Of a stretch of DNA of 64,000 bases, positions 1-64,000 are shown piece after piece; position 1 is the stretch's first letter, and each line of letters starts with the position of its first letter. The DNA comes from Acidobacteriota bacterium (GTDB taxonomy: Bacteria; Acidobacteriota; UBA890; WLXD01), in contig CBDFKD010000002.1 in assembly GCA_965248695.1 (NCBI GenBank), positions 4,544,001-4,608,000 of the forward strand, read 5' to 3'. The position numbers and the translations under genes were made by a program. The notes beneath the pieces were generated by a model that was given only the letters and a program-made list of their open reading frames with translations, was not told where the DNA came from and made no database searches.

Positions 1-3000
1 CGGTCAGCAACAGCTCGGCCAGCTTGAGCACATGACTGGTCGATGAGACTTCGTTGGCGTGCTGGCGGGCGGAGTAGACGACGGTCGGTTTGTAAGTCGT
101 GAACTTGTAGCGCGACCAGTGACTCGCCTCGATCGGGGGCATGAGGACCATCGCCCAGATGTCCTTGCCGAGGTAGCTGCGACCGGCCCAGTACATCGTT
201 GCCTCGGGGAACGTCGACATGCGCGCCAGGATGGCGTGCCCTTCGGGCGGCGGGATGGGTGTTTCCCACTGCACCAGCTCCTCGCCCTGATAGCTGTAGC
301 CGCCTTCCGGCAGCAGCTCGGCGATCGTCGGGTAGGGGGCCGGGGTGCCGTTGGCGTCGAGCGTGGCGATCGTCTGGGTATCGCGGTCGATCTCCCATTC
401 CCACCCGGCCGCCAGTCGGATCGTGCCCAATCCGTCGAAGGCGAGCTCATCGTCGTACAGGTCGCGAGCTCGAAGCTGTTCGAGATTGTCGATCATCGCT
501 GTGGCCTGAACGGCGCTCATGACGCGGCTGTCGACCTGGTATTCGTCAGCCTGCTGGAGCAGGTCGGTGCGGTGATCGTCCTCGAAGTCCACCTTGACGC
601 GCAGGTCGATGCTGTCGAGGCCCACCTGACCGCTACGAACGGTGGCTGCTAGCGCGCTCGGTCGTTCGACGGCGACCAGCGGGACGTCACGGCGTGCCTG
701 GCCGGAGGTCCCATCGGCTTCGGTGTAGTCGATCACCACCGCCGGCCGGCTGGTGGCAAACCCGGTGAGGCGGATCTTCGCCCAACCCGCTTCGCCACTG
801 CTGTTGGGCCGCATGATCGGAATCACACGACCGATGTGGTCGAGCTCCTCGCCGCGTGCCATGCGACCCAGGACGCGGAAGAAGAACAACGTGGGGAAAT
901 AGATCTCCTCGTGGAGCGAATCGAGGGATGAGATGTACTCGTTGTCGATCCCGAGGCGGTAGTCCGGCTCGCTGAGGCTCACTTCGACGGTGAGCTCGCC
1001 GAAGTACGGTGCGTCGGAGTCGCGCGGGTTGCCCTCGTGCAACTCCATGACGTGGTCGTACAGACCACTCAGCGTCTGATTCTGGTAGTGATCCCAGAAC
1101 GCTTCGATGTCGGTGACGATGCGCTGGTCTATCAGCGTGTCGGCGCCGCTGGTGGCGTGGATCCAGCCCGTAGTGACGCGCACCAGCTCATAGTCGTCGA
1201 AGCGGGCGTAGTACGGCTGCAGCACGTATTTGGGCTCGAAAGTCCTACGCAGCAGCTCGCTGCCGCTCGGTGAGGTCACCACGACCTCGTACGTCGACGC
1301 ATCGAGCGGCGCCATCTCGAAGTCCACCAGCTCCGGATCGATCGACAGGTCCGCCGACATGACCTCGTCGACCGGCCAGATCTCTTTCAGCCAGCGCACC
1401 TTGCTGTACATCGCCTGCTGCGGCCACTCCTCCGGCGGACCAGCCTCGGCGAAATGGACCCGGATGCCGCCGATGGCCGGATCGGCGCTGTCCGACTGCA
1501 TCCGACGCAGCTCAGGGACGATCACCTCGCGCAGCCACGAGAAGCCCTGCTTGAAGGCCGAGAGCACCGTGACGTTCGTGCCGTCGGCGGCGGCTCCCGC
1601 CTCGATCAACAGGGCCCGGGCCTGCTCGGCGATCCGGTGTCGGATCTCGGGCGGCTCGCTCAGCCGCGCTTCCACCCGCACCGGCCGACCACGGCGCACA
1701 CCCGGAATCACCCGGGCACGGAACTGCGTCCAGAAGGCCTCGACCTCGGAGGGGATCTCGATCTGTTCCTCGTTGAGGACGGCGGCATTCTGCACGTCGC
1801 GATCATCCATCAGCACCGACACGTCGGCGATGCCGAGAACCGCGAGTCGCTGGCGCACGACCGCCTCCAGTCCGGGCTCGATCTTCTCTAGCGACACCGT
1901 GACCCGGGCAACATCGATCTGCTTGCCACGCAGCTCCTCGATCATGCGGTCGAGCTTGTAGAGAGCTGCTGCGGCCTGCCCTGCCGGGCTGCGTTGCGAA
2001 AGGAATCGCCACACCGCGAGCTCGACTTGATCCACCGTGGCGCGATCGTGTCCGCGTTCTGACAGGTGGGGGAACTGCTGCGACAGCTGCTCGAGTGCGC
2101 GCGTCACACCGGCGGCGTCAGCGCCGGTAACCACCACGGCGCGCTTGTCGCCGAAGGCGGCTGGCACGATCTCGATGAGGCCCTCACCGGCAGCTAGAGC
2201 CTCGATCCGTCCCGGCGCCAGCTTGCCGTCCTCGACGAGCTCGGAGATCAACGGGTGATCGATGCCGATGGTCACCAGGGTCGGCTCGCTGCGAGCCTTT
2301 TCGATCTCGGCCACCGTGCGACCGACCGGCAGGGTCACCCCGGCGGACTCCAGCCCCAGGCGAGCGGCCAGATCGATGGTGCCGTCGACGCCCGGGCCGG
2401 AGGCGCTCAGCACCGCATCGATACGGTCGGGGATCACGTTGTTGTCGCTGTCGCCGAGCAACCCCTCGGCCTCGAACAGGGTCGACAGATCGAGGTCGTC
2501 CTTGCCGCCGGAGCCCGGCCGGCCGGGTGTCGGGCGGGAGGGGGCCTCGGGTTCGACACGTGGAATCTCGACGGTGACCGCGGCGGCCCCCGTGGCGGCC
2601 AACGAAAGGCGTAGCCGCTCGGCGCCGGCGTACGACAGCAACTCGGATGGGTCGTCGGCATCGGCGTCGTCCGTGACCTCGCTCACGACCGCTCGTCGCG
2701 TCGGCACGTCCGCGAGCGCTTCCCGGGCGCGGGTCAGATCGGCGGCCGGCAGGCTCACCGTGACGTCGACGGAGGAAAACGATCCGTCACCGCCGGCCTC
2801 GGCGTGGATCGCCCGTACGCTGACCTCCTGCACCGTGATCCCTTCACCGGCGAGATACTCCTCGACGTTGCTGGTCAGATCCGTGAGCGTCGCTCCGGTG
2901 GGTGATCCGACGTGAGGTAGCCGACCGCCAAAGGCGGCGGCGGCGGCGCGCGTTCCAGCGTCGTCGGCGCCGGCGATCACCAGCCAATCGCGTCCGCCGG

Positions 3001-3433
3001 AGCTGGTTCGGGTCACCAGGCCAGCTCCCGCGCTGAGCTCATTGAGCGCCGCAACGTTGAGCCCGGCGCGTTGGACGCCGGCGCGTCCCACGGCAATGCC
3101 GATACCTCCCTGGGGCGCCTCGCGGGGAATCGGGAGGTCCATGGCCATGGTCTGGAATCCGAGGCGTGCTGCGACGTCCAGAGCCGCTGCCAGATCCCCC
3201 TCGGAGCGCTCGGCGCCCAAAACGATCCCCGCAGCGACGAAGTCGACGACCTCGTCGCCATTACGGTCCTGGAAGATCTGACCGGCCTCGAAGAGGCTTT
3301 CCAGCCCTGCCGCTGCCGCGTTGTCGCTCGCCTGCCCATCTGCCGGGGCGGGTACGCCGACGGCACCCAGGCCGGCGACAAGTGCGATGAGCAGAGGCTT
3401 CCACAGGTGGCTCATCATGCGCGGTCGGATCAT
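1..3433 (-). CDS. Large secreted M14-family zinc carboxypeptidase-like protein (3'-partial, >1140 aa; absent from the ORF track because its stop lies outside the window)
   Basis: AGGAG RBS then ATG at 3433 (MIRPRMMSHLWKPLLIALVAGLG..., signal-peptide-like). The same frame was spot-checked at ~2458, ~1249 and the window edge, where it reads GRSYLGKDIWA...KPTVVYSARQHANEVSSTSHVLKL (M14 HxxE zinc motif). Confidence 0.85.
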   Translation of the reverse strand, partial: MIRPRMMSHLWKPLLIALVAGLGAVGVPAPADGQASDNAAAAGLESLFEAGQIFQDRNGDEVVDFVAAGIVLGAERSEGDLAAALDVAARLGFQTMAMDLPIPREAPQGGIGIAVGRAGVQRAGLNVAALNELSAGAGLVTRTSSGGRDWLVIAGADDAGTRAAAAAFGGRLPHVGSPTGATLTDLTSNVEEYLAGEGITVQEVSVRAIHAEAGGDGSFSSVDVTVSLPAADLTRAREALADVPTRRAVVSEVTDDADADDPSELLSYAGAERLRLSLAATGAAAVTVEIPRVEPEAPSRPTPGRPGSGGKDDLDLSTLFEAEGLLGDSDNNVIPDRIDAVLSASGPGVDGTIDLAARLGLESAGVTLPVGRTVAEIEKARSEPTLVTIGIDHPLISELVEDGKLAPGRIEALAAGEGLIEIVPAAFGDKRAVVVTGADAAGVTRALEQLSQQFPHLSERGHDRATVDQVELAVWRFLSQRSPAGQAAAALYKLDRMIEELRGKQIDVARVTVSLEKIEPGLEAVVRQRLAVLGIADVSVLMDDRDVQNAAVLNEEQIEIPSEVEAFWTQFRARVIPGVRRGRPVRVEARLSEPPEIRHRIAEQARALLIEAGAAADGTNVTVLSAFKQGFSWLREVIVPELRRMQSDSADPAIGGIRVHFAEAGPPEEWPQQAMYSKVRWLKEIWPVDEVMSADLSIDPELVDFEMAPLDASTYEVVVTSPSGSELLRRTFEPKYVLQPYYARFDDYELVRVTTGWIHATSGADTLIDQRIVTDIEAFWDHYQNQTLSGLYDHVMELHEGNPRDSDAPYFGELTVEVSLSEPDYRLGIDNEYISSLDSLHEEIYFPTLFFFRVLGRMARGEELDHIGRVIPIMRPNSSGEAGWAKIRLTGFATSRPAVVIDYTEADGTSGQARRDVPLVAVERPSALAATVRSGQVGLDSIDLRVKVDFEDDHRTDLLQQADEYQVDSRVMSAVQATAMIDNLEQLRARDLYDDELAFDGLGTIRLAAGWEWEIDRDTQTIATLDANGTPAPYPTIAELLPEGGYSYQGEELVQWETPIPPPEGHAILARMSTFPEATMYWAGRSYLGKDIWAMVLMPPIEASHWSRYKFTTYKPTVVYSARQHANEVSSTSHVLKLAELLLT

Positions 3434-3435
3434 CA

Positions 3436-5085
3436 CTATCTCCTGGGTTCGTCGTTGTCTCGCGACTCGCTGCGCTCGGCGGAGCCGGGTGGACCGTCAG
3501 CAGATCCGAAGCCACCGCCGCCTGGGCTGCGCACGCTGACGATGTCTCCTGCCTGGATCGAAGCGGTTACCTTGCCGGGGAGCTCGCGCTCGCCGTCTCC
3601 GCTGATCAGCACGTTGCGGCCCGGGCGGCCGGAGCCACCGCCCTGCAACCCGTATGGGCCCTTGACGCGGCGATCACTGAGGATGGTGAGCTGGGCGGGC
3701 ACTAGTAGCTGGATGTCGCGACGTATCCCGTCGCCGCCGCGCCAGGCGCCCGTCCCACCGGAGCCACGGCGCACCTCGTAGCGGGCGACACGGTACGGGT
3801 AGGCGTGCTCCAGAGCCTCCACCGGCGTGTTCAAGCTGTTGGTCATGTGAGTGTGCGTGGCGTCCAGGCCGTCGGCGTACGGTCGTGCGCCCATCCCACC
3901 GGCCACCGTCTCGTAGTAGGCGAACGGGGCCCCGGAGAGGTCGGTACCGCCGAGCGTCGTGTTGTTCATCGTGCCGCTGCTGGCGGCCGGGATGACGTCC
4001 GGTATGGCCTGGGCGAGCGCGCCGAGCACCGTATCGACGATGCGTTGCGAGGTTTCGACGTTCCCCGCGGCCATCGCCGACGGCGCCTGGGCGCTGACCA
4101 GAGAGCCGTCCGGTGCCACGACCTCCAGCGGCACGAGGGTGCCGTGGTTCGACGGTATCGGAAACGGCACAATGACGCGGAAGCAATAGAAGACCGCCGC
4201 CAGCGCGATGGCGTAGTTGGCGTTGATGCTGCCTTGCGCTTGTGGCGCGGTGCCGGCGAAGTCGACGCGTGCGGTGTCGCCGTCGACGACGATCGTTGCG
4301 ACGATGGCGAGGGGGCCGTTGCCTTGGCCGTCGTCGTCCATGCAGTCTTCGAAACGGTAGGTCCCGTCAGGGATCTGGCGGATCGCCTCACGCGTCATGC
4401 GCTCGGCATAGGTCATCAAGTGCCCCATGTAGGCCTGCACGACCTCGAGTCCGTATTTTTCCACGATCGAAAGCAGTCGGCGGAGCCCAGTGCGATTCGA
4501 AGCGATCTGTGCCGTGAGATCACCCTCACGCTCTCGCGGCGTACGCACATTGGTGAGAATCAACGACATCACGTCGTCGACGAGCTCGCCGCCGCGCACC
4601 AGGTGCACCGGTGGAATGCGGATCCCCTCCTGATAAATGGAGGTAGCCAGCGGCATCGAGCCGGGGGTCATGCCGCCGACGTCAGAGTGATGCGCGCGGT
4701 TGGCGACGTAGAACGTCGGTTCGGCGTCGCCGGCGATGAAAACCGGCTCAACCAGGGTGATGTCGGGCAGATGAGTGCCGCCGCGAAACGGGTCGTTGAC
4801 CACCACCACGTCGCCAGGACCCATGCTGGTGTCCTCGATCGCAGCCGACACCGACAGCGGCATCGATCCCAAGTGCACCGGCATGTGGTCGCCCTGGGCC
4901 ACCACCCTACCGGCGCCGTCGAAAATGGCGCACGAGTAGTCGCGCCGTTCCTTGATGTTGGGCGAGAAGGACGTGCGGCAGAGCGCCACACCCATCTCCT
5001 CGGCCGCCGAGTGGAACAGGTTGCGGAAAACCTCCAACTGGATGGCGTCGTACTCCACCTGCGTCGCGGCCGGCAGCGAGCTCAT
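3436..5085 (-). CDS. Hydantoinase B / 5-oxoprolinase subunit B
   Basis: SFSPNIKERRDYSCAIFD, HMPVHLGSM, NDPFRGGTHLPD, HHSDVGG, YYETVAGGMGA, SPGGGGFG. The start at 5085 overlaps the stop of subunit A (ATGA). Confidence 0.95.
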   Translation of the reverse strand: MSSLPAATQVEYDAIQLEVFRNLFHSAAEEMGVALCRTSFSPNIKERRDYSCAIFDGAGRVVAQGDHMPVHLGSMPLSVSAAIEDTSMGPGDVVVVNDPFRGGTHLPDITLVEPVFIAGDAEPTFYVANRAHHSDVGGMTPGSMPLATSIYQEGIRIPPVHLVRGGELVDDVMSLILTNVRTPREREGDLTAQIASNRTGLRRLLSIVEKYGLEVVQAYMGHLMTYAERMTREAIRQIPDGTYRFEDCMDDDGQGNGPLAIVATIVVDGDTARVDFAGTAPQAQGSINANYAIALAAVFYCFRVIVPFPIPSNHGTLVPLEVVAPDGSLVSAQAPSAMAAGNVETSQRIVDTVLGALAQAIPDVIPAASSGTMNNTTLGGTDLSGAPFAYYETVAGGMGARPYADGLDATHTHMTNSLNTPVEALEHAYPYRVARYEVRRGSGGTGAWRGGDGIRRDIQLLVPAQLTILSDRRVKGPYGLQGGGSGRPGRNVLISGDGERELPGKVTASIQAGDIVSVRSPGGGGFGSADGPPGSAERSESRDNDEPRR

Positions 5086-7061
5086 GGGGTGGCCTCCATG
5101 ATCAAGTTGCGGTATCCGTCGATGTGACAGCTGGCGTCCGGCGGAACGACGGTCGTCGTGCTGTACTCCACCACCAGCGCGGGGCCCTCGAACGAGCTGC
5201 CAGGCTGCAGCTGGTCGCGGTCGATGAGCCGGGCCCGACACGGTTCCTGATCGAAGATCATCTCGTGGTCTCCGAGGACCGCCGCACCGAGGTCGGACTC
5301 GGTCAGCCGCCGACTCTCCAACGTCGGCTTCTTGGTAGGTGCTACCACCCGCAGGCGAACGTTGACCACCTCGGTCGGCCGTTCCGGGTCGCTGTAGCCG
5401 TAGCGTTGCTCGTGAAGCTCGTGGAACGCGGCCTCGAAGCCGCCCTGCATCGGCACCTCGAGCTCGTATCCCTGGCCGACGTAGCGCAGATCGACGCTGC
5501 GCTCGAATCGCAGTTTGTTGGCGTCGGTGCCATCCAGTCCGAACTCTTCGATCGCCCGCGACTCGAGCTTACCGAACTCGACCTCGAGCATCCCGGGATC
5601 GACATCCGTTGCGGCCACCATCAGCGTCTGCGAGTAGTCGCGCACGATATCGGCCAGCAGCATGCCGAGCGCCGAGAGAATCCCAGCGGCGAATGGGACG
5701 ACGACACGGGGAATACCGAGGTCGCGCGCCAGCGCCGCGGCGTGCATCGCGCCCGCCCCACCGAATGAGACGAGGCTGAAGTCTCGCGGATCGAACCCGC
5801 GCTCCACAGAGATCACTCGGATCGCCCCCGCCATCGTCGTGTTGGCGACGCGGGTGATGCCCTCGGCGAGCTCGATGGGCGCCATGTCGACCTCGGTCGC
5901 GAGGCGGCTCATCGCGGCCACCACCGGCTCCGGGTCGAGGTGTTGACCGCCGCCGAGAAAGTGACTCGGGGCCAGGCGCCCGAGAAACAGGTTGGCGTCC
6001 GTGACCGTTACCTCGGTGCCGCCGAGCCCGTAGCAGATCGGGCCGGGTTGAGCGCCGGCGCTGCGCGGGCCGACCTTCAAAGCACCACCGGGATCACGAT
6101 AGGCGATCGAGCCTCCGCCGGCGCCGACGGTGTGGATATCGATGACCGGAAGACGAATCGGGAGGCCGCCCACGCTCGACTCGGCGGTGCGCCCGGGCTC
6201 GCCCTGACAAAGGCTGACGTCGGTGCTCGTGCCCCCCATGTCGAAGGTGATGCTGTTCGGGAAGCCGGCTAGCCGGCCAATCTCGGCGCCCCCGACGACG
6301 CCGCCCGCCGGCCCCGACAGGACCGTCTGGATCGCCGACCGTCTGGCTGCCTGCAACGAGATCGAGCCTCCGTTAGATTGCATGACCCGGATCGGCGACT
6401 CCGGTACGCGCTCGGCCAGATCGCCGAGATACCGCTGCATGATCGGGCCGACATAGGCGTTGGCCACGGTCGTGCTCGTGCGCTCGTACTCGCGAAACTC
6501 CGGTACGACCTGATGCGATGCGGTGACGAAGCCGCTGAAGCTGTCGCCCAGAGCGTCCAGCACGGCGCGCTCGTGCTCCGGATTGGCATAGGCATGCAGC
6601 AAGCAAATAGCCACGGAGTCATAGTCGCCGTCTCGTATGCGCTCGGAGATCGCGCTCAAGCTCGCGGGATCGACCGGATCGACGACCACGCCCCGTGGGT
6701 CCATGCGCTCGCGGACACCTAAGCGATCGGCGGCTGCAACCAGCGGCTCGGGCTTGGTGACCGCGAGGTCGTAAATCGATGGACGTGTCTGCCTGCCGAT
6801 CTCGAGCACGTCCTCGAACCCGGCCGTGGTGACCAGGACGGTGCGCGCCCCACGTCGCTCGAGCAGCGCGTTCGTCGCCACCGTGGAACCGTGCACGATG
6901 TCGGCGCCGTCGACGCCCATGTTCTGCAGACCGGTGAGGATCGCCGTCGCCGGGTTGTCGGGCGTCGAGGGCTCTTTGTGTACGCGAACCCGACCTTCAT
7001 CCATTAGGACGAAGTCGGTGAACGTGCCGCCGGTGTCGATGCCGATCACGAGCGTGTTCAT
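5082..7061 (-). CDS. Hydantoinase A / 5-oxoprolinase subunit A (ATP-binding)
   Basis: GIDTGGTFTD, HGSTVATNALLER, EFREYERTSTT, SGPAGG, DMGGTSTDV, TVGAGGGSIA. Confidence 0.95.
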   Translation of the reverse strand: MNTLVIGIDTGGTFTDFVLMDEGRVRVHKEPSTPDNPATAILTGLQNMGVDGADIVHGSTVATNALLERRGARTVLVTTAGFEDVLEIGRQTRPSIYDLAVTKPEPLVAAADRLGVRERMDPRGVVVDPVDPASLSAISERIRDGDYDSVAICLLHAYANPEHERAVLDALGDSFSGFVTASHQVVPEFREYERTSTTVANAYVGPIMQRYLGDLAERVPESPIRVMQSNGGSISLQAARRSAIQTVLSGPAGGVVGGAEIGRLAGFPNSITFDMGGTSTDVSLCQGEPGRTAESSVGGLPIRLPVIDIHTVGAGGGSIAYRDPGGALKVGPRSAGAQPGPICYGLGGTEVTVTDANLFLGRLAPSHFLGGGQHLDPEPVVAAMSRLATEVDMAPIELAEGITRVANTTMAGAIRVISVERGFDPRDFSLVSFGGAGAMHAAALARDLGIPRVVVPFAAGILSALGMLLADIVRDYSQTLMVAATDVDPGMLEVEFGKLESRAIEEFGLDGTDANKLRFERSVDLRYVGQGYELEVPMQGGFEAAFHELHEQRYGYSDPERPTEVVNVRLRVVAPTKKPTLESRRLTESDLGAAVLGDHEMIFDQEPCRARLIDRDQLQPGSSFEGPALVVEYSTTTVVPPDASCHIDGYRNLIMEATP

Positions 7062-7064
7062 GAT

Positions 7065-8558
7065 CTACTCGCTGGTCGCACCGTAGACGAGCTCTTCGAT
7101 CGCACCGTGCACGCGGTTGACGGTAGCGGCGGATGGCGGCCGGGTGGTGCGCGAGACCAGAAGCGTCGCGAGGACGTTCACCAGCAGGGCCCAAACGCCG
7201 CCGTGTAGGGACAGCGGGTGCGGCCATACGACGAGGGTGAGAAACAGGGTCACGAGGCCGAGTCCGATGCCCGCCAGCACTCCGTTGGCAGTGAACCGAA
7301 CACTGGACGGGAAGGTGACACCAAGCACCGCCGGCAAGAGCTGTAGCGCCCCGGCGCCCGAGAGCGTTACCAAGATGACGAGGTACTCGAAGGTGTAGAC
7401 GCTGAGGATGTAGCCGATGATCAAGAACCCGACGATGCAAACCCGGCTCACCGTGACGTAATGGGCCAGATCGGCGTCGGCGCGCACGTACCGTTGATAG
7501 ATATCGCGGGTGAGAACCGCCGAGTTGGCGTGAAGGATCGAATCGAGCGTCGACATTGCTGCTGCCGTGGCCCCAGCCAGAATCACCCCCGTGAGCCAGG
7601 CAGGGGCGTAAGCAAAGAGCAGCTCCGGGAAGATCCTGTCGGGGATGGCAATTCCCGGCATCGCCAGCGCTCCGCCGAGACCGACGAAGGCGGTCGGAAT
7701 GAACAAAGTGAGCAGGAAGATCGGGATCGTGGCGCCGAGCCACTTCAGCGTCCGCGCATCGACCGCCGTGTAGTAGCGGATCATGATGTGCGGCTGCAGG
7801 ACGACTCCGAACGACAGCGCGATCATCATCCCGAACCACATCGGATAGGTGAAGAAATCGCGTGGGCCCGGGATCGTCAGCAGGTCGGGTCGTTGCTCCC
7901 TGACCGCTTCGAGCAGTTGCATCGGTCCGCCGAACAGCTCATAGGACAGGTAGATCGCCCCGGCCCACACCGCGACGTACATCCAAACGCCCTGCAAGAC
8001 GTCGGTCCAGTAGACCGCGCGCAAGCCTCCCGCCATGAGGTAAGTTGCGGCCACGATGAGCAGCACTGCGGTAGCGGCCTCGAACGAGACCCGGTCGCCG
8101 GAGGCGGCGCTGATGATGTAGCCCAGTCCCTGCGCTTGCACCTGGATGTACAGAATCGTGAAGACGACCGATACCGATGCCACTACCACCCGCACCGCCT
8201 CACTCTCGTAGTAATCCGCCAGCATGTCGGCGGGAGTCATGTAGTGGAACTTCTTCCCGAGAGCCCAGATGCGCGGCCCGAGCACGTAGGTGATCGCACC
8301 GGTCATCAAGGTCCAGGTTCCCGCGACCCAGAAGCCGATGCCGTGCGTGTAGAAGAAGCCGCTGCTGCCCAAGAACGCGAAGGCACTGTGGTAAGTGGCG
8401 ACCATCGTCAGGTAGAGGACGAAGAACCCGGCGCGACGCCCGTACAGCAGGAAGTCCTCGAGGTTGACCTCGAGACGGCGATTTGCGACGACGCCCAACA
8501 GCAACGTCATCACCAAGTAGGCGCCGATCAGCGAAAGCGCGACCACCCAAGGCTCCAC
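7065..8558 (-). CDS. Sodium:solute symporter (SSS) family transporter
   Basis: About 13 hydrophobic segments; SAFAFLG, GGLRAVYWTDVLQG, AAAMSTLDS motifs. Confidence 0.93.
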   Translation of the reverse strand: MEPWVVALSLIGAYLVMTLLLGVVANRRLEVNLEDFLLYGRRAGFFVLYLTMVATYHSAFAFLGSSGFFYTHGIGFWVAGTWTLMTGAITYVLGPRIWALGKKFHYMTPADMLADYYESEAVRVVVASVSVVFTILYIQVQAQGLGYIISAASGDRVSFEAATAVLLIVAATYLMAGGLRAVYWTDVLQGVWMYVAVWAGAIYLSYELFGGPMQLLEAVREQRPDLLTIPGPRDFFTYPMWFGMMIALSFGVVLQPHIMIRYYTAVDARTLKWLGATIPIFLLTLFIPTAFVGLGGALAMPGIAIPDRIFPELLFAYAPAWLTGVILAGATAAAMSTLDSILHANSAVLTRDIYQRYVRADADLAHYVTVSRVCIVGFLIIGYILSVYTFEYLVILVTLSGAGALQLLPAVLGVTFPSSVRFTANGVLAGIGLGLVTLFLTLVVWPHPLSLHGGVWALLVNVLATLLVSRTTRPPSAATVNRVHGAIEELVYGATSE

Positions 8559-8574
8559 GCTCAGATCCCCCGGC

Positions 8575-8856
8575 TCACAGCTGCTGGCGTGCGGCGTAGA
8601 TGAGCACGGCCACCTTGGCGGTATAGATCACCGACAGGTACACGAACAGGAACGGCAGACCGAGCACCGTAGGCTCGATTCGATTGGCCAACGGCAACAG
8701 CGGCCACTCGGCGAACGCCAGGGCCACGAGGTAGAACGCTACAGTGAACCGGCCGCTCGGCGTGCGCGGCAAGTAGTGCGAGCGGAACTCGCGGTAGCGG
8801 CTCTGATCTCCCGTCGTGAGGCTCACTCGCGCAGCCTGCTCCTCTGCCAAAGGCAC
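8575..8856 (-). CDS. Small two-TM membrane protein (DUF3311-like SSS accessory subunit)
   Basis: WPLLPLANRIEPTVLGLPFLFVY motif, directly upstream of the SSS gene. Confidence 0.75.
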   Translation of the reverse strand: MPLAEEQAARVSLTTGDQSRYREFRSHYLPRTPSGRFTVAFYLVALAFAEWPLLPLANRIEPTVLGLPFLFVYLSVIYTAKVAVLIYAARQQL

Positions 8857-9230
8857 GCTCGCCCAACGTCCCGGAGGTCGATCGAACGGTCGCCTCGGCG
8901 CCGTAGGAAGGCCACCGGGAGCAGTGCGATTCGACGCGGTAGATTGCCCAGTCGCAGTCTAGTACCAATCTGTCCGGTGAGCACGATGCAGTCGATCAGA
9001 GGTCGCCCGTGAGCGCGACATCGCGGCGTCGATGTTGAATCGTGGCCGCATGCCGCAAACAAAGGGACTGTCCTGCGCTGGTCGTCGAACATGCTGATCT
9101 GCTCCTGTCCGGTTTGTTTGGTGGCGCCCGGAGAGTCCTCTACACTGCCGCCGGCAGGTGGCGCCAGCGGAACGTGCGTTCCGGGCCGTTGCCGGTGACC
9201 CACGGCCGCATCGTTACGGGGGAGCTCCGA

Positions 9231-10751
9231 ATGGCGAGACGAAGGGGCCGGGCGCGCAATCGACGTGCCGAGACCGGCGTACGGCAGCTTCCGTGGGGCC
9301 AAGTCGCCAACCCGTATGCCCCGATCGAGGTAATCAGCGAAGACCAGATCGAGGCCATCCACCACGCCTCGCTCAGGTTGCTGCGGGAGGTCGGCGTCCG
9401 CGTGCTCCACGCAGAGGCGCGCAGCTTGTTTGCCGAAGCTGGGGCAGAGGTCGACGATGCCGCCCAGATGGTGCGCTTTGATGCGACGCTCATCGAGGAG
9501 ATGGTGGCGTTGGCTCCGTCGGAGTTCGTCCTCCATGCGCGTAATCCCGAGCGTCATGTAACTATCGGCGGCCGCAACGTCGTTTTCACGGCGGTGGGCG
9601 GGCCGGCGTTCTGCAGCGATCTGGATCGCGGCAGGCGCACCGGCAGCTATGCTGAGCAATGCGACTACCTGCGTGTGATCCAAAGCCTCAATATCGTTCA
9701 CCAGGAGGGCGGCGGGCCGTTCGAGGCCATGGATCTGCACCCGGAGACCCGACATCTCGATCTGTATCTGGCGCAGGTCCGATTGCTCGACAAGACCTGG
9801 CAGCCACAGGCGCTCGGCAAGGAGCGCGCCGAGGACGCCATCGAGATGGCATGTATCGGGCTGGGCGTCGATCGCGACGGGCTCGCCCGACGCCCAGCGC
9901 TGCAGTCGATCATCAACACCAACACGCCGTTGCAGTTCGACATACCGATGGCCGAGGGCACCATCGCGATGGCGCGCGCGGGGCAGTCGGTGTGCATCAC
10001 GCCGTTTACTCTGGCTGGGGCGATGGGGCCGGCGACTCTGGCCGGCACGATGACGTTGCAGAACGCCGAAGCGCTCATGGGGATCGCCTTCACGCAGATC
10101 GTCAACGCTGGAACTCCGGTGGTCTACGGCGCCTTCACCTCGAACGTCGACATGCGCTCGGGCTCACCGGCGTTCGGCACGCCCGAATACACCAAAGCAG
10201 CGCACGCCAGCGGACAGCTCGCACGTCGCTATAACGTCCCGTTCCGCTCCAGCAACACGACCGCATCGGCGACCGTCGACGAGCAGGCCGTCTATGAGAG
10301 CTCGATGTCGCTGTGGGGCGCTGTCATGGCACACGCGAATCTGGTGGAGCACGCCGCGGGATGGATCGAGGGCGGCCTCACGGCCTCGTTCGAGAAGCTC
10401 ATCATCGACGCCGAGATGTTGCAGATGCTGGCGGAGTACCTGCGCCCGATCGAGGTCAGCGAGGACACGCTGGCGTTTGAAGCCATACGAGATGTCGGGC
10501 CCGGCGGTCATTTCTTCGGCTCGCCGCACACGATGGAGCGCTACGAGACGGCGTTCTACTCACCGATGCTGTCGGATTGGCGCAACTACGAGACCTGGGA
10601 GGAAGCCGGGTCGGTGGCAACCGCGGCGCGCGCCAACGCGATCTGGAAGCAACTGCTGCGCGACTACGAACAGCCACCGTTGGATCCGGCGATCGACGAG
10701 GAGCTGTGTGCCTACGTTGCCAAGCGCAAGGAAGCGTTGCGAACATCGTAA
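9231..10751 (+). CDS. Trimethylamine methyltransferase (MttB) superfamily protein, non-pyrrolysine type
   Basis: GGAG RBS before ATG 9231; INTNTPL, PFTLAGAMGPAT, FTSNVDMRSGSPAFGTPE, HAAGWIEGGL, VGPGGHF; no in-frame TAG. Confidence 0.93.
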   Translation: MARRRGRARNRRAETGVRQLPWGQVANPYAPIEVISEDQIEAIHHASLRLLREVGVRVLHAEARSLFAEAGAEVDDAAQMVRFDATLIEEMVALAPSEFVLHARNPERHVTIGGRNVVFTAVGGPAFCSDLDRGRRTGSYAEQCDYLRVIQSLNIVHQEGGGPFEAMDLHPETRHLDLYLAQVRLLDKTWQPQALGKERAEDAIEMACIGLGVDRDGLARRPALQSIINTNTPLQFDIPMAEGTIAMARAGQSVCITPFTLAGAMGPATLAGTMTLQNAEALMGIAFTQIVNAGTPVVYGAFTSNVDMRSGSPAFGTPEYTKAAHASGQLARRYNVPFRSSNTTASATVDEQAVYESSMSLWGAVMAHANLVEHAAGWIEGGLTASFEKLIIDAEMLQMLAEYLRPIEVSEDTLAFEAIRDVGPGGHFFGSPHTMERYETAFYSPMLSDWRNYETWEEAGSVATAARANAIWKQLLRDYEQPPLDPAIDEELCAYVAKRKEALRTS

Positions 10752-10769
10752 CAAGCGGCTTGGCGGTGG

Positions 10770-12071
10770 TCAGCGGGGCGACTTGTCGGCCGCTCGGAGC
10801 AAGGCGTCGAGTAGTTCGGCGGCGCGTCGCGGCCCATTTTGGGCTTGCATCTTCGCGCTGGTCGACGCCAGCTGGGCGCTCATCGGCCTGTCGTTCAGCA
10901 AAGTCGTCAGCGCCGTCGCGAGCTCGTCTTCGGTCCACTCCGAACGATGCATCGTGAGGCCGTGGCCGGTCTCCTGGACGCGCGTGGCGTTGTCGTGCCC
11001 GTCCCAAACGTAGGGGAGGATGAGGGCCGGTTTGCCGAAGTACAGGCACTCGGTGAAGCTGTTGTTGCCACCGTGATGGATGACGACGTCAGCCTGCTCG
11101 ATTACCGAGGGCTGCGGGAACCAGGGGGCCAGCTGAACGTTCGGTGGCGGCGTGTCGTAGCTGTCGAGATACTCGCCGACGTTGACCAACACCCGGAAGG
11201 GTAGCTTTGCGAGCGTTCCGATGATGCGTTCCAGCAGCGCCGTATCACCGGCGCCGAGGCTACCGAAGCTGACGTACACCAGCGGTGCGTCGTCGTGGCT
11301 CCCGAAAGCCGGAACGTCGTAGCGGTCCTCCTGCCTCACGCACCCCTCCAGGTACTGGAACCGCGCCGGATCGAGCGGCTGGCGGCGCTGAAACCGTACC
11401 GCCTCGGGGTACAGCAGCAGGTTCAGAAACGGCGAGGCTTCGAAGAACTCGCCGGTCGGGTAGGCGGGTTCGCCGCACTGGCGCAGAAAACCGTTGAAGC
11501 GCTCGTGAATCGGGCCGATGATCTCGTTGAAGCGGCTGGAGAAGTGAGCCGCGCACTCCGTATCGCCGGCGCGGCAGCCGGATAGGTGGGGCGGGATGTC
11601 CCGATCAGGAATCTCGTTCTCGCTGCACGAGATGATCCGGACCCACGGTGCGCCAAACTGTTTGATAGCTGGAAAGAGGATCACGTTGTCGACGCAGACC
11701 AGGTCGGGCTGCAGCTCGCGCAGTGCCTGCGGCAGCTGCTTCTCGGCCCAGATCGCCGTCTCGACGATCGCCTCCCAGCAATCGCGCACGTAGTTGTCGA
11801 TCTGATCGTAGGGTGACTTACCGAAGTTGGGGATGTGGCTGTTGATGAAGTCCGACCAGTAGCGCGCCATGTCCTCGGGAGCCATGGGCTCGGACATATC
11901 GATGGGGCGCTCCTCGAAGCCGTAGCCGTCGAAAACACCGGCGAACCCGGGATCGCAGAGGAAAACGACCCGGTGCCCGAGCTCGCGACATTGCTGTGCG
12001 ATGCCCACCGAGTTGAGCGCCGGGCCGAACGCTGCCTCGGGGAAAAAGGCGATGGTCCGGCGGTCTTCCAA
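10770..12071 (-). CDS. GT1-family (MGT/UGT-like) glycosyltransferase
   Basis: GGAGG RBS then TTG 12071; VYVSFGSLG and WFPQPSVIEQADVVIHHGGNNSFTECLYFGKP (UGT signature). Confidence 0.88.
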   Translation of the reverse strand: MEDRRTIAFFPEAAFGPALNSVGIAQQCRELGHRVVFLCDPGFAGVFDGYGFEERPIDMSEPMAPEDMARYWSDFINSHIPNFGKSPYDQIDNYVRDCWEAIVETAIWAEKQLPQALRELQPDLVCVDNVILFPAIKQFGAPWVRIISCSENEIPDRDIPPHLSGCRAGDTECAAHFSSRFNEIIGPIHERFNGFLRQCGEPAYPTGEFFEASPFLNLLLYPEAVRFQRRQPLDPARFQYLEGCVRQEDRYDVPAFGSHDDAPLVYVSFGSLGAGDTALLERIIGTLAKLPFRVLVNVGEYLDSYDTPPPNVQLAPWFPQPSVIEQADVVIHHGGNNSFTECLYFGKPALILPYVWDGHDNATRVQETGHGLTMHRSEWTEDELATALTTLLNDRPMSAQLASTSAKMQAQNGPRRAAELLDALLRAADKSPR

Positions 12072-12205
12072 CTTCGTCCTCCGCTCAGCAGCGCCCGAGA
12101 AGAGGCGGCATGATGGACTTGGCAGCGCGTTGCGGACCAAGCGGCGCTCCAGAGGATATCGTTGCCTTGGAATCGCCGCTGGACCGAGGTCGGCTGGAGC
12201 GCCGC

Positions 12206-12607
12206 ATGGCTAAGATCAGCCTCAACCTGATGCGTATCGTGGTGGGCTTCGTGTTCTTCCAATACGGCGCCCGTAAGCTGTTCGGCTGGATCGGCGGGAC
12301 AGGGGATTCCGGCCAAGCAGCCGAGCTGTTCTCCCTGTTCTGGTTCGCTGGCTTGTTCGAGTTCTTTGGCAGGATCGCGATTCTGATCGGCCTCTTCACG
12401 CGACCGGTTGCGTTCGTGCTCGCCGGGGAGATGGCGGCGGCGTATTTCATCGTCCACGCGCCGAGGGGGTTCTGGCCGGCGGTCAACGAGGGTGATCACG
12501 CCGTGGTGCTGTGCTTCGTGTTCCTGTTCCTGGCCTTCAACGGAGGCGGTGATTGGAGCGTCGACGGCCAGCTCCTGAGTCGCGGCGACGAACGACACAA
12601 CGGCTGA
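12206..12607 (+). CDS. DoxX family membrane protein
   Basis: RIVVGFVFFQYGARKLFG...GLFTRPVAFVLAGEMAAAYF...GGGDWSVD; start could be further upstream. Confidence 0.85.
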   Translation: MAKISLNLMRIVVGFVFFQYGARKLFGWIGGTGDSGQAAELFSLFWFAGLFEFFGRIAILIGLFTRPVAFVLAGEMAAAYFIVHAPRGFWPAVNEGDHAVVLCFVFLFLAFNGGGDWSVDGQLLSRGDERHNG

Positions 12608-12659
12608 CGGGTGAGCCGCTGCGGAGCGTGACGTGCCTTCGATGTGCTACCCGCCTGGA

Positions 12660-13130
12660 TCAGCCGCCGATGAACTTCACGTCGAAGCGGCCACCGGTGA
12701 TCTGGATGGTCTCCTCGGTGTCCTCGTTCCTGCCGGTGAGATCGAAACTGCCGCTCGCCCCGTTGCTGGTCAGCGTTTGGATGCTGAATGTACCGGCGAT
12801 CGCGACGACATATACGCCGTCTTGCGGCTGGAAAGCGACCAGCGTGTCGCCGGCGCCGCCGTCAGGCCCGGGTTGGATCTGAAAGTCGCCGACGGCAGCG
12901 TTCTCAACCTGAATCTGGACGACATTGCTGAGGCTCGTGATGACCAGCTTGTCGTCGTCCATCATCGCGATGCTGGGGTTCGTAGAGAAGCTCTCGCCGT
13001 CGAAGAGTGCGCTCACCGTGCCGGCGTTCAAGGCCGCCAGCGGGTTGGGGAACTGAGCCTGAACCGAGCCTGTCCCTACGAGAACGGTGCACAAAGCACA
13101 GGCGAAAATCATCAAAACGCGTTTTGGCAT
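12660..13130 (-). CDS. Secreted hypothetical beta-rich protein
   Basis: RBS-like CAGGA, signal peptide MPKRVLMIFACALC...VQA, C-terminal ASGSFDLTG...ITGGRFDV. Confidence 0.7.
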   Translation of the reverse strand: MPKRVLMIFACALCTVLVGTGSVQAQFPNPLAALNAGTVSALFDGESFSTNPSIAMMDDDKLVITSLSNVVQIQVENAAVGDFQIQPGPDGGAGDTLVAFQPQDGVYVVAIAGTFSIQTLTSNGASGSFDLTGRNEDTEETIQITGGRFDVKFIGG

Positions 13131-13246
13131 AATCGCGGTTTCCTGGAAGGGTGAGAGTCGTGCAGAAAACGGGAGATTAGCATCGCGGCTCGATGGGAGT
13201 TTCAATAGGGTTGCTCAACTGACAACGACCACTTGGAGAAACGCTG

Positions 13247-14695
13247 ATGGACAAGCTGCTGAGCTTCTACATCGACGGGCAATGGACCAAGCCCCTCGGC
13301 GACGCGACGACGGCGCCGGTGATCAACCCGGCCACCGAGGAGACCGTTGCAGAGATTTACCTCGGCAGCCCGGCTGACATCGATCACGCTGTGGTGGCCG
13401 CGCGCGCTGCCTTCGACAGCTACTCGAGCACCACGGTGGCGGAACGGATCGAGCTGGCGGAGCAGATCGTTGCGGTGTTCAATCGGCGTTACGACGAGAT
13501 GGTGGATGCCATCATTGCCGAGATGGGCGCCCCCCACGACCTGTCGCACTCAGCTCAGGCCGCCTGCGGTCCGGGGCACTTCGCGGCCACGATCGCGGCG
13601 CTGAAGAACCTGTCGCTGGAAGAGAAATCCGGTCGCAGCGGCAACGTCGTACTCGAGCCTATCGGCGTGTGCGGCTTGATCATCCCGTGGAACTGGCCGA
13701 TCAACCAGCTGGCCTGCAAGGTGGCCCCGGCGCTGCTGGCGGGATGCACGATGGTGCTCAAGCCCAGTGAGCTGTCGCCACTGTCAGCCCACCTGTTCGC
13801 CGAGTTCGCTGACGAGGCCGGAGTTCCGCCCGGCGTATTCAACATGGTGCACGGCGAGGGACCGGTAGTCGGTGCTCGACTCGCCGAGCATCCGGACGTC
13901 GATTTGGTGTCGCTCACCGGCTCGACGCGCGCCGGCGCTGCCGTGGCCAAGGATGCTGCGGACACCGTCAAGCGAGTATTGCAGGAGCTCGGCGGCAAAT
14001 CGCCCAACGTGATCTTCGAGGACGCCGACGTGGAGGGCGCGGTGCGCAAGGGCGTGTTGCACTGCTTCGAGAACACCGGGCAGTCGTGTAACGCCCCGAC
14101 GCGCATGCTGGTTCACGAGAGCATTTATGCGCAGGCCGTGGAGACGGCGGTACGCGTGGGCGAGGGCGTCGAGGTCGGCGACCCTACCGAGGCCGGCTCC
14201 CACATCGGACCGCTCGTATCCGAGACCCAGTTCGACAAGGTACAGCGACTGATCAACGTCGGGATCGACGAGGGAGCCGAGTTGGCGCTCGGTGGTCCTG
14301 GCAAGCCGGAAGGGCATGAGACGGGTTACTTCGTGAAGCCGACGATCTTCACCGGTGTCAACAACCAGATGACCATCGCGCGTGAGGAGATCTTCGGGCC
14401 CGTGCTGTGCGTGATCCCGTTCGCCGACGAGGACGAGGCGATCGAGATCGCCAACGACACGCCCTACGGTCTCGGTGCCTATGTCCATACGCAGGACTGG
14501 GACCGAGCCCGTCGCGTCGCCCGCCGGCTCAAGGCCGGTAGCGTGTACCTCAACGGCAATGCCCAGGACTTTGATTCGCCGTTCGGCGGCTACAAGCAGT
14601 CGGGCAACGGCCGCGAGTGGGGCGGTCACGGGCTCGAGGAGTTTCTCGAGAAGAAGGTGATCAACGGCTTCTACGCCGAGAAGGCGAGGTACTAG
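13247..14695 (+). CDS. Aldehyde dehydrogenase
   Basis: PWNWP, KPSE, LTGST, ELGGKSP, GQSCNAP, EEIFGPV, PFGGYKQSGNGRE. Confidence 0.96.
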   Translation: MDKLLSFYIDGQWTKPLGDATTAPVINPATEETVAEIYLGSPADIDHAVVAARAAFDSYSSTTVAERIELAEQIVAVFNRRYDEMVDAIIAEMGAPHDLSHSAQAACGPGHFAATIAALKNLSLEEKSGRSGNVVLEPIGVCGLIIPWNWPINQLACKVAPALLAGCTMVLKPSELSPLSAHLFAEFADEAGVPPGVFNMVHGEGPVVGARLAEHPDVDLVSLTGSTRAGAAVAKDAADTVKRVLQELGGKSPNVIFEDADVEGAVRKGVLHCFENTGQSCNAPTRMLVHESIYAQAVETAVRVGEGVEVGDPTEAGSHIGPLVSETQFDKVQRLINVGIDEGAELALGGPGKPEGHETGYFVKPTIFTGVNNQMTIAREEIFGPVLCVIPFADEDEAIEIANDTPYGLGAYVHTQDWDRARRVARRLKAGSVYLNGNAQDFDSPFGGYKQSGNGREWGGHGLEEFLEKKVINGFYAEKARY

Positions 14696-14713
14696 TGGCG
14701 CCTGTAACAGATG
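14692..14713 (+). repeat. CTAGTG..CCTGTWACAG motif, copy 1 (IS630-like terminus remnant?)
   Basis: CTAGTGGCGCCTGTAACAGATG, starting on the TAG stop of the aldehyde dehydrogenase; similar copies at 57439-57458 (-) and 62505-62521 (+). Confidence 0.55.
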
Positions 14714-14761
14714 GCCACTGATTGACTCAACTCGGCGCGCGAACCGAGTAGCGGCCGGAAT

Positions 14762-14920
14762 GCGGAGATCTTGAAGACGCCGATCACGTGGGAGGACGGG
14801 TTCGTGATTCCGCCGACCACGCCCGGACTCGGTGTCGAGCTCGATGAGGCGGTGGCGGAGCGCCACCCCTATGTGGGTGACGAATTGCACCTGGCACCTG
14901 CTGACGATCCGCTGGAGTAG
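14762..14920 (+). pseudogene. Orphan C-terminal fragment of a mandelate racemase/muconate-lactonizing (enolase superfamily) gene
   Basis: AEILKTPITWEDGFVIPPTTPGLGVELDEAVAERHPYVGDELHL...*; in-frame TGA at 14723 upstream, so the N-terminal part is missing; stop is 3 nt before the MFS start. Confidence 0.8.
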
Positions 14921-14923
14921 CGC

Positions 14924-16192
14924 ATGAGCCCGGAGACGGATCCTACAGCGGCGGCCGGCAAGCCCGGCGATCGGCTGTTCAAGTACGCGCAGGTGCTGAT
15001 GCTGTCTTCGGCGGCGACGTTCATCTACAGCGCGCCCTACCTGCGGCAGATATTCAAGTCACCGCTGATGGAGGTGTTCCAGCTCACCGAGGCACAACTG
15101 GGAAACCTCAGCTCGACATACGGCATCGCTTGCATCCTCTGCTATCTGCCCGGCGGCTGGGTCGCTGATCGGGTATCCCCGCGGCGACTGGTCATCACCT
15201 CGTTGCTGGCGGGCGCGGTCACGTTCGTGTGGATGGCAACGATTCCTGGCTATGGCTCGCTGCTGGTCATCTACGCCGCCTGGGGCGTCATCGGCATCCT
15301 GGTTCTGTGGTCGGCGATGCTGCGGCAGGTACGTGTGATCGGAGATGAAAGCGAGCAGGGGCGCCTCTTCGGCCTGCTGGAGGGCTCGCGAGGTCTGTTC
15401 GAGGCCGCGCTCTTCACGCTCGCGGCGCTGTTGTTCAGCTGGTTCACTGCTCAGGCGATCGGGATGTCCGCGGTATTCGGGTTGTATGCCGTGCTGTCGG
15501 CAGGGCTCGGGCTGTGGCTGCTCTTGGGCAGCCAGGGCGACGGTACGGATGGCGACGAGTCTGCGGCCATCACGCTGGCGGACGTGCTGCTGATCGTTCG
15601 TGAGCCTACCGTGTGGCTGATGTGCGTCATGCTGACGGCGGTGTTTCACTTGTTCTGGGCCATCATCGAGTTCCCGAGCTTCGGTGAGCGCGCCGGCTTC
15701 GGGATGACCGTGGCGGCGACCCTGGCCATGGGGACGGCACGAGTGTGGATGCGCCCGGTCGGTGGCGTGCTCGGAGGTATCGTCGGGGACCGCGTGACCA
15801 ACGCGCGCGCGGTGCTGTGGCTGCTTGCCGTCGGTGCCGGCGTCTGCGTGTTCCTGGCGTTGATGGACACGGGCCCCGACTCCGTGTGGATCCTGTGGGC
15901 CCTGGTGCTGCCGTTCGGAATCCTGGTGTACGCGGTTCGAGGGCTGATCTGGGCCGTGCTACAGGACTGCCCGATTCCGACCTACCTCACCGGCTCGGCC
16001 ATCGGCTTCATCTCGATCATGGGCTACTCCTCTGACATCTATATTCCGCAGGTGAGCAGCTACCTGATCGGTACGTACGCCGACACCGCGGGGTACCAGC
16101 TGTTCTTCGCCTACGTCGCCGTGGCGGCAATGATCGGCGTCGGCGCCACCTGGTGGCTGCTGCGCCTGCGGGTGTCCTCAGATCCGGCGTGA
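14924..16192 (+). CDS. MFS transporter
   Basis: 12 TM segments; GGWVADRVSPRR and GGIVGDRVTN motif-A loops. Confidence 0.92.
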   Translation: MSPETDPTAAAGKPGDRLFKYAQVLMLSSAATFIYSAPYLRQIFKSPLMEVFQLTEAQLGNLSSTYGIACILCYLPGGWVADRVSPRRLVITSLLAGAVTFVWMATIPGYGSLLVIYAAWGVIGILVLWSAMLRQVRVIGDESEQGRLFGLLEGSRGLFEAALFTLAALLFSWFTAQAIGMSAVFGLYAVLSAGLGLWLLLGSQGDGTDGDESAAITLADVLLIVREPTVWLMCVMLTAVFHLFWAIIEFPSFGERAGFGMTVAATLAMGTARVWMRPVGGVLGGIVGDRVTNARAVLWLLAVGAGVCVFLALMDTGPDSVWILWALVLPFGILVYAVRGLIWAVLQDCPIPTYLTGSAIGFISIMGYSSDIYIPQVSSYLIGTYADTAGYQLFFAYVAVAAMIGVGATWWLLRLRVSSDPA

Positions 16193-16292
16193 TTCGGCGG
16201 TCGGTGTCAGTCCGTTGCAGCTGGGGTCCTACAGTGGGTGCTCTCGACCTTCGTATTCTTGCAAATCGACTTGGTCCGATCCGCGAGACACA

Positions 16293-16521
16293 ATGAAGAG
16301 CTGGAAGATCGTCGGCGCCGTGATCCTCATTGTGGTGACCGCGCCCGCCCCGGTCGACGGCCAAGACCGATGAGTGGATTCCGCTTTTCAACGGCAAGGA
16401 CCTTGCCGGATGGACTCCCAAGATCACCGGCTACGACCTCGGTGACAACTTCGGCGACTCCCTGCAGTCAGAGAGCCACCCGGTCGAGTTCCGCAAGGTC
16501 GAGTTTCGCAAGCTGGAGTAG
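16293..16521 (+). pseudogene. Internally deleted and frameshifted DUF1080 (3-keto-disaccharide hydrolase-like) gene
   Basis: Signal peptide MKSWKIVGAVILIVV, then a +1 shift to DEWIPLFNGKDLAGWTPKITGYDLGDNFGD joined directly to SLQSESHPVEFRKVEFRKLE* (the family's N- and C-terminal motifs). Confidence 0.8.
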
Positions 16522-16580
16522 AAGGCCTCAGATCGCGTCGGTGCCGCACTATTAGCCGGGGTCGGAAGCTCCAGGCGAGG

Positions 16581-17495
16581 CTACCGGATGACCGCGAGCT
16601 CGCCGCGCTCTTCGATCAATTGCTCGATGTGCTCCACCAGCCGCGTCCGCCGCGCCAGAAGCCCGCTCATCTGATACGGGGTCAAGAATGAGTCGACCGC
16701 ACCTCGGATCTGTTGCTCGGTCAGCTGCCGCAGCAGCTCCCACATGCGTGGAGCGCACCACACGAAATCGTCCACGTAGCGGAGCTCTGTACGCATCTGG
16801 AACGCCCGTGAATGATCAATCATCCAGAGCTTCCAGTCGGCATCCGACAGGTAATTACCGGCGTTGCGGTCGTCGTTGAACATCAAGGTGTCGAATACGC
16901 GCATCGCCTGGATCTGGCGTATCCAGTCGAGCGTTACCGGCGGACGTAGCTCGGTCTCCTTGCGCTCGTTCTCGCTGCGCGTTCCCTCCACCCAGAGCTG
17001 CACGCTGCCGCTGATGCCGTTGATCCGCCGACAAACCGTTGGCGGTACGTTGTCGAGCTCGAACAAGCGCGCCAGCTCGTAGGCGGCGCACTGATTCTTG
17101 TAGCTGTCGTAGTAGCGACGGAACGCGCGTCCGTTCGACCGTGCGTCGCGCGTCTCCTTGTCGATCCCGTGAAAGGCCGCACGTGCTCGTACGCCGTTGT
17201 GTTCGAGCTCCAGACGCTTGAGCCCGGTGATGCCGACACCGAAGTCTTCGGAGGAAACGACCCGCGCGCTGCGCAGGAAATCGGTTGCCTCGTCGTGGGT
17301 CCGAAACGGTAGCGGACCATCGGGCCCCGGCCAGGGGCGCGCGATTTCCGCTTCATCTTGAAACGGACGTGCCCAGGCGGGCGCGCTGGTGCCGCCCGCC
17401 CCCAACGGGAGCGCCAAGGCGATGACGCAGAGCGCAACGACGCGGGCTGAGGTACCGATGCGCGCGGTCGAGTCAGTGCTCCGGGGAGCGACCAT
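16581..17495 (-). CDS. Secreted protein-kinase-like-fold protein (PI4K-II/FAM20/HipA-like motifs)
   Basis: Hydrophobic N-terminus; AAYELARLFELDNVPPT, GSVQLWV, FDTLMFNDDRNAGNYL, LWMIDHSRAF. Confidence 0.7.
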   Translation of the reverse strand: MVAPRSTDSTARIGTSARVVALCVIALALPLGAGGTSAPAWARPFQDEAEIARPWPGPDGPLPFRTHDEATDFLRSARVVSSEDFGVGITGLKRLELEHNGVRARAAFHGIDKETRDARSNGRAFRRYYDSYKNQCAAYELARLFELDNVPPTVCRRINGISGSVQLWVEGTRSENERKETELRPPVTLDWIRQIQAMRVFDTLMFNDDRNAGNYLSDADWKLWMIDHSRAFQMRTELRYVDDFVWCAPRMWELLRQLTEQQIRGAVDSFLTPYQMSGLLARRTRLVEHIEQLIEERGELAVIR

Positions 17496-17541
17496 GGGAC
17501 GCTCCATGGTTGTTCGGCGAACAGGTCTCTCGAGGAGAGGC

Positions 17542-17820
17542 CTAGCAGGCCGTGGTGAAAGTGTGGTGGGTCTGGTTACGGCGAGTTGGGGCCAGATGCA
17601 AGGCGGGCTGACGCACACGATGCCCTGGCCATCGTCGAGGAAGGCCAACGCTGCAGGTGGCCCCAAATCGCCGTAACCCTTCGGGCGACTGGGGGTTGCG
17701 CGCGGATGCTGCGTCGTTTGTCGTCAACGATGGGGTAACCATCGCCTCCTCCTCTCTCCTGGCCTGCGCCTCGCAAGACCCTGTCGCCAGACCCACCGCA
17801 CTTTCACCACGGCCTGCTAG
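17542..17820. mobile_element. 279-bp non-coding MITE-like element with 34-bp terminal inverted repeats bounded by CTAG
   Basis: CTAGCAGGCCGTGGTGAAAGTGTGGTGGGTCTGG (17542-17575) matches the reverse complement of 17787-17820 with one mismatch; two internal imperfect hairpins are separated by a C(UUCG)G loop. Confidence 0.8.
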
Positions 17821-17870
17821 AGTACGCGCTGCGCTCGCCGGAGACCATAGCCGACCCGCTGAGCAGGCTG

Positions 17871-18953
17871 CTACAGAATGGTTCGGCCAGTCGATAGCAA
17901 CCCGCGCGCCGTGGCCAGCTCGGCGGCCAGGATCGCACCGCCGGCAGCACCCCGCACGGTGTTGTGCGCAAGGGCTACGAACTTGAAGTCGAGTACCGCA
18001 CATGGGCGCAGACGGCCCACGGACACGGTCATGCCGCCGCCCAGATCCCGGTGCAAGCGCGGTTGGGGGGAGGACGGATCGTTCAGATACTGTAGCGGAC
18101 GGCTCGGCGCCGAGGGGAGGTCGAGGTGCTGCGGCTCACCGCGGAACTGATCCCAGGCACGTCGCACGTCGTCCTCCGCGGCCGAGTCGCGCAATCGAAC
18201 CGAGACGCACGACGTGTGCCCGTCGATCACGGCGACGCGATTGCAAGCAGCGCTGATCGTGATCGAGGCCGGATCGATCCCATCCGGTCCAAGGACGCCG
18301 AGGATCTTGCGCGATTCGGTCTCGATCTTTTCCTCCTCGCCGTCGATGAGCGGCAGCACGTTGTCGAGCATCTGCAGGCTCGACACTCCCGGGAGCCCGG
18401 CGCCGGAGACCGCCTGCAACGTCACTACCGAGAAAGCCTCGACGCCGAACGCGTCGAACAGCGGCTTCAGTGCCAGCACGACGCCGATGGTCGAGCAATT
18501 GGGGTTGGTGATGATGGCACCGGAGTGCTGTTGCCTGCCGGCAAGGTCGAGGTGCTCCGGGTTGACCTCCGGGACCAGGAGCGGCACGTCGGCGACCATG
18601 CGGTGGTTCCTTGCATTGGACACAGTCAAGGTGCCGGCGGCAGCGAAGCGGGTCTCGATATCTCCGGCTACGCTCGAGGCGAGCGAGGAAAACGCCAGCG
18701 GACAGTCTTCGCGCGGCGCACACTTCTGTACCACCATCGCGGCGATTTCGGCGGGCAGGGGAGCGGACTGAACCCAGTTGGTGGCCTCGGCGTACGTTCT
18801 TCCGGCGGATCGGTCCGAGGCCATGAGCGCACGGATATCGAACCAGGGATGCTCTGCCAGCAGGCTGACGAAACGCTGGCCGACGCTTCCGGTCGCGCCG
18901 AGCACGGCGACCGGGATTCTTTCGCCGAAACCCAGGTCGTTCAGTGTCTTCAA
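17871..18953 (-). CDS. asd: Aspartate-semialdehyde dehydrogenase (archaeal/fungal-like type)
   Basis: VLGATGSVGQRF, VPEVN, TNPNCST, QAVSGAG, CNRVAVIDGH, HNTVRGAAG. Confidence 0.95.
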   Translation of the reverse strand: MKTLNDLGFGERIPVAVLGATGSVGQRFVSLLAEHPWFDIRALMASDRSAGRTYAEATNWVQSAPLPAEIAAMVVQKCAPREDCPLAFSSLASSVAGDIETRFAAAGTLTVSNARNHRMVADVPLLVPEVNPEHLDLAGRQQHSGAIITNPNCSTIGVVLALKPLFDAFGVEAFSVVTLQAVSGAGLPGVSSLQMLDNVLPLIDGEEEKIETESRKILGVLGPDGIDPASITISAACNRVAVIDGHTSCVSVRLRDSAAEDDVRRAWDQFRGEPQHLDLPSAPSRPLQYLNDPSSPQPRLHRDLGGGMTVSVGRLRPCAVLDFKFVALAHNTVRGAAGGAILAAELATARGLLSTGRTIL

Positions 18954-21400
18954 GGAAGATCTCCCTGTGGCGTGATGCTCGGCGGCTTCACCGAGGCGTC
19001 CGAGTCTCTCATTGCGTGCAGGATATCCACCAGCACACCGGCGGCCGTCACCTCTGTGCCGGCACCCGGTCCCTGTAGCACCAGCGGGGCATCACGGTAG
19101 CGCTCGGTCCAGAAGGCAAACAGGTTGTCGCGATCGCGCACCGCAGCGCAGGGATGATCCGCTGGAATCTCCTGCAGCCCGACCCTGGCGCCGCTGTCAT
19201 CCAGTGTCGCCAGATAGCAGAGGACCGCATCGCGTTGCGCGCATGCCGTCTGCCGCTCGGCAAAATGTGCATCGAGTGTGTCCAGCCCGTCCCAGAACGC
19301 GTCCAGCGTCGTCGCCGACAGGTCGGGATCGGGGAGCAGTGACTCCACCTGAACATCGGTGGGTTCCATCCTCCGGCCGGCGACCCGTGCCAAGATCAGC
19401 AGCTTGCGGGCGACGTCCATGCCGCTGAGATCCTCGCGAGGATCGGGCTCCGTATAACCGGCCTCGTGGGCCTGGCGGACCGCTGCGCTAAAGGCCTCGC
19501 CCCGTCGCAGACGGTCCATCAGGAAGCTCAGCGTGCCGGAGAAGGTGCCCTCGACCTTGAGCAGCCGATCGCCGCTGGCGACAAGATCGGTCAGCGTGCG
19601 GATCACCGGTAGCCCGGCGCCAACGGTCGCCTCGTGATAGAGCCGGCACTGCTTGCCGCCTGCGTCGCGAATTGTCTCCCAGGCATCGAGCGTCCCCGCC
19701 AGCGGCTTCTTGTTCGCGGTTGCCACGGCGACGCCGGCGTCAAGCAGCGGTGCGTACGCCTCGCCGATCTCGTCTGCCGCGGTGCAGTCGACGAACACCC
19801 GGCGTCCGCCCAGCCCGCAGGTCCAGTTGACGAGCTCGGTCAGATCCGTTGGTCGTTCGTCGGCCGCCTCGACCTGACCCTGGCCGGACGTCTTCATGCT
19901 GCGGCTGTTGGCGATCCCCACGACCACCAGACGAGGGTCGTTCGCGGCGGTCGCTCGCAGTTGTTCCAGTAGCGCCGACCCCACGCCGCCGGTGCCGACA
20001 ACGATGACTCGAGCCGTGCCACTGTCCTCGAACAGGCAACAATGCATGGACTCGAGGGCCCGACGTTCGTCGTCGCGACCGACCACCAGCGAGATGTTGA
20101 GCTCCGAGGAGCCCTGCGCGATCGCGTGGATGTTCACCCCACTGGCGCCGAGCGCGCTGCACAGCTTGCCGGCGATTCCCGGGGTGTGGCGCATGCCCTC
20201 TCCGACCGCCGCCAGAACCGAGAGGTCGTTCTCCACTACCAGGTCGTCGATCAGCCCGGCGCTGCGCTCCAAATGAAACTCGCGTTCGATGCGTTGACGA
20301 GCGGTCTCGATGGCGTCGGGTGCGATGGCGAAGCAGATGGAATGCTCGCTGGACGCCTGGCTGATCAGGATCACGTTGATCTCTGCATCAGCGAGCGCGC
20401 CGAACAGACGACCGGCGATCCCCGGCATGCCGAACATCCCGTCGCCCTCCAGGCGTACCAGACTGACGCGGTTGATCGACGAGATCCCACAGATGGCCCG
20501 CGGGCGTTGTGGACGCTCATTGTCGATGCGAGTGCCAGCGAAATCCGGGTTCAGGGTATTGCGAATCAGAAGCGGAACCGAAGCCTCGCGCGCCGGCCGG
20601 ACGGTGGGTGGGTACACCACCCGGGCTCCGAAATGTGACAGCTCCATGAGCTCTTCGTAGCTCAGATGCGAGATCGGTCGGGCGTCCTCCACCAGTCGCG
20701 GATCGGCACTCAGCACCCCGTCGACGTCGGTCCAGATCTCGATGACGTCGGCCCCCACCGCTGCTCCGGCCAGCGAAGCGGTCAGGTCCGAGCCACCCCT
20801 GCCCAGGGTCGAGGTCTTGCCGTCAGCGGTTGCGGCAATGAACCCGGTGAGCACGGGTACGTCGGCACTCCGGTCGAGGTGGTCGCGAAGCCGCCCGGCG
20901 GTGATCTCCGGCTCGACCGCCGCTGCTCCGAATCGTTCGTCGGTGACGATCAGCTGCCGCGCATCACATGCCGTTGCCACCAGACCTGCGCGCCGGAGTG
21001 CTGCGGCGACCAGCTCGACCGACAGCAGCTCGCCGGTCGAGAGGATCGAGTCGAGCGTTCTGGGGCTGCACTCTCCCACCAGCGCAACGCCGCGAAGACG
21101 GTCCCGCAGCTCGCTCAGCACCGAGCCCAGTCGCTGGCGCAAGGTACCTACGTCCCCGGCGTCCGCGAGGATCTGGAGAGCCTCGATGTGCCGTGATTCG
21201 ATCGCATCGCAGGTGGCGTCGAAGTCCGCGTCTTCGGCCGCCAGCTCCGACGCCGCCAGTAACGCGTCGGTAGTACCACCCATGGCGGATACCACCACGC
21301 AAACGCGGGTCTGGCTCGCGGTCTGGGCAATGATGCGCGCCACCGTCGCAATGTGCTCAGCGCTTTGCAGCGAGGTGCCGCCGAATTTGAGAATCTTCAT
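18950..21400 (-). CDS. thrA: Bifunctional aspartokinase/homoserine dehydrogenase
   Basis: MKILKFGGTS, VVVSAMGG, TLGRGGSD, DVDGVLSADPR, two ACT domains, ANKK, EATVGAGLP, EPDPREDLSGMDVARK, GPGAGTEVTAAGV. Confidence 0.95.
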   Translation of the reverse strand: MKILKFGGTSLQSAEHIATVARIIAQTASQTRVCVVVSAMGGTTDALLAASELAAEDADFDATCDAIESRHIEALQILADAGDVGTLRQRLGSVLSELRDRLRGVALVGECSPRTLDSILSTGELLSVELVAAALRRAGLVATACDARQLIVTDERFGAAAVEPEITAGRLRDHLDRSADVPVLTGFIAATADGKTSTLGRGGSDLTASLAGAAVGADVIEIWTDVDGVLSADPRLVEDARPISHLSYEELMELSHFGARVVYPPTVRPAREASVPLLIRNTLNPDFAGTRIDNERPQRPRAICGISSINRVSLVRLEGDGMFGMPGIAGRLFGALADAEINVILISQASSEHSICFAIAPDAIETARQRIEREFHLERSAGLIDDLVVENDLSVLAAVGEGMRHTPGIAGKLCSALGASGVNIHAIAQGSSELNISLVVGRDDERRALESMHCCLFEDSGTARVIVVGTGGVGSALLEQLRATAANDPRLVVVGIANSRSMKTSGQGQVEAADERPTDLTELVNWTCGLGGRRVFVDCTAADEIGEAYAPLLDAGVAVATANKKPLAGTLDAWETIRDAGGKQCRLYHEATVGAGLPVIRTLTDLVASGDRLLKVEGTFSGTLSFLMDRLRRGEAFSAAVRQAHEAGYTEPDPREDLSGMDVARKLLILARVAGRRMEPTDVQVESLLPDPDLSATTLDAFWDGLDTLDAHFAERQTACAQRDAVLCYLATLDDSGARVGLQEIPADHPCAAVRDRDNLFAFWTERYRDAPLVLQGPGAGTEVTAAGVLVDILHAMRDSDASVKPPSITPQGDLP

Positions 21401-21429
21401 TCCAACAGTCCGGGTCGTTGACGCCGGGC

Positions 21430-21963
21430 TCAGTAGACGCGTCGGTACTCGCCGTCGAATACCGTGCTCCAGCTGGCGCCGCCGTCGGTGCTTTGCTCCC
21501 AGTGCTGTCGAACGTGACCGCTCTCGAGAGGCGTCCAGGTGATGCGGCTCGTGCCATCGGCGGCGACCATGCGCATGCTGCCGTTCTCGATGCCACCGTT
21601 GATGTAGAGCGGCGCCCCGGCTACGTCGATCCAGGTCTGATGCCACCTGCCGCTGCCGGCGTCGTAGAAGTTGTAGCTCGAGCCGCGGTGCCCGGTGCCG
21701 CCGCGCCAGCTCTCGTGCAACGCACAGCCACCCAGGACCTTGTCGATACGGTTGCTACCGACGCGCTGACCCTGGGGGCCGTAGACCTCCCAATCGCCGA
21801 TCCAGAAATCGAACTGGCGGTGCTCCGGCGTGGAGCAGGGTCGCTGTTGTTGCTGCTGTTCCAAGGCTGTCGGTGAGCTCGGGGCGCCAACGCCCTGCGG
21901 ATTGGCAGGGGCGGCGGCCATCAGGATGGCAATTCCGATCAGGGCGGTGCGTCGAATCTGCAT
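21430..21963 (-). CDS. Secreted hypothetical protein (beta-barrel-like, CxxPEHRQFDFWIGDW type)
   Basis: Signal peptide; RQFDFWIGDWEV, WHQTWID, QHWEQSTDGGASWSTVFDGEY. Confidence 0.8.
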   Translation of the reverse strand: MQIRRTALIGIAILMAAAPANPQGVGAPSSPTALEQQQQQRPCSTPEHRQFDFWIGDWEVYGPQGQRVGSNRIDKVLGGCALHESWRGGTGHRGSSYNFYDAGSGRWHQTWIDVAGAPLYINGGIENGSMRMVAADGTSRITWTPLESGHVRQHWEQSTDGGASWSTVFDGEYRRVY

Positions 21964-21999
21964 ATTGCTGGTCTCGTGGGGGATTGAGGTTGTCGGCGT

Positions 22000-22131
22000 C
22001 TACGACGCCATGCCTTTGTCTTGCAGCTCTTTCTCGGCGTCGGGTGACTTCGAAAGGGCCGCTAGCCGCATCCCCCGAAGAACCCCCGACGTCTTGCTGA
22101 ACTGAATGTTGCCGTACTCCACGATCTGCAC
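22000..22131 (-). CDS. Possible 43-aa small protein or gene remnant
   Basis: AGGAG RBS 6 nt before GTG 22131; MQIVEYGNIQFSKTSGVLRGMRLAALSKSPDAEKELQDKGMAS. Confidence 0.3.
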   Translation of the reverse strand: MQIVEYGNIQFSKTSGVLRGMRLAALSKSPDAEKELQDKGMAS

Positions 22132-22326
22132 ACGGTTCTCCTCTCTCAAGGCATCTCCCTGCATGAGGCAGTGAAGCCTATCACCGCTCCTGTGCCGTTC
22201 CGGTCGCGCGGGCGATGTGCTAGCGTCGGCCCAGCCACGGGGCTCGGTCGGGCCTGAACACCTTCGCTGTCGGGCTTGTCGAGCGGTGTTTTGCTGCTCC
22301 CGCCCCGCGAGGACCAGGAGGCCGCG

Positions 22327-24318
22327 ATGAAGTTCACCGACCGCGAGCTGGGCATGGGCCGCGCCATCACCCGTCGCGACTTTCTCAACGGTGCCAGCGT
22401 CGCAATCGGTAGCGCTGGAGCGATCGGGGCGGCGGTCCCGGGGAACGCTCACGCTGCAAACGGCCCGAGTAGCAGTGCGCCCGCACGACGCCGTGTCCAG
22501 GCGGACGGCGAGCACTATCCGCCCGGGTTGACCGGGATGCGCGGTAGCCACGAGGGGTCGTTCGAGGTGGCGCACGAGATGCGCTACGGCAAGACCTGGG
22601 ACCAGCCTGAAGACACAGGCGAGGTGTACGACCTGATCGTGGTTGGCGGCGGCCTGAGCGGCCTGGCAGCGGCGTTCTACTTCCGCAAGGCGCTGCCCGA
22701 ATCAAAGGTGCTGGTGCTCGACAACCACGACGACTTCGGCGGCCATGCGAAGCGCAACGAGGTCATGGTCAACGGACACCAGGTGATCGGCACCGGGGGC
22801 ACCTCCTACATCACCGGTGCGTATACGCCCGAGGGTGAGACTTTGCTCGAGGAGATCGGCATCGATCCCGAGCGCTTCCACAAGCTCGGCGGCGAGCGCG
22901 GCGTGCTGGCCCGCGAGTACGGCCTGCAGAACGCGGTGTTCTTCGACGAGGAGAACTTCGGCGAGGATCGACTCACGGTGGGCGTGCCGGGGCGACGCGC
23001 CAGCGGAGCGGCGCCGCTGCCGTGGTCGGAGTTTCTGGCCAAGACACCGCTTCCGCCGCAGGCGCAGAAAGACATCGCCGATCTCTACGGCGACGCGCGC
23101 GACTACATGCCGGGGGTGACGCTCGAGGAGAAGATCCGTCGGCTCAAGAAGATGAGCTACAAGGACTTCCTGCTCGACGTCGTTGGGGTGGATGAGAGCG
23201 TCGTCAAGTATTTCTGGCACAGCCCGGACTCCAACGGTGTCGCCGGTATCGACACCCAGAGCGCCTGGGGTGCGTTCCGATCAGGATGGGTCCCAGGACT
23301 CGACGCGATGGGTCTCGAACGTCCGCCGCGCAACTGGCTCGAGGGAAGGGACAACCCGTGGGAGGGAATCAAGTTCCCGGACGGCAACGCCGGGATCGCC
23401 CGGCTGATCGTTCGCTGGCTGATCCCGGGCTCGCTCCCCGGCAGCACCATGGAGGACTCGGTCGCCACGCACGTCCGTTACGGGGAGCTCGACAAGGCGT
23501 CCAATCCGGTACGCATCCGTCTGAGCAGCACGGTGGTCAACGCCCGACACCGCGGCGAGCGGCGCACCGCCGGTGAGGTCGAGGTGACCTACGTGCAGGA
23601 CGGCAAGGCGCGCCGTGTCCGCGGCGGCACCTGCGTCATGGCCTGCTACAACGCCATGATCCCGTACCTGTGCCCCGAGATTCCGGAGGAACAGAAGACA
23701 GCGCTGAAGTGGGCCGTGCGCAAGCCCTACGTCGAGACCAACGTCGTGCTACGCAACTGGCGAGCGTTTCACGAGCTCGGCATCGCCCGCATCAGCTGTC
23801 CGATGGGCTACCACCAGTCGATTTCGCTCACCGACTGGGCTCCGAGCATCGGCGACTACACACGCCCCGGAGACCCCGAGGACCCGATGATGCTGCACCT
23901 GTCGTTCGTGCCGGTCCAACCGGGATTGCCCTCCAAGGACCAATTCCGCGCCGGTCGCGAGAAGCTGCTAGCGACGACTTTCGAGACCGTCGAGCGCAAC
24001 ACCCGGGATCAGCTGGCCCGTGCGCTGGACGGTAGCGGGTTCGATCCGGCGCGCGACATCGAGGCGATGATCTGCAACCGCTGGCCGCACGGCTACGCGG
24101 GCGCTGCGAACGATCTGTACGATCCTGAGTACGGCTACGACGAGGCTCCGTGGGTTGTAGGGCGCGAGCGCTTTGGCCGCATCACGGTGGCCAACTCGGA
24201 TGCCGCCGCAATTTGCCTCACTCAGGCGGCGTTCGACCAGGCGCACCGTGCCGTGCAGGAGCTGATCACCGACGTAATCCGCCCGGAGTTCCAGTATCCG
24301 TGGGCGGAAAGGACCTGA
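22327..24318 (+). CDS. Tat-exported FAD-dependent oxidoreductase, spermidine dehydrogenase (SpdH)-like
   Basis: AGGAGG RBS; ITRRDFLNG Tat motif; YPPGLTGMRGSH, VVGGGLSG, DNHDDFGGHAKRNE, FPDGNA, NRWPHGYA. Confidence 0.88.
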   Translation: MKFTDRELGMGRAITRRDFLNGASVAIGSAGAIGAAVPGNAHAANGPSSSAPARRRVQADGEHYPPGLTGMRGSHEGSFEVAHEMRYGKTWDQPEDTGEVYDLIVVGGGLSGLAAAFYFRKALPESKVLVLDNHDDFGGHAKRNEVMVNGHQVIGTGGTSYITGAYTPEGETLLEEIGIDPERFHKLGGERGVLAREYGLQNAVFFDEENFGEDRLTVGVPGRRASGAAPLPWSEFLAKTPLPPQAQKDIADLYGDARDYMPGVTLEEKIRRLKKMSYKDFLLDVVGVDESVVKYFWHSPDSNGVAGIDTQSAWGAFRSGWVPGLDAMGLERPPRNWLEGRDNPWEGIKFPDGNAGIARLIVRWLIPGSLPGSTMEDSVATHVRYGELDKASNPVRIRLSSTVVNARHRGERRTAGEVEVTYVQDGKARRVRGGTCVMACYNAMIPYLCPEIPEEQKTALKWAVRKPYVETNVVLRNWRAFHELGIARISCPMGYHQSISLTDWAPSIGDYTRPGDPEDPMMLHLSFVPVQPGLPSKDQFRAGREKLLATTFETVERNTRDQLARALDGSGFDPARDIEAMICNRWPHGYAGAANDLYDPEYGYDEAPWVVGRERFGRITVANSDAAAICLTQAAFDQAHRAVQELITDVIRPEFQYPWAERT

Positions 24319-24397
24319 TCGATTCATCCACTGCTACTGGACGATATGTAGCCTCGGAGGTACCGTCAGGGCACGTGCTAACCAGAGGTGAGGTGAA

Positions 24398-26797
24398 ATG
24401 GCTGACTACAAGCTGCTAGGCAAGAACTACACCCCCCCGGATCTGGTTGCCAAGGTCCAGGGAAAGGCGAAATATGCCGAGGACTTTCGCGCCGAAGGGA
24501 TGCTGTTTGCCAAGCTGTTGGTCAGCCCGATGCCGCACGCGCGCGTCCGTAGCATCGATGCCAGTCGAGCGCTGGCGATGCCTGGCGTGGAAGGGGTTCT
24601 GACGGCTGACGATCTGCCAGAGGTGGCACCACACATCGAGGCGGCACTCAGCAACGAGCCGTTGTATGAGGGTGCGCCGGTCCTGGCCGTCGCGGCCGTG
24701 GATGAGACCACGGCGGCCGACGCTATCGAGCGCATCGATGTCGATTTCGAGCCGCTGCCGTTCGTCATCGATCCGCTGGATAGCTTGCGTCCAAACGGCA
24801 TCAACGCGCGCTCCGAGGGCAACGTCTATGGCGGTCGCGAGTTCCACACGCTCAAGTGGACGGACGAGGATTTCGCCGAGGCCGACGAGGACCGCCTCCC
24901 GATGGGCGAGGCGTTCTATGAGTTCACGAACGGCGATCTGGAAGAGGGGTTCGCCATTGCCGATCTGGTGTACGACGAGACGATCTCGCACCAGTCGCTG
25001 ACGCATCATCCGCTCGAGCCTCGCAGCGCCATGGCCTACTGGCAGAACGGCAAGCTCTACCTGCACGCCTCGACGCAGAGCACCGCAAACAGCGCTCCGG
25101 GGTCAGCGAGGGCGTGCGGCGTCGATCCGGCAGATTTGGTGCTGATCGCCGAGTACTGCGGCGGTGGCTTCGGCAGCAAGATCGGCGGGTCGGTCAACCT
25201 TCCGGTGGTGTCGCTGCTGTCCCAGCAGACCGGTCGGCCGGTGATGCTGCGGGTGACGCGCGCCGAGGAGAACTACTTCGGCATGGCGCGCTGTGGCTTC
25301 CAGGGCCGCGTCAAGATGGGGTTCCGGGCCGACGGTCGCGTGACGGCGCTGGACTACTACGTCGTGCAGGACAACGGGCCGTATCGCGGTGAGGTGGACT
25401 ACTGGATCGCCGCCGAGATGGCGTCGGTCACCTACACGCCGCTTTCGATGCGCTTCCGCGCCGTCCCCGTGGTCACCAACACGCCACCGCGCGCGGCGCA
25501 GCGCGCCCCGGGTGGCGTGCAGGCGACGGCGATGCTTGAGCCGGTGGTCGATCGGGCGGCACGCGAACTGGGGATCGATCGACTGGAGATTCGGCGTGTC
25601 AACGCGCCCGTGGCTGCAAGCAAGTTCGGCTCAGGGCAGGGGACCCTGTCGAGCGTCTACGCAGTGGAGGCAATCGATCGCGGCGTCGAGTTGTTCGACT
25701 GGGAAGCACAGAAGCAGCTCAGCGGTCAACGGAACGGCACCAAGGCGATCGGCACAGGCGTGGTGCTGAGCCCGTTCTACGCCGGGAGCAGCGGATGGGA
25801 TGCGCTTCTGCTCATCCGTCCGGACGGCAAGCTGTACGTCCATCAGGGGGTCGGCAACCTCGGCACCCACTCGACGTTCGATACGGCGCGTACGGCCGCC
25901 GAGGTGCTGGATCTTCCCTGGGAGCAGTGCGAGGTGGTCTGGGGCAGCACCGGCCGGCATCTTCCGAATACGGCGTCGCAGTCCGGCAGCCAGACGACCT
26001 GGGCGCACAGCCGCGCCAACTACGTGGCGGCGCTCCATGCCAAAGCCTTGCTGCAGGAGATCGCGGCGCGTGATCTCGGCGGTTCGCCGGCTGACTATGA
26101 AGTCGGTGACGGTAGGGTCTTCGCGCGGGGGAATCGCAGTCGCGGACTCGACTTCGCGCGTGCTGCGGCCCGTGCCATCGAACTGGGCGGCAAGTACAGC
26201 GGTCACGAGTACCCGGAAGATCTCAACGAGATGACGGTACGGTCCGTCGAGGCACTGGCCGGCGAGGGCTTGATCGCGGCGACCAAGGACACCCTGCCGC
26301 ACGAGGGCAGCACGCTCTCCTTCGTCGTCGGGTTCGCACGCGTCGAGGTCGACACCGAGACCGGTCACGTGGACATCGTCGACTATCGATGCGTCGCCGA
26401 TTGCGGCACCGTGATGCACCCGCGCGCCCTGGGAGCACAACTGCTCGGCGGCGCCATTCAGGGCTTCGGCGTCGCCCGTAGCCACAAGTGGGTGTATGAC
26501 CCCAAGTGGGGCGTACCCTTCACCAAGGGCTTCCACGCCTCAAAGCCGCCGACGATGCTGGACGTGCCGCTGGACATGCAATGGGAGGCGGTCGGACTGC
26601 CGGATCCTTCCAACCCCGTCGGGGCCAAGGGAATCGGTGAGGCCGCCATGCCGGCCGGCGCCGCAGCGGTAGCCTGCGCAATCCAGGACGCCATCGGCGG
26701 CGCGGTGTTCAACCGCACACCGATCACTACCGATATGGTGCTGGCAGCGCTGCAGGAAGAGCGCCAGCCACACGCAGCGCTTACCCAGCACGTGTAG
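24398..26797 (+). CDS. Xanthine dehydrogenase family molybdopterin-binding large subunit
   Basis: SPMPHAR, HHPLEP, GGGFGSK, RAPGG, AQLLGGAIQG, GAKGIGE. Confidence 0.93.
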   Translation: MADYKLLGKNYTPPDLVAKVQGKAKYAEDFRAEGMLFAKLLVSPMPHARVRSIDASRALAMPGVEGVLTADDLPEVAPHIEAALSNEPLYEGAPVLAVAAVDETTAADAIERIDVDFEPLPFVIDPLDSLRPNGINARSEGNVYGGREFHTLKWTDEDFAEADEDRLPMGEAFYEFTNGDLEEGFAIADLVYDETISHQSLTHHPLEPRSAMAYWQNGKLYLHASTQSTANSAPGSARACGVDPADLVLIAEYCGGGFGSKIGGSVNLPVVSLLSQQTGRPVMLRVTRAEENYFGMARCGFQGRVKMGFRADGRVTALDYYVVQDNGPYRGEVDYWIAAEMASVTYTPLSMRFRAVPVVTNTPPRAAQRAPGGVQATAMLEPVVDRAARELGIDRLEIRRVNAPVAASKFGSGQGTLSSVYAVEAIDRGVELFDWEAQKQLSGQRNGTKAIGTGVVLSPFYAGSSGWDALLLIRPDGKLYVHQGVGNLGTHSTFDTARTAAEVLDLPWEQCEVVWGSTGRHLPNTASQSGSQTTWAHSRANYVAALHAKALLQEIAARDLGGSPADYEVGDGRVFARGNRSRGLDFARAAARAIELGGKYSGHEYPEDLNEMTVRSVEALAGEGLIAATKDTLPHEGSTLSFVVGFARVEVDTETGHVDIVDYRCVADCGTVMHPRALGAQLLGGAIQGFGVARSHKWVYDPKWGVPFTKGFHASKPPTMLDVPLDMQWEAVGLPDPSNPVGAKGIGEAAMPAGAAAVACAIQDAIGGAVFNRTPITTDMVLAALQEERQPHAALTQHV

Positions 26798-26845
26798 TAA
26801 CGAAGCTCGATCCGATGCGGCCGTGGGGCCGCAGCCAGTGCCTCG

Positions 26846-28027
26846 CTAGCGCGGTACGTCCTGTGCCGCGGTCGGAAGGAGCCCGTTGTCGCGTAGGTGA
26901 TCGGCGGTGTGGCGCGCGCGTAGCGCGTTGCCCGAGGCGCTGAAATGATAGCCGTCCACGAAGTAGCGCTCCTCGTCGGGCATGATCTCCGCCAGATCGA
27001 ACAACGTAGCGCCGCTAGCCGCAGCGATTGATCGGACCACACCGTTCTGCTCCGCCACCGCCGCTTGGTACTCCGGCGTTCCCAGGCGCAATTGCCCGAC
27101 CAGGGAGGGCGCATAGGCGAAGGTCGTGAGCACGACCGCGACCTCGGTGGCAGCAGCGACACTGACCAGGCTGCGTAGGTTGCGCTCGAAGTGCCGGGGG
27201 CCGTTGCGGGTCAGCATCTCGCTGGCAGCGGTCGCCTCGAACACACCTTCAGGGTAGCGGCCGTCTCGAACCTGCACCCAGAAATCCAACGAGCGGTCGG
27301 ACTCGGGAGGTGAACCGAAGGCCCGGCGCAGCGACGTTTGCGGCTCCGTCAGACCGAGCCTCAACATCAAGCCCCGCACCAGGGTGCTGTGCTCCCACAG
27401 CGACGGCGTTCGGCCCTCCCACGACAGCCCGTTGTGGCCGGAATTGTCGCCTCGGAAGGCATTGGCAGGCCACACGAGCCGCGGGTGCACGTCGTTGAAT
27501 CCGTGGTACACGACGACCACGTCCGGCGCCAGATCCAGGATGCGCGATTGGAAGTTGATCAACGACTCGAGCGTGCCGTAGCCGGGCACGCCGGCGTTGA
27601 TCACCTCTACAGCCGGGCCGCGCTCGTTGAGCGCAAGCTCGAGCAGGCGCGGGTACGACTGCCGGTAGTCGTCGACACCGTCGGAGTAGACCGTCGATCC
27701 GCCGATACACACGATCCGGAACCCTGTCGGCGGCTTCTCCCCGATCTCGTCGCCGCGAAAACCCAGCGAGCTGTGCCGGTTTGCGCCTCGTAGGTAATTC
27801 GGCGTCGGAACGTAGCCGAGGTAGCGGTGGGGTAAGAACTTGGGCCGCGTGTCCGATCGGCTCATCGCCTGCTGGATCGACGCATACCATGTCACCTGCT
27901 CCGGGCTGGCGACGTAGCGAAGGAGGAGTCGCGCCGACACCTCTACTATGATGAATCCCATCGCAGCCGAGAAACAGACGAGAAAGAGCCGTGCCAGGAG
28001 GCGTTCGAGGCGGGCCTGGTCGCACAT
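26846..28027 (-). CDS. SGNH/GDSL hydrolase family protein with N-terminal membrane anchor
   Basis: IGGSTVY, VINAGVPGY, YHGFND, FVDGYHFSASGN blocks; start uncertain. Confidence 0.85.
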   Translation of the reverse strand: MCDQARLERLLARLFLVCFSAAMGFIIVEVSARLLLRYVASPEQVTWYASIQQAMSRSDTRPKFLPHRYLGYVPTPNYLRGANRHSSLGFRGDEIGEKPPTGFRIVCIGGSTVYSDGVDDYRQSYPRLLELALNERGPAVEVINAGVPGYGTLESLINFQSRILDLAPDVVVVYHGFNDVHPRLVWPANAFRGDNSGHNGLSWEGRTPSLWEHSTLVRGLMLRLGLTEPQTSLRRAFGSPPESDRSLDFWVQVRDGRYPEGVFEATAASEMLTRNGPRHFERNLRSLVSVAAATEVAVVLTTFAYAPSLVGQLRLGTPEYQAAVAEQNGVVRSIAAASGATLFDLAEIMPDEERYFVDGYHFSASGNALRARHTADHLRDNGLLPTAAQDVPR

Positions 28028-28071
28028 CGCGGGAGCTCCAGAGTCGAGTGAAACGGTCGTTGCCAAAGTCA

Positions 28072-29673
28072 TTGCCAAGGCGCGCAATCGCCGCCCGGGA
28101 CCCTGGCGTACCAGCCCGACGGTCGCTGACCGCGACGACGCTCGCCGTCGTGATCGTCGCATCACTGAGCCATGAGGCCTGCGCGTTGGATCCCGGGTCT
28201 CCACAGTCTGCACCTTTCCAGCTGCTAGAGGCCACGGTCTCGGATTCGCAGGCGGCGATGTCGGCCGGCACGGTCACGGCGCGGGACCTCGTTGACGCGT
28301 ACCTGGCACGCATCGACGCCTACGATCAGTCAGGGCCGAGGCTCAACGCGATCATTGCCGTCAACCCGAACGCGGGTGCCGAAGCGGACGCGCTCGACGA
28401 GGAGCGGGCACAGCGTGGCGCGCGTGGACCGTTGCACGGTATCCCGGTGATTCTGAAGGACAACTTCGACACCTTCGACATGCCGACGACAGCGGCATCC
28501 AAGGCCCTGGAAGGGTCGATGCCGCCCGACGACGCGTTCCAGGTTCGCCGCCTGCGCGAGGCCGGCGCCATTATCCTCGCCAAGGCCAACATGCACGAGC
28601 TGGCGTGGGACTGGGAGACCTTCAGCTCGCTCGGTGGGCAGACCCTGAACCCGTACGACCTGGGCCGCAATCCTGGAGGCTCCAGCGGCGGAACGGGTGC
28701 AGCGATCACCGCCAACTTCGGTGCCTTCGGAATGGGTACCGACACCTGCGGGTCGATTCGCGTGCCCGCGTCTCACAACAACCTCGTCGGCATCCGACCG
28801 ACGCGCGGCCTGTCGAGCGTAGACGGGATCGTCCCACTTGCCCTGACGCAGGATACCGCCGGGCCGCTGGCGCGGACGGTGGAAGACGCGGCCCTGGCGC
28901 TCGACGCTACGGCCGGCTTCGATCTCGCGGATCCAGTGACGGCGCTCGGGGTCGGGAACGTCCCCGAGTCCTACGCCGCTGCACTAGACGCCGAGGCGTT
29001 GGACGACGCCAGAATAGGGCTCTTCGAGACCCTGTTTGCCGGCTCGGAGGCCGCGGCAGAGGTCAACGCCATCGTTCGCCGTGCCGCGGACGATATGGCG
29101 TTGCGCGGCGCAGAGATTGTTGCAGTCGACAGTCCCACGATCGCCGCGGTGCTGGCGATGCCCGACCTCACGATCGACGAGTTCCGGGCTCACCTCGACG
29201 GCTACCTGGCCGCCACTCCGGACGCGCCGGTCAGGACCTTGCGCGAGATCGTCGAGTCCGGGCTGTTCCACCCCGGCGTCGGCGACTATCTCCAACAGTC
29301 TCTCGACTCGGAGGCGCTCGACAGCGAGGAATACAAGGACAAGTTGCTGCGTCGCCGTGACCTACGCGTCGAGATCGTGTCGCTGATGGCGGTTCACGAG
29401 CTCGACGCGCTGCTTTATCCGACGGTCAACGAGCCCCCCGCCGTTCTCGGTGAGGAGCAGCGTGGCGCGATGCCCAACTGTGACCTCAGCGCCCGTTCCG
29501 GCCTGCCGGCGATCACGGTGCCGGCCGGGTTCACAGCCGCCGGATTGCCAATTGGCGTCGAGCTACTGGGGCGCGCCTTTGATGAGGCCAGGCTGATCGG
29601 GTTGGCCTACGCGTTCGAGCAGGCCACGCACCATCGGCGTCCACCAGACACAACACCGGCCTTGAGGCCGTAG
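28072..29673 (+). CDS. Secreted amidase-signature family protein
   Basis: GPLHGIPVILKDN, PGGSSGGTG, GTDTCGSIRVP, GLPIGVELLG; start uncertain. Confidence 0.9.
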   Translation: MPRRAIAARDPGVPARRSLTATTLAVVIVASLSHEACALDPGSPQSAPFQLLEATVSDSQAAMSAGTVTARDLVDAYLARIDAYDQSGPRLNAIIAVNPNAGAEADALDEERAQRGARGPLHGIPVILKDNFDTFDMPTTAASKALEGSMPPDDAFQVRRLREAGAIILAKANMHELAWDWETFSSLGGQTLNPYDLGRNPGGSSGGTGAAITANFGAFGMGTDTCGSIRVPASHNNLVGIRPTRGLSSVDGIVPLALTQDTAGPLARTVEDAALALDATAGFDLADPVTALGVGNVPESYAAALDAEALDDARIGLFETLFAGSEAAAEVNAIVRRAADDMALRGAEIVAVDSPTIAAVLAMPDLTIDEFRAHLDGYLAATPDAPVRTLREIVESGLFHPGVGDYLQQSLDSEALDSEEYKDKLLRRRDLRVEIVSLMAVHELDALLYPTVNEPPAVLGEEQRGAMPNCDLSARSGLPAITVPAGFTAAGLPIGVELLGRAFDEARLIGLAYAFEQATHHRRPPDTTPALRP

Positions 29674-29695
29674 GCCCGAAATCCGAGGAGGATCC

Positions 29696-30586
29696 ATGCG
29701 AAGAGAAGCCGTGCTGATGGTCGGGCTTACGTTGATTGCCGTTCCGGCGGCGGCCCAGGAGGAAGATTTCGACGCGGTGCAGATCGGTACGACGCGGCTC
29801 AGCGACTCGATCTACATGCTCGAGGGAAGCGGCGGCAACATCGGCGTCTGCATCGGCGACGACGGTACCTTCATCGTCGATGACCAGTTCGCCCCGTTGA
29901 CCGACAAGATCACCGCAGCGATCGCCGCGCTCACCGATCGACCGGTGGAGTTCGTCATCAACACGCACTGGCACTACGACCACACCGACGGCAACGAGAA
30001 CTTCGGCGAGGCGGGGGCGTTGATCGTCTCCCACGAGAACAGCCGCCGGCGCATGGAGGCCGACCAGTTCCTCGAGCTGTTCGGTCGACCGCAGCCGGCG
30101 TACTCGGCCGTCGGTCTGCCGAAGATCACCTTCACGCGCTCGATGAGCCTCTACCTCAACGGTGAGAAGATCGACGTCTTTCACCGTGGCGCGGCGCACA
30201 CGGACGGAGACGCGGTGATCTACTTCCGTACCTCCAACATCGTCCACTCGGGCGACGTGTTCGTGCGCTACGGATTTCCGTACATCGATCAGCCCAACGG
30301 TGGCTCGATCCAGGGGATGATCCGAACCGTCGACTATCTCGCCAGTATCACCGATGACGAAACGAAGTTCATTCCTGGCCATGGGCAGCTCTCGACCCGG
30401 GACGATCTGCTCGCTTACGGTGCCATGCTACGGACGATCCGGGACCGCGTGCAGGCATTGATCAACCAGGGCCGGTCGCTTGAGCAAGTGATTGCGGCTG
30501 ACCCGACGCGAGGTTACGAGGAGCGCGGCACTGGCAGGGCGGATTTCGCCAAGATCGTCTACGACAGTCTCGGCGGCGGGCAATAG
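29696..30586 (+). CDS. Secreted MBL-fold metallohydrolase (cyclase-like)
   Basis: GAGGAGG RBS, signal peptide, NTHWHYDHTDGN, AHTDGD, HSGD, IPGHG. Confidence 0.92.
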   Translation: MRREAVLMVGLTLIAVPAAAQEEDFDAVQIGTTRLSDSIYMLEGSGGNIGVCIGDDGTFIVDDQFAPLTDKITAAIAALTDRPVEFVINTHWHYDHTDGNENFGEAGALIVSHENSRRRMEADQFLELFGRPQPAYSAVGLPKITFTRSMSLYLNGEKIDVFHRGAAHTDGDAVIYFRTSNIVHSGDVFVRYGFPYIDQPNGGSIQGMIRTVDYLASITDDETKFIPGHGQLSTRDDLLAYGAMLRTIRDRVQALINQGRSLEQVIAADPTRGYEERGTGRADFAKIVYDSLGGGQ

Positions 30587-30629
30587 CGCTCGGGCCGGAC
30601 AGAGCCCGGTGCGCGGGTCGTGGCCGCCC

Positions 30630-32015
30630 CTAGATCAACCAGTGCGCCGCGATGGCCAGCATCGGCAGCGCGATGACAGTGCGTAGGCAGAAGATGCTGA
30701 TCAGCTGACCCAGCGACAGCGGGATGCTGGAGTTCAGTATGAGCACAGCGGATTCTGCAAAGAAGATCAGCTGAGTAACGGAAAGCCCGGCCAGCAGGAA
30801 GCTCGCGGTCTGATTGTCGATGGTGCCGGCGATAAGCGCCGGCACGAACTGATCCAGCAGCCCGACGACTACGCCGGGGGCCGCCGCCGCGGCCTCAGGA
30901 ATCTGCAACAGGCTCAACAGAGGAATCAACGGCTGGGTCAGCAACTGCAGGACCCGCGTATGGTGATAGGCCACCAGCGCGATGAACTCGATCGCCATCG
31001 CCGCGGGCATCATGGTGAAGAAGATATCGAAGAGAACCTTCAGGCTGCGTTTGAGCATCGCCACCGGGCGCGGGGCATTACGGGCTCGCGTGACCGACTG
31101 CTGCACCGCCCAGGCGAATGGCGAGCTGCTGCTGGTCTCCTCGTGGATCTGGCGACCGACAGGCGCGTAGTAGGTATCCGGGAGCCGCGACAGCGGCGGG
31201 AGACGTGGCGTGATCAGGGCGCACGTCAGCCCGACGACGACCATCGACGCGTAGAGTGGGACAAAGTGTTCGCCGATGCCGGCGACCTGCGAGATGAGCA
31301 CCACGAACGGAATGGACACGACTGAGAAGTTCGTCGAGATTACCGCCGCCTCGCGTTCAGAGTAGAAACCCGACTCGTACTGCCGCACGGTTACCAGTAT
31401 TGCCACGCTGGAGGCGCCGACCCACGACGCCAGCGTATCGACCGTGGCGCGGCCGGGGAGGTTGAACATGCGCTTGAACGGTCTGCGCATCAGCGTGCCG
31501 ACGAACTCCAGCAGACCGAACTCGGTGAGAAACGGAAGCAGCAGGCAGGCAACGCCGATGATCAGGAAAATAAGGCCGCCGATCTCGACGTAGGCCGTAC
31601 CCCCGGTCTCGGCGCTATGGACCCAGGCGGGGCCGAGCGTGAGGGCCGTCATCGGCGCACCGATTCCGGCGACCACCCGCAAGGTGAGCCAGACCCCGTT
31701 GGTCTCGAAGACTTCGTGCAGATACGGGAATCGCGTGGCGAGGCTTCGCGGACCGAGCGTGAAAGCCACCGACAGCAGCGCTCCGGTCAGGAAGATGGGT
31801 GTCGTGAACCAGGCCATTCGGTCGCCGATGAGGGCTTGCAGCGTCGAGGTGATCACCCCCATCACGATGGTGACGTCGCCGCCATATCGAAGTGGCACCA
31901 GGAACAACGCCACGCCGATAGCAGACGGCAGCGCCACGCGCAGGTAGTCCCTCGGAGTGGCCTGCGCCAGTTGACTGACCGGTATGGGCGCCTGATCTCT
32001 CATCCGCTCATCCAA
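30630..32015 (-). CDS. YjiH-family (nucleoside-recognition gate domain) membrane transporter
   Basis: Multi-TM; FGLLEFVGTLM...FNLPGRATVDTLASWVG, YESGFYSEREAAVISTNFSVVS. Confidence 0.85.
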   Translation of the reverse strand: MDERMRDQAPIPVSQLAQATPRDYLRVALPSAIGVALFLVPLRYGGDVTIVMGVITSTLQALIGDRMAWFTTPIFLTGALLSVAFTLGPRSLATRFPYLHEVFETNGVWLTLRVVAGIGAPMTALTLGPAWVHSAETGGTAYVEIGGLIFLIIGVACLLLPFLTEFGLLEFVGTLMRRPFKRMFNLPGRATVDTLASWVGASSVAILVTVRQYESGFYSEREAAVISTNFSVVSIPFVVLISQVAGIGEHFVPLYASMVVVGLTCALITPRLPPLSRLPDTYYAPVGRQIHEETSSSSPFAWAVQQSVTRARNAPRPVAMLKRSLKVLFDIFFTMMPAAMAIEFIALVAYHHTRVLQLLTQPLIPLLSLLQIPEAAAAAPGVVVGLLDQFVPALIAGTIDNQTASFLLAGLSVTQLIFFAESAVLILNSSIPLSLGQLISIFCLRTVIALPMLAIAAHWLI

Positions 32016-32205
32016 CTGAGTCCGGCTTGCCGACGACCGAATAGGGACCTACTGTCGGGGAAGACGTCACGTCATTCACGATCCGCCGGGCCTCGGAGCG
32101 CGTGAAGCCTATCGTCACAAGGCTTTGCGATCCAACACAGAGGCGCGGCAGCGAGGCCGACCATTGAAGCTCTCGAGCCGACGTTTTGCTGCATGTCCCA
32201 ACGGC

Positions 32206-34569
32206 GTGCTGATTCTCACACTGCTGATCGCGTTGCTGGCGCCGGCGGCGCCCGCGGAGGCCCAGTTCAGCTTCGGTCGCACGGTCGCGGCGCTGGAAGA
32301 GGAGGTCCTCGTCGGGGAGCCAGGCAACCGCATCGCCCCCGGCTTCGTGTACGTGTATCGCGCTGATGCCGGTAGCTGGCTGGAAGTGCAGCGTCTGACG
32401 CGCTCGGGAGCGACCAACGGTGATGCCTTCGGGCAGGCGATCGTGACCGACGGCGACATACTGATGGTAGGTGCCTCTCCGGACGGCAACGGAGCCGTCT
32501 ACGTGTTCGAGCGGGGCGATGCCGGTTGGACCCAGATTGGTCGCTTCGAGAGCCACGGGGGCGACACGGATGACGGCTTCGGTGCGTCGGTGGCATTCAG
32601 CGGCGACGTGGCCCTCGTGGGCGCGGCCGCCAGCGGCGACGAGACCGGTGCGGCGTACCTGTTCAGCCGCCAGGGCAGCAGCTGGCAGCTCCTGCAGGCG
32701 CTGATACCGGACGAGCCTGCCGAGAACGAAGACGAGGACGGGGAGCAGGACGATGACGCCGCGCCGACGACGCGATTCGGCGCCGCGGTGGCTATCGACG
32801 GCGACTGGGCGCTGGTGGGCGCACCTGGCGAGTCGGTTACAGGAACCGTCTACGTGTTTCAACGAGCCGAAGACGGCTGGGACTACTTCGACACTCTCGC
32901 GCCCACGAATCCGGACGACGACGGGGGCTTCGGATCAACGATCGTGGTAACCGAAGGCATCGCCCTCATCGGGGAGGTCGGCGACGGCGCGATCGGTGCG
33001 GTGCACGTGTACATCCTCGACGAGGAGGACAACGGCTGGGTCGCCGACGGTATCCTGCGGCCGTTCGACGGGAGGTCCGGCGATGCGTTCGGCACTGCCA
33101 TCGCGGTCGGTGACGATGAGTTGCTGGTAGGGTCCCCGGGGGCCGATGACGATGGTCGCATCTATCGCTTCGGCTTCGACGAGGATGAGGGGACGTGGAC
33201 CAGCTCCGCCAAGCTGGGAACGTCGGCGCTGGGTTTCCGGGCGGCGTTCGCCTCGGCCCTGGCCGTTAGCGGCGACCTTGTAGTGGCCGGAGTACCCGAA
33301 GACGACCTCGGCGCGGGCTCCGCGGTCATCATGCAGCGCTCTATGGGTGGATGGGACCGTACCCGCGTGCTCAGCGAAGCGCTCGCCTTCGACCCTGTGG
33401 TCGGGGGGGCCGTGGAGTGCGTCGACGGGCTGGCGGGCCTGTTTCCTTGCGAAAATTTCGACCTGATCTCTTTCCTGCCCAATCACACGATCGGCGGCAA
33501 GCGTGGCGCCTGGGCCAACGACGTCTGGGGCTGGAAGGATCCGGAGACCGGTCACGAGTACGCCCTGGTAGGCCTCTCAGGACGCACGTCGTTCGTCGAT
33601 GTGACCGATCCGCACAACCCTGTTTACGTCGGCAACCTGCCCAAGACCGCGGGCTCGCCGGATAGCTACTGGCGCGATATCAAGGTGTACGCAGACCATG
33701 CGTTCATCGTTGCGGACGCCGCCGAGGAACACGGCGTTCAGATCTTCGACTTGGGGCACCTGCGCGAATATGACGGCACGCCCATCGTTTTCAGCGCCGA
33801 CACTCAGTACGACCGCATCAACAGCGCCCACAACATCGTCATCAACGAGGAGAGCGCCTTTGCCTACGTAGTGGGCGCTAGCGGCGGCGGCGAGACCTGT
33901 GGCGGCGGCCTGCACATGATCAACATCGAGGATCCGAAGCAGCCGATCTTCGTCGGGTGCTTTTCCGACGTCAGTACCGGGCGCGCCAGCACCGGGTACT
34001 CGCACGACGCCCAGTGTGTGGTCTACGAAGGACCGGACGAGCAATACGCCGGCCGCGAGATCTGCTTCGGGTCCAACGAGACGGCGGTCAGCATCGCCGA
34101 CGTAACCAACAAGCGAAACCCGGTGGCGGTCTCATTGGCGACCTATCCGAATGTCGGCTACACCCATCAGGGATGGTTGACTGAGGATCACCGCTTCTTC
34201 TACATGAACGATGAGCTCGACGAGGCAGCCGGGACGGTCGACGGTACCCGCACGCTGATCTTCGACGTGCAGGAGCTCGATGATCCGATCCTGGTCGACG
34301 AGTACATCCACGATACGGACGCGATCGACCACAACCTCTACATCGTCGGCGACCGGATGTACCAGTCGAACTACAACGCCGGGCTGCGCGTGCTCGACGT
34401 CAGCGATCCCGAGAACCCGGAGATGGCAGGCTACTTCGACACCGTTCCGTGGGACGAGGACGAGGCGGAGTACTCGAGCTTCTCGTGGAGCAACTACCCG
34501 TTCTTCGAAAGTGGCTACGTGCTCGTGACCAGCATTCGTGAGGGATTGTTCATCGTCAAGGAGCGCTAG
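32206..34569 (+). CDS. Secreted FG-GAP repeat protein with C-terminal choice-of-anchor B (LVIVD-repeat) domain
   Basis: Repeated FGxxVAxxGDxxLVGAP units; NDVWGWKDPETGHEYAL, WRDIKVY, HDAQCV, YTHQGWLTEDH, DHNLYI, WSNYPFF; start uncertain. Confidence 0.88.
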   Translation: MLILTLLIALLAPAAPAEAQFSFGRTVAALEEEVLVGEPGNRIAPGFVYVYRADAGSWLEVQRLTRSGATNGDAFGQAIVTDGDILMVGASPDGNGAVYVFERGDAGWTQIGRFESHGGDTDDGFGASVAFSGDVALVGAAASGDETGAAYLFSRQGSSWQLLQALIPDEPAENEDEDGEQDDDAAPTTRFGAAVAIDGDWALVGAPGESVTGTVYVFQRAEDGWDYFDTLAPTNPDDDGGFGSTIVVTEGIALIGEVGDGAIGAVHVYILDEEDNGWVADGILRPFDGRSGDAFGTAIAVGDDELLVGSPGADDDGRIYRFGFDEDEGTWTSSAKLGTSALGFRAAFASALAVSGDLVVAGVPEDDLGAGSAVIMQRSMGGWDRTRVLSEALAFDPVVGGAVECVDGLAGLFPCENFDLISFLPNHTIGGKRGAWANDVWGWKDPETGHEYALVGLSGRTSFVDVTDPHNPVYVGNLPKTAGSPDSYWRDIKVYADHAFIVADAAEEHGVQIFDLGHLREYDGTPIVFSADTQYDRINSAHNIVINEESAFAYVVGASGGGETCGGGLHMINIEDPKQPIFVGCFSDVSTGRASTGYSHDAQCVVYEGPDEQYAGREICFGSNETAVSIADVTNKRNPVAVSLATYPNVGYTHQGWLTEDHRFFYMNDELDEAAGTVDGTRTLIFDVQELDDPILVDEYIHDTDAIDHNLYIVGDRMYQSNYNAGLRVLDVSDPENPEMAGYFDTVPWDEDEAEYSSFSWSNYPFFESGYVLVTSIREGLFIVKER

Positions 34570-34570
34570 C

Positions 34571-34597
34571 CGGGTGCGCACATCTGGTGCGCACCCG
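34571..34597. terminator. GC-rich hairpin between convergent genes (possible terminator or REP-like element)
   Basis: CGGGTGCGCAC-ATCTG-GTGCGCACCCG, 11-bp stem 2 nt after a stop codon; no U-tract. Confidence 0.45.
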
Positions 34598-34654
34598 AAC
34601 AGCATCTCCGAACGAATCGGCCCCGGGCCGTTGTCGCCCCTGGAGCAGGAGTCG

Positions 34655-35989
34655 CTAGGCGACCACTAGCAGGTCAGCCGAAGTCATCGACAACCGTCGG
34701 CACCTATCGGTCTCGTGCACGAACGTGTCGATGAGCGCCGTGCTACCGGTTGAGTAGCTCTCGAAGTTGAACACCTGGCGTTCGGGGATGATCCACTCGC
34801 TCGTGTCCTCTTCGCCGACGCTGAAGCTCCACCAGCCGACCCAGTCCGGCGGGAAGCTGATGCCGAGCTCGTAGCCGCCGGTGAAGCCGCTGATCTCGCC
34901 GCGCTGACGCATCTGCCAGGCGCCCGTGTCCAGGTAGAACTCGCGCATGACCTTGGTGAGGTCCCTGAGCGGCATGCCGGCGCGCGCGTGAGCGGCGAGT
35001 GTTTCCATCGCCCGCCCGTTCATGTGGTAAAGGTCGGCCAGCTTCTTTGGCGGATCGCCAACGAAGAAGCCGCGGGCGGTGTTGGAGTGGTAGCGGTTCT
35101 TGACGCCGCAGATATCGCAGATGACGTGATCACCCATCTGCACCACGCGCTCCGAGGCGATGCCGTGCAGGAACGACGCGCCGCCCACCTTGATGGACGA
35201 CAGCAACCCCGACATGCCGCCGCCGGCTCGGGTCATGGCGCGTACCATCTCGCCGTAGACCTCGAGCTCGGTGACACCCGGCTGCAAGTGTTCCATGATC
35301 GCCTGCAGGCCGATGTCGCAGATGCGTGCCGCCTCGATTATGACGTCGATCTCGGCGGGTGACTTCAGCAGCTTCACATCGGCCATGATGTCGGAGGCAT
35401 CCTTGAGCGCGCAGCCGCGCGCCTCGAACACCGTCTCGAGCTGTCTCATTCGCGCCGGCACCGGCCGGTAGCTGAAGTACTGCAAACCGACGGTGCCGTT
35501 GAGCCAGCCGGCGGCCTCGAGCTCCATGGCGTGCCCTTCATACGGGCGCCCGCCGCCGCTCTGTGGGCGTCGGACATCGGTGGCTCCCGAGGTGGCCGCC
35601 ATCAGGTCGTCGTGGCTGTCGAAGTGGATGAGCGTGTCATGGTCGACATGCACGGCGCTAATCGAGTTCATCCCCCACGCCTTGGGGCCGTTCTGCTGGA
35701 ACCAGTTGAGCTCGATCCCGTGCAGATAGCACATGTCCTCGGGCATGGTGACGAACAGCATGTCGATGTTGTCCTTCGCCATGCGCTCGCGAACGCGGTT
35801 GAGCCGATCCTGGTATTCGGCCTTCGAGAATGGCGGTGGTGGGTGCTCACCAACGGTCGCTCCCGGAGCGACCTTGCGAGGCGTGAAACCGCCCGTGGTG
35901 GCGTTCGCAGAACCAGCGGCGAGCAGGCCGGCGGCAGAGGCCGCCGAGGTCGCCATGAAGTTGCGTCGATTCAGCTCCGGGTTCTTCAT
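34655..35989 (-). CDS. Tat-exported M24/creatinase-family hydrolase (ectoine-hydrolase-like)
   Basis: GGAGGAG RBS; LNRRNFMA Tat motif; FSKAEYQDRLNRVRERM, KSPAEI, RYHSNTAR, GYELGISFPPDW. Confidence 0.82.
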   Translation of the reverse strand: MKNPELNRRNFMATSAASAAGLLAAGSANATTGGFTPRKVAPGATVGEHPPPPFSKAEYQDRLNRVRERMAKDNIDMLFVTMPEDMCYLHGIELNWFQQNGPKAWGMNSISAVHVDHDTLIHFDSHDDLMAATSGATDVRRPQSGGGRPYEGHAMELEAAGWLNGTVGLQYFSYRPVPARMRQLETVFEARGCALKDASDIMADVKLLKSPAEIDVIIEAARICDIGLQAIMEHLQPGVTELEVYGEMVRAMTRAGGGMSGLLSSIKVGGASFLHGIASERVVQMGDHVICDICGVKNRYHSNTARGFFVGDPPKKLADLYHMNGRAMETLAAHARAGMPLRDLTKVMREFYLDTGAWQMRQRGEISGFTGGYELGISFPPDWVGWWSFSVGEEDTSEWIIPERQVFNFESYSTGSTALIDTFVHETDRCRRLSMTSADLLVVA

Positions 35990-36178
35990 CGGTCTCCTCC
36001 GAGGCGGTGGTCGCCTAGATCGCATCAGCTGTTCGCGGCGGCGACCGCCCCGCGATGGGGGGCGTCGACACGCTTGGCGCGACACTACCTCTGGAACGAC
36101 GGCTTTTCCACCGGAACCGAGGAAGCGTAGAGGGTTATTCGATCCGCAAGCTCGACCCCGGAACCATTTCGCCCGGCG

Positions 36179-36565
36179 CTACTTTTGGCCCAACGCCACC
36201 AGGATCACGTCGCGCACGTCGAATACCAGCGAGATGAAGATCGTCGCCACCAGCAAGAGCACCCAGATGCCGTAGGGGCTTCCGACCTTGAACTCGTCGG
36301 TCCGCACCTCGCTCTTCACCATGTAAACCAGCAAGGGTGTCCACAGAATGAGGTGGGTGATCCCCAACAGGTGCACCGCACCGGTGAGCGCGAAGATCGC
36401 CAGGCCGAGCGGCATCGTGAGCACCATCACCGCGAGCACCCAGCGCGCCGCCTTATGTGTCCAGACGAACAGCAGCGACACTAGGAAGCAGATGGTCATC
36501 CAGTTGAGCCAGGCCTGGACCGCCGGGGAGAGCATCTCCATCTGGGCCTGCATGTCAGCGAGCAT
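36179..36565 (-). CDS. Hypothetical four-TM membrane protein
   Basis: GGAGG RBS; hydrophobic helices; HLLGITHLILWTPL...ISLVFDVRD. Confidence 0.75.
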   Translation of the reverse strand: MLADMQAQMEMLSPAVQAWLNWMTICFLVSLLFVWTHKAARWVLAVMVLTMPLGLAIFALTGAVHLLGITHLILWTPLLVYMVKSEVRTDEFKVGSPYGIWVLLLVATIFISLVFDVRDVILVALGQK

Positions 36566-36774
36566 TCAGGGAACCTCCGGTGTCGGGGCCGGCTCGAAGC
36601 GAACGCCGGGAGCCCAGGCGGATCTGCTACGCCGGTCGGCTACGCAACGGACTCTACCGCAGCACGCTTGGACGGACACGGTACAAGTTGGATGATGGGA
36701 AGCGATCTGGACCCCCCGCACGTCGGTAGCCCGGACATGCCGGTCTACGGTTTGCCAGAAAGAGGGAACGCTAC

Positions 36775-37605
<831 letters not shown>

Positions 37606-37618
37606 GAGGGTTTCGATC

Positions 37619-38155
37619 ATGACGCGAGTGGTCCGCGTTCCGCTAAGACGACTGGTACCCGAGAACGTCGAGGGCTTCGGAGAGGTCATCCGCGACCTTG
37701 ACGATGTGTGCCCGGTCGTTCGCGAAGGCGAGATGGTGTGCGATCGCATGGAGATGGTGCGTCGTGACGACGAGATCTACTCCACCAACCTCGCGGTCGG
37801 CGACGAAGGTGTGGTGGCCACGGTTGTCGATGGTGCGGCGCGCGTCAGCCACGTCAACTACCACGGCGACGCCACGCAGGCGTTCATCGCTGCCGATCGC
37901 CGGCCGACCATCTTCTTGCTCGCCAAGCCGACCGACGACCTGCAGCCGGAGGACTTCGTGGCGTTCTACTCCGACGGCTCGGTCGGCATGAGCATGCTTC
38001 CCGACGTCTGGCACACCTCGCCGTTGCCGGTGGAAGGCAGCCAGTCGTACGAGAACACGCAGGGTAACGGCTATCACCACGCCACCGTCGAGCACGAGTT
38101 TCTCGACCAGGGCGTGGTGCTGGCGGTGCCGCTTCAGGCACCGGAAGACCAGTAG
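37619..38155 (+). CDS. Ureidoglycolate lyase-like cupin
   Basis: FGEVI, NYHGDATQAF, PEDFVAFYSDG...PDVWH. Confidence 0.65.
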   Translation: MTRVVRVPLRRLVPENVEGFGEVIRDLDDVCPVVREGEMVCDRMEMVRRDDEIYSTNLAVGDEGVVATVVDGAARVSHVNYHGDATQAFIAADRRPTIFLLAKPTDDLQPEDFVAFYSDGSVGMSMLPDVWHTSPLPVEGSQSYENTQGNGYHHATVEHEFLDQGVVLAVPLQAPEDQ

Positions 38156-38167
38156 GCCGACATCGCG

Positions 38168-40423
38168 GTGCAGCTTGGAGCGCCGTGTCTCCGGGGACCG
38201 GCCGCTGCTTGGCTCGGGCTGGCGCTTTTGGCGCTACCGACGGGCGAGGTCGTGGGCTTGCCCGTCGATCCCCGGTCTCCGGAAGCCCGTCAGGCGGCTG
38301 GTTCGCCGCCCGGTTCGCCAGCCGTTGACGCCGGAGAGACCATCCTCCACGCGCTACGGGTTACGGAGGCACCTGAGGTCGACGGCGTGCTGGACGAGAA
38401 GATCTGGGACGATGCCCCACCGTTCGATGCGTTCATCCAGCAAGTTCCCGATACCGGGTCAGCGGTCAGCGAGCGCACCGTTGTGCGAATCCTCTACACC
38501 GACGCCAACCTGTACTTCGGTGTGTGGGTGTTCCAGCGCGACCCCGACACCGTTCTCGCCAACGAGCTGCGTTACGACCAGCCACAGATGCACCGGCAGG
38601 ACGACACCATCTCCATCATCCTCGACACCTTCCACGATCATCGCAACGGCTACGAGTTCATGTTCAATCCGCTCGGGACGCGCAACGATTGGGCCTGCAC
38701 CGACGAGGGGCGCCACTGGAACCAGTCCTGGGATCCGGTGTGGGACGTCGTCACCACGATCACCCAAGAGGGTTGGTTTGCCGAGGTCGAGATCCCGTTC
38801 AAGAGCCTGCGGTTCCGGGGTGACGGCGGCCGCTGGGGTATCAACATTCGGCGCGCGATCCTGCACCGCAACGAGTGGGTTCATGCGACGGCCATCTCTC
38901 CTGCGTACACGCATCCATCGCAGGGTATCGGCAAGCTCTCGTCGGCCGCCGACCTGGATGGCCTGGAGGGAATCGGCGTCGGTCACAACATCGAGATCAA
39001 GCCCTACGTGTCGATCGACTCGAGTGCGCGAGTGGATGGGCTGGAGCGCCCGCAATCGGGTGTCGAGCCAGGGGTCGATCTCAAATACGGGTTCACCCCG
39101 AGCCTGAACCTCGACCTGACATACAACACCGACTTTTCCCAGGTCGAGGTTGACGAACAGCAGATCAACCTGACGCGCTTCGGGTTGTTCTTTCCGGAGA
39201 AGCGCACCTTCTTTCAGGAGGGGCGTGGGATCTTCGACTTTGGTGTGAATCGTGGGAACTACCGCGTGCTGCCGTTCTTCAGTCGCCGGATCGGCCTGGA
39301 GGATGGCACGCCGGTGCCGATCGGCGGCGGCGGTCGCGTTACCGGCAAGCTAGGTGACTACAGCATCGGTGTTCTCGGGCTGCGGACCGCGGCGGAGGGA
39401 GCACACGTGCGCAACGATTTCTCCGCTGTGCGCGTCAAGCGGGACGTTCTGGGTCGATCCAGTGTCGGCATGCTGTTCACCGATCGTCGTTCCGCCGGTG
39501 ACGACGCTGCCAACCAGGTTTTCGGGCTCGACGCCAACGTGGCGTTCGGAGCTCGCAACAAGGTGGACCTGTTCTGGGTGCAGAGCAGCGATGAGCGGGG
39601 CGGCGACAGCTCCACCGCGTATAGGGCGCACTTGCTGCTGGAGAACGACCTGCTGGGCCTCGAGACCGACTGGATGCGGGTCGGAGATGCGTTCGACCCC
39701 GGCGTCGGCTTCGTTCAACGGCGCGGCATGAACCGGCGCTATGTCAAGGCGCAGGTGAGCCCGCGCCCGGAGCGATTCGGCATTCGCAGGGTCTATCTGC
39801 GCACGGAACTGGACTACGTAGAGGACCTGCACGGCAGCCTGGAGACGCGGATCTGGACCGAGAGCCTGACCATCCAGTCCGAGCATGATGACAACCTGAC
39901 GTTCAGCTGGCAGAGCTCGGACGAGGTGATTCGTGAGCCGTTTCTTGTCGCCGGGGTTCTGCCGGTGGCACCGGGGAGCTACGGGTTCGACGACTGGCAG
40001 CTGCGCATGGGGACCTCACCGATCCGCAGCCTGTTCGCCACCGTGCGACTCCGCGGCGGAGGCTTCTTCGATGGCACGCGCTCCGATCTCGCTGCCAACG
40101 CCTTCCTGAGAGCCAGTCGGCACTTGCTGGTCGACGCCGGCTACTCCAACAGCAGGATTCGCTTGCCCTCCGGGCGGCTCGACGCGACTCTCCTGCGCTT
40201 TCGCGGCACCTACGCCTTTAACCCGCGCATCTGGGTGGCAACGTTGGTGCAGTGGAATAACGTCAGTCGCGAGCTCGGCGTCAACGCACGGCTGCGCTAC
40301 ACCTACCGACCGGGTAGCGATCTCTATGTGGTGATCAATGAGCGGGCCATCAGCCCGGAGAGCATGTGGCTGTTGCGCGAGCGCAGCCTGATCGTCAAGT
40401 GGACCTACTTGCTGCGCCTCTAG
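38168..40423 (+). CDS. DUF5916-type outer-membrane protein with N-terminal CBM9-like domain
   Basis: VDGVLDE..W, LDTFHDHRN, TYNTDFSQVEVDEQQINLTRFGLFFPEKRTFFQEG, FFSRRIGL, beta-signal-like C-terminus. Confidence 0.9.
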   Translation: MQLGAPCLRGPAAAWLGLALLALPTGEVVGLPVDPRSPEARQAAGSPPGSPAVDAGETILHALRVTEAPEVDGVLDEKIWDDAPPFDAFIQQVPDTGSAVSERTVVRILYTDANLYFGVWVFQRDPDTVLANELRYDQPQMHRQDDTISIILDTFHDHRNGYEFMFNPLGTRNDWACTDEGRHWNQSWDPVWDVVTTITQEGWFAEVEIPFKSLRFRGDGGRWGINIRRAILHRNEWVHATAISPAYTHPSQGIGKLSSAADLDGLEGIGVGHNIEIKPYVSIDSSARVDGLERPQSGVEPGVDLKYGFTPSLNLDLTYNTDFSQVEVDEQQINLTRFGLFFPEKRTFFQEGRGIFDFGVNRGNYRVLPFFSRRIGLEDGTPVPIGGGGRVTGKLGDYSIGVLGLRTAAEGAHVRNDFSAVRVKRDVLGRSSVGMLFTDRRSAGDDAANQVFGLDANVAFGARNKVDLFWVQSSDERGGDSSTAYRAHLLLENDLLGLETDWMRVGDAFDPGVGFVQRRGMNRRYVKAQVSPRPERFGIRRVYLRTELDYVEDLHGSLETRIWTESLTIQSEHDDNLTFSWQSSDEVIREPFLVAGVLPVAPGSYGFDDWQLRMGTSPIRSLFATVRLRGGGFFDGTRSDLAANAFLRASRHLLVDAGYSNSRIRLPSGRLDATLLRFRGTYAFNPRIWVATLVQWNNVSRELGVNARLRYTYRPGSDLYVVINERAISPESMWLLRERSLIVKWTYLLRL

Positions 40424-40451
40424 AGAGGCGGCAGCGGCGATTCACTCCGGA

Positions 40452-40568
40452 TCAGGTCCCGTCGTCCGTGAGGCAGAGGTTGCGTAGTCGCCTCGGCAGC
40501 TCGACGAACACGAGCGGATTGGAGCTGTCGCTGTTGGCCATGATCACGAAGCCGTAGCCGTCCTCTCG
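40452..40568 (-). pseudogene. Possible orphan C-terminal fragment of a serine hydrolase (class C beta-lactamase-like) gene
   Basis: REDGYGFVIMANSDSSNPLVFVELPRRL...*; resembles the GxGxVIMxNSD terminal strand of that family; the N-terminal part is absent. Confidence 0.4.
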
Positions 40569-40598
40569 CGCGCCTGCGGCCGAGTCTGCCGGGAAGGG

Positions 40599-42023
40599 TT
40601 ATCGCAGCCCGACCTGGCCCTTGACCGAATCCAGCAGCTTGCCGGCGTCGTAGCCGATGCCGTCCTTGAAGACGGTGACGACGTTGCGGATCACGCTGGC
40701 CGCAGTGGTGAGATCGCCTTCGAGAACGGCCAGATCTGCCAGCATACCGACCGCGATCGTGCCGCGCTCGTGGTCGACGCCGAGCACTTTGGCGCCGTTG
40801 GCGGACATGATGCGTACTGCCTCTTCGGGTCGAAATCCGGATTCGACGAACAGCTCATAGTTCCGATGATCGCCGAATCCCGGAAGCGCACCTCCCGCAG
40901 GATCGACGCCGCTGGCGAGTATCCCGCCGGCCTCGACGAAAGCGCGGTTGAACGCCATCGCGTTGGCCAGCAGCCCCTTCATGAAGGCGCGTTCCTGTGC
41001 CGTCTCGCGGGTGCGCTCACGAAGCTCCTGGTACTCCTGACGCAGGCGTGGAGTCATCATCTCCAGGGCTCGCGGATGCACGTCGGGGCGATCCGGGATC
41101 CTCCACTCGAACACCGACAGCGTCGAAGTCAGCGGCACGCCGTGTGCGACGATGTGGCGAATAGATTCCTGCACCTGTTCGCTGTCGATGTCGAGGTCGG
41201 CGAGTGTGGCGGTCATCTGCGGCGGGCAGACGTCGACCTCCTTGCCGGGGACGAAGTCGCTCATCGTGATGAACGAGTGCTCGAGGTTGTCGATGCCCAA
41301 CTCGACGGCCTCGCCGTGGGTCACCGAACACAGATGCGCTGTTACCTTGATGCCGCGCTTGTGGGCCTCGTCGATGGCCGCGCCCAGCGTTTCCCGGCTG
41401 ATGCTGGTGTAGGCCTTCATCCACTCGATGCCTTCCTCGTCCCAGTAGGCCACTAGCCTGCGAGCCTCCTCCGGCGTCGCGGTCTTGGGCTCGACGGTGT
41501 CGAGTGGGTTCGTGCTGTTGTCCAGGTACGGGCCGGTGACGTGCATGTGTGGCCCGGGGACATCGCCGCGATCGATCTGGGCTTTGACGTTGAGGTCGCT
41601 GTACGCCAGCACGGTGCCGGTGGTGCGGATCGTGGTGACGCCGCTGCCGAGATACAGGCGCGGCGCCGAGAACACCATTTGGCTATAGATCGCCCCCGGG
41701 GAGGTGTAGAACGTGTGGTTGTGCAGCCCGATGAGACCTGGAATGACGGTATGGCCGCGCAGCTCCAGCACCTCGGCACCGGAGGGGATCGGTACCTCCC
41801 CTGTGGCTCCCACCGCCGCGATACGACCGTTCCGGATTAGCACCGTCTGATCACTGGCTGGCGGCGCGCCGGTACCGTCGATCAGTTGCACGTCGGTCAA
41901 CGCCACGACCCCCGCGTCGACGCTGACGAACTCCATCGTTTCCGGGGCGAGGGCGGGCGGCGCTTGCGCCGCCGCGACGCTGGCGAGCGTTGCCATGATT
42001 AAGGCGTAGGTAGGGGCTCGCAT
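40599..42023 (-). CDS. Secreted amidohydrolase family protein
   Basis: Signal peptide; IPGLIGLHNH, GVTTIRT, KAY, TAH, LEH, GVD, GTIAVGMLADL. Confidence 0.92.
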   Translation of the reverse strand: MRAPTYALIMATLASVAAAQAPPALAPETMEFVSVDAGVVALTDVQLIDGTGAPPASDQTVLIRNGRIAAVGATGEVPIPSGAEVLELRGHTVIPGLIGLHNHTFYTSPGAIYSQMVFSAPRLYLGSGVTTIRTTGTVLAYSDLNVKAQIDRGDVPGPHMHVTGPYLDNSTNPLDTVEPKTATPEEARRLVAYWDEEGIEWMKAYTSISRETLGAAIDEAHKRGIKVTAHLCSVTHGEAVELGIDNLEHSFITMSDFVPGKEVDVCPPQMTATLADLDIDSEQVQESIRHIVAHGVPLTSTLSVFEWRIPDRPDVHPRALEMMTPRLRQEYQELRERTRETAQERAFMKGLLANAMAFNRAFVEAGGILASGVDPAGGALPGFGDHRNYELFVESGFRPEEAVRIMSANGAKVLGVDHERGTIAVGMLADLAVLEGDLTTAASVIRNVVTVFKDGIGYDAGKLLDSVKGQVGLR

Positions 42024-42027
42024 CGGT

Positions 42028-43404
42028 CTACTCCTGCACGCGTAGTGTCAGCGCCACGTCCTGGCGCCGATAGAGGCAAATCCCGTTGACGTCCTCGCAT
42101 ACGTAGTAGAGGGCGTATCCCGGCAGCTTCAGGTCGCCCTCCGGGGCGTTGTCCGGAACGCGAATCTCGAACTCGACCGTGCGCGGCTCCAGGCTCACGG
42201 TCTGCGGTGGGTTGGCGACCGTGAGGACGCGGTGATCGACCTGCCACTCGTCGGGCGGCTCGATCCAGAAAACGAGATCATCGACCTCGTTGTTCCAGTG
42301 CGCCTTGATCGCATCGTTCGGCAGGAACGTCACGTGAGCGCGGGTGCTGGCGCCCGGTGCGACGGTGCCCGGCACCAGAGTGCTCTCGGCGACCACGTAG
42401 GTGCCGTCGTCGCGCAAGATACGCTCGTCGATCACCGGCGGGACGGTGGTGTCGGCGACAAAGGCGGGCGTTGGCCGGGCGAACTCTGCGCCGCCAGGCT
42501 CCACGACGAGCTCCGCTGGCGTTTCGCCACGGGCAGTGATCTCGGCGCGCGCCGTCGGGACCCAGTCGTAGAAGGGGTACGGCTTGTCCAGCCGCGGTCC
42601 GTACTGCTGAATGCGCCGTCGCCAGATGTAGTTGTTGGGGTCGACCGTCAGCGCCGCTTCCCAGTAGTGCACGGCGCGCTGGAAGTCGCCTGGCCGGGCG
42701 GACGGGGAGTCGTAGCGGCGCCGGACTGCCACGCCGGCGCGGAACAGGCCGTAGCCGTGCCCCGGATTCGCGCCGGCGGCATCGGCGAATGCATCGACGA
42801 TGGTGTCGATCTCGTCGTTGCCGCCCCAGCGGTACAGATCGTGAGCCCGCTGCCGAGCCGCATCCACCGCCACCGGCTGGCTCAGCGCGGGAGCTCTGGG
42901 TGCCTCGAACGCCACGTCGACGAAGGTGCGGCGCAGCTCATCCGGGTTGTCCAGCGGCGGGTGTATCTGCCGGACGATGCCGTGCTCGTCGATGGCCAAG
43001 GTCAACGGCACGACGTCTATCTCCAGCAGGTCGAGAGAATCCACCAGCACCGGCCAGTCCATCCGCTTCCATTGCATGAACAGGCGCGCTCGATCCGGGT
43101 GCTGCTCCTGCACGATGCCGAGCATCTGGACGTCGCCGGCGGCTCGCCAGGTTGCGGTCGCTTCGTGCCACCCGGGCACGTGCACGCGGCAGCCTGCTCA
43201 CCACGAGGCGAACACGTGCAAGATCAGCTTGTGGCCGCGAAAATCAGCGACGCTGCGACGAGTGCCCTCCAGGTCGGGGAGCGAGATGGTCGGGAACGGG
43301 CGGCCGATCTCCGGCGCGGGCGCGCTCTGCGGCACAGGCCCGGGGGCTGGAATCACCGCCATCAGCATCACCAGAGCTCCGAGGCTCGCCGCTCGTGTGG
43401 TCAT
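42028..43404 (-). CDS. Putative exported selenoprotein (458 aa): TlpA/AhpC-TSA thioredoxin-like domain with UxxC, helical middle region, DsbD-alpha-like C-terminal domain
   Basis: GGAG RBS, ATG 43404, signal peptide. Reads FPTISLPDLEG...DFRGHKLILHVFASW-TGA(43200-43198)-AGCRVHVPGW in frame into the 42028..43185 ORF. SECIS-like hairpin follows; C-terminus YYVCEDVNGICLY. Confidence 0.88.
43159..43188 (-). promoter_or_regulatory. Bacterial SECIS-like hairpin
   Basis: mRNA after UGA: CGC-GUGCA-CGUGCC-[CGGGU]-GGCACG-AA-GCG; the apical loop starts 24 nt after the UGA, with G at loop position 2. Confidence 0.65.
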
Positions 43405-43610
43405 GTTCTGTCTCCGGATCTCGCCAACGTGCGCACTCGCCCCGCCAGGGAAGCTCACGTTCGTCTGCCGGCGCAGTCTATCCTGGTGAGGCCGTAGTTC
43501 ACCAAGAGCCCGACGACGCAATCGACTCCCTCGCTGCGCCTTGATCTCACCGGGAGTCCGATCCGCAGCATGCAACGATCATCTCTTGCAGTCCGCTAGC
43601 CTCCTCACCG

Positions 43611-44976
43611 GTGCGTGTGACAATGAGCTTTGGATGGTCTGGAGGAGTTTGGCGGCGGTGGAGCCTGGCTGCTGCTCTGGTGACGGTGTGGGTTACGGCG
43701 CTGCCTGGGGCGGCTGCGCAGCTGTCGGTCGATGTCGCGACGGAGATCTGGCGAGGCGATGTGGATCAACGGCTGGCGACTGCCGATCGTCTGGCCGCGT
43801 CGGGGTCCTTCGACGAGCTCTACGCGGCACTCGAAGCCGGTCCGCGCTACGACGGCACCTCGCCTACAGGACGGCTGCTGCACCGGCACGAGATCGGCGG
43901 TGTGGGGCATTCGTACCTGGTCCAGGTGCCCGGCGACTATGATCCGGTGCGGCGCTACCCGGTGCGGGTGTATCTGCACGGTGGGGTCGCTCGCGGCGAA
44001 GTTCCCGACAACGGCGGCTGGTGGCGCGATCCGAATCGTCTGGCGAGCTCCGACCACATCGCCGTGTTCCCGGCGTCGTGGGGTGCCTCCAAGTGGTGGC
44101 AGGAGAGCCAGCTGCTCAACCTGACGGCGATCCTCGCCAGCTTGAAGATGACCTACAACGTCGATGAGAACCGAGTGCACGTTGTCGGGGTTTCGGACGG
44201 CGGTACCGGGGCGTGGTACATGGCGTTCCGCGACCCCACGCCGTGGGCCAGTTTCGTGCCGATGATCGGCCACCCGGCGGTGCTCGCCAGCCCGCGGGTC
44301 GACGTCGAGGGACAGATGCACGTGGTCAACCTCCGCAGTCGCCCGTTCCTGGTGTTCAACGGTGAGGTCGATCGGTTGTATCCGGCGCGCAGCGTCCGGC
44401 CGTACATCGAGCTATTCCGCGACGCCGGCGTGCAGGTGGAGTTCATCGAGATCGCGGGCGAGGGGCACACGGTGCGATGGTGGCCCGAGCGCGCCGACCG
44501 CATCGACGGATTCCTCACGTCGACGCGGCGCGATCCGCTACCCAGCCGCCTCAGCTGGGAGACCGAGGACGTCACGCGCTTCAATCGCTCCCACTGGATG
44601 GTGATCGATGCACTGGGGCCGGCTGACGGCGACGCCGCCTTGCCGGACATCGAGCGCCGTCTGGCGGATGCTTCCAATCTGCTGGTCGGATTTCCGCGGG
44701 CGGCGTCGAGCGGCCCGTGCCGAAGCGACGGTCGACGGGAACGATATACAGATCCGCTCGCGCGGAGTGCGTCGTATGCGATTGTTGTTGTCGCCGCGTC
44801 AGTTCGACCTGTCCCGCGCCGTACGCGTACGGGTCAACGGCATCGAGCGCCACGCCGGCGTGGTTGAGCGGAGCAAACAGACGTTGTTGCGCTGGGCGGC
44901 GCGAGACCTCGATCGGTCGATGCTCTTCGGCGCCGAGCTGGAAATCAGAATCCCGCCGGCGCGCGGGTCTCTGTAG
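43611..44976 (+). pseudogene. Secreted alpha/beta-hydrolase (PHB depolymerase/esterase-like), with one +1 frameshift at ~44715 (real or sequencing error)
   Basis: VYLHGG, GVSDGG nucleophile elbow, NGEVDRLY, GEGH; removing one C from CGGCCCG (44711-44717) joins ...SSG to RAEATVDGN...DRSMLFGAEL*. Confidence 0.8.
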
Positions 44977-45088
44977 CGGGAGCGGAGCCGGGGTGGCCGT
45001 TGCTGCTTCCTCGCGATCTGGCTAAAGTTCACCCGACACGCCGACCATTGTCCAGCGTGAGTTCCGGTCCTGATCTGGTAGGTGAGAC

Positions 45089-46561
45089 ATGAACAACCGA
45101 GCGGTGCACAACACTGGTTTCGTCAGCCCGGTCGCACTGGCGGCGATCATCACGCTCGCCGTATCACCGGCGTCCGCACAGTGGGCTCAAGCGCCGCCAC
45201 GGGAGGTCGTGATCACCGGCGGCTGGTTGTTTGACGGCATTCGCGACACGCGTGTCCGTAACACCGGCATCGTTATCCGCGACGGCAAGTTTATCGAGGT
45301 CGGGGCCGACCTGCGGGGTCGCTACTTTCCTGCGGCTCAGATGGTCGAGCTCGACGACGGCGCCACGATCTTGCCGGGCATGATCGATCTTCACGCGCAC
45401 CACAACATGAACATGGTCGGGGTAGGGCGGGCCGAGGAGGTCACGTACAACTCGATGATCTTCCTGGCTAACGGAGTTACCGCCACCTGGTCGGCGGGAG
45501 AGTTCTTCCCCGAGCGTGTTATCGAGGCGCGCGATCGCATCGATCGCGGCGAGGCGATCGGGGCGCGGGTGTTCGCCTCCGGCCCCTACTTCGGCGCTTT
45601 CCGATGTGAGTACCAGATCCAGACCGCTGAGGACGACTGTATCGGGTGGCCGAACGACATCACCGAGACCGAGATTCGTGCCGAGGTCGACTACTGGGCG
45701 CAGCAGGGAGTCACCAGCATCAAGATCAAGCAGTCGACGCCGGAGGAGATGCGCATTCTCATCGACCAGGCGCATCGGCGGGGCATGACCACGACGAGTC
45801 ACCTCGGCAACTACGCCGGTAGCTATGACGTCGAGCCCGCGGATGCCATCGCTATGGGGCTCGATCGCGTCGAGCACTGGATCACGCGAGGTAGCGAGCC
45901 GGAGCCCGGCGAGCTCGAACGCCTGATCGGGCTGTTCTTGGAGGAACAGGTTTACTTCGATGCCAACCTGCAGATGTTCGGTGGCAACATGGCCAACCAC
46001 CCGCAGCTCGATATGGTGTGGGTGGACGAGTACAAGTACTTCACCCCGTACGCTCAGGCGCGTATCCGAGAGCGCCTGGCTGCCGGGGCGGAGCCGGCGG
46101 ATGTGTATGTGGAATCGGCGAGCTTCCGCCGCCGTATGGCGGAGGTCGGGGCGCTGTTCGAGTCCGGCGGCGGCGACCTGCTCATCGTCGGCACCGACGA
46201 GCCTACGTCGGGGCCCTGGCTTCCAGGCTTCGCCTACCAGCGCGAGCTGATGGTCATGGCGCACGCCGGATTGCCGGCAGCCGCGGTGCTCAAGGCAGCA
46301 ACGATCAACGGTGCTCGTGCGCTCGGGGTCGTCGACCGTCTGGGTTCGATTGAGCCCGGGAAGTTGGCGGACCTGTATATCACCGAGGGCAATCCGCTGG
46401 AGGACATGTCCGCCGCCCGCAACGTCCGCCTGGTGATCAAGGCCGGGGTGGTCTACGACCCGGAGGCCTTGCTGAAGGCGGCCGAAGGCAAGATCGGACC
46501 TGCCGGGCCGGACGATCACGATGCCTGGGAATTGAAGGTCAAGCCCCTCGTCAGGCAGTAG
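45089..46561 (+). CDS. Secreted amidohydrolase family protein
   Basis: Signal peptide; LPGMIDLHAH, KIK, TSH, VEH, GTD, GSIEPGKLADL. Confidence 0.92.
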   Translation: MNNRAVHNTGFVSPVALAAIITLAVSPASAQWAQAPPREVVITGGWLFDGIRDTRVRNTGIVIRDGKFIEVGADLRGRYFPAAQMVELDDGATILPGMIDLHAHHNMNMVGVGRAEEVTYNSMIFLANGVTATWSAGEFFPERVIEARDRIDRGEAIGARVFASGPYFGAFRCEYQIQTAEDDCIGWPNDITETEIRAEVDYWAQQGVTSIKIKQSTPEEMRILIDQAHRRGMTTTSHLGNYAGSYDVEPADAIAMGLDRVEHWITRGSEPEPGELERLIGLFLEEQVYFDANLQMFGGNMANHPQLDMVWVDEYKYFTPYAQARIRERLAAGAEPADVYVESASFRRRMAEVGALFESGGGDLLIVGTDEPTSGPWLPGFAYQRELMVMAHAGLPAAAVLKAATINGARALGVVDRLGSIEPGKLADLYITEGNPLEDMSAARNVRLVIKAGVVYDPEALLKAAEGKIGPAGPDDHDAWELKVKPLVRQ

Positions 46562-46636
46562 GAGCGCCGATGGGCGGCCGTCGTATTGGGTAGCCGGGCT
46601 AACCGGTCCGGGTCCGATGACTACCGGTGGCGCAGC

Positions 46637-47617
46637 TCAGTCGGGCATCTTCACGGCACGGGCGCCGTTTTGCGCCGCCCGGACGCACAGGTACTCGAGT
46701 GCAATGGCTGCCCCGGCGAGCGAGGTGATCTGCGCGTGATCGTACGGCGGTGCAACCTCGACCAAGTCCATGCCGGCGTAGTCGATCTGGGTCAGCTCTC
46801 TGAGGATCGATGACGCCTGGTGGGTCGTCAGACCGCCGGGGACGGGAGTACCCGTGCCAGGAGCGTATGCTGGGTCGAGGCAGTCGATGTCGAACGTCAG
46901 GTACGCCTTGTGATCGCCGACGGTTCGCTGGATCTGCGCTGCGATCTCGGCGGGCGTCGAGCGGTGCACCTCGTCAGCGTAGATGATCCGCATGCCGAAC
47001 GAGCGTTCCCCGGTGTAGTAGGTGCGGATGCCGATCTGCACCGATCGTGCAGGATCGATTACGCCTTCCTCGATGGCGAGTCCGAACATCGTGCCGTGGT
47101 CGATGCGATCGCCGACATTGGGCTCGACGTCGCGATGGGCGTCGAACTGGATGAGCGAGAGGGGCCCATGTACCGCCGCGTAGGCACGCAGCATCGGATA
47201 GGTAACGTAATGATCCCCACCAATCGCCATCGATGAGGCGCCGCCGGCGATGATCCCCGCAATGTGCTGCTCGATCACCTGTGGAGCACTGGCGATGTTC
47301 CCGTAATCGAGCTCGCAATCTCCGTAGTCGACCACCGCCAGCGTGTCGAACGGATCGAACATCCACGGCCACTGGGGTCCCCAGGCGAAGTTCGCTGACG
47401 CCTGCCGCACGCCCTGTGGCCCCAGCCGGGTTCCGGGACGATTGCTCGTCGCCTGGTCGAAGGGAATCCCGGTAACCGCGATATGGGCGGCCGTCAGGTC
47501 GCGCGTGTACTTGCGACGCATGAACGAGAGTGCGCCCGCGTAGGTGGATTCGATGACACTTCCTGTCAGGCCCTCACGTTGGAAGGCGCTATCACCGCTG
47601 ACCTCACTTTCAGACAT
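46637..47617 (-). CDS. speB: Agmatinase (ureohydrolase family)
   Basis: GIPFDQATSNRPGTRLGP, GGDHYVT, FDAHRD, DHGT, TFDIDCLDPAYAPGTGTP, VEVAPPYD. Confidence 0.88.
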   Translation of the reverse strand: MSESEVSGDSAFQREGLTGSVIESTYAGALSFMRRKYTRDLTAAHIAVTGIPFDQATSNRPGTRLGPQGVRQASANFAWGPQWPWMFDPFDTLAVVDYGDCELDYGNIASAPQVIEQHIAGIIAGGASSMAIGGDHYVTYPMLRAYAAVHGPLSLIQFDAHRDVEPNVGDRIDHGTMFGLAIEEGVIDPARSVQIGIRTYYTGERSFGMRIIYADEVHRSTPAEIAAQIQRTVGDHKAYLTFDIDCLDPAYAPGTGTPVPGGLTTHQASSILRELTQIDYAGMDLVEVAPPYDHAQITSLAGAAIALEYLCVRAAQNGARAVKMPD

Positions 47618-47648
47618 TCCGATTCCCGTTCCAAGGCCACGAGTAGTT

Positions 47649-47666
47649 ATCAATAAACTTTATTAT
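47649..47666. promoter_or_regulatory. AT-rich palindrome / possible LysR-type (T-N11-A) operator between divergent speB and kinase genes
   Basis: AATAAA-C-TTTATT at 47652-47664, in an AT-rich patch within GC-rich DNA. Confidence 0.35.
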
Positions 47667-47746
47667 CTATGGGTACGTAAGCCTAGCTGTTGATGACTAT
47701 CATGCCTTGAAGCGGTGGATTCCCACCGCGTCAGAGGCCAAACACG

Positions 47747-50423
47747 ATGTCACTTCGCGCCAAGGCATTGCTGACCCTCGCGCTCGTCGCGCTCGTCTCG
47801 CTGACGGCAAGCTACTTCATTCTCATGGCCGTCGTCCTGCCGGTGTTCAGCAGTCTGGAGGATCTCGCTGCCGAGGCCAACCTGGAGCGCGTGCAGCGCG
47901 CTCTCGAGGCGCAATTCGGCGAGGTCGCCGCAGCGAACCAAGAATGGTCTGTTTGGGATGCCACCGTGGAGTTCGTGCAAACTCGGAACGCTTCGTACGT
48001 CGAAAGCTCCCTCGGGGAAGCTCCGGGACAATACACCGGGATCGATCTGTTCCTGTTCTTCGACGCCCAGGGGTCGCTGGTCTTCGGCAGCCTCTATGAC
48101 TATGCGGCAGATCAGCAGTTGCCGCTGGGCGACTTCCGCATGAGCGCCATCGTACCCGAGCTTCTGGATCTTCCGACGCCCGACAGTCGCGCTCGGGGGT
48201 GGGTCGTGACGGGCCGCGGTCCGATGATGCTGAGCTCAGCACCGATCGTGGGCACGAACAACGTCGGGCCAGTTGCGGGAGTGCTGATTGTGGGGCGCTG
48301 GCTAACTCCGGCCCGCGTCGACACGGTGCGGCAACAGAGCCAAGTAGACGTCCAGATCTACCAGGCAGAGACGTCAGCGCTCCCGGAAGCCTTACAGTCG
48401 GTGCTCGGCAGCCTATCCAGCTCGACCGAGTCGATCCAGGTCGCCGCGAACGACAATAGCCTCACCACCTATCAACTGCTGAGGGACGTCGGCGGAGCGC
48501 CGGCGGTTCTTGTCGAGGTGCGGACCTTTCGGGAGATGAGCTACGCCGGTGCGCAGACTGTGCGCCTCGCGCTGGCGTTTCTAGCAGTTGCCGGGCTGGT
48601 GAGCCTCGCCGTGACCTGGCAGCTCCTGAAGCAGATCGTCGTGAAGCCCCTGACCGCGCTCACGACCGCGGCTGCGGACGTCTCCGAGCATCAAGACTAT
48701 GCGGTGCGAGTGCGCCGGCACAGCCAGGACGAGATCGGGCAGCTGGCCGACGCTTTCAACCAGATGCTCGGACAGATCCAGGAGCGTGACCAGCTGGTTC
48801 GCGAGGGCCGGACCCGAGCGGAAGACGCCAGCAGAGCCAAGTCCGCCTTCCTCGCGACGATGAGCCACGAGATCCGTACGCCGATGAACGGTGTCGTTGG
48901 CATGCTCGACTTGCTGCTCCGTTCTCCGTTGACCAGTACACAGGAGGACTACGCGCGCACTGCTGTTCGGTCAGCCGATAACTTGATGGAGATCATCAAC
49001 GACGTGCTGGATTTCTCCAAGATCGGGGCCGGCAAGCTCATTCTCGAAGAGCGCGTCTTCCAAACCCGTCGCTTGGTGGAGGACGCGGTGGGAATGTTCG
49101 CCGAGTCGGCCGAGAAGAAAAGCCTGGAGTTGACCTGGTTCGTCGATGCCGATGTACCGCACGCGTGTGTTGGTGACGAGACCCGGTTGCGTCAGATTCT
49201 GGTCAACTTCCTCGGAAACGCGCTCAAGTTCACCGAACAGGGAGAGGTAGTCGCCACGGTCGCCGTGGATGCCGAAACTGGCCGGGTCAGGTTCGCGGTC
49301 AAGGACACAGGCAGCGGAGTCGATGCCGAAGCGGAGACGACGATCTTCGCTCCGTTCGTGCAGGCCGATAGCACGGTGACGCGGACACATGGGGGAACCG
49401 GCCTGGGTCTGGCGATTTGCAAGCAGCTTGTCGACGGCATGGGCGGCGAGATCGGTCTCGACAGTTCGGTTGGTGAAGGGTCTACGTTCTGGTTCGCGGT
49501 GCCTTTGCCGGATGCCCCGGTAGACGCCACGACATTCGACCAGCCAGACGTGCGAGACCTGCAGGGCCTGCGGGTGTTGGTCGTTGACGACAACGCGACC
49601 AACCGAGAGATTCTCGTGCGTCAGACCGAGAGCTGGGGCATGAGCGTCGGCGCGGCGGAGGATGGGCCATCAGCCCTGAGGTTGCTGACGAGCTCCGCCG
49701 CGGATCGGTGCCCGTACGACGTGGCAGTCCTCGACATGCATATGCCCGGCATGAGCGGCTTGGAGCTTGCCGAGCGCGTCAAAGCCTCGCCCGCGATCCG
49801 CGATCTGAACATGCTCATGTTGACGTCACTGGCATCTGATCTCGATCCGCGCGAGATGGACCGGCTCGGCATCGTGAGATCGCTGACGAAGCCCGCCGGG
49901 CACGGGCGCCTTCGGGGAGCCCTCATCGAGGCCGTTCAGGACAATCCGCCGCAGGCGGCCGCTTCCTCGAACCGGTCGCCGGGCGACGGACCCGCCGCGG
50001 GGTCGTTCGGCCTGCACGTGCTGGTGGTCGATGACAGCGCCGTCAACGTCAAGCTGACGTCGCTCATTCTGAAGGCGCTGGGCTGTCAGGTCGGCGTTGC
50101 TACGAACGGTGCCGAGGCTCTGGATCAGCTTGAGCGAGCGACCTACGACGTCGTTCTGATGGATTGCCAGATGCCGATCATGGACGGATACACGGCAACT
50201 CGGGCGATTAGGCGACGTGAGGCCGAAGCCGGAGGCGATCGGATACCGATCCTGGGCTTTACGGCAAACGCGTTTCAAAGCGATCGTGACGCCTGCTTCG
50301 CGGCCCGGGATGGACGACTACATCACCAAGCCGGTCAAGATCGACCGGCTTCGCGAGGCACTGTCGCATTGGTGTTCCGGCGGTGCCCAGGCCAGCAAGC
50401 GAGAGTCCGGCGCCGCCGCCTAG
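47747..50423 (+). CDS. Hybrid sensor histidine kinase (CHASE4-HAMP-HisKA-HATPase-REC-REC) with a +1 frameshift near the C-terminus (~50305)
   Basis: WSVWDAT (CHASE4), DEIGQLADAFNQM, FLATMSHEIRTPMNG, GGTGLGL, two receiver domains; removing one C from CGGCCCG (50301-50307) restores CFAAGMDDYITKPV. Confidence 0.92.
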
Positions 50424-50450
50424 ATCGGTGGCGCTGCGGTGCGGGTTCCC

Positions 50451-50996
50451 CTACTTGAGCTGCACAAGCTGCTCGGGGTCTATCCGGATTACGAGGTAGG
50501 TGATGTCCTCTTGCAGCTCGCTGAACCCGTGCGCCACCCCGGCAGGGATGATGACGATGTCGCCGGCGGAGATTTGCCGACTCTCGCCGCCCCGGATGGC
50601 GCTGCCGAATGAACTCGGGCCGGTGAGTTGTTTGACGACGTTGCCGTCGGGGGGCAGCTGCCGGCGGTCGACCAGCTCCCCTCCGGTGACCAGGGTTCCG
50701 GAGCCGGATACCACCCGGTAGACCTCGGTTTGCTTGTCGTGCTCGATGGCACCGCCGGGAGCCGACGCCGGTCGTAGGACCACTCCCACGCCGACGTTGT
50801 AGCCGCCAGCGTCTACCATGCGGAACTGCACATCGCTCACTCGACCGTTGGGCGCCGCCTCGATGACGGCGCCGATGTCGGCATCGGCTATGAGGGTTGC
50901 GACCGCGGCCACGTCTGCCTGCGCCGGCGCGCCCTCGGTGGCAACCGCGAGGTGCAGGGCCAGCATGGTGATCAGGGTGGCGAACGCCGTGCTCAT
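50451..50996 (-). CDS. Secreted cupin-domain protein
   Basis: GGAGG RBS, signal peptide; EHDKQTEVYRVVSGSGTLVTGG, GDIVIIPAGVAHGF. Confidence 0.85.
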   Translation of the reverse strand: MSTAFATLITMLALHLAVATEGAPAQADVAAVATLIADADIGAVIEAAPNGRVSDVQFRMVDAGGYNVGVGVVLRPASAPGGAIEHDKQTEVYRVVSGSGTLVTGGELVDRRQLPPDGNVVKQLTGPSSFGSAIRGGESRQISAGDIVIIPAGVAHGFSELQEDITYLVIRIDPEQLVQLK

Positions 50997-51048
50997 GGGA
51001 GCCTCCTTGGCGGGAGATCTTTCAAGAAACCGGGAGTACCGAAGACAG

Positions 51049-52569
51049 CTACTCGAAGACCCAGGGCCCCAGCGGCACGTCGTCCTTGCAGCTGTCGTCG
51101 ACCTTTGCGGACGGATCTTCCAGAAAGCTCTTGATCATCTGTGTGCGGCAGCGGCCCGGGATTCCATGTCCCAGGGCCGAGAACTCCACTAGCTGCAGAT
51201 TGGGCATCGTCTGCGCCACATAGTGCCCCCATCGAATGCCGCAGCAGGAGTCGACCTGCCCGTGCAGCGAAAGGCCGGGGACATCGGAGTCGAAGCGATT
51301 GTTGTGCTCCGGGGGGACCGCTCCGTCGACACCCCACCAGGCGCAGATCTTGAGATCCTCGTAGCCGAGCAGGGCCGGCTCGCGCTCGAGCATGGCGAGG
51401 ACGTCGTCCTTGGTCGGACGGTTGGTGCCCATGTCTCCACAGATGTGGGCCAAGTAGTAGCCGTAGGGGAGCACCCCCGAGGTCTCGTCGGCCGAGACCT
51501 CGACCCATTGATCGGTAGCGAAGAAATCGTCCAGCGCCGAGTAGTCGTGGCGTCGGATCCTCGCCAGCACGTTCGGCAGCTTCATGTAGACGTTCTCGAA
51601 GTCGCGGTAGATCTTGCCCATCAGCGCGACGCCGTCGAACGACAGGGTTCGTTGTTCCCCGGCCGCGGTTTCGACGATGCTCAGGAACGGTCGCTCGTCG
51701 AGCGCGCGGCGGGCGCGATCGATCTCGTAGTACCAGGCGGGCAGCAGCTCGCGGCAGTGCGGATCGGAGGCCACACACTCGCCTAGAATATCGGTGGTCT
51801 TCTGCTTGACGGTGTAGAACTCGTCGATCGCGGCGCGGTTGCGGTACTCACCGAACCACGGCGCTCCCAAAATCATCGATCGCACGTTGTCCTGGTAGTA
51901 GCGCAGGTACGAGATCGCCCCGCCGCCGCCGGTTGACCATCCCAGGATGTTGATCTTGTCGTAGCCCAGCAGAGCGCGGATCTCGTCGACATCGCGTGCG
52001 ACGTCGTACTCGTTGTACTTCGAGACGTCGATGCCCTCTCCAACGAGCTTGTCGTAGCAACGCTCGACGGACTCGGCATGGATGCGCAGACGCTCACCGG
52101 TATCTATCGATGAGACGATCGCTGGCGACAGCTGGTTGAACCAGGGTGCTAGTTGACTCCCCGGACACTCGAGGTGTGGCTTGGCGTGGGCGAACCCGCG
52201 GTGATCGATGAGCACGAGCGACCGGTCGCCGGTGACCTCGTGGAGCCAGTCGAAGCTCCGAAGGGGCGATCCGCCGGGCCCGCCAGGAAAATAGAACAAC
52301 GGGTCGGAATCGCCACTTCCCGTCAGCGGCGGGATCACGCCCAAGGGCAGCTCGACGATCGTCCCGTTGGGACGGTCGCGGTCTTCCTGCCCGAAGAAGC
52401 GGTAGCAATCGGCGTTGGCGGATACCAGAGCCTCGGTGACGCACTCGGCGGCTTCGATCCGCGGGATCGTGGCCTCCTGCGCATCCAAGGGTCCGCAGAA
52501 CAGCATCATCAGGGCGCCGGCGAGTGTACGCGCGGCGGGCATCGCCGACGCTGCTCGGTAATGGCTCAA
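51049..52569 (-). CDS. Secreted alpha/beta-hydrolase (tripeptidyl-aminopeptidase-like)
   Basis: AGGAG RBS + TTG 52569; FPGGPGG, DHRG, ARDVDEIRALLGY, GWSTGG, GQVD, GHG; Cys-rich. Confidence 0.85.
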   Translation of the reverse strand: MSHYRAASAMPAARTLAGALMMLFCGPLDAQEATIPRIEAAECVTEALVSANADCYRFFGQEDRDRPNGTIVELPLGVIPPLTGSGDSDPLFYFPGGPGGSPLRSFDWLHEVTGDRSLVLIDHRGFAHAKPHLECPGSQLAPWFNQLSPAIVSSIDTGERLRIHAESVERCYDKLVGEGIDVSKYNEYDVARDVDEIRALLGYDKINILGWSTGGGGAISYLRYYQDNVRSMILGAPWFGEYRNRAAIDEFYTVKQKTTDILGECVASDPHCRELLPAWYYEIDRARRALDERPFLSIVETAAGEQRTLSFDGVALMGKIYRDFENVYMKLPNVLARIRRHDYSALDDFFATDQWVEVSADETSGVLPYGYYLAHICGDMGTNRPTKDDVLAMLEREPALLGYEDLKICAWWGVDGAVPPEHNNRFDSDVPGLSLHGQVDSCCGIRWGHYVAQTMPNLQLVEFSALGHGIPGRCRTQMIKSFLEDPSAKVDDSCKDDVPLGPWVFE

Positions 52570-52869
52570 TGGCGATCTCCTGGTCAATGGGCGTAGACAT
52601 GCGACAGTAGGATGGAGGCCCACCGCAAGGGACGCAACGGTATGGTCGGAATCAGGCATCTTGGATACGCCGTCCCGTTCGTGCTCAGCTCGGGGTCGGG
52701 GTCTGGTTTGATAGTCTGTAGAGCAACTTGGCTATCCTCCCCATGGCCAAAACATCACGGTGCCGGCTACGACCTCGCATCGGCGTGAGCCCCGCAGTTG
52801 AATCCTCACTCGGCCGGCAGTTAGCTTCTTGGTGAAGTCTGGGATGAACCTGCGCGCAGGAGAGTTTCG

Positions 52870-55182
52870 GTGAAAGAGCGCTACGACCCGATCCGGGTTC
52901 TCGGTCTCCTGTTGGCGTTGACCATCGCCGGGCTACCAGTGTCGAGCGACGCCGCGATCGCGGGTACTGGTTGGTACGCGGCATCGTTCCGAATGCCGTC
53001 GCAAGAGGCCGTGCCGGTGCAGCTGCCGCAGGCGCCGATGTTCCGGTCGGCGGTGACCCGCGTGCGTGTCGACGCCATCGTTACCGACAAGGACGGCAAC
53101 TTCATCGATGACATGGGGGCGGAAGACTTTCGCGTCTTCGAGGACGGCGTTGAGCAGGAGATTCTGAACGTCCAGTTCGTCAGCCTGACGAGCGGCCAGA
53201 TAAGGAACGTGGCCTCCCGCGCCGCCCCCGTACCATCGGAGAGCGGTCGCAGCGAGCCGGCCGAGGTGCAAGGTCCCGCCGCCGCGCCGACAGAAGCCGT
53301 GCCGATTCGACGGAGTCCTGCGAGACTGGGTGCGGTCGTTTATCTGGTCGACTTGCCCAGCCTCGATCGCGCCAATAAGCCGCGGCTCGCGAAGACGTTC
53401 GAGGAGTTTTTGGAGGGAGAGGGCGACCTGGACGTACCGCGCAGCGTGTACATGATCGACCAGGCCGCCGTGGTGAGGGAGCTGGCGCCCCTGACGACCG
53501 ATCGGGAAGTGCTGCGCAACGCAGCCGAAGCGGTGGCTGCAGCGAAGTTGACCAGCACGTCGATCTTCAGCCGTATGGAACGCGAGTACCAACCGTTGAT
53601 GCAGCAAGCGATCGACGCACAGAACTCGCCGACGGCCGGCATACTGCGGGCGGCCGATCCCACACCGATCCCTGTGCAAGAGATCGTCGAGAGGCTGGAG
53701 CGCAAGGCCCAGCGAGATGGCGAAATCGAACGTATGCGCGGTGAGCGAACGCTCCGAACGCTCCTGCAGTTCACCAACGCCCTTTCGGCGATGGAGGGCC
53801 GCACCGCCCTGGTGTGGATCTCGTCGGGCGCCATGATCAGCGAGGGCGGACCCTATTCGGCTTTTGCGGCGGCTGTACGGGAGGCGGTAGATGCCCCGAT
53901 CGGGACGTCGACGCTGGCGAGGACGGCCCCGGACAAGCGCATGCTCGACCTGATGGAGGAGGTCTACGAGACTGCGAACACTGGCAACGTCAGTATCTAC
54001 TCGGTCGACCCGCGGCCGATCTCGGCGCTTAACAACCTCGGTACGAGTGCTTCGATCGGTCAGGGCCTGGTCTCGACGGCGCTGCGGCGGCATGTTCGCT
54101 CGGCGTACCGCGACCTCACTGCGCCGCTGGTCGACGTGGCGACGAAGACCGGCGGGCGTGCGTTCATTGGCTGGGGCGACCTAGGCCGAGCTTTCGAGGA
54201 GCAGTACAACGACTCGACGCAGTTCTACCTGGTCTTCTACGAGCCACCGGCACCGCACGAGGACGGCGAGTACCACGAGATCGAGGTACAGGTGACGTAC
54301 CCGGATGCCGAGGTGCGAGCGCGCCCAGGCTATCGGGAGCTACCCGAATCCGAGCTCAGGACACGCAAGGTAGCGGCGGCGCTAGCGTTGCCCGGATCGG
54401 TCATCGGCCGCCCGGTGCCGGCGTCGGCGTTCCATCGGTTTGCTGCCGACGGCTCTGCCAAGATTCTACTTGTCGCCGGGCTGCCACGGCCGGCGGAGAC
54501 GGTCACCGGGAGCTGGGCGCCGGCATTCGGCGGCGTCTCGCCGGAAGAGATTCCCGAGGAGATGATCGACGTGCTCGGGATTCCCTTCTTCCGCGTGCAC
54601 GCGATCGCCCTGGATCGCGCTGGCAGCATCAGCGGCGAGACCCACGAGCTCGTACAGCCGCGCGCCGACCTGGCGGAGTACGCGCCCGATGCTGCCTTTC
54701 GACACTTCCGCTATACGACCGAGTGGGCCGTCGAGCCCGGGACCTACGATATCCGCCTCCTGATAGCCGAGGACGGCGGCGATCGTCTCGGCACGTCCAG
54801 GCTCGAGGTAAGCGTCCCGGCGAGTGAGGGCCGGTGGGTGATGGCCGACCCGATGTTGGTAGCGGTGGATACAGAGGATGGGCTCAGGCCGCTACTGGAC
54901 CAGGCGTTACCCGCCGGAATCCCGATCGCTGCGAGCGTTCAGGTCAGCGGCGCGACGAGCCCGCACGTCTCGGCGTCGATCTTCCACCGCGCCACGCGGC
55001 TCATGACCGCGGAGGTCCCGGCCCAGGCATTGCAGGCAGAGGGCCGCGGGGTACACGGCGGGGTGCTGCCGTTGCCCTATCTGGACCCCGATGAGTACTT
55101 GGTCGAGTTGCATGTGGTCGATACCACGGTCGACGGGCAGTCGGTGCGGCTGTTACCGCTGCAGGTGGTCGAGGGCAACTGA
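52870..55182 (+). CDS. VWA-domain protein of Acidobacterial type
   Basis: FRSAVTRVRVDAIVTDKDG, DFRVFEDG, GRTALVWISSG, NVSIYSVDPR, TGGRAF, DGEYHEIEVQV...VRARPGY. Confidence 0.87.
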   Translation: MKERYDPIRVLGLLLALTIAGLPVSSDAAIAGTGWYAASFRMPSQEAVPVQLPQAPMFRSAVTRVRVDAIVTDKDGNFIDDMGAEDFRVFEDGVEQEILNVQFVSLTSGQIRNVASRAAPVPSESGRSEPAEVQGPAAAPTEAVPIRRSPARLGAVVYLVDLPSLDRANKPRLAKTFEEFLEGEGDLDVPRSVYMIDQAAVVRELAPLTTDREVLRNAAEAVAAAKLTSTSIFSRMEREYQPLMQQAIDAQNSPTAGILRAADPTPIPVQEIVERLERKAQRDGEIERMRGERTLRTLLQFTNALSAMEGRTALVWISSGAMISEGGPYSAFAAAVREAVDAPIGTSTLARTAPDKRMLDLMEEVYETANTGNVSIYSVDPRPISALNNLGTSASIGQGLVSTALRRHVRSAYRDLTAPLVDVATKTGGRAFIGWGDLGRAFEEQYNDSTQFYLVFYEPPAPHEDGEYHEIEVQVTYPDAEVRARPGYRELPESELRTRKVAAALALPGSVIGRPVPASAFHRFAADGSAKILLVAGLPRPAETVTGSWAPAFGGVSPEEIPEEMIDVLGIPFFRVHAIALDRAGSISGETHELVQPRADLAEYAPDAAFRHFRYTTEWAVEPGTYDIRLLIAEDGGDRLGTSRLEVSVPASEGRWVMADPMLVAVDTEDGLRPLLDQALPAGIPIAASVQVSGATSPHVSASIFHRATRLMTAEVPAQALQAEGRGVHGGVLPLPYLDPDEYLVELHVVDTTVDGQSVRLLPLQVVEGN

Positions 55183-55217
55183 TCGCCGGAGCACGTGCGC
55201 TTGTTGCCAGACCAGAC

Positions 55218-56345
55218 ATGAGCGATCTCGTCTCCGCCCCAACACGCATCCCTCGCTTGGCATCCCTCGATGCGCTGCGGGGCTTCGACATGTTCTGGAT
55301 CATCGGCGGCGAGGGCATCGTCCATGCGTTGGCCGAGCTCACCGGCTGGTCGCTGGCGTTGTGGGCATCGCACCAGCTGCACCACGTCGAATGGGACGGG
55401 TTCGTCTTCTACGACCTGATCTTCCCGTTGTTTCTGTTCATTGCCGGTGTAGCGATGCCCTTCTCCTTGGTCGGGCGCCTGGAACGCGGCGACTCTCGGC
55501 GGGCGCTGAGCCTGCGCGTGGTGCGACGTGGCCTCCTGCTGGTGGCGCTCGGCGTCATATACAACAACGGGCTCTTCCAGGTCAGCGCAGAGCAGATGCG
55601 GTACCCCAGCGTACTGGGGAGAATCGGTTTGGCGTACATCTTCGCGGCGCTGATCGTGTTGAACGCCCGGTTGCGGGCGCAGATCGGCTGGTTCGTGGGT
55701 CTGCTGCTGGGTTACTGGGCCGCGATGGAGCTGATTCCGGTGCCCGGGTACGGCGCCGGTCAGCTGACGGTGGACGGCAGCCTGGCGGCCTTTCTTGATC
55801 GTCTGCTCATTCCCGGACGGTTACACCTGGGCGTACATGACCCTGAGGGACTGTTGTCGACCGTCCCGGCAATCTCCACGGCTCTCCTGGGCGCATTCGC
55901 CGGCTACCTGCTGCGCAGTGATCAGCCGAACCTCACGCGAGTTCGGAAGGCCTGGATCCTGGCCGCAGCCGGAGCAACAGCGTTGCTGCTGGGGTCGCTC
56001 TGGGATCCGGTGTTTCCGATCAACAAGAACCTGTGGACCAGCTCGTTCGTGCTGTATGCCGGCGGCTGGAGCCTTCTTCTCCTGGCGGCGTTCTATGCGG
56101 TTCTCGACGTTTGGGGCAAGCGGCGATGGGCCACGTTCTTCGTTGTTATCGGGATGAATTCGATTCTGATCTACATGGCAGGCTCGGTCATCGATTTCGC
56201 CTACACGACCGACTTCTTCGTGCACGGTCTGCTGCGACCGCTCAGCGAGCCTGCCGGCGCCACGCTCTGGTGGAGCAGCTTCGTTTTTGTCGAGTGGTTG
56301 TTCCTGTACGCCCTTTACCGGAAGCGCATCTTCTTGAGAATCTGA
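55218..56345 (+). CDS. DUF5009 / heparan-alpha-glucosaminide N-acetyltransferase-like (NagX-like) membrane protein
   Basis: RLASLDALRGFDM, HVEWDG, DLIFPLFLF, SVLGRIG, DPEGLLST, PINKNLWTSS, GMNSI. Confidence 0.9.
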   Translation: MSDLVSAPTRIPRLASLDALRGFDMFWIIGGEGIVHALAELTGWSLALWASHQLHHVEWDGFVFYDLIFPLFLFIAGVAMPFSLVGRLERGDSRRALSLRVVRRGLLLVALGVIYNNGLFQVSAEQMRYPSVLGRIGLAYIFAALIVLNARLRAQIGWFVGLLLGYWAAMELIPVPGYGAGQLTVDGSLAAFLDRLLIPGRLHLGVHDPEGLLSTVPAISTALLGAFAGYLLRSDQPNLTRVRKAWILAAAGATALLLGSLWDPVFPINKNLWTSSFVLYAGGWSLLLLAAFYAVLDVWGKRRWATFFVVIGMNSILIYMAGSVIDFAYTTDFFVHGLLRPLSEPAGATLWWSSFVFVEWLFLYALYRKRIFLRI

Positions 56346-56431
56346 GACGCTCACTAAGCGGAGTTCTCGCGCTGTAGAATCGAAGTACCCGACGCCACGC
56401 CACGGGTATCAACGGGCGGAGGATATTTCCG

Positions 56432-57400
56432 ATGAGATGCATGCACGCCGCGGCATTGGCACTAGCCGCGCTCGCAGCGACGTTGCCGCCGACCCCCGTT
56501 GCTGCAATGGCGCAGGAGGCCGCCCGCGAGCTCCAAGAGCAGACGATTCGCAGGGCGCAATGGCACATCCAGCATGACGAAGCGGACTTCGCCCTGCGTC
56601 TGCTCGAGGACCTCCTGAACGAGGACGACGAGGTCTGGACGGCACAGTTCCTGCGTGGCATGGCCCTTGGTCAGCTCGGAAAGGAGAGGGGAGCACTCGA
56701 GGCTTTCCTCCTCGCCGACGATCTGAATCCCGGGGTGGCGGACGTCTACGTCTGGGCCGGGATCGCATCCTTCGGAATCGGCGATTACGACACCTGCTGG
56801 GAACAGACGATCCGGGCCCATCAGGCGGGCCGCAACATGAGCCTCGAGATCGAACAGCTGAAAGAGGTTGCCGATCCACCAAGCGATCTGGCGAGGCGGC
56901 TCCGTGCGCCGCGCGCCTTCCTGGCTGAGATGGACACCTCTGTCAGACAGCACAATACGGGCCTGGACGCCGCGTTGTTGCTGGGTCAGGGGGAGCTGTT
57001 CACCGTCCAGCAGCAGCTCGGGCAAGCGGTGCGAGACTCACGAGCCTTTGGCCTGGTACGTGCTCGAGGGCTGGCGGATTATGTGATCGGCCTGACCGTC
57101 AGCGACTATGGCAACGCCGCGTATTCTGGCTCGGAGACGAAACCCGATAACCTGCCTGCCGAAGTCGTCGATCCCGACATCATGTCGCCCCACGCCAACC
57201 CGCTGACGCATCTGTCGGGGACGGAGGAGCCGCTGGCCCATGCGCTCGAAGGCCAGCTCGAGCTGGTGAACACGGTGACCGGTGCCGTTGCGTTTTCCGT
57301 TCCGTTGATCATTGAAGACGTCACCTCGGTCGGTGACCTGAGCCGCGAGTTGCGGCGCTACGTCGGCTACCTGGAACGCTGGGCGCAGGAGAACGGCTGA
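56432..57400 (+). CDS. Secreted TPR-repeat protein
   Basis: Signal peptide; AQFLRGMALGQLG..ALEAF..A..LNP TPR pattern. Confidence 0.75.
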   Translation: MRCMHAAALALAALAATLPPTPVAAMAQEAARELQEQTIRRAQWHIQHDEADFALRLLEDLLNEDDEVWTAQFLRGMALGQLGKERGALEAFLLADDLNPGVADVYVWAGIASFGIGDYDTCWEQTIRAHQAGRNMSLEIEQLKEVADPPSDLARRLRAPRAFLAEMDTSVRQHNTGLDAALLLGQGELFTVQQQLGQAVRDSRAFGLVRARGLADYVIGLTVSDYGNAAYSGSETKPDNLPAEVVDPDIMSPHANPLTHLSGTEEPLAHALEGQLELVNTVTGAVAFSVPLIIEDVTSVGDLSRELRRYVGYLERWAQENG

Positions 57401-57438
57401 TCTTGGCGGGCCAGCCCGGAACACGCCCGCGCCACGAG

Positions 57439-57458
57439 CATCTGTTACAGGGCACTAG
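57439..57458 (-). repeat. CTAGTG..CCTGTWACAG motif, copy 2
   Basis: The minus strand reads CTAGTGCCCTGTAACAGATG, starting on the TAG stop of 57455..58117. Confidence 0.55.
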
Positions 57459-58117
57459 AGGTTCGTGGCCGTCAGCGTGTATACGGCCCCCGCGCCGGCA
57501 ACCGAGTATGTTCCGGCCAGCGTGGCGCGGTTGAAGTTGAGCCGTAGCCGGACGTCGCCGACGATCGGATTGAACAAACCCGTCGGACCGAACGCTGTGC
57601 TGGTGCCCCAGCTACCACCGGATGTTCGGATACGTGTGTTTCTGACCACGATCCTCTTGCTGTTGTCGACCGCGTGGACGAGCCTCACGGTGCCCGCCGA
57701 CTTGGCGATGGCCACCTGTGTCTGACTACCGCTGTTGTTGATGGAACGGACCGCCCACACGTTGTTCAGGTGCATTACCACCCGGTTTCCCCGCGGATCG
57801 ACGGTCATGTCGGCACCATTGTTGACGATATCGACATCGCGGCCGAGCGTGACGCCTGTATTCGAGAGGCTGTCGGCACGAGCTCCCTGGTCCGCTGTGG
57901 CATTCAGCCATGCGGTGACGGTCGCCGCAGGAATTGTCAGGTTGAGCTGGCTGAAGTAGTGCAGGATCACTACGCCGTTCATGTCGATATCTACATCGGC
58001 CTGTTGTTGGGCGGAGGCGCCGGACGGAACGATCGCCAGGCTCAGCGCCAGCAGCAGCCAGACCCCGAGTGATGCGTGGCGAGGCCCCCGGCTCACGGTG
58101 TCGTGCTCATCAGGCAA
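57455..58117 (-). CDS. Secreted beta-rich hypothetical protein (possible pilin/fimbrial-like subunit)
   Basis: Signal peptide ending ASA-QQQ; N/T/G/S-rich; C-terminal LAGTYS...YTLTATNL; start uncertain. Confidence 0.6.
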   Translation of the reverse strand: MPDEHDTVSRGPRHASLGVWLLLALSLAIVPSGASAQQQADVDIDMNGVVILHYFSQLNLTIPAATVTAWLNATADQGARADSLSNTGVTLGRDVDIVNNGADMTVDPRGNRVVMHLNNVWAVRSINNSGSQTQVAIAKSAGTVRLVHAVDNSKRIVVRNTRIRTSGGSWGTSTAFGPTGLFNPIVGDVRLRLNFNRATLAGTYSVAGAGAVYTLTATNL

Positions 58118-58215
58118 GGTATCGGGCTCATCAGGCAGGCTCAGGACGGGGGGCGGCTCAACCGTTACCGGTGTCTTCTGTGGCCATCACCGGACACGAG
58201 AAGACATTAAGAGTC

Positions 58216-58230
58216 ATCTTGACGCAAGAT
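58216..58230. promoter_or_regulatory. Palindrome in AT-rich promoter region upstream of the pilin-like gene
   Basis: ATCTTG-ACG-CAAGAT within an AT-rich stretch at ~58200-58290. Confidence 0.3.
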
Positions 58231-58397
58231 CACATAGAATAAAATTGTTCCACTTCCGATCAAATCCAAAAAGCTCGCACTGCCTGAATTGTGCCGATGA
58301 CGTGAAGGTGGGCAAAAGGCCCGCTGTGGCACGTGCGAAGACGACGAGGGTGACTCGCGACTTGCCGCAGAGGCTGCTCAGTCCTCGGGCGCCAGCA

Positions 58398-59663
58398 CTA
58401 CGGAGCCGGGGCTTTGATCACTAGCACGATCTGGCGCAGGGCGGCGATATCCTGAGTCGGGTCGCCGGTCACCGCGACCAGATCGGCGAGCATTCCGGCG
58501 CGGATCGCGCCGAGCCGCTCGTCGAGCTCGAAGATGGCGGCGTTGCCGGCGGTGGCGGCGCGCAGCGCGGCGCTCGGTTCCATGCCGTAGTCGACCATCA
58601 GCTCCAGCTCGCGCACGTTGTCGCCGTGCGGGTACACGCCGACGTCGCCACCGAAACATAGGCTCACCCCGGCAACCATGGCGGCGCGGAAGCTGTCACG
58701 TTTCCGCCGTATTCGCTCGGGCTCGGGGTCGCGTCCCTTCCGCCAGCCGCCGTACTGGAGAATTGCGTCGCCCGCAGCGAGCGTCGGGCACAGGGCCACG
58801 TCGTTGGTGGCCATGAGGGCAAACGTCTCGTCGTCGCCGCCGTCGCCGTGTTCGATGGTGCGCACCCCCGCCCGGGCCGCCCGTCGCATGCCCTCGGCTG
58901 TCGCCGCATGCGCCACCACGCGCCGGCCCGAGCTCTCGGCCACCTCGACGACGAGCTCCAGCTCGCGCTCGGTGAAGGTCGGTTGCGCAGTGCCGTCAGG
59001 ACCCCAGCGGTAGTCTGCGTAGACCTTGATCCAGTCGGCGCCGCGACCGATCTGATCGCGCACGACGCGGATCAACTCGTCGTGGCCGTCGGCGACCTCG
59101 GCGCCTTTGTGGAACCGGATCTCGGGAGCGCCGCGCGGGTTGTAGCTGCCGGTGGTGACGATCGCCTTGGTAGCAACCAGCATGCGTGGTCCGGGCACCA
59201 CCCCCTTGTCGATCGCCGCCTTGAGCCCGGCATCGGCATAGCCGGCACCCTCGGTGCCGAGATCGCGGACGGTCGTGACCCCGGCCAGCAGGGTCGCGCG
59301 TGCGTGCACTACCGCGCGTGCGGTGCGCTCCGCCAGTGACTCTCGCATCACCTGATCGGTCCAGGCGGTCTCGTTGTAAGGATGCAGCAGAAGATGCGAG
59401 TGACCTTCGATGAGCCCCGGCAGCAAGGTGGCTCCCTCGAGTCGCACTACCCTGACGTCTCCACTGCTGTTCCCGTCCGTTAGGAGCGCGTCGGCCGGAC
59501 CCACTCGGGTGATCCGTTCGCCGTCCACCCTTACCGCCCAGCCAGCGTGACTGCGCTCACCATCGAAGACCCGGTCGGGGATCAGCAGCAACGGCACGGC
59601 GGATTCTTGCGCGGCGAGCGGGCCGCAGGTCGCCGCCGACAGCGCAGCGCTCACAACGATCAT
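58398..59663 (-). CDS. Secreted amidohydrolase (Xaa-Pro dipeptidase-like subgroup)
   Basis: LPGLIEGHSH, GVTTVRDLG, ADWIKVYAD, VAHA, IEHG, GGDVG, GAIRAGMLADLVAV. Confidence 0.92.
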   Translation of the reverse strand: MIVVSAALSAATCGPLAAQESAVPLLLIPDRVFDGERSHAGWAVRVDGERITRVGPADALLTDGNSSGDVRVVRLEGATLLPGLIEGHSHLLLHPYNETAWTDQVMRESLAERTARAVVHARATLLAGVTTVRDLGTEGAGYADAGLKAAIDKGVVPGPRMLVATKAIVTTGSYNPRGAPEIRFHKGAEVADGHDELIRVVRDQIGRGADWIKVYADYRWGPDGTAQPTFTERELELVVEVAESSGRRVVAHAATAEGMRRAARAGVRTIEHGDGGDDETFALMATNDVALCPTLAAGDAILQYGGWRKGRDPEPERIRRKRDSFRAAMVAGVSLCFGGDVGVYPHGDNVRELELMVDYGMEPSAALRAATAGNAAIFELDERLGAIRAGMLADLVAVTGDPTQDIAALRQIVLVIKAPAP

Positions 59664-59868
59664 GGCGGCAGCCCGCAAGGGGATTGTCTGCAACTGGATT
59701 CGATTCCGGCACGGGGAGGGAAGCGCGAACATGTCTGCGGGCCCGGAGAGTCGCCTCTGGCCGCCAGTGGCCAGTCGACGTGGTCAGCGGCGCCCGCGAT
59801 CATATACGCCGTTAGGCAGGCGCTGTAACGTCCTAGATCACCCGTCGCCTCACTCGGATGCTCTCTTC

Positions 59869-62508
59869 GTGCGTAGACTCGCGCCTGCCGTTGTCATTCT
59901 GTGCCTCGTGCTCGTGCTCGGCGGCGTCGGCCGACTCGAAGCCTCCGGTCAGGCCGAGGACGGTTCGCGACAGGACACCAGCGAGGGGCAAGCCACGCAA
60001 ACGAGTCAAGAGCGAACGGAGGCCCGGCGACGCACAATCCCTGTGCGCATGGTCCGGCCAGGCGCCCCCGTACGACCGTCGGATCAGCCCGCGGCGGCGA
60101 TTCCGGACGTACAGCCCCTGCCGGTCGAAACCATGCCGCCGCCCAGGCGAAGGATCCCTGTGCGCCTGGTGACCCCGGAGGAACTGCATGCGCCTGTGCG
60201 CGGCATGGGGGCTCCGGTTCTCGTTCCTGGAGACCGGCGCTCGGCTGCCTCGACCGATCCGGTGGCACCCTTGCCGGCCGGTGTCGGCGGCATCCCCCCG
60301 CCGACGCCCGCGCCCGAGGGGCCGCCCGCCGGCGCCGATCCGTTGCCGGCTGGCTCCGATACGACGTTCTCGACTGCGCGGCCGCGCTCGACCCGTTCTC
60401 CTGGCGTGGCACCGGACATGGCCGTCACACGCGCCGTCGAGCCTCCGGTGATGGACGGAGTGGTTGACGACGCCGGCTGGGCACTCTCGGACGTCGCGAC
60501 CGGGTTCCTGCAGCGGGAGCCGCAGCAGGGTCAGCCGGCGTCGGAACGCACCGAGGTGCGCATTCTGTACGACGACGACAACCTCTACGTCGGGGTGATC
60601 GCTTACGACAGCAACCCGAGCGCCGTACTTGCCACGGAGATGCGACGCGACGCCCTCGGATCACGATTCAGCGGATCTGACGACACCTTCAGCGTGCTGC
60701 TGGATACCTTCCACGATGGCCGCAGCGCGTTCCTGTTCACGGTGAACGCGCTGGGCACCCGTTACGACGCGACCATCCGCAACGAGCGCCAGATCAACTC
60801 GGACTGGGACGAAGCCTGGGAAGCCGCGGCGCAGATCACCGCTCGCGGCTGGGAGGCCGAGATGGTCATCCCGCTAGGTATCCTCCGTTTCTCCACCGGA
60901 CTTGCCGATTGGGGTGTCGATTTCGAGCGTCAGATCCGCCACAAGAACGAGCAGGTGGCTTGGAGCAACTACCGGCGCGACTTCCGATTCATCAGCGTGT
61001 CGCAGGCCGGCGATCTGCGTGGTTTCGAGAACCTGTCGGTTACGGAGCGTTTCCGCCTCAGGCCGTACTTTCTGGGATCATCCAGGTCGTTGTTCGAGGA
61101 CCCGGGACGAACGAACGACGTCGACAACGAGTTCGGCATCGACGATCTCAAGATCCAGCTGACGTCGAACCTGACCGCCGATCTGACGTACAACACGGAC
61201 TTCGCCCAGGTCGAGGTCGATCAGCAGCGGGTGAACCTGACGCGCTTCTCGTTGTTCTTCCCGGAGAAGCGCGACTTCTTCCTGGAGGGGGCCAACAACT
61301 TCAGCTTTGGCCAGCAGCGCGGCGGCTTCGATAGCTTTGGCGCTCCATTGCTGCGGCTTTTCCACTCGCGCAACATCGGGCTCTCTGAGTTCGGCGAACC
61401 GACGCCGATCGACTTCGGTGCCAAGATGACCGGCAAGGTGGGCGGCGGCAACATCGGCTTTCTGAACGTCCGGACCGGGGACTCGGAGTTCGGTGAGGGG
61501 CGCAGTTACTCGGCGTTGCGCTGGCGTCAGGATGTGCTGGCGCGGTCGAGCGTCGGCGCCCTGATCACCAACGTCGAGGGACCGGACGGACAGACCAACA
61601 CGGTCATCGGCGCCGACGCAAACTTCACCTTCTTCGACAACTTCAACATCTCGGCGTTCGGCGCCCGGGCCACCGACGACACGCTCGAGGATGGCAAGTT
61701 CGCGGGACAGTTCCGTGTGGGTTGGCAGAGCAATCTGTGGAGCGCGACCTTCGACGTGCTGCGCATTGACGAAGACTTCAAGAGTGACCTCGGCTTTGTC
61801 CTCCGAGACGGAATTGTTCGCCGTGATTTCCGGGGCTCGGTGAATCCCCGGCCGGCGCTCTCGTGGCTGCGATCAATTAGCTTTGACGCCAACTTCACGA
61901 CCTTCCACGACACCACCGGTACTCTCGTCGGTCGCGAGGGGTCGGGCGGCGCGTTTCTCGAGTTCGAGTCGGGAGACTCGATCGGCGCCTTCTACACCAG
62001 CAGCTTCGAGGTGCTGGACTTCGCGTTCCCGATCCACCCCGACGTGACGATCCCGGCGGGCGAATACAGCTTCGACATCGTCTCGGCATTCCTGTTCACC
62101 TTCGGCGGACGCCGGGTCAGCGTCGGGGGCAGCGCAAATTTCGGGGAGTTCTACGACGGTACGATCCTGTCGTTGTCGCCGCGGCTGACCCTGCGGCTCA
62201 GCGAGAAGCTGCGTATCGCGCCCAGCTACAGCTACAACAAGATCGACCTGCCTGGCGGGAGCTTCACGAGCAACGTGTTCAGCACGCGCGCCAACTACAG
62301 CTTCTCGGACCGCTGGCTCACCGACGCGCTGGTGCAGTACAACAATGTCTCCAACGGCATTTCGATCTTCGCCCGCTTGCGTTACATCTATCGAATCGGC
62401 GACGACATTTACCTCGTTTACCGACAGGTGGGCGAGTACGACAGTTTTCGCTTCGGACGCCACGACCGCTCGATCACGCTGAAGGTGACGCGCTCGTTCG
62501 GCTTCTAG
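59869..62508 (+). CDS. DUF5916-type outer-membrane protein with Pro-rich N-terminal linker and CBM9-like domain
   Basis: GTG 59869 signal peptide; LDTFHD, TYNTDFAQVEVD..VNLTRFSLFFPEKRDFFLEG, FHSRNIGL, terminal F. Confidence 0.9.
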   Translation: MRRLAPAVVILCLVLVLGGVGRLEASGQAEDGSRQDTSEGQATQTSQERTEARRRTIPVRMVRPGAPVRPSDQPAAAIPDVQPLPVETMPPPRRRIPVRLVTPEELHAPVRGMGAPVLVPGDRRSAASTDPVAPLPAGVGGIPPPTPAPEGPPAGADPLPAGSDTTFSTARPRSTRSPGVAPDMAVTRAVEPPVMDGVVDDAGWALSDVATGFLQREPQQGQPASERTEVRILYDDDNLYVGVIAYDSNPSAVLATEMRRDALGSRFSGSDDTFSVLLDTFHDGRSAFLFTVNALGTRYDATIRNERQINSDWDEAWEAAAQITARGWEAEMVIPLGILRFSTGLADWGVDFERQIRHKNEQVAWSNYRRDFRFISVSQAGDLRGFENLSVTERFRLRPYFLGSSRSLFEDPGRTNDVDNEFGIDDLKIQLTSNLTADLTYNTDFAQVEVDQQRVNLTRFSLFFPEKRDFFLEGANNFSFGQQRGGFDSFGAPLLRLFHSRNIGLSEFGEPTPIDFGAKMTGKVGGGNIGFLNVRTGDSEFGEGRSYSALRWRQDVLARSSVGALITNVEGPDGQTNTVIGADANFTFFDNFNISAFGARATDDTLEDGKFAGQFRVGWQSNLWSATFDVLRIDEDFKSDLGFVLRDGIVRRDFRGSVNPRPALSWLRSISFDANFTTFHDTTGTLVGREGSGGAFLEFESGDSIGAFYTSSFEVLDFAFPIHPDVTIPAGEYSFDIVSAFLFTFGGRRVSVGGSANFGEFYDGTILSLSPRLTLRLSEKLRIAPSYSYNKIDLPGGSFTSNVFSTRANYSFSDRWLTDALVQYNNVSNGISIFARLRYIYRIGDDIYLVYRQVGEYDSFRFGRHDRSITLKVTRSFGF

Positions 62509-62521
62509 TGGCCTGTTACAG
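62505..62521 (+). repeat. CTAGTG..CCTGTWACAG motif, copy 3
   Basis: CTAGTGGCCTGTTACAG, starting on the TAG stop of the DUF5916 gene. Confidence 0.55.
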
Positions 62522-62546
62522 GCTGGCGCTGTAGCGGAGTTGGTCA

Positions 62547-63017
62547 TTGCTCTTCAAGACACGCTTCCACGCCGGGATTCGGGATGGCTCGATTCGGCTC
62601 ACGTTTCGCCGCTGGAAGCGGCCGCAAGTGAAGGTGGGAGGGCAGTATCGGGTCGGTGCCAGCGATCAGATCGAGGTGAGCGCCTTGCGCATGCTCTCGA
62701 TGTCGAGCCTGACGCCCGATGATGCTCGCGATGCCGGCTTCGAGTCGCTGGAGGCGTTGCGGGCGGCAGTCGGTGACCGCACGGGTGCTGCTGCAGACGA
62801 CGCGATCTACCGGATCGACTTCCGCCATGTCGGCAAGTGGCGGGATTGCAGCGACCCGGACAGGCGTGCTGCCGATCTGGCGGGGCTCCTGAGGCGAGAT
62901 CGACAGCGGTTCAAGGTCGATGTCCGCAAGCTCAAGAGCCTGGGCCTGACCCTCAGCCTGGCTGTCGGCTACCGCCTGTCGCCGCGCGGGCGCGTCTTCC
63001 TAGCGCGTCGAAGCTGA
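62547..63017 (+). CDS. ASCH/PUA-like hypothetical protein with C-terminal wHTH-like segment, apparently internally shortened
   Basis: GGAG RBS + TTG; GIRDGSIRLTFRRWKRPQVKVG, DARDAGF, RAADLA...FKVDVRKLKSLGLT.SL.VGYRLSPRG. Confidence 0.65.
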   Translation: MLFKTRFHAGIRDGSIRLTFRRWKRPQVKVGGQYRVGASDQIEVSALRMLSMSSLTPDDARDAGFESLEALRAAVGDRTGAAADDAIYRIDFRHVGKWRDCSDPDRRAADLAGLLRRDRQRFKVDVRKLKSLGLTLSLAVGYRLSPRGRVFLARRS

Positions 63018-64000
63018 CTCCGAGCACGCTTCGTTGCCGGCCGCATCGACGGCGCAGACGCTGTAAACGGTCGCCGCTGAGCTCGGCGCAGGTATCTCCG
63101 CGAACCACAGATACTCGCCGTACCAGGTCATCGGAGTCTCACGGGTGGTGCCGGATTCCGACCACCGCACTGCCACCGACTGCCAATCGTGCGGCATCGT
63201 GGGGCTCTTGCGATCGTGGATCCGGGCCCGGAGTCTGAGAACTGCGTCTTGCTGTTGAGCCATCTCGACGCTCCCGATGACCGGTGGCGCCGTATCGGGA
63301 TCCAGACCACTTCCCAGAAAGATCCTCTCCTCGACAGCTGCGGGATTCTCTCCCTGGCCCTGGACCACATCGAGCCGGTTGTCACCGTCCAGGTCCGCCA
63401 GCAGGAGCGATAGCGTGCCGGCGGTCTCAGGTCCGGAGAAGACCTCATCCGCCATCATGAAGCGTCCGGTGCCATCGTTGATCAGCAGACGATCGGCGCC
63501 GGTGAGCGACCCGACGACGAAATCAGCGTCGCCATCGGAGTCGTAGTCGATGAACACGGCGTTGTTGTCGTCTTCGCCAACGTTCTCGCTGTCTGGCCAC
63601 AGCGTCGAGGTGGCATCCACGAAGGCCCTGCCGGCGTCGTTCCGGAAGACATGCTGACGGCGCATCATGTTGATCTCGCCGACGATCTCGCCGTCGTTGA
63701 TGGTGACCAGATCGAGGAAGCCGTCGCCGTCGACGTCCATGGGCTCGAGCTCGTAGTTGTTGGAGTGCCGCGGCAGCCCGACGAGAAGCTCCTCGAAGTA
63801 CCCGCTGCCGTCATTCACGAAAAGGCTGCCACCGTAGCAACGCTTGCATGATACGGCGATGTCGAGGTCGAAGTCGTTGTCGAAGTCCAGGAACTCCAGA
63901 TCCCAGGAGAAGCCGAGCAGCGTATCCGGCATGCGGGATTCCGTTGCGTCGACGAAGTGGCCGTCGCCCTCGTTGAGCCATAGACGTGTGCGGCCGCCCA
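63000..64000 (-). CDS. FG-GAP/VCBS-repeat protein (5'-partial)
   Basis: Frame open to the window edge; repeated DxDxDGDxD loops (DFDNDFDLD, DVDGDGFLD, DYDSDGDAD, DLDGDNRLD). Confidence 0.88.
   Translation of the reverse strand, partial: GGRTRLWLNEGDGHFVDATESRMPDTLLGFSWDLEFLDFDNDFDLDIAVSCKRCYGGSLFVNDGSGYFEELLVGLPRHSNNYELEPMDVDGDGFLDLVTINDGEIVGEINMMRRQHVFRNDAGRAFVDATSTLWPDSENVGEDDNNAVFIDYDSDGDADFVVGSLTGADRLLINDGTGRFMMADEVFSGPETAGTLSLLLADLDGDNRLDVVQGQGENPAAVEERIFLGSGLDPDTAPPVIGSVEMAQQQDAVLRLRARIHDRKSPTMPHDWQSVAVRWSESGTTRETPMTWYGEYLWFAEIPAPSSAATVYSVCAVDAAGNEACSESASTR

Follow-up and report, generated by a model that had tools for sequence, protein, structure and literature searches.

The analysed window comprises 64,000 nucleotides of an Acidobacteriota bacterium (contig CBDFKD010000002.1, positions 4,544,001 to 4,608,000), and the coordinates given below are those of this window. 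Direct translation of the minus strand revealed that positions 43404-42028 constitute a single frame of 458 codons, the sole interruption of which is a TGA triplet at 43200-43198 (Table 1). The resulting translation encompasses 458 residues with one non-standard step (U69) ahead of the TAG stop codon, a length identical to that given in an earlier note on this DNA, which had proposed a hidden selenoprotein at this position. The two open reading frames that the note had joined across the TGA (43198..43575 and 42028..43185) were also shown to share a frame in the table-11 ORF list. The minus-strand context of the TGA reads CAC GTG TTC GCC TCG TGG TGA GCA GGC TGC CGC GTG CAC GTG CCC GGG TGG CAC G.

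Table 1. Coordinates of the recoded gene and of its features within the window
Feature	Position	Strand	Description and basis
Complete recoded CDS	42028..43404	-	ATG 43404-43402, 458 codons plus TAG stop 42030-42028; full-length alignment with orthologues
Shine-Dalgarno-like GGAG	43412..43415	-	7 nt 5' of the ATG; predicted from sequence only
Signal-like N-terminal segment	43315..43404	-	Arg4, followed by hydrophobic LGALVMLMAVI and a Pro-rich stretch
Thioredoxin-fold domain, TlpA/ResA/CcmG type (residues 33-148)	42961..43308	-	Pfam and PDB matches
TGA, predicted Sec (U69), in motif F-A-S-W-U-A-G-C	43198..43200	-	Sequence and orthologue conservation
Cys72 (TGC), predicted resolving residue of U-x-x-C	43189..43191	-	Invariant in alignments
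SECIS-type hairpin CGUGCC-CGGGU-GGCACG	43164..43180	-	6-bp stem, loop CGGGU 43174-43170, 23 nt from UGA to loop
Pro133	43006..43008	-	Invariant; falls on the cis-Pro loop when aligned to solved structures of TlpA/DsbE type
Two TPR-like repeats (about residues 183-258)	42631..42858	-	Full-alignment profile matches consensus TPR structures
Linker P-N-N-Y-I-W-R-R-R-I-Q-Q-Y-G-P-R-L-x-K-P-Y-P-F-Y-D-W-V (residues 256-282)	42559..42639	-	Nearly invariant columns
C-terminal Ig-like beta-sandwich, distant DsbD_N relative (residues 318-458)	42031..42453	-	Profile-profile homology
Cys436-x6-Cys443 in Y-Y-V-C-E-D-V-N-G-I-C-L-Y	42076..42099	-	TGC 42099-42097 and TGC 42078-42076

A scan for promoters and terminators at the locus returned no signal above shuffles. 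The gene is flanked by an amidohydrolase gene downstream and by a gene for a protein without a Pfam match upstream. No conserved gene neighbourhood was observed, as no neighbouring ORF cluster occurred in more than five of 80 related loci (the best 80 of 217 relatives), and no partner or substrate is indicated. When 80 sequences were put through a crude screen, 59 showed an uncharged hydrophobic run of at least 11 residues and ten showed a lipobox-like motif. Judged from its N-terminus, the protein is probably exported.

The thioredoxin-fold domain was shown to match the Pfam families AhpC-TSA (PF00578; 40.9 bits, cut-off 26) and Redoxin (PF08534; 34.6 bits, cut-off 26.6). Residues W68-U69-A-G-C72 and V132-P133 are invariant and were aligned with the WCxxC centre and the cis-Pro loop, respectively, of solved proteins. 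The earlier note had placed the TGA on the first Cys of the TlpA/ResA motif, and U69 was indeed aligned with the first Cys of the WCxxC motif in 3or5, 3hdc, 3kh7 and 2yp6 (TlpA/DsbE/Etrx-type), a Cys counterpart that was found at superfamily level only, no CxxC form having been seen in the orthologous architecture.

Conservation of codon 69, the hairpin and the selenocysteine machinery

TGA was found at codon 69 in all 14 orthologous loci of relatives and in all 80 related genomic loci (the best 80 of 217 relatives), two sets which share some genomes; the scan patterns that yielded the 80 loci gave no preference to TGA. Such recurrence greatly exceeds what chance would produce. The 80 loci represent four phyla (Acidobacteriota, Gemmatimonadota, Planctomycetota and Verrucomicrobiota). 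In an even sample of the phylum comprising 301 genomes, the family was present in 18 (including the unpublished genome G070), and each of the 17 matches that span residue 69 contained the TGA (16 of 16 when G070 is left out); TGA is also present at codon 69 in genome G108. The protein alignment with orthologues holds on both sides of the TGA, with identities of 47-90%. In response to the proposal to inspect homologues at this codon, orthologues were thus shown to possess TGA and never TGC or TGT in any of the three sets, and no CxxC orthologue of the same architecture was found among the relatives examined. TGA works as an ordinary stop in these organisms, as it terminates the orthologue in L025 and is the stop codon of a TlpA paralogue in the genome under study. 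The region C2:2182963-2183466, considered as a TGA-bearing paralogue, was rejected, since it encodes an ordinary WCAPC protein with TGA as its stop.

Six divergent, full-length relatives without the TGA were identified among the best 150 representatives. Their codon-69 column contains Ser in five cases and is part of a C-x-x-S motif in one, so that a UxxC or CxxC centre survives in none of them. The complete C-terminal Cys pair is likewise present in none of the six (the Cys436 column is retained in one, the Cys443 column in none), and the peptide that encodes the hairpin, H-V-P-G-W-H, is altered in all six.

The first base of the hairpin loop is the 24th base past the UGA, and the geometry claimed by the earlier note is therefore accurate. 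The bacterial SECIS model, as set out in the Fig. 2 legend of PMC13188914, specifies a loop of 3-9 nt, a stem of 4-16 bp, a spacing of 16-37 nt, a G within the first two loop positions and an MFE of at most -7.5 kcal/mol. The hairpin lies within each of these limits (5-nt loop, 5-6 bp stem, 23-nt spacing, G at loop position 2, MFE -8.5 to -9.6 kcal/mol), as judged by direct comparison with the criteria in that legend. Five of the six base pairs of the stem are retained in all 80 sequences (the best 80 of 217 relatives), and 98.1% of cells are paired.

The third codon positions of V76, P77 and G78 within the hairpin exhibited entropies of 0, 0.23 and 0.28 bit, respectively; at 32 other conserved four-fold codons the median was 1.63 bit and the lowest value 0.81 bit. 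These near-frozen synonymous sites demonstrate constraint at the RNA level. Folding energy and covariation, taken alone, are unconvincing as support for the hairpin: of 200 shuffles of a 61-nt stretch, 114 folded at least as well as the stretch itself (z 0.24), four of the six pairs are invariant and one pair displays three double changes, while RNAalifold retained a 5-bp hairpin with zero compensatory pairs and no conserved lower stem. An Rfam search of 43050-43300 at E up to 10 returned no family match. Loops of the form N-G-[G/U]-N-U were also observed in two other TGA genes of the genome, at 18 and 20 nt. A genome-wide scan with the narrow pattern TGA-N(12-27)-TGCC-NGGNT-GGCA yielded five matches, of which two, this gene and a WAxxUGC paralogue, have open frames on both sides.

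The earlier note was correct in stating that no Sec machinery is encoded in the window, but the components were found elsewhere in the genome, namely selA (522 bits, cut-off 268), selB (330/354 bits, cut-off 242), selD (319 bits, cut-off 125) and a tRNA-Sec with anticodon TCA (UCA in the RNA). An in-frame TGA also occurs in an FdhA gene of this genome (1315 bits, cut-off 814). Among relatives, selA scored above its cut-off in 36 of 41, and the sole orthologue-bearing genome without selA is 69% complete.

The C-terminal domain and competing explanations

Taken together, the retained TGA, the Sec machinery and a hairpin conforming to the SECIS model support the selenoprotein reading, and of the refuting conditions set out in the earlier note, all of which were examined, none held. 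Sec is very probably inserted at UGA codon 69, and with similar confidence positions 43404-42028 of the minus strand represent one gene for an exported selenoprotein of 458 residues, a predicted Sec-Trx reductase with a C-terminal redox or docking module.

The C-terminal 310 residues contain the two TPRs and the DsbD_N-like domain with a second Cys pair; these contents, like the wide distribution of the family and its kinship with a curated selenoprotein family, go beyond what the earlier note had recognized. The two central repeats of the protein itself score under the Pfam cut-offs, and its homologues have precomputed TPR matches in Pfam. For the C-terminal domain, comparison of its profile with an alignment of 26 DsbD_N domains using hhalign gave a probability of 92.7% (E 4.2e-7, 123 columns), as opposed to at most 1.7% for the controls (one reversed and ten shuffled). 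Against one DsbD_N sequence the same profile was not significant (probability 0.2%), the domain itself did not match Pfam DsbD_N (PF11412, threshold 25 bits) at E up to 10, and a PDB search with the C-terminal profile at E up to 10 returned no match. Cys436 and Cys443 were aligned with the Cys pair of DsbD_N such that the first Cys coincides and the second is one column off.

A genuine selenoprotein in which the C-terminal domain serves only for binding or anchoring, as a generic Ig-like module whose disulfide is structural, and in which the Sec-Trx domain acts alone on an external substrate in the manner of TlpA, ResA and Etrx, is an alternative to be taken seriously, even if it falls somewhat short of an even chance. 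It is consistent with single-sequence Pfam scans of family members, in which the Ig-like NPCBM_assoc was matched by 29 of 77 and DsbD_N by one of 77 (E 0.078), with the Cys spacing of x6 versus x4 in the genome's own DsbD_N domains, and with the sister family NF041054, which possesses the Trx and TPR-like parts without this C-terminal domain. The profile comparison argues against it, having aligned the whole domain to DsbD_N, first Cys on first Cys, with clean controls. Furthermore, the Cys pair is invariant in all 77 Sec forms and incomplete in all six relatives from which the Sec/Cys centre has disappeared as well; because the two are lost together, a merely structural disulfide is not what would be expected.

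Readthrough of the UGA with another residue in place of or alongside Sec (e.g. Cys or Trp, if a mischarged or near-cognate tRNA decoded it), in which case the hairpin would stimulate readthrough in general, is very improbable. The inserted residue is not readable from sequence alone, yet the position is that of the redox-active Cys of WCxxC, which is a textbook site for Sec, and the hairpin conforms to the SelB-type model and is similar to those that FdhA and the WAxxUGC paralogue have in the same genome. In addition, no genome that carries the gene and is sufficiently complete lacks selA, and if Cys sufficed, forms with TGC or TGT would be expected, none of which was seen among the relatives examined.

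It is very improbable that the TGA is a true stop, leaving either a broken gene or a 68-residue exported peptide together with a 385-residue cytoplasmic protein starting from GTG 43185. The unexceptional folding energy of the hairpin is compatible with this explanation, as is the observation that gene callers split the gene everywhere, as the earlier note had anticipated: none of the best 120 protein clusters spans the TGA, and 143 of the best 150 representatives begin past it or are fragments. A nonsense codon would nevertheless not persist in 80 of 80 loci from four phyla with both flanks constrained as protein, and the split would part the first strand of the thioredoxin fold from the active-site helix and deprive the downstream piece of its signal segment, in a genome with complete Sec machinery. 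On the preferred reading, public databases would hold only cut-off forms because the Sec UGA is taken for a stop; apart from the six divergent relatives without the TGA, the entries found in the two protein searches are 'hypothetical' or 'TPR repeat' proteins with a truncated N-terminus, records from which the signal peptide and one half of the catalytic domain would be missing, and NCBIfam release 20 contains no model able to rescue truncated records of the family.

Finally, an assembly or sequencing error for TGC or TGT, a possibility raised by the earlier note, is excluded for practical purposes because contigs of two public runs (one sample, possibly the assembly's own source) cover 43165-43404 with zero differing letters and because the same codon occurs in 80 independent assemblies (the best 80 of 217 relatives). 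The public runs aligned to the locus were all contigs of DNA or of unspecified type, with no RNA run among those found.

Proposed mechanism and implications

In the proposed mechanism for the selenoprotein, a ribosome at UGA codon 69 would meet SelB carrying Sec-tRNA(Sec), positioned by the hairpin that begins 17 nt past the UGA, and Sec would be inserted without termination. Sec69 would replace the nucleophilic Cys of the W-C-x-x-C centre and cycle with Cys72 via a selenenylsulfide, from which the role proposed for the enzyme in the cell envelope is that of a thiol-disulfide reductase. The TPRs, the linker and the DsbD_N-related domain would most likely act as a docking module or provide a second redox station, which may exchange electrons with the Sec centre in a manner resembling the cDsbD-nDsbD exchange in DsbD; reductant could be supplied by the single CcdA/DsbD_TM protein encoded in the genome. 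An intramolecular electron relay between the Sec and Cys-pair centres, suggested by analogy with DsbD, stands at about an even chance.

More tentatively, and with somewhat less confidence than the relay itself, the family may represent undescribed, obligately selenium-dependent envelope oxidoreductases, in which Sec-TlpA-like and DsbD_N-like domains joined by TPRs form a soluble, self-contained two-station relay, Cys never takes the place of Sec, and the SECIS element fixes the peptide H-V-P-G-W-H in four phyla. The obligate role of Sec is suggested by the non-TGA relatives, which contain Ser or a C-x-x-S motif and in which the second centre is missing too. If this proved true, soil and sediment bacteria would carry out a reaction for which sulfur is not enough. 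The family, which is widespread among soil bacteria, would provide a natural case in which Sec seems non-interchangeable with Cys, in which an RNA element dictates an invariant stretch of peptide, and in which the presence of the second redox centre tracks that of the selenium centre. Through this non-interchangeability and co-occurrence, the question of the role of selenium versus sulfur would become testable, and a periplasmic selenium requirement would be added for Acidobacteriota and Gemmatimonadota.

Comparison with known systems

New Trx-fold selenoprotein families turn up regularly, and the predicted product of this gene is of a known kind, the Trx-fold UxxC selenoproteins, with the NCBIfam family NF041054 (WAxxUGC_long) as its sister. 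With the NF041054 model, for which the cut-off is 300, the score was 56.3 bits and the match was confined to model positions 84-200, which places the protein outside the family. Both combine an exported TlpA/ResA-like Trx fold bearing an active-site Sec with a subsequent TPR-like helical region that ends with a similar W-x-x-A-L-x-x-(D/N)-P-N, and both have a hairpin of the same shape encoded by (V/L)-P-G-W (here GUGCC-CGGGU-GGCAC; in the WAxxUGC paralogue of the same genome CUGCC-AGGUU-GGCAG, 3 nt nearer to the UGA). They differ in their motif, which is W-A-x-x-U-G-C (U-x-C) in NF041054 and W-U-A-G-C (U-x-x-C) here, and in the additional DsbD_N-like domain of approximately 140 residues with its Cys pair, which NF041054 does not contain.

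Under the domain-plus-motif scheme of PMC13188914 and PMC9312934, the protein would fall among the UxxC Trx-fold classes, which the available parts of these texts list under the names 'Prx-like thiol:disulfide oxidoreductase' (PF00578), 'Redoxin family protein' (PF08534) and 'Thiol-disulfide isomerase-like' (cd02966). It shares with them the same Pfam domains, UxxC and a SECIS directly downstream. In contrast, these classes are described with many Cys homologues (2,608-2,740 in the GOS table), whereas no CxxC orthologue of the present architecture was found, and the TPR and DsbD_N-like extension does not feature in the available part of their descriptions. The fusion Prx-like 3/Unknown_3, set apart from the present protein by description only and in the text available, is characterized by three conserved Cys including a CxxC, compared with two invariant Cys with x6 spacing here.

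No mention of a Trx-TPR-DsbD_N selenoprotein was found in the literature, a statement that covers article text and not supplementary sequence sets, which may list members. The terms TPR and tetratricopeptide do not occur in the available portions of PMC13188914, PMC9312934, PMC12013277, PMC5029168 and PMC2398784; similarly, 'Acidobacteria' is absent from that of PMC5029168 and any word beginning with 'Acidobacteri-' from those of PMC13188914 and PMC9312934, while the single mention of Acidobacteriota in that of PMC12013277 concerns a test genome.

Among solved structures, residues 29-155 are matched best by TlpA, ResA, CcmG/DsbE, StoA and pneumococcal Etrx1/2, but these are single-domain, Cys-based enzymes. 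All NCBIfam TlpA/ResA/StoA/DsbE models scored far under their cut-offs (35.8/170, 30.7/210, 30.6/230, 17.8/359 and 16.1/123 bits), and the protein is not an orthologue of TlpA, ResA, StoA or DsbE.

DsbD, for which interdomain thiol-disulfide exchange is described in the available text of PMC2631958, likewise unites within a single envelope protein two domains that each bear a redox pair, one of them Trx-like and the other Ig-like and of DsbD_N type. In the protein described here, by comparison, the DsbD_N threshold of Pfam is not reached and there is no transmembrane domain; the order is reversed, with the Trx domain first and TPRs between the two domains, the Cys pair has x6 spacing, and the Trx centre is predicted to contain selenium.

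Recoded reading frame and conservation of the UGA codon

The minus strand of the window carries an in-frame TGA in the context ...CAC GTG TTC GCC TCG TGG TGA GCA GGC TGC CGC GTG CAC GTG CCC GGG TGG CAC G..., and a single frame is common to the mechanically listed ORFs 43198..43575 and 42028..43185. The earlier note had taken these ORFs as halves of one gene in which UGA, followed by a SECIS-like hairpin, is read as selenocysteine (Sec, U); on re-reading of the minus strand, its coordinates, its codon number of 69 for the TGA and its hairpin geometry all proved correct. Translation of TGA as U yields a single product of 458 residues, with U69 as the sole non-standard step and a GGAG located 7 nt 5' of the ATG. 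The possibility that the TGA is a sequencing error, raised in the same note, was addressed with public-run contigs, which cover 43165-43404 with 0 other letters, these contigs deriving from one sample that is possibly the source of the assembly.

Orthologues at 49-90% identity were identified in 41 related genomes by six-frame search, with one in-frame TGA in every match spanning residue 69; F-A-S-W-U-A-G-C with TGA was present in all 14 loci that were cut out. Scanning one genome per species yielded 217 relatives; the analysis retained the best 80, whose MAGs are labelled Acidobacteriota, Gemmatimonadota, Planctomycetota and Verrucomicrobiota. Matches were attributable only to the pattern GI[IV]QEQHP (the other pattern had been back-translated with Cys), and the scan was therefore unbiased towards TGA. 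TGA was detected in 79 of these 80 loci by regular expression and is also present in the 80th (L054), in which Ser replaces Pro in the peptide after the TGA; the 14- and 80-locus sets share some genomes. An even draw of 301 genomes from the phylum (completeness of at least 90%) included 18 that encode an orthologue, with TGA in 17/17 matches spanning residue 69 (16/16 without the unpublished genome G070); G108, the one complete genome listed with a C-terminal match alone, also encodes F-A-S-W-U-A-G-C. At codon 69, where the earlier note had asked for TGA or Cys, the orthologues examined carry TGA. Elsewhere TGA acts as a stop, ending the orthologue in locus L025 and a TlpA-like paralogue in the window's own genome. 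As judged from sequence, the window gene is a real, mis-split selenoprotein gene.

In a FastTree phylogeny of 77 sequences, the 18 Gemmatimonadota rows fall into a single clade with support 99, itself embedded among Acidobacteriota rows, and Planctomycetota and Verrucomicrobiota rows are scattered, a pattern that is compatible with, but not proof of, transfers. The same-genus orthologue of genome G002 contains a second in-frame TGA, and those of loci L051 and L052 a frame change ~30 codons before the C-terminal end, representing either decaying copies or MAG assembly errors.

Coordinates of the selenoprotein locus and of other features (C2, contig of the same genome; L, cut-out loci)
Feature	Location	Strand	Remark
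Selenoprotein gene	window 43404-42028	-	ATG 43404; TAG 42030-42028
Sec codon (TGA)	window 43200-43198	-	U69
SECIS-type hairpin	window 43180-43164	-
Amidohydro_1 gene	window 40599-42023	-	paralogue of the next
Amidohydro_1 gene	window 45089-46561	+
Arginase-family gene	window 46637-47653	-
Divergent ORF	window 43611-44867	+	418 codons; signal-like N-terminus
FdhA gene (L160)	C2:287086-290085	+	Sec at classical ...R-L-U-H-G-P-T-V... site; hairpin after
Second FDH-like TGA gene (L161)	C2:253932-254681	-	...A-T-U-H-A-P-T-V...; hairpin after
Second Trx-fold selenoprotein gene (L123)	L123:1147-2127; C2:3011710-3012690	-	W-A-S-W-U-G-C; outside window
Third candidate, ResA-like domain (L126)	L126:1201-1941; C2:3733163-3733903	+	F-W-S-P-T-U-L-A-C with in-frame TGA
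Redoxin-DsbD_N fusion (L131)	L131:1441-1893; ~C2:2996672-2997022	+	282-codon frame; P-Y-C motif
Orthologue of G002	L050:4001-5008		same gene as L031; second TGA at codon 337

Selenocysteine machinery and the SECIS-type hairpin

The machinery for selenocysteine insertion, which the earlier note had proposed to seek in the genome, was found there (5.89 Mb, 2 contigs, the window corresponding to C2:4544001-4608000): selD (319 bits, cut-off 125), selA (522 bits, cut-off 268), selB (330 bits, or 354 including a C-terminal piece; cut-off 242) and tRNA-Sec (Rfam 70 bits against a gathering score of 47; ARAGORN anticodon TCA). The genome also encodes FdhA (1315 bits, cut-off 814) with one in-frame TGA. 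In the third candidate, the TGA is followed by the hairpin GUGAGGA-GUU-UCCUCAC, and no NCBIfam model scored above its cut-off (best 78.5 of 170). Among 41 relatives, selA exceeded the cut-off in 36, the only orthologue-bearing genome lacking it being G023, which is 69% complete.

The bacterial SECIS model involves a loop of 3-9 nt with a G within its first two positions, an upper stem of 4-16 bp, a UGA-loop spacing of 16-37 nt and a minimum free energy of -7.5 kcal/mol or lower (PMC13188914). The hairpin of the window gene has a 5-nt loop (CGGGU), a stem of 5-6 bp, a spacing of 23 nt and an energy of -8.5 to -9.6 kcal/mol; for a genome rich in G+C, this fit by itself is weak evidence. The folding energy of the 61-nt stretch was no better than that of shuffles (z 0.24), Rfam returned no match for the hairpin region, and RNAalifold reported 0 compensatory pairs in the hairpin. 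Covariation across 79 distinct sequences was slight: four of the six pairs are constant, one is G-C in 76 and G-U in 3, and another is C-G in 67, U-A in 3 and unpaired in 9.

Telling evidence for the hairpin is provided by the freezing of synonymous sites, assessed across the gene at 35 conserved four-fold-degenerate codons. Third-position entropies are 0 (V76), 0.23 (P77) and 0.28 bit (G78) at the three codons inside the hairpin; for the 32 outside, the median is 1.63 and the lowest value 0.81 (G71, two codons past the UGA). The encoded H-V-P-G-W-H peptide is altered in all six relatives without TGA, indicating that the hairpin constraint travels with the UGA. The loop form N-G-[G/U]-N-U closed by C-G pairs also occurs in two other TGA genes of the genome, namely FdhA (A-GUC-U, 18 nt past the UGA) and the WASW-U-GC paralogue (L123), whose CUGCC-AGGUU-GGCAG, 20 nt past the UGA and encoding L-P-G-W, is a near-twin of the hairpin in the window gene, placed 3 nt closer to the UGA. 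In three runs, summed metagenome contig depth rises ~20- to 30-fold exactly over window 43132-43223 (active site plus hairpin), with contigs breaking at its edges, consistent with many community members carrying a nearly identical stretch.

Domain organisation and relatives without selenocysteine

The N-terminus resembles a signal segment; in a crude screen of the 80 orthologues, an uncharged hydrophobic run of at least 11 residues was observed in 59 and a lipobox-like motif in 10. Residues 33-148 exceed the Pfam thresholds for AhpC-TSA and Redoxin, and the best solved relatives of this Trx domain are TlpA, ResA, StoA, CcmG/DsbE and pneumococcal Etrx proteins, in which U69 aligns to the first Cys of W-C-x-x-C and P133 to the cis-Pro loop; against the NCBIfam equivalogs of these relatives, the protein scored far below all cut-offs. 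A profile-level match to consensus TPR structures covers residues ~183-258, and residues 256-282 form a nearly invariant motif.

Residues 318-458 lack a Pfam or PDB sequence match. Comparison by hhalign of a 77-sequence profile of this region with 26 DsbD_N domains from relatives' genomes gave a probability of 92.7% (E 4.2e-7, 123 columns), against a maximum of 1.7% for controls (reversed template and ten column-shuffled templates). In this alignment, K-A-H-W-N-N-E falls on the G-W-H-x-Y motif region of DsbD_N, and the first Cys of Y-Y-V-C-E-D-V-x-G-x-C-L-Y on that of y-Q-a-C-d-d-x-x-C. However, single-sequence Pfam scans favoured NPCBM_assoc, another Ig-like family (29/77 members, best E 7e-5), over DsbD_N (1/77), and thus a predicted Ig-like fold is safe, while a relationship to DsbD_N, short of membership, is only probable. 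The C-terminal Cys pair (C436/C443) is invariant in 77/77 sequences. The genome encodes one CcdA/DsbD_TM gene, two ordinary DsbD_N proteins and one fusion of a Redoxin/AhpC-like domain to a genuine DsbD_N (49.6 bits), the latter kept in all four same-genus genomes; Trx-fold and DsbD_N fusions therefore recur in the lineage.

A full HMM search with a 30-sequence profile against 1.84 billion representative proteins was performed. Among the best 150 matches, 143 start past the Sec column or are fragments, P0216 was rejected as a frame-shift artefact, and six (P0223, P0224, P0229, P0232, P0248 and P0253; 29-38% identity) are full-length proteins without TGA. These six carry Ser (five) or Cys (one, C-E-G-S) in the Sec column, and none has U/C-x-x-C; of the two C-terminal Cys columns, Cys436 is retained in a single protein and Cys443 is lost from all six. 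The best 120 clusters of another protein collection all cover just 78-85% of the query, and no CxxC orthologue was seen among these 120 clusters and the best 150 representatives. The Sec forms possess both redox centres in 77/77 cases, and in 6/6 non-Sec forms both are defective; this co-occurrence among related sequences is the main argument from which we infer that the two centres may work together. The six proteins form a divergent sister group of the same full-length architecture and are presumably redox-dead, in which case the scaffold must have a non-redox role as well.

Proposed mechanism, gene neighbourhood and known selenoproteins

On arrival of the ribosome at the UGA, SelB with Sec-tRNA(Sec) would bind the hairpin, resulting in insertion of Sec69. 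The exported enzyme would cycle between a selenolate/thiol and an Se-S bond with Cys72, and electrons may pass between this centre and the C436/C443 pair in the enzyme's DsbD_N-like domain, a proposed internal relay resembling the cDsbD-nDsbD exchange of DsbD (PMC2631958); reductant would enter via the CcdA-type membrane protein.

Neighbouring genes provide no pointer to a partner, as none is common to more than five of the 80 loci. Amidohydro_1 paralogues lie on both sides of the locus, and the first begins only 4 nt past the selenoprotein stop, so the two genes are probably co-transcribed; the link is retained in the closest relatives only. An arginase-family gene is located close by, and the divergent ORF did not match any Pfam family at an E-value of 1e-4 or below.

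Trx-fold UxxC proteins are the commonest predicted bacterial selenoproteins (PMC13188914, PMC9312934, PMC2398784). The nearest curated family, NF041054 (WAxxUGC_long), gave 56 bits against a cut-off of 300, and the window protein differs from it in carrying the extra domain and in a U-to-C spacing that is longer by one residue. The L123 paralogue approaches that family (279.6 bits, cut-off 300) and resembles the window protein in hairpin shape and TPR-like tail. The only described fusion of a Trx selenoprotein to a Cys-bearing unknown domain found in these sources, whose supplementary lists could hold family members, is Prx-like 3/Unknown_3, which by its description has three Cys including a CxxC, unlike the window protein. 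The window gene is a new architecture and subfamily within a known kind of selenoprotein.
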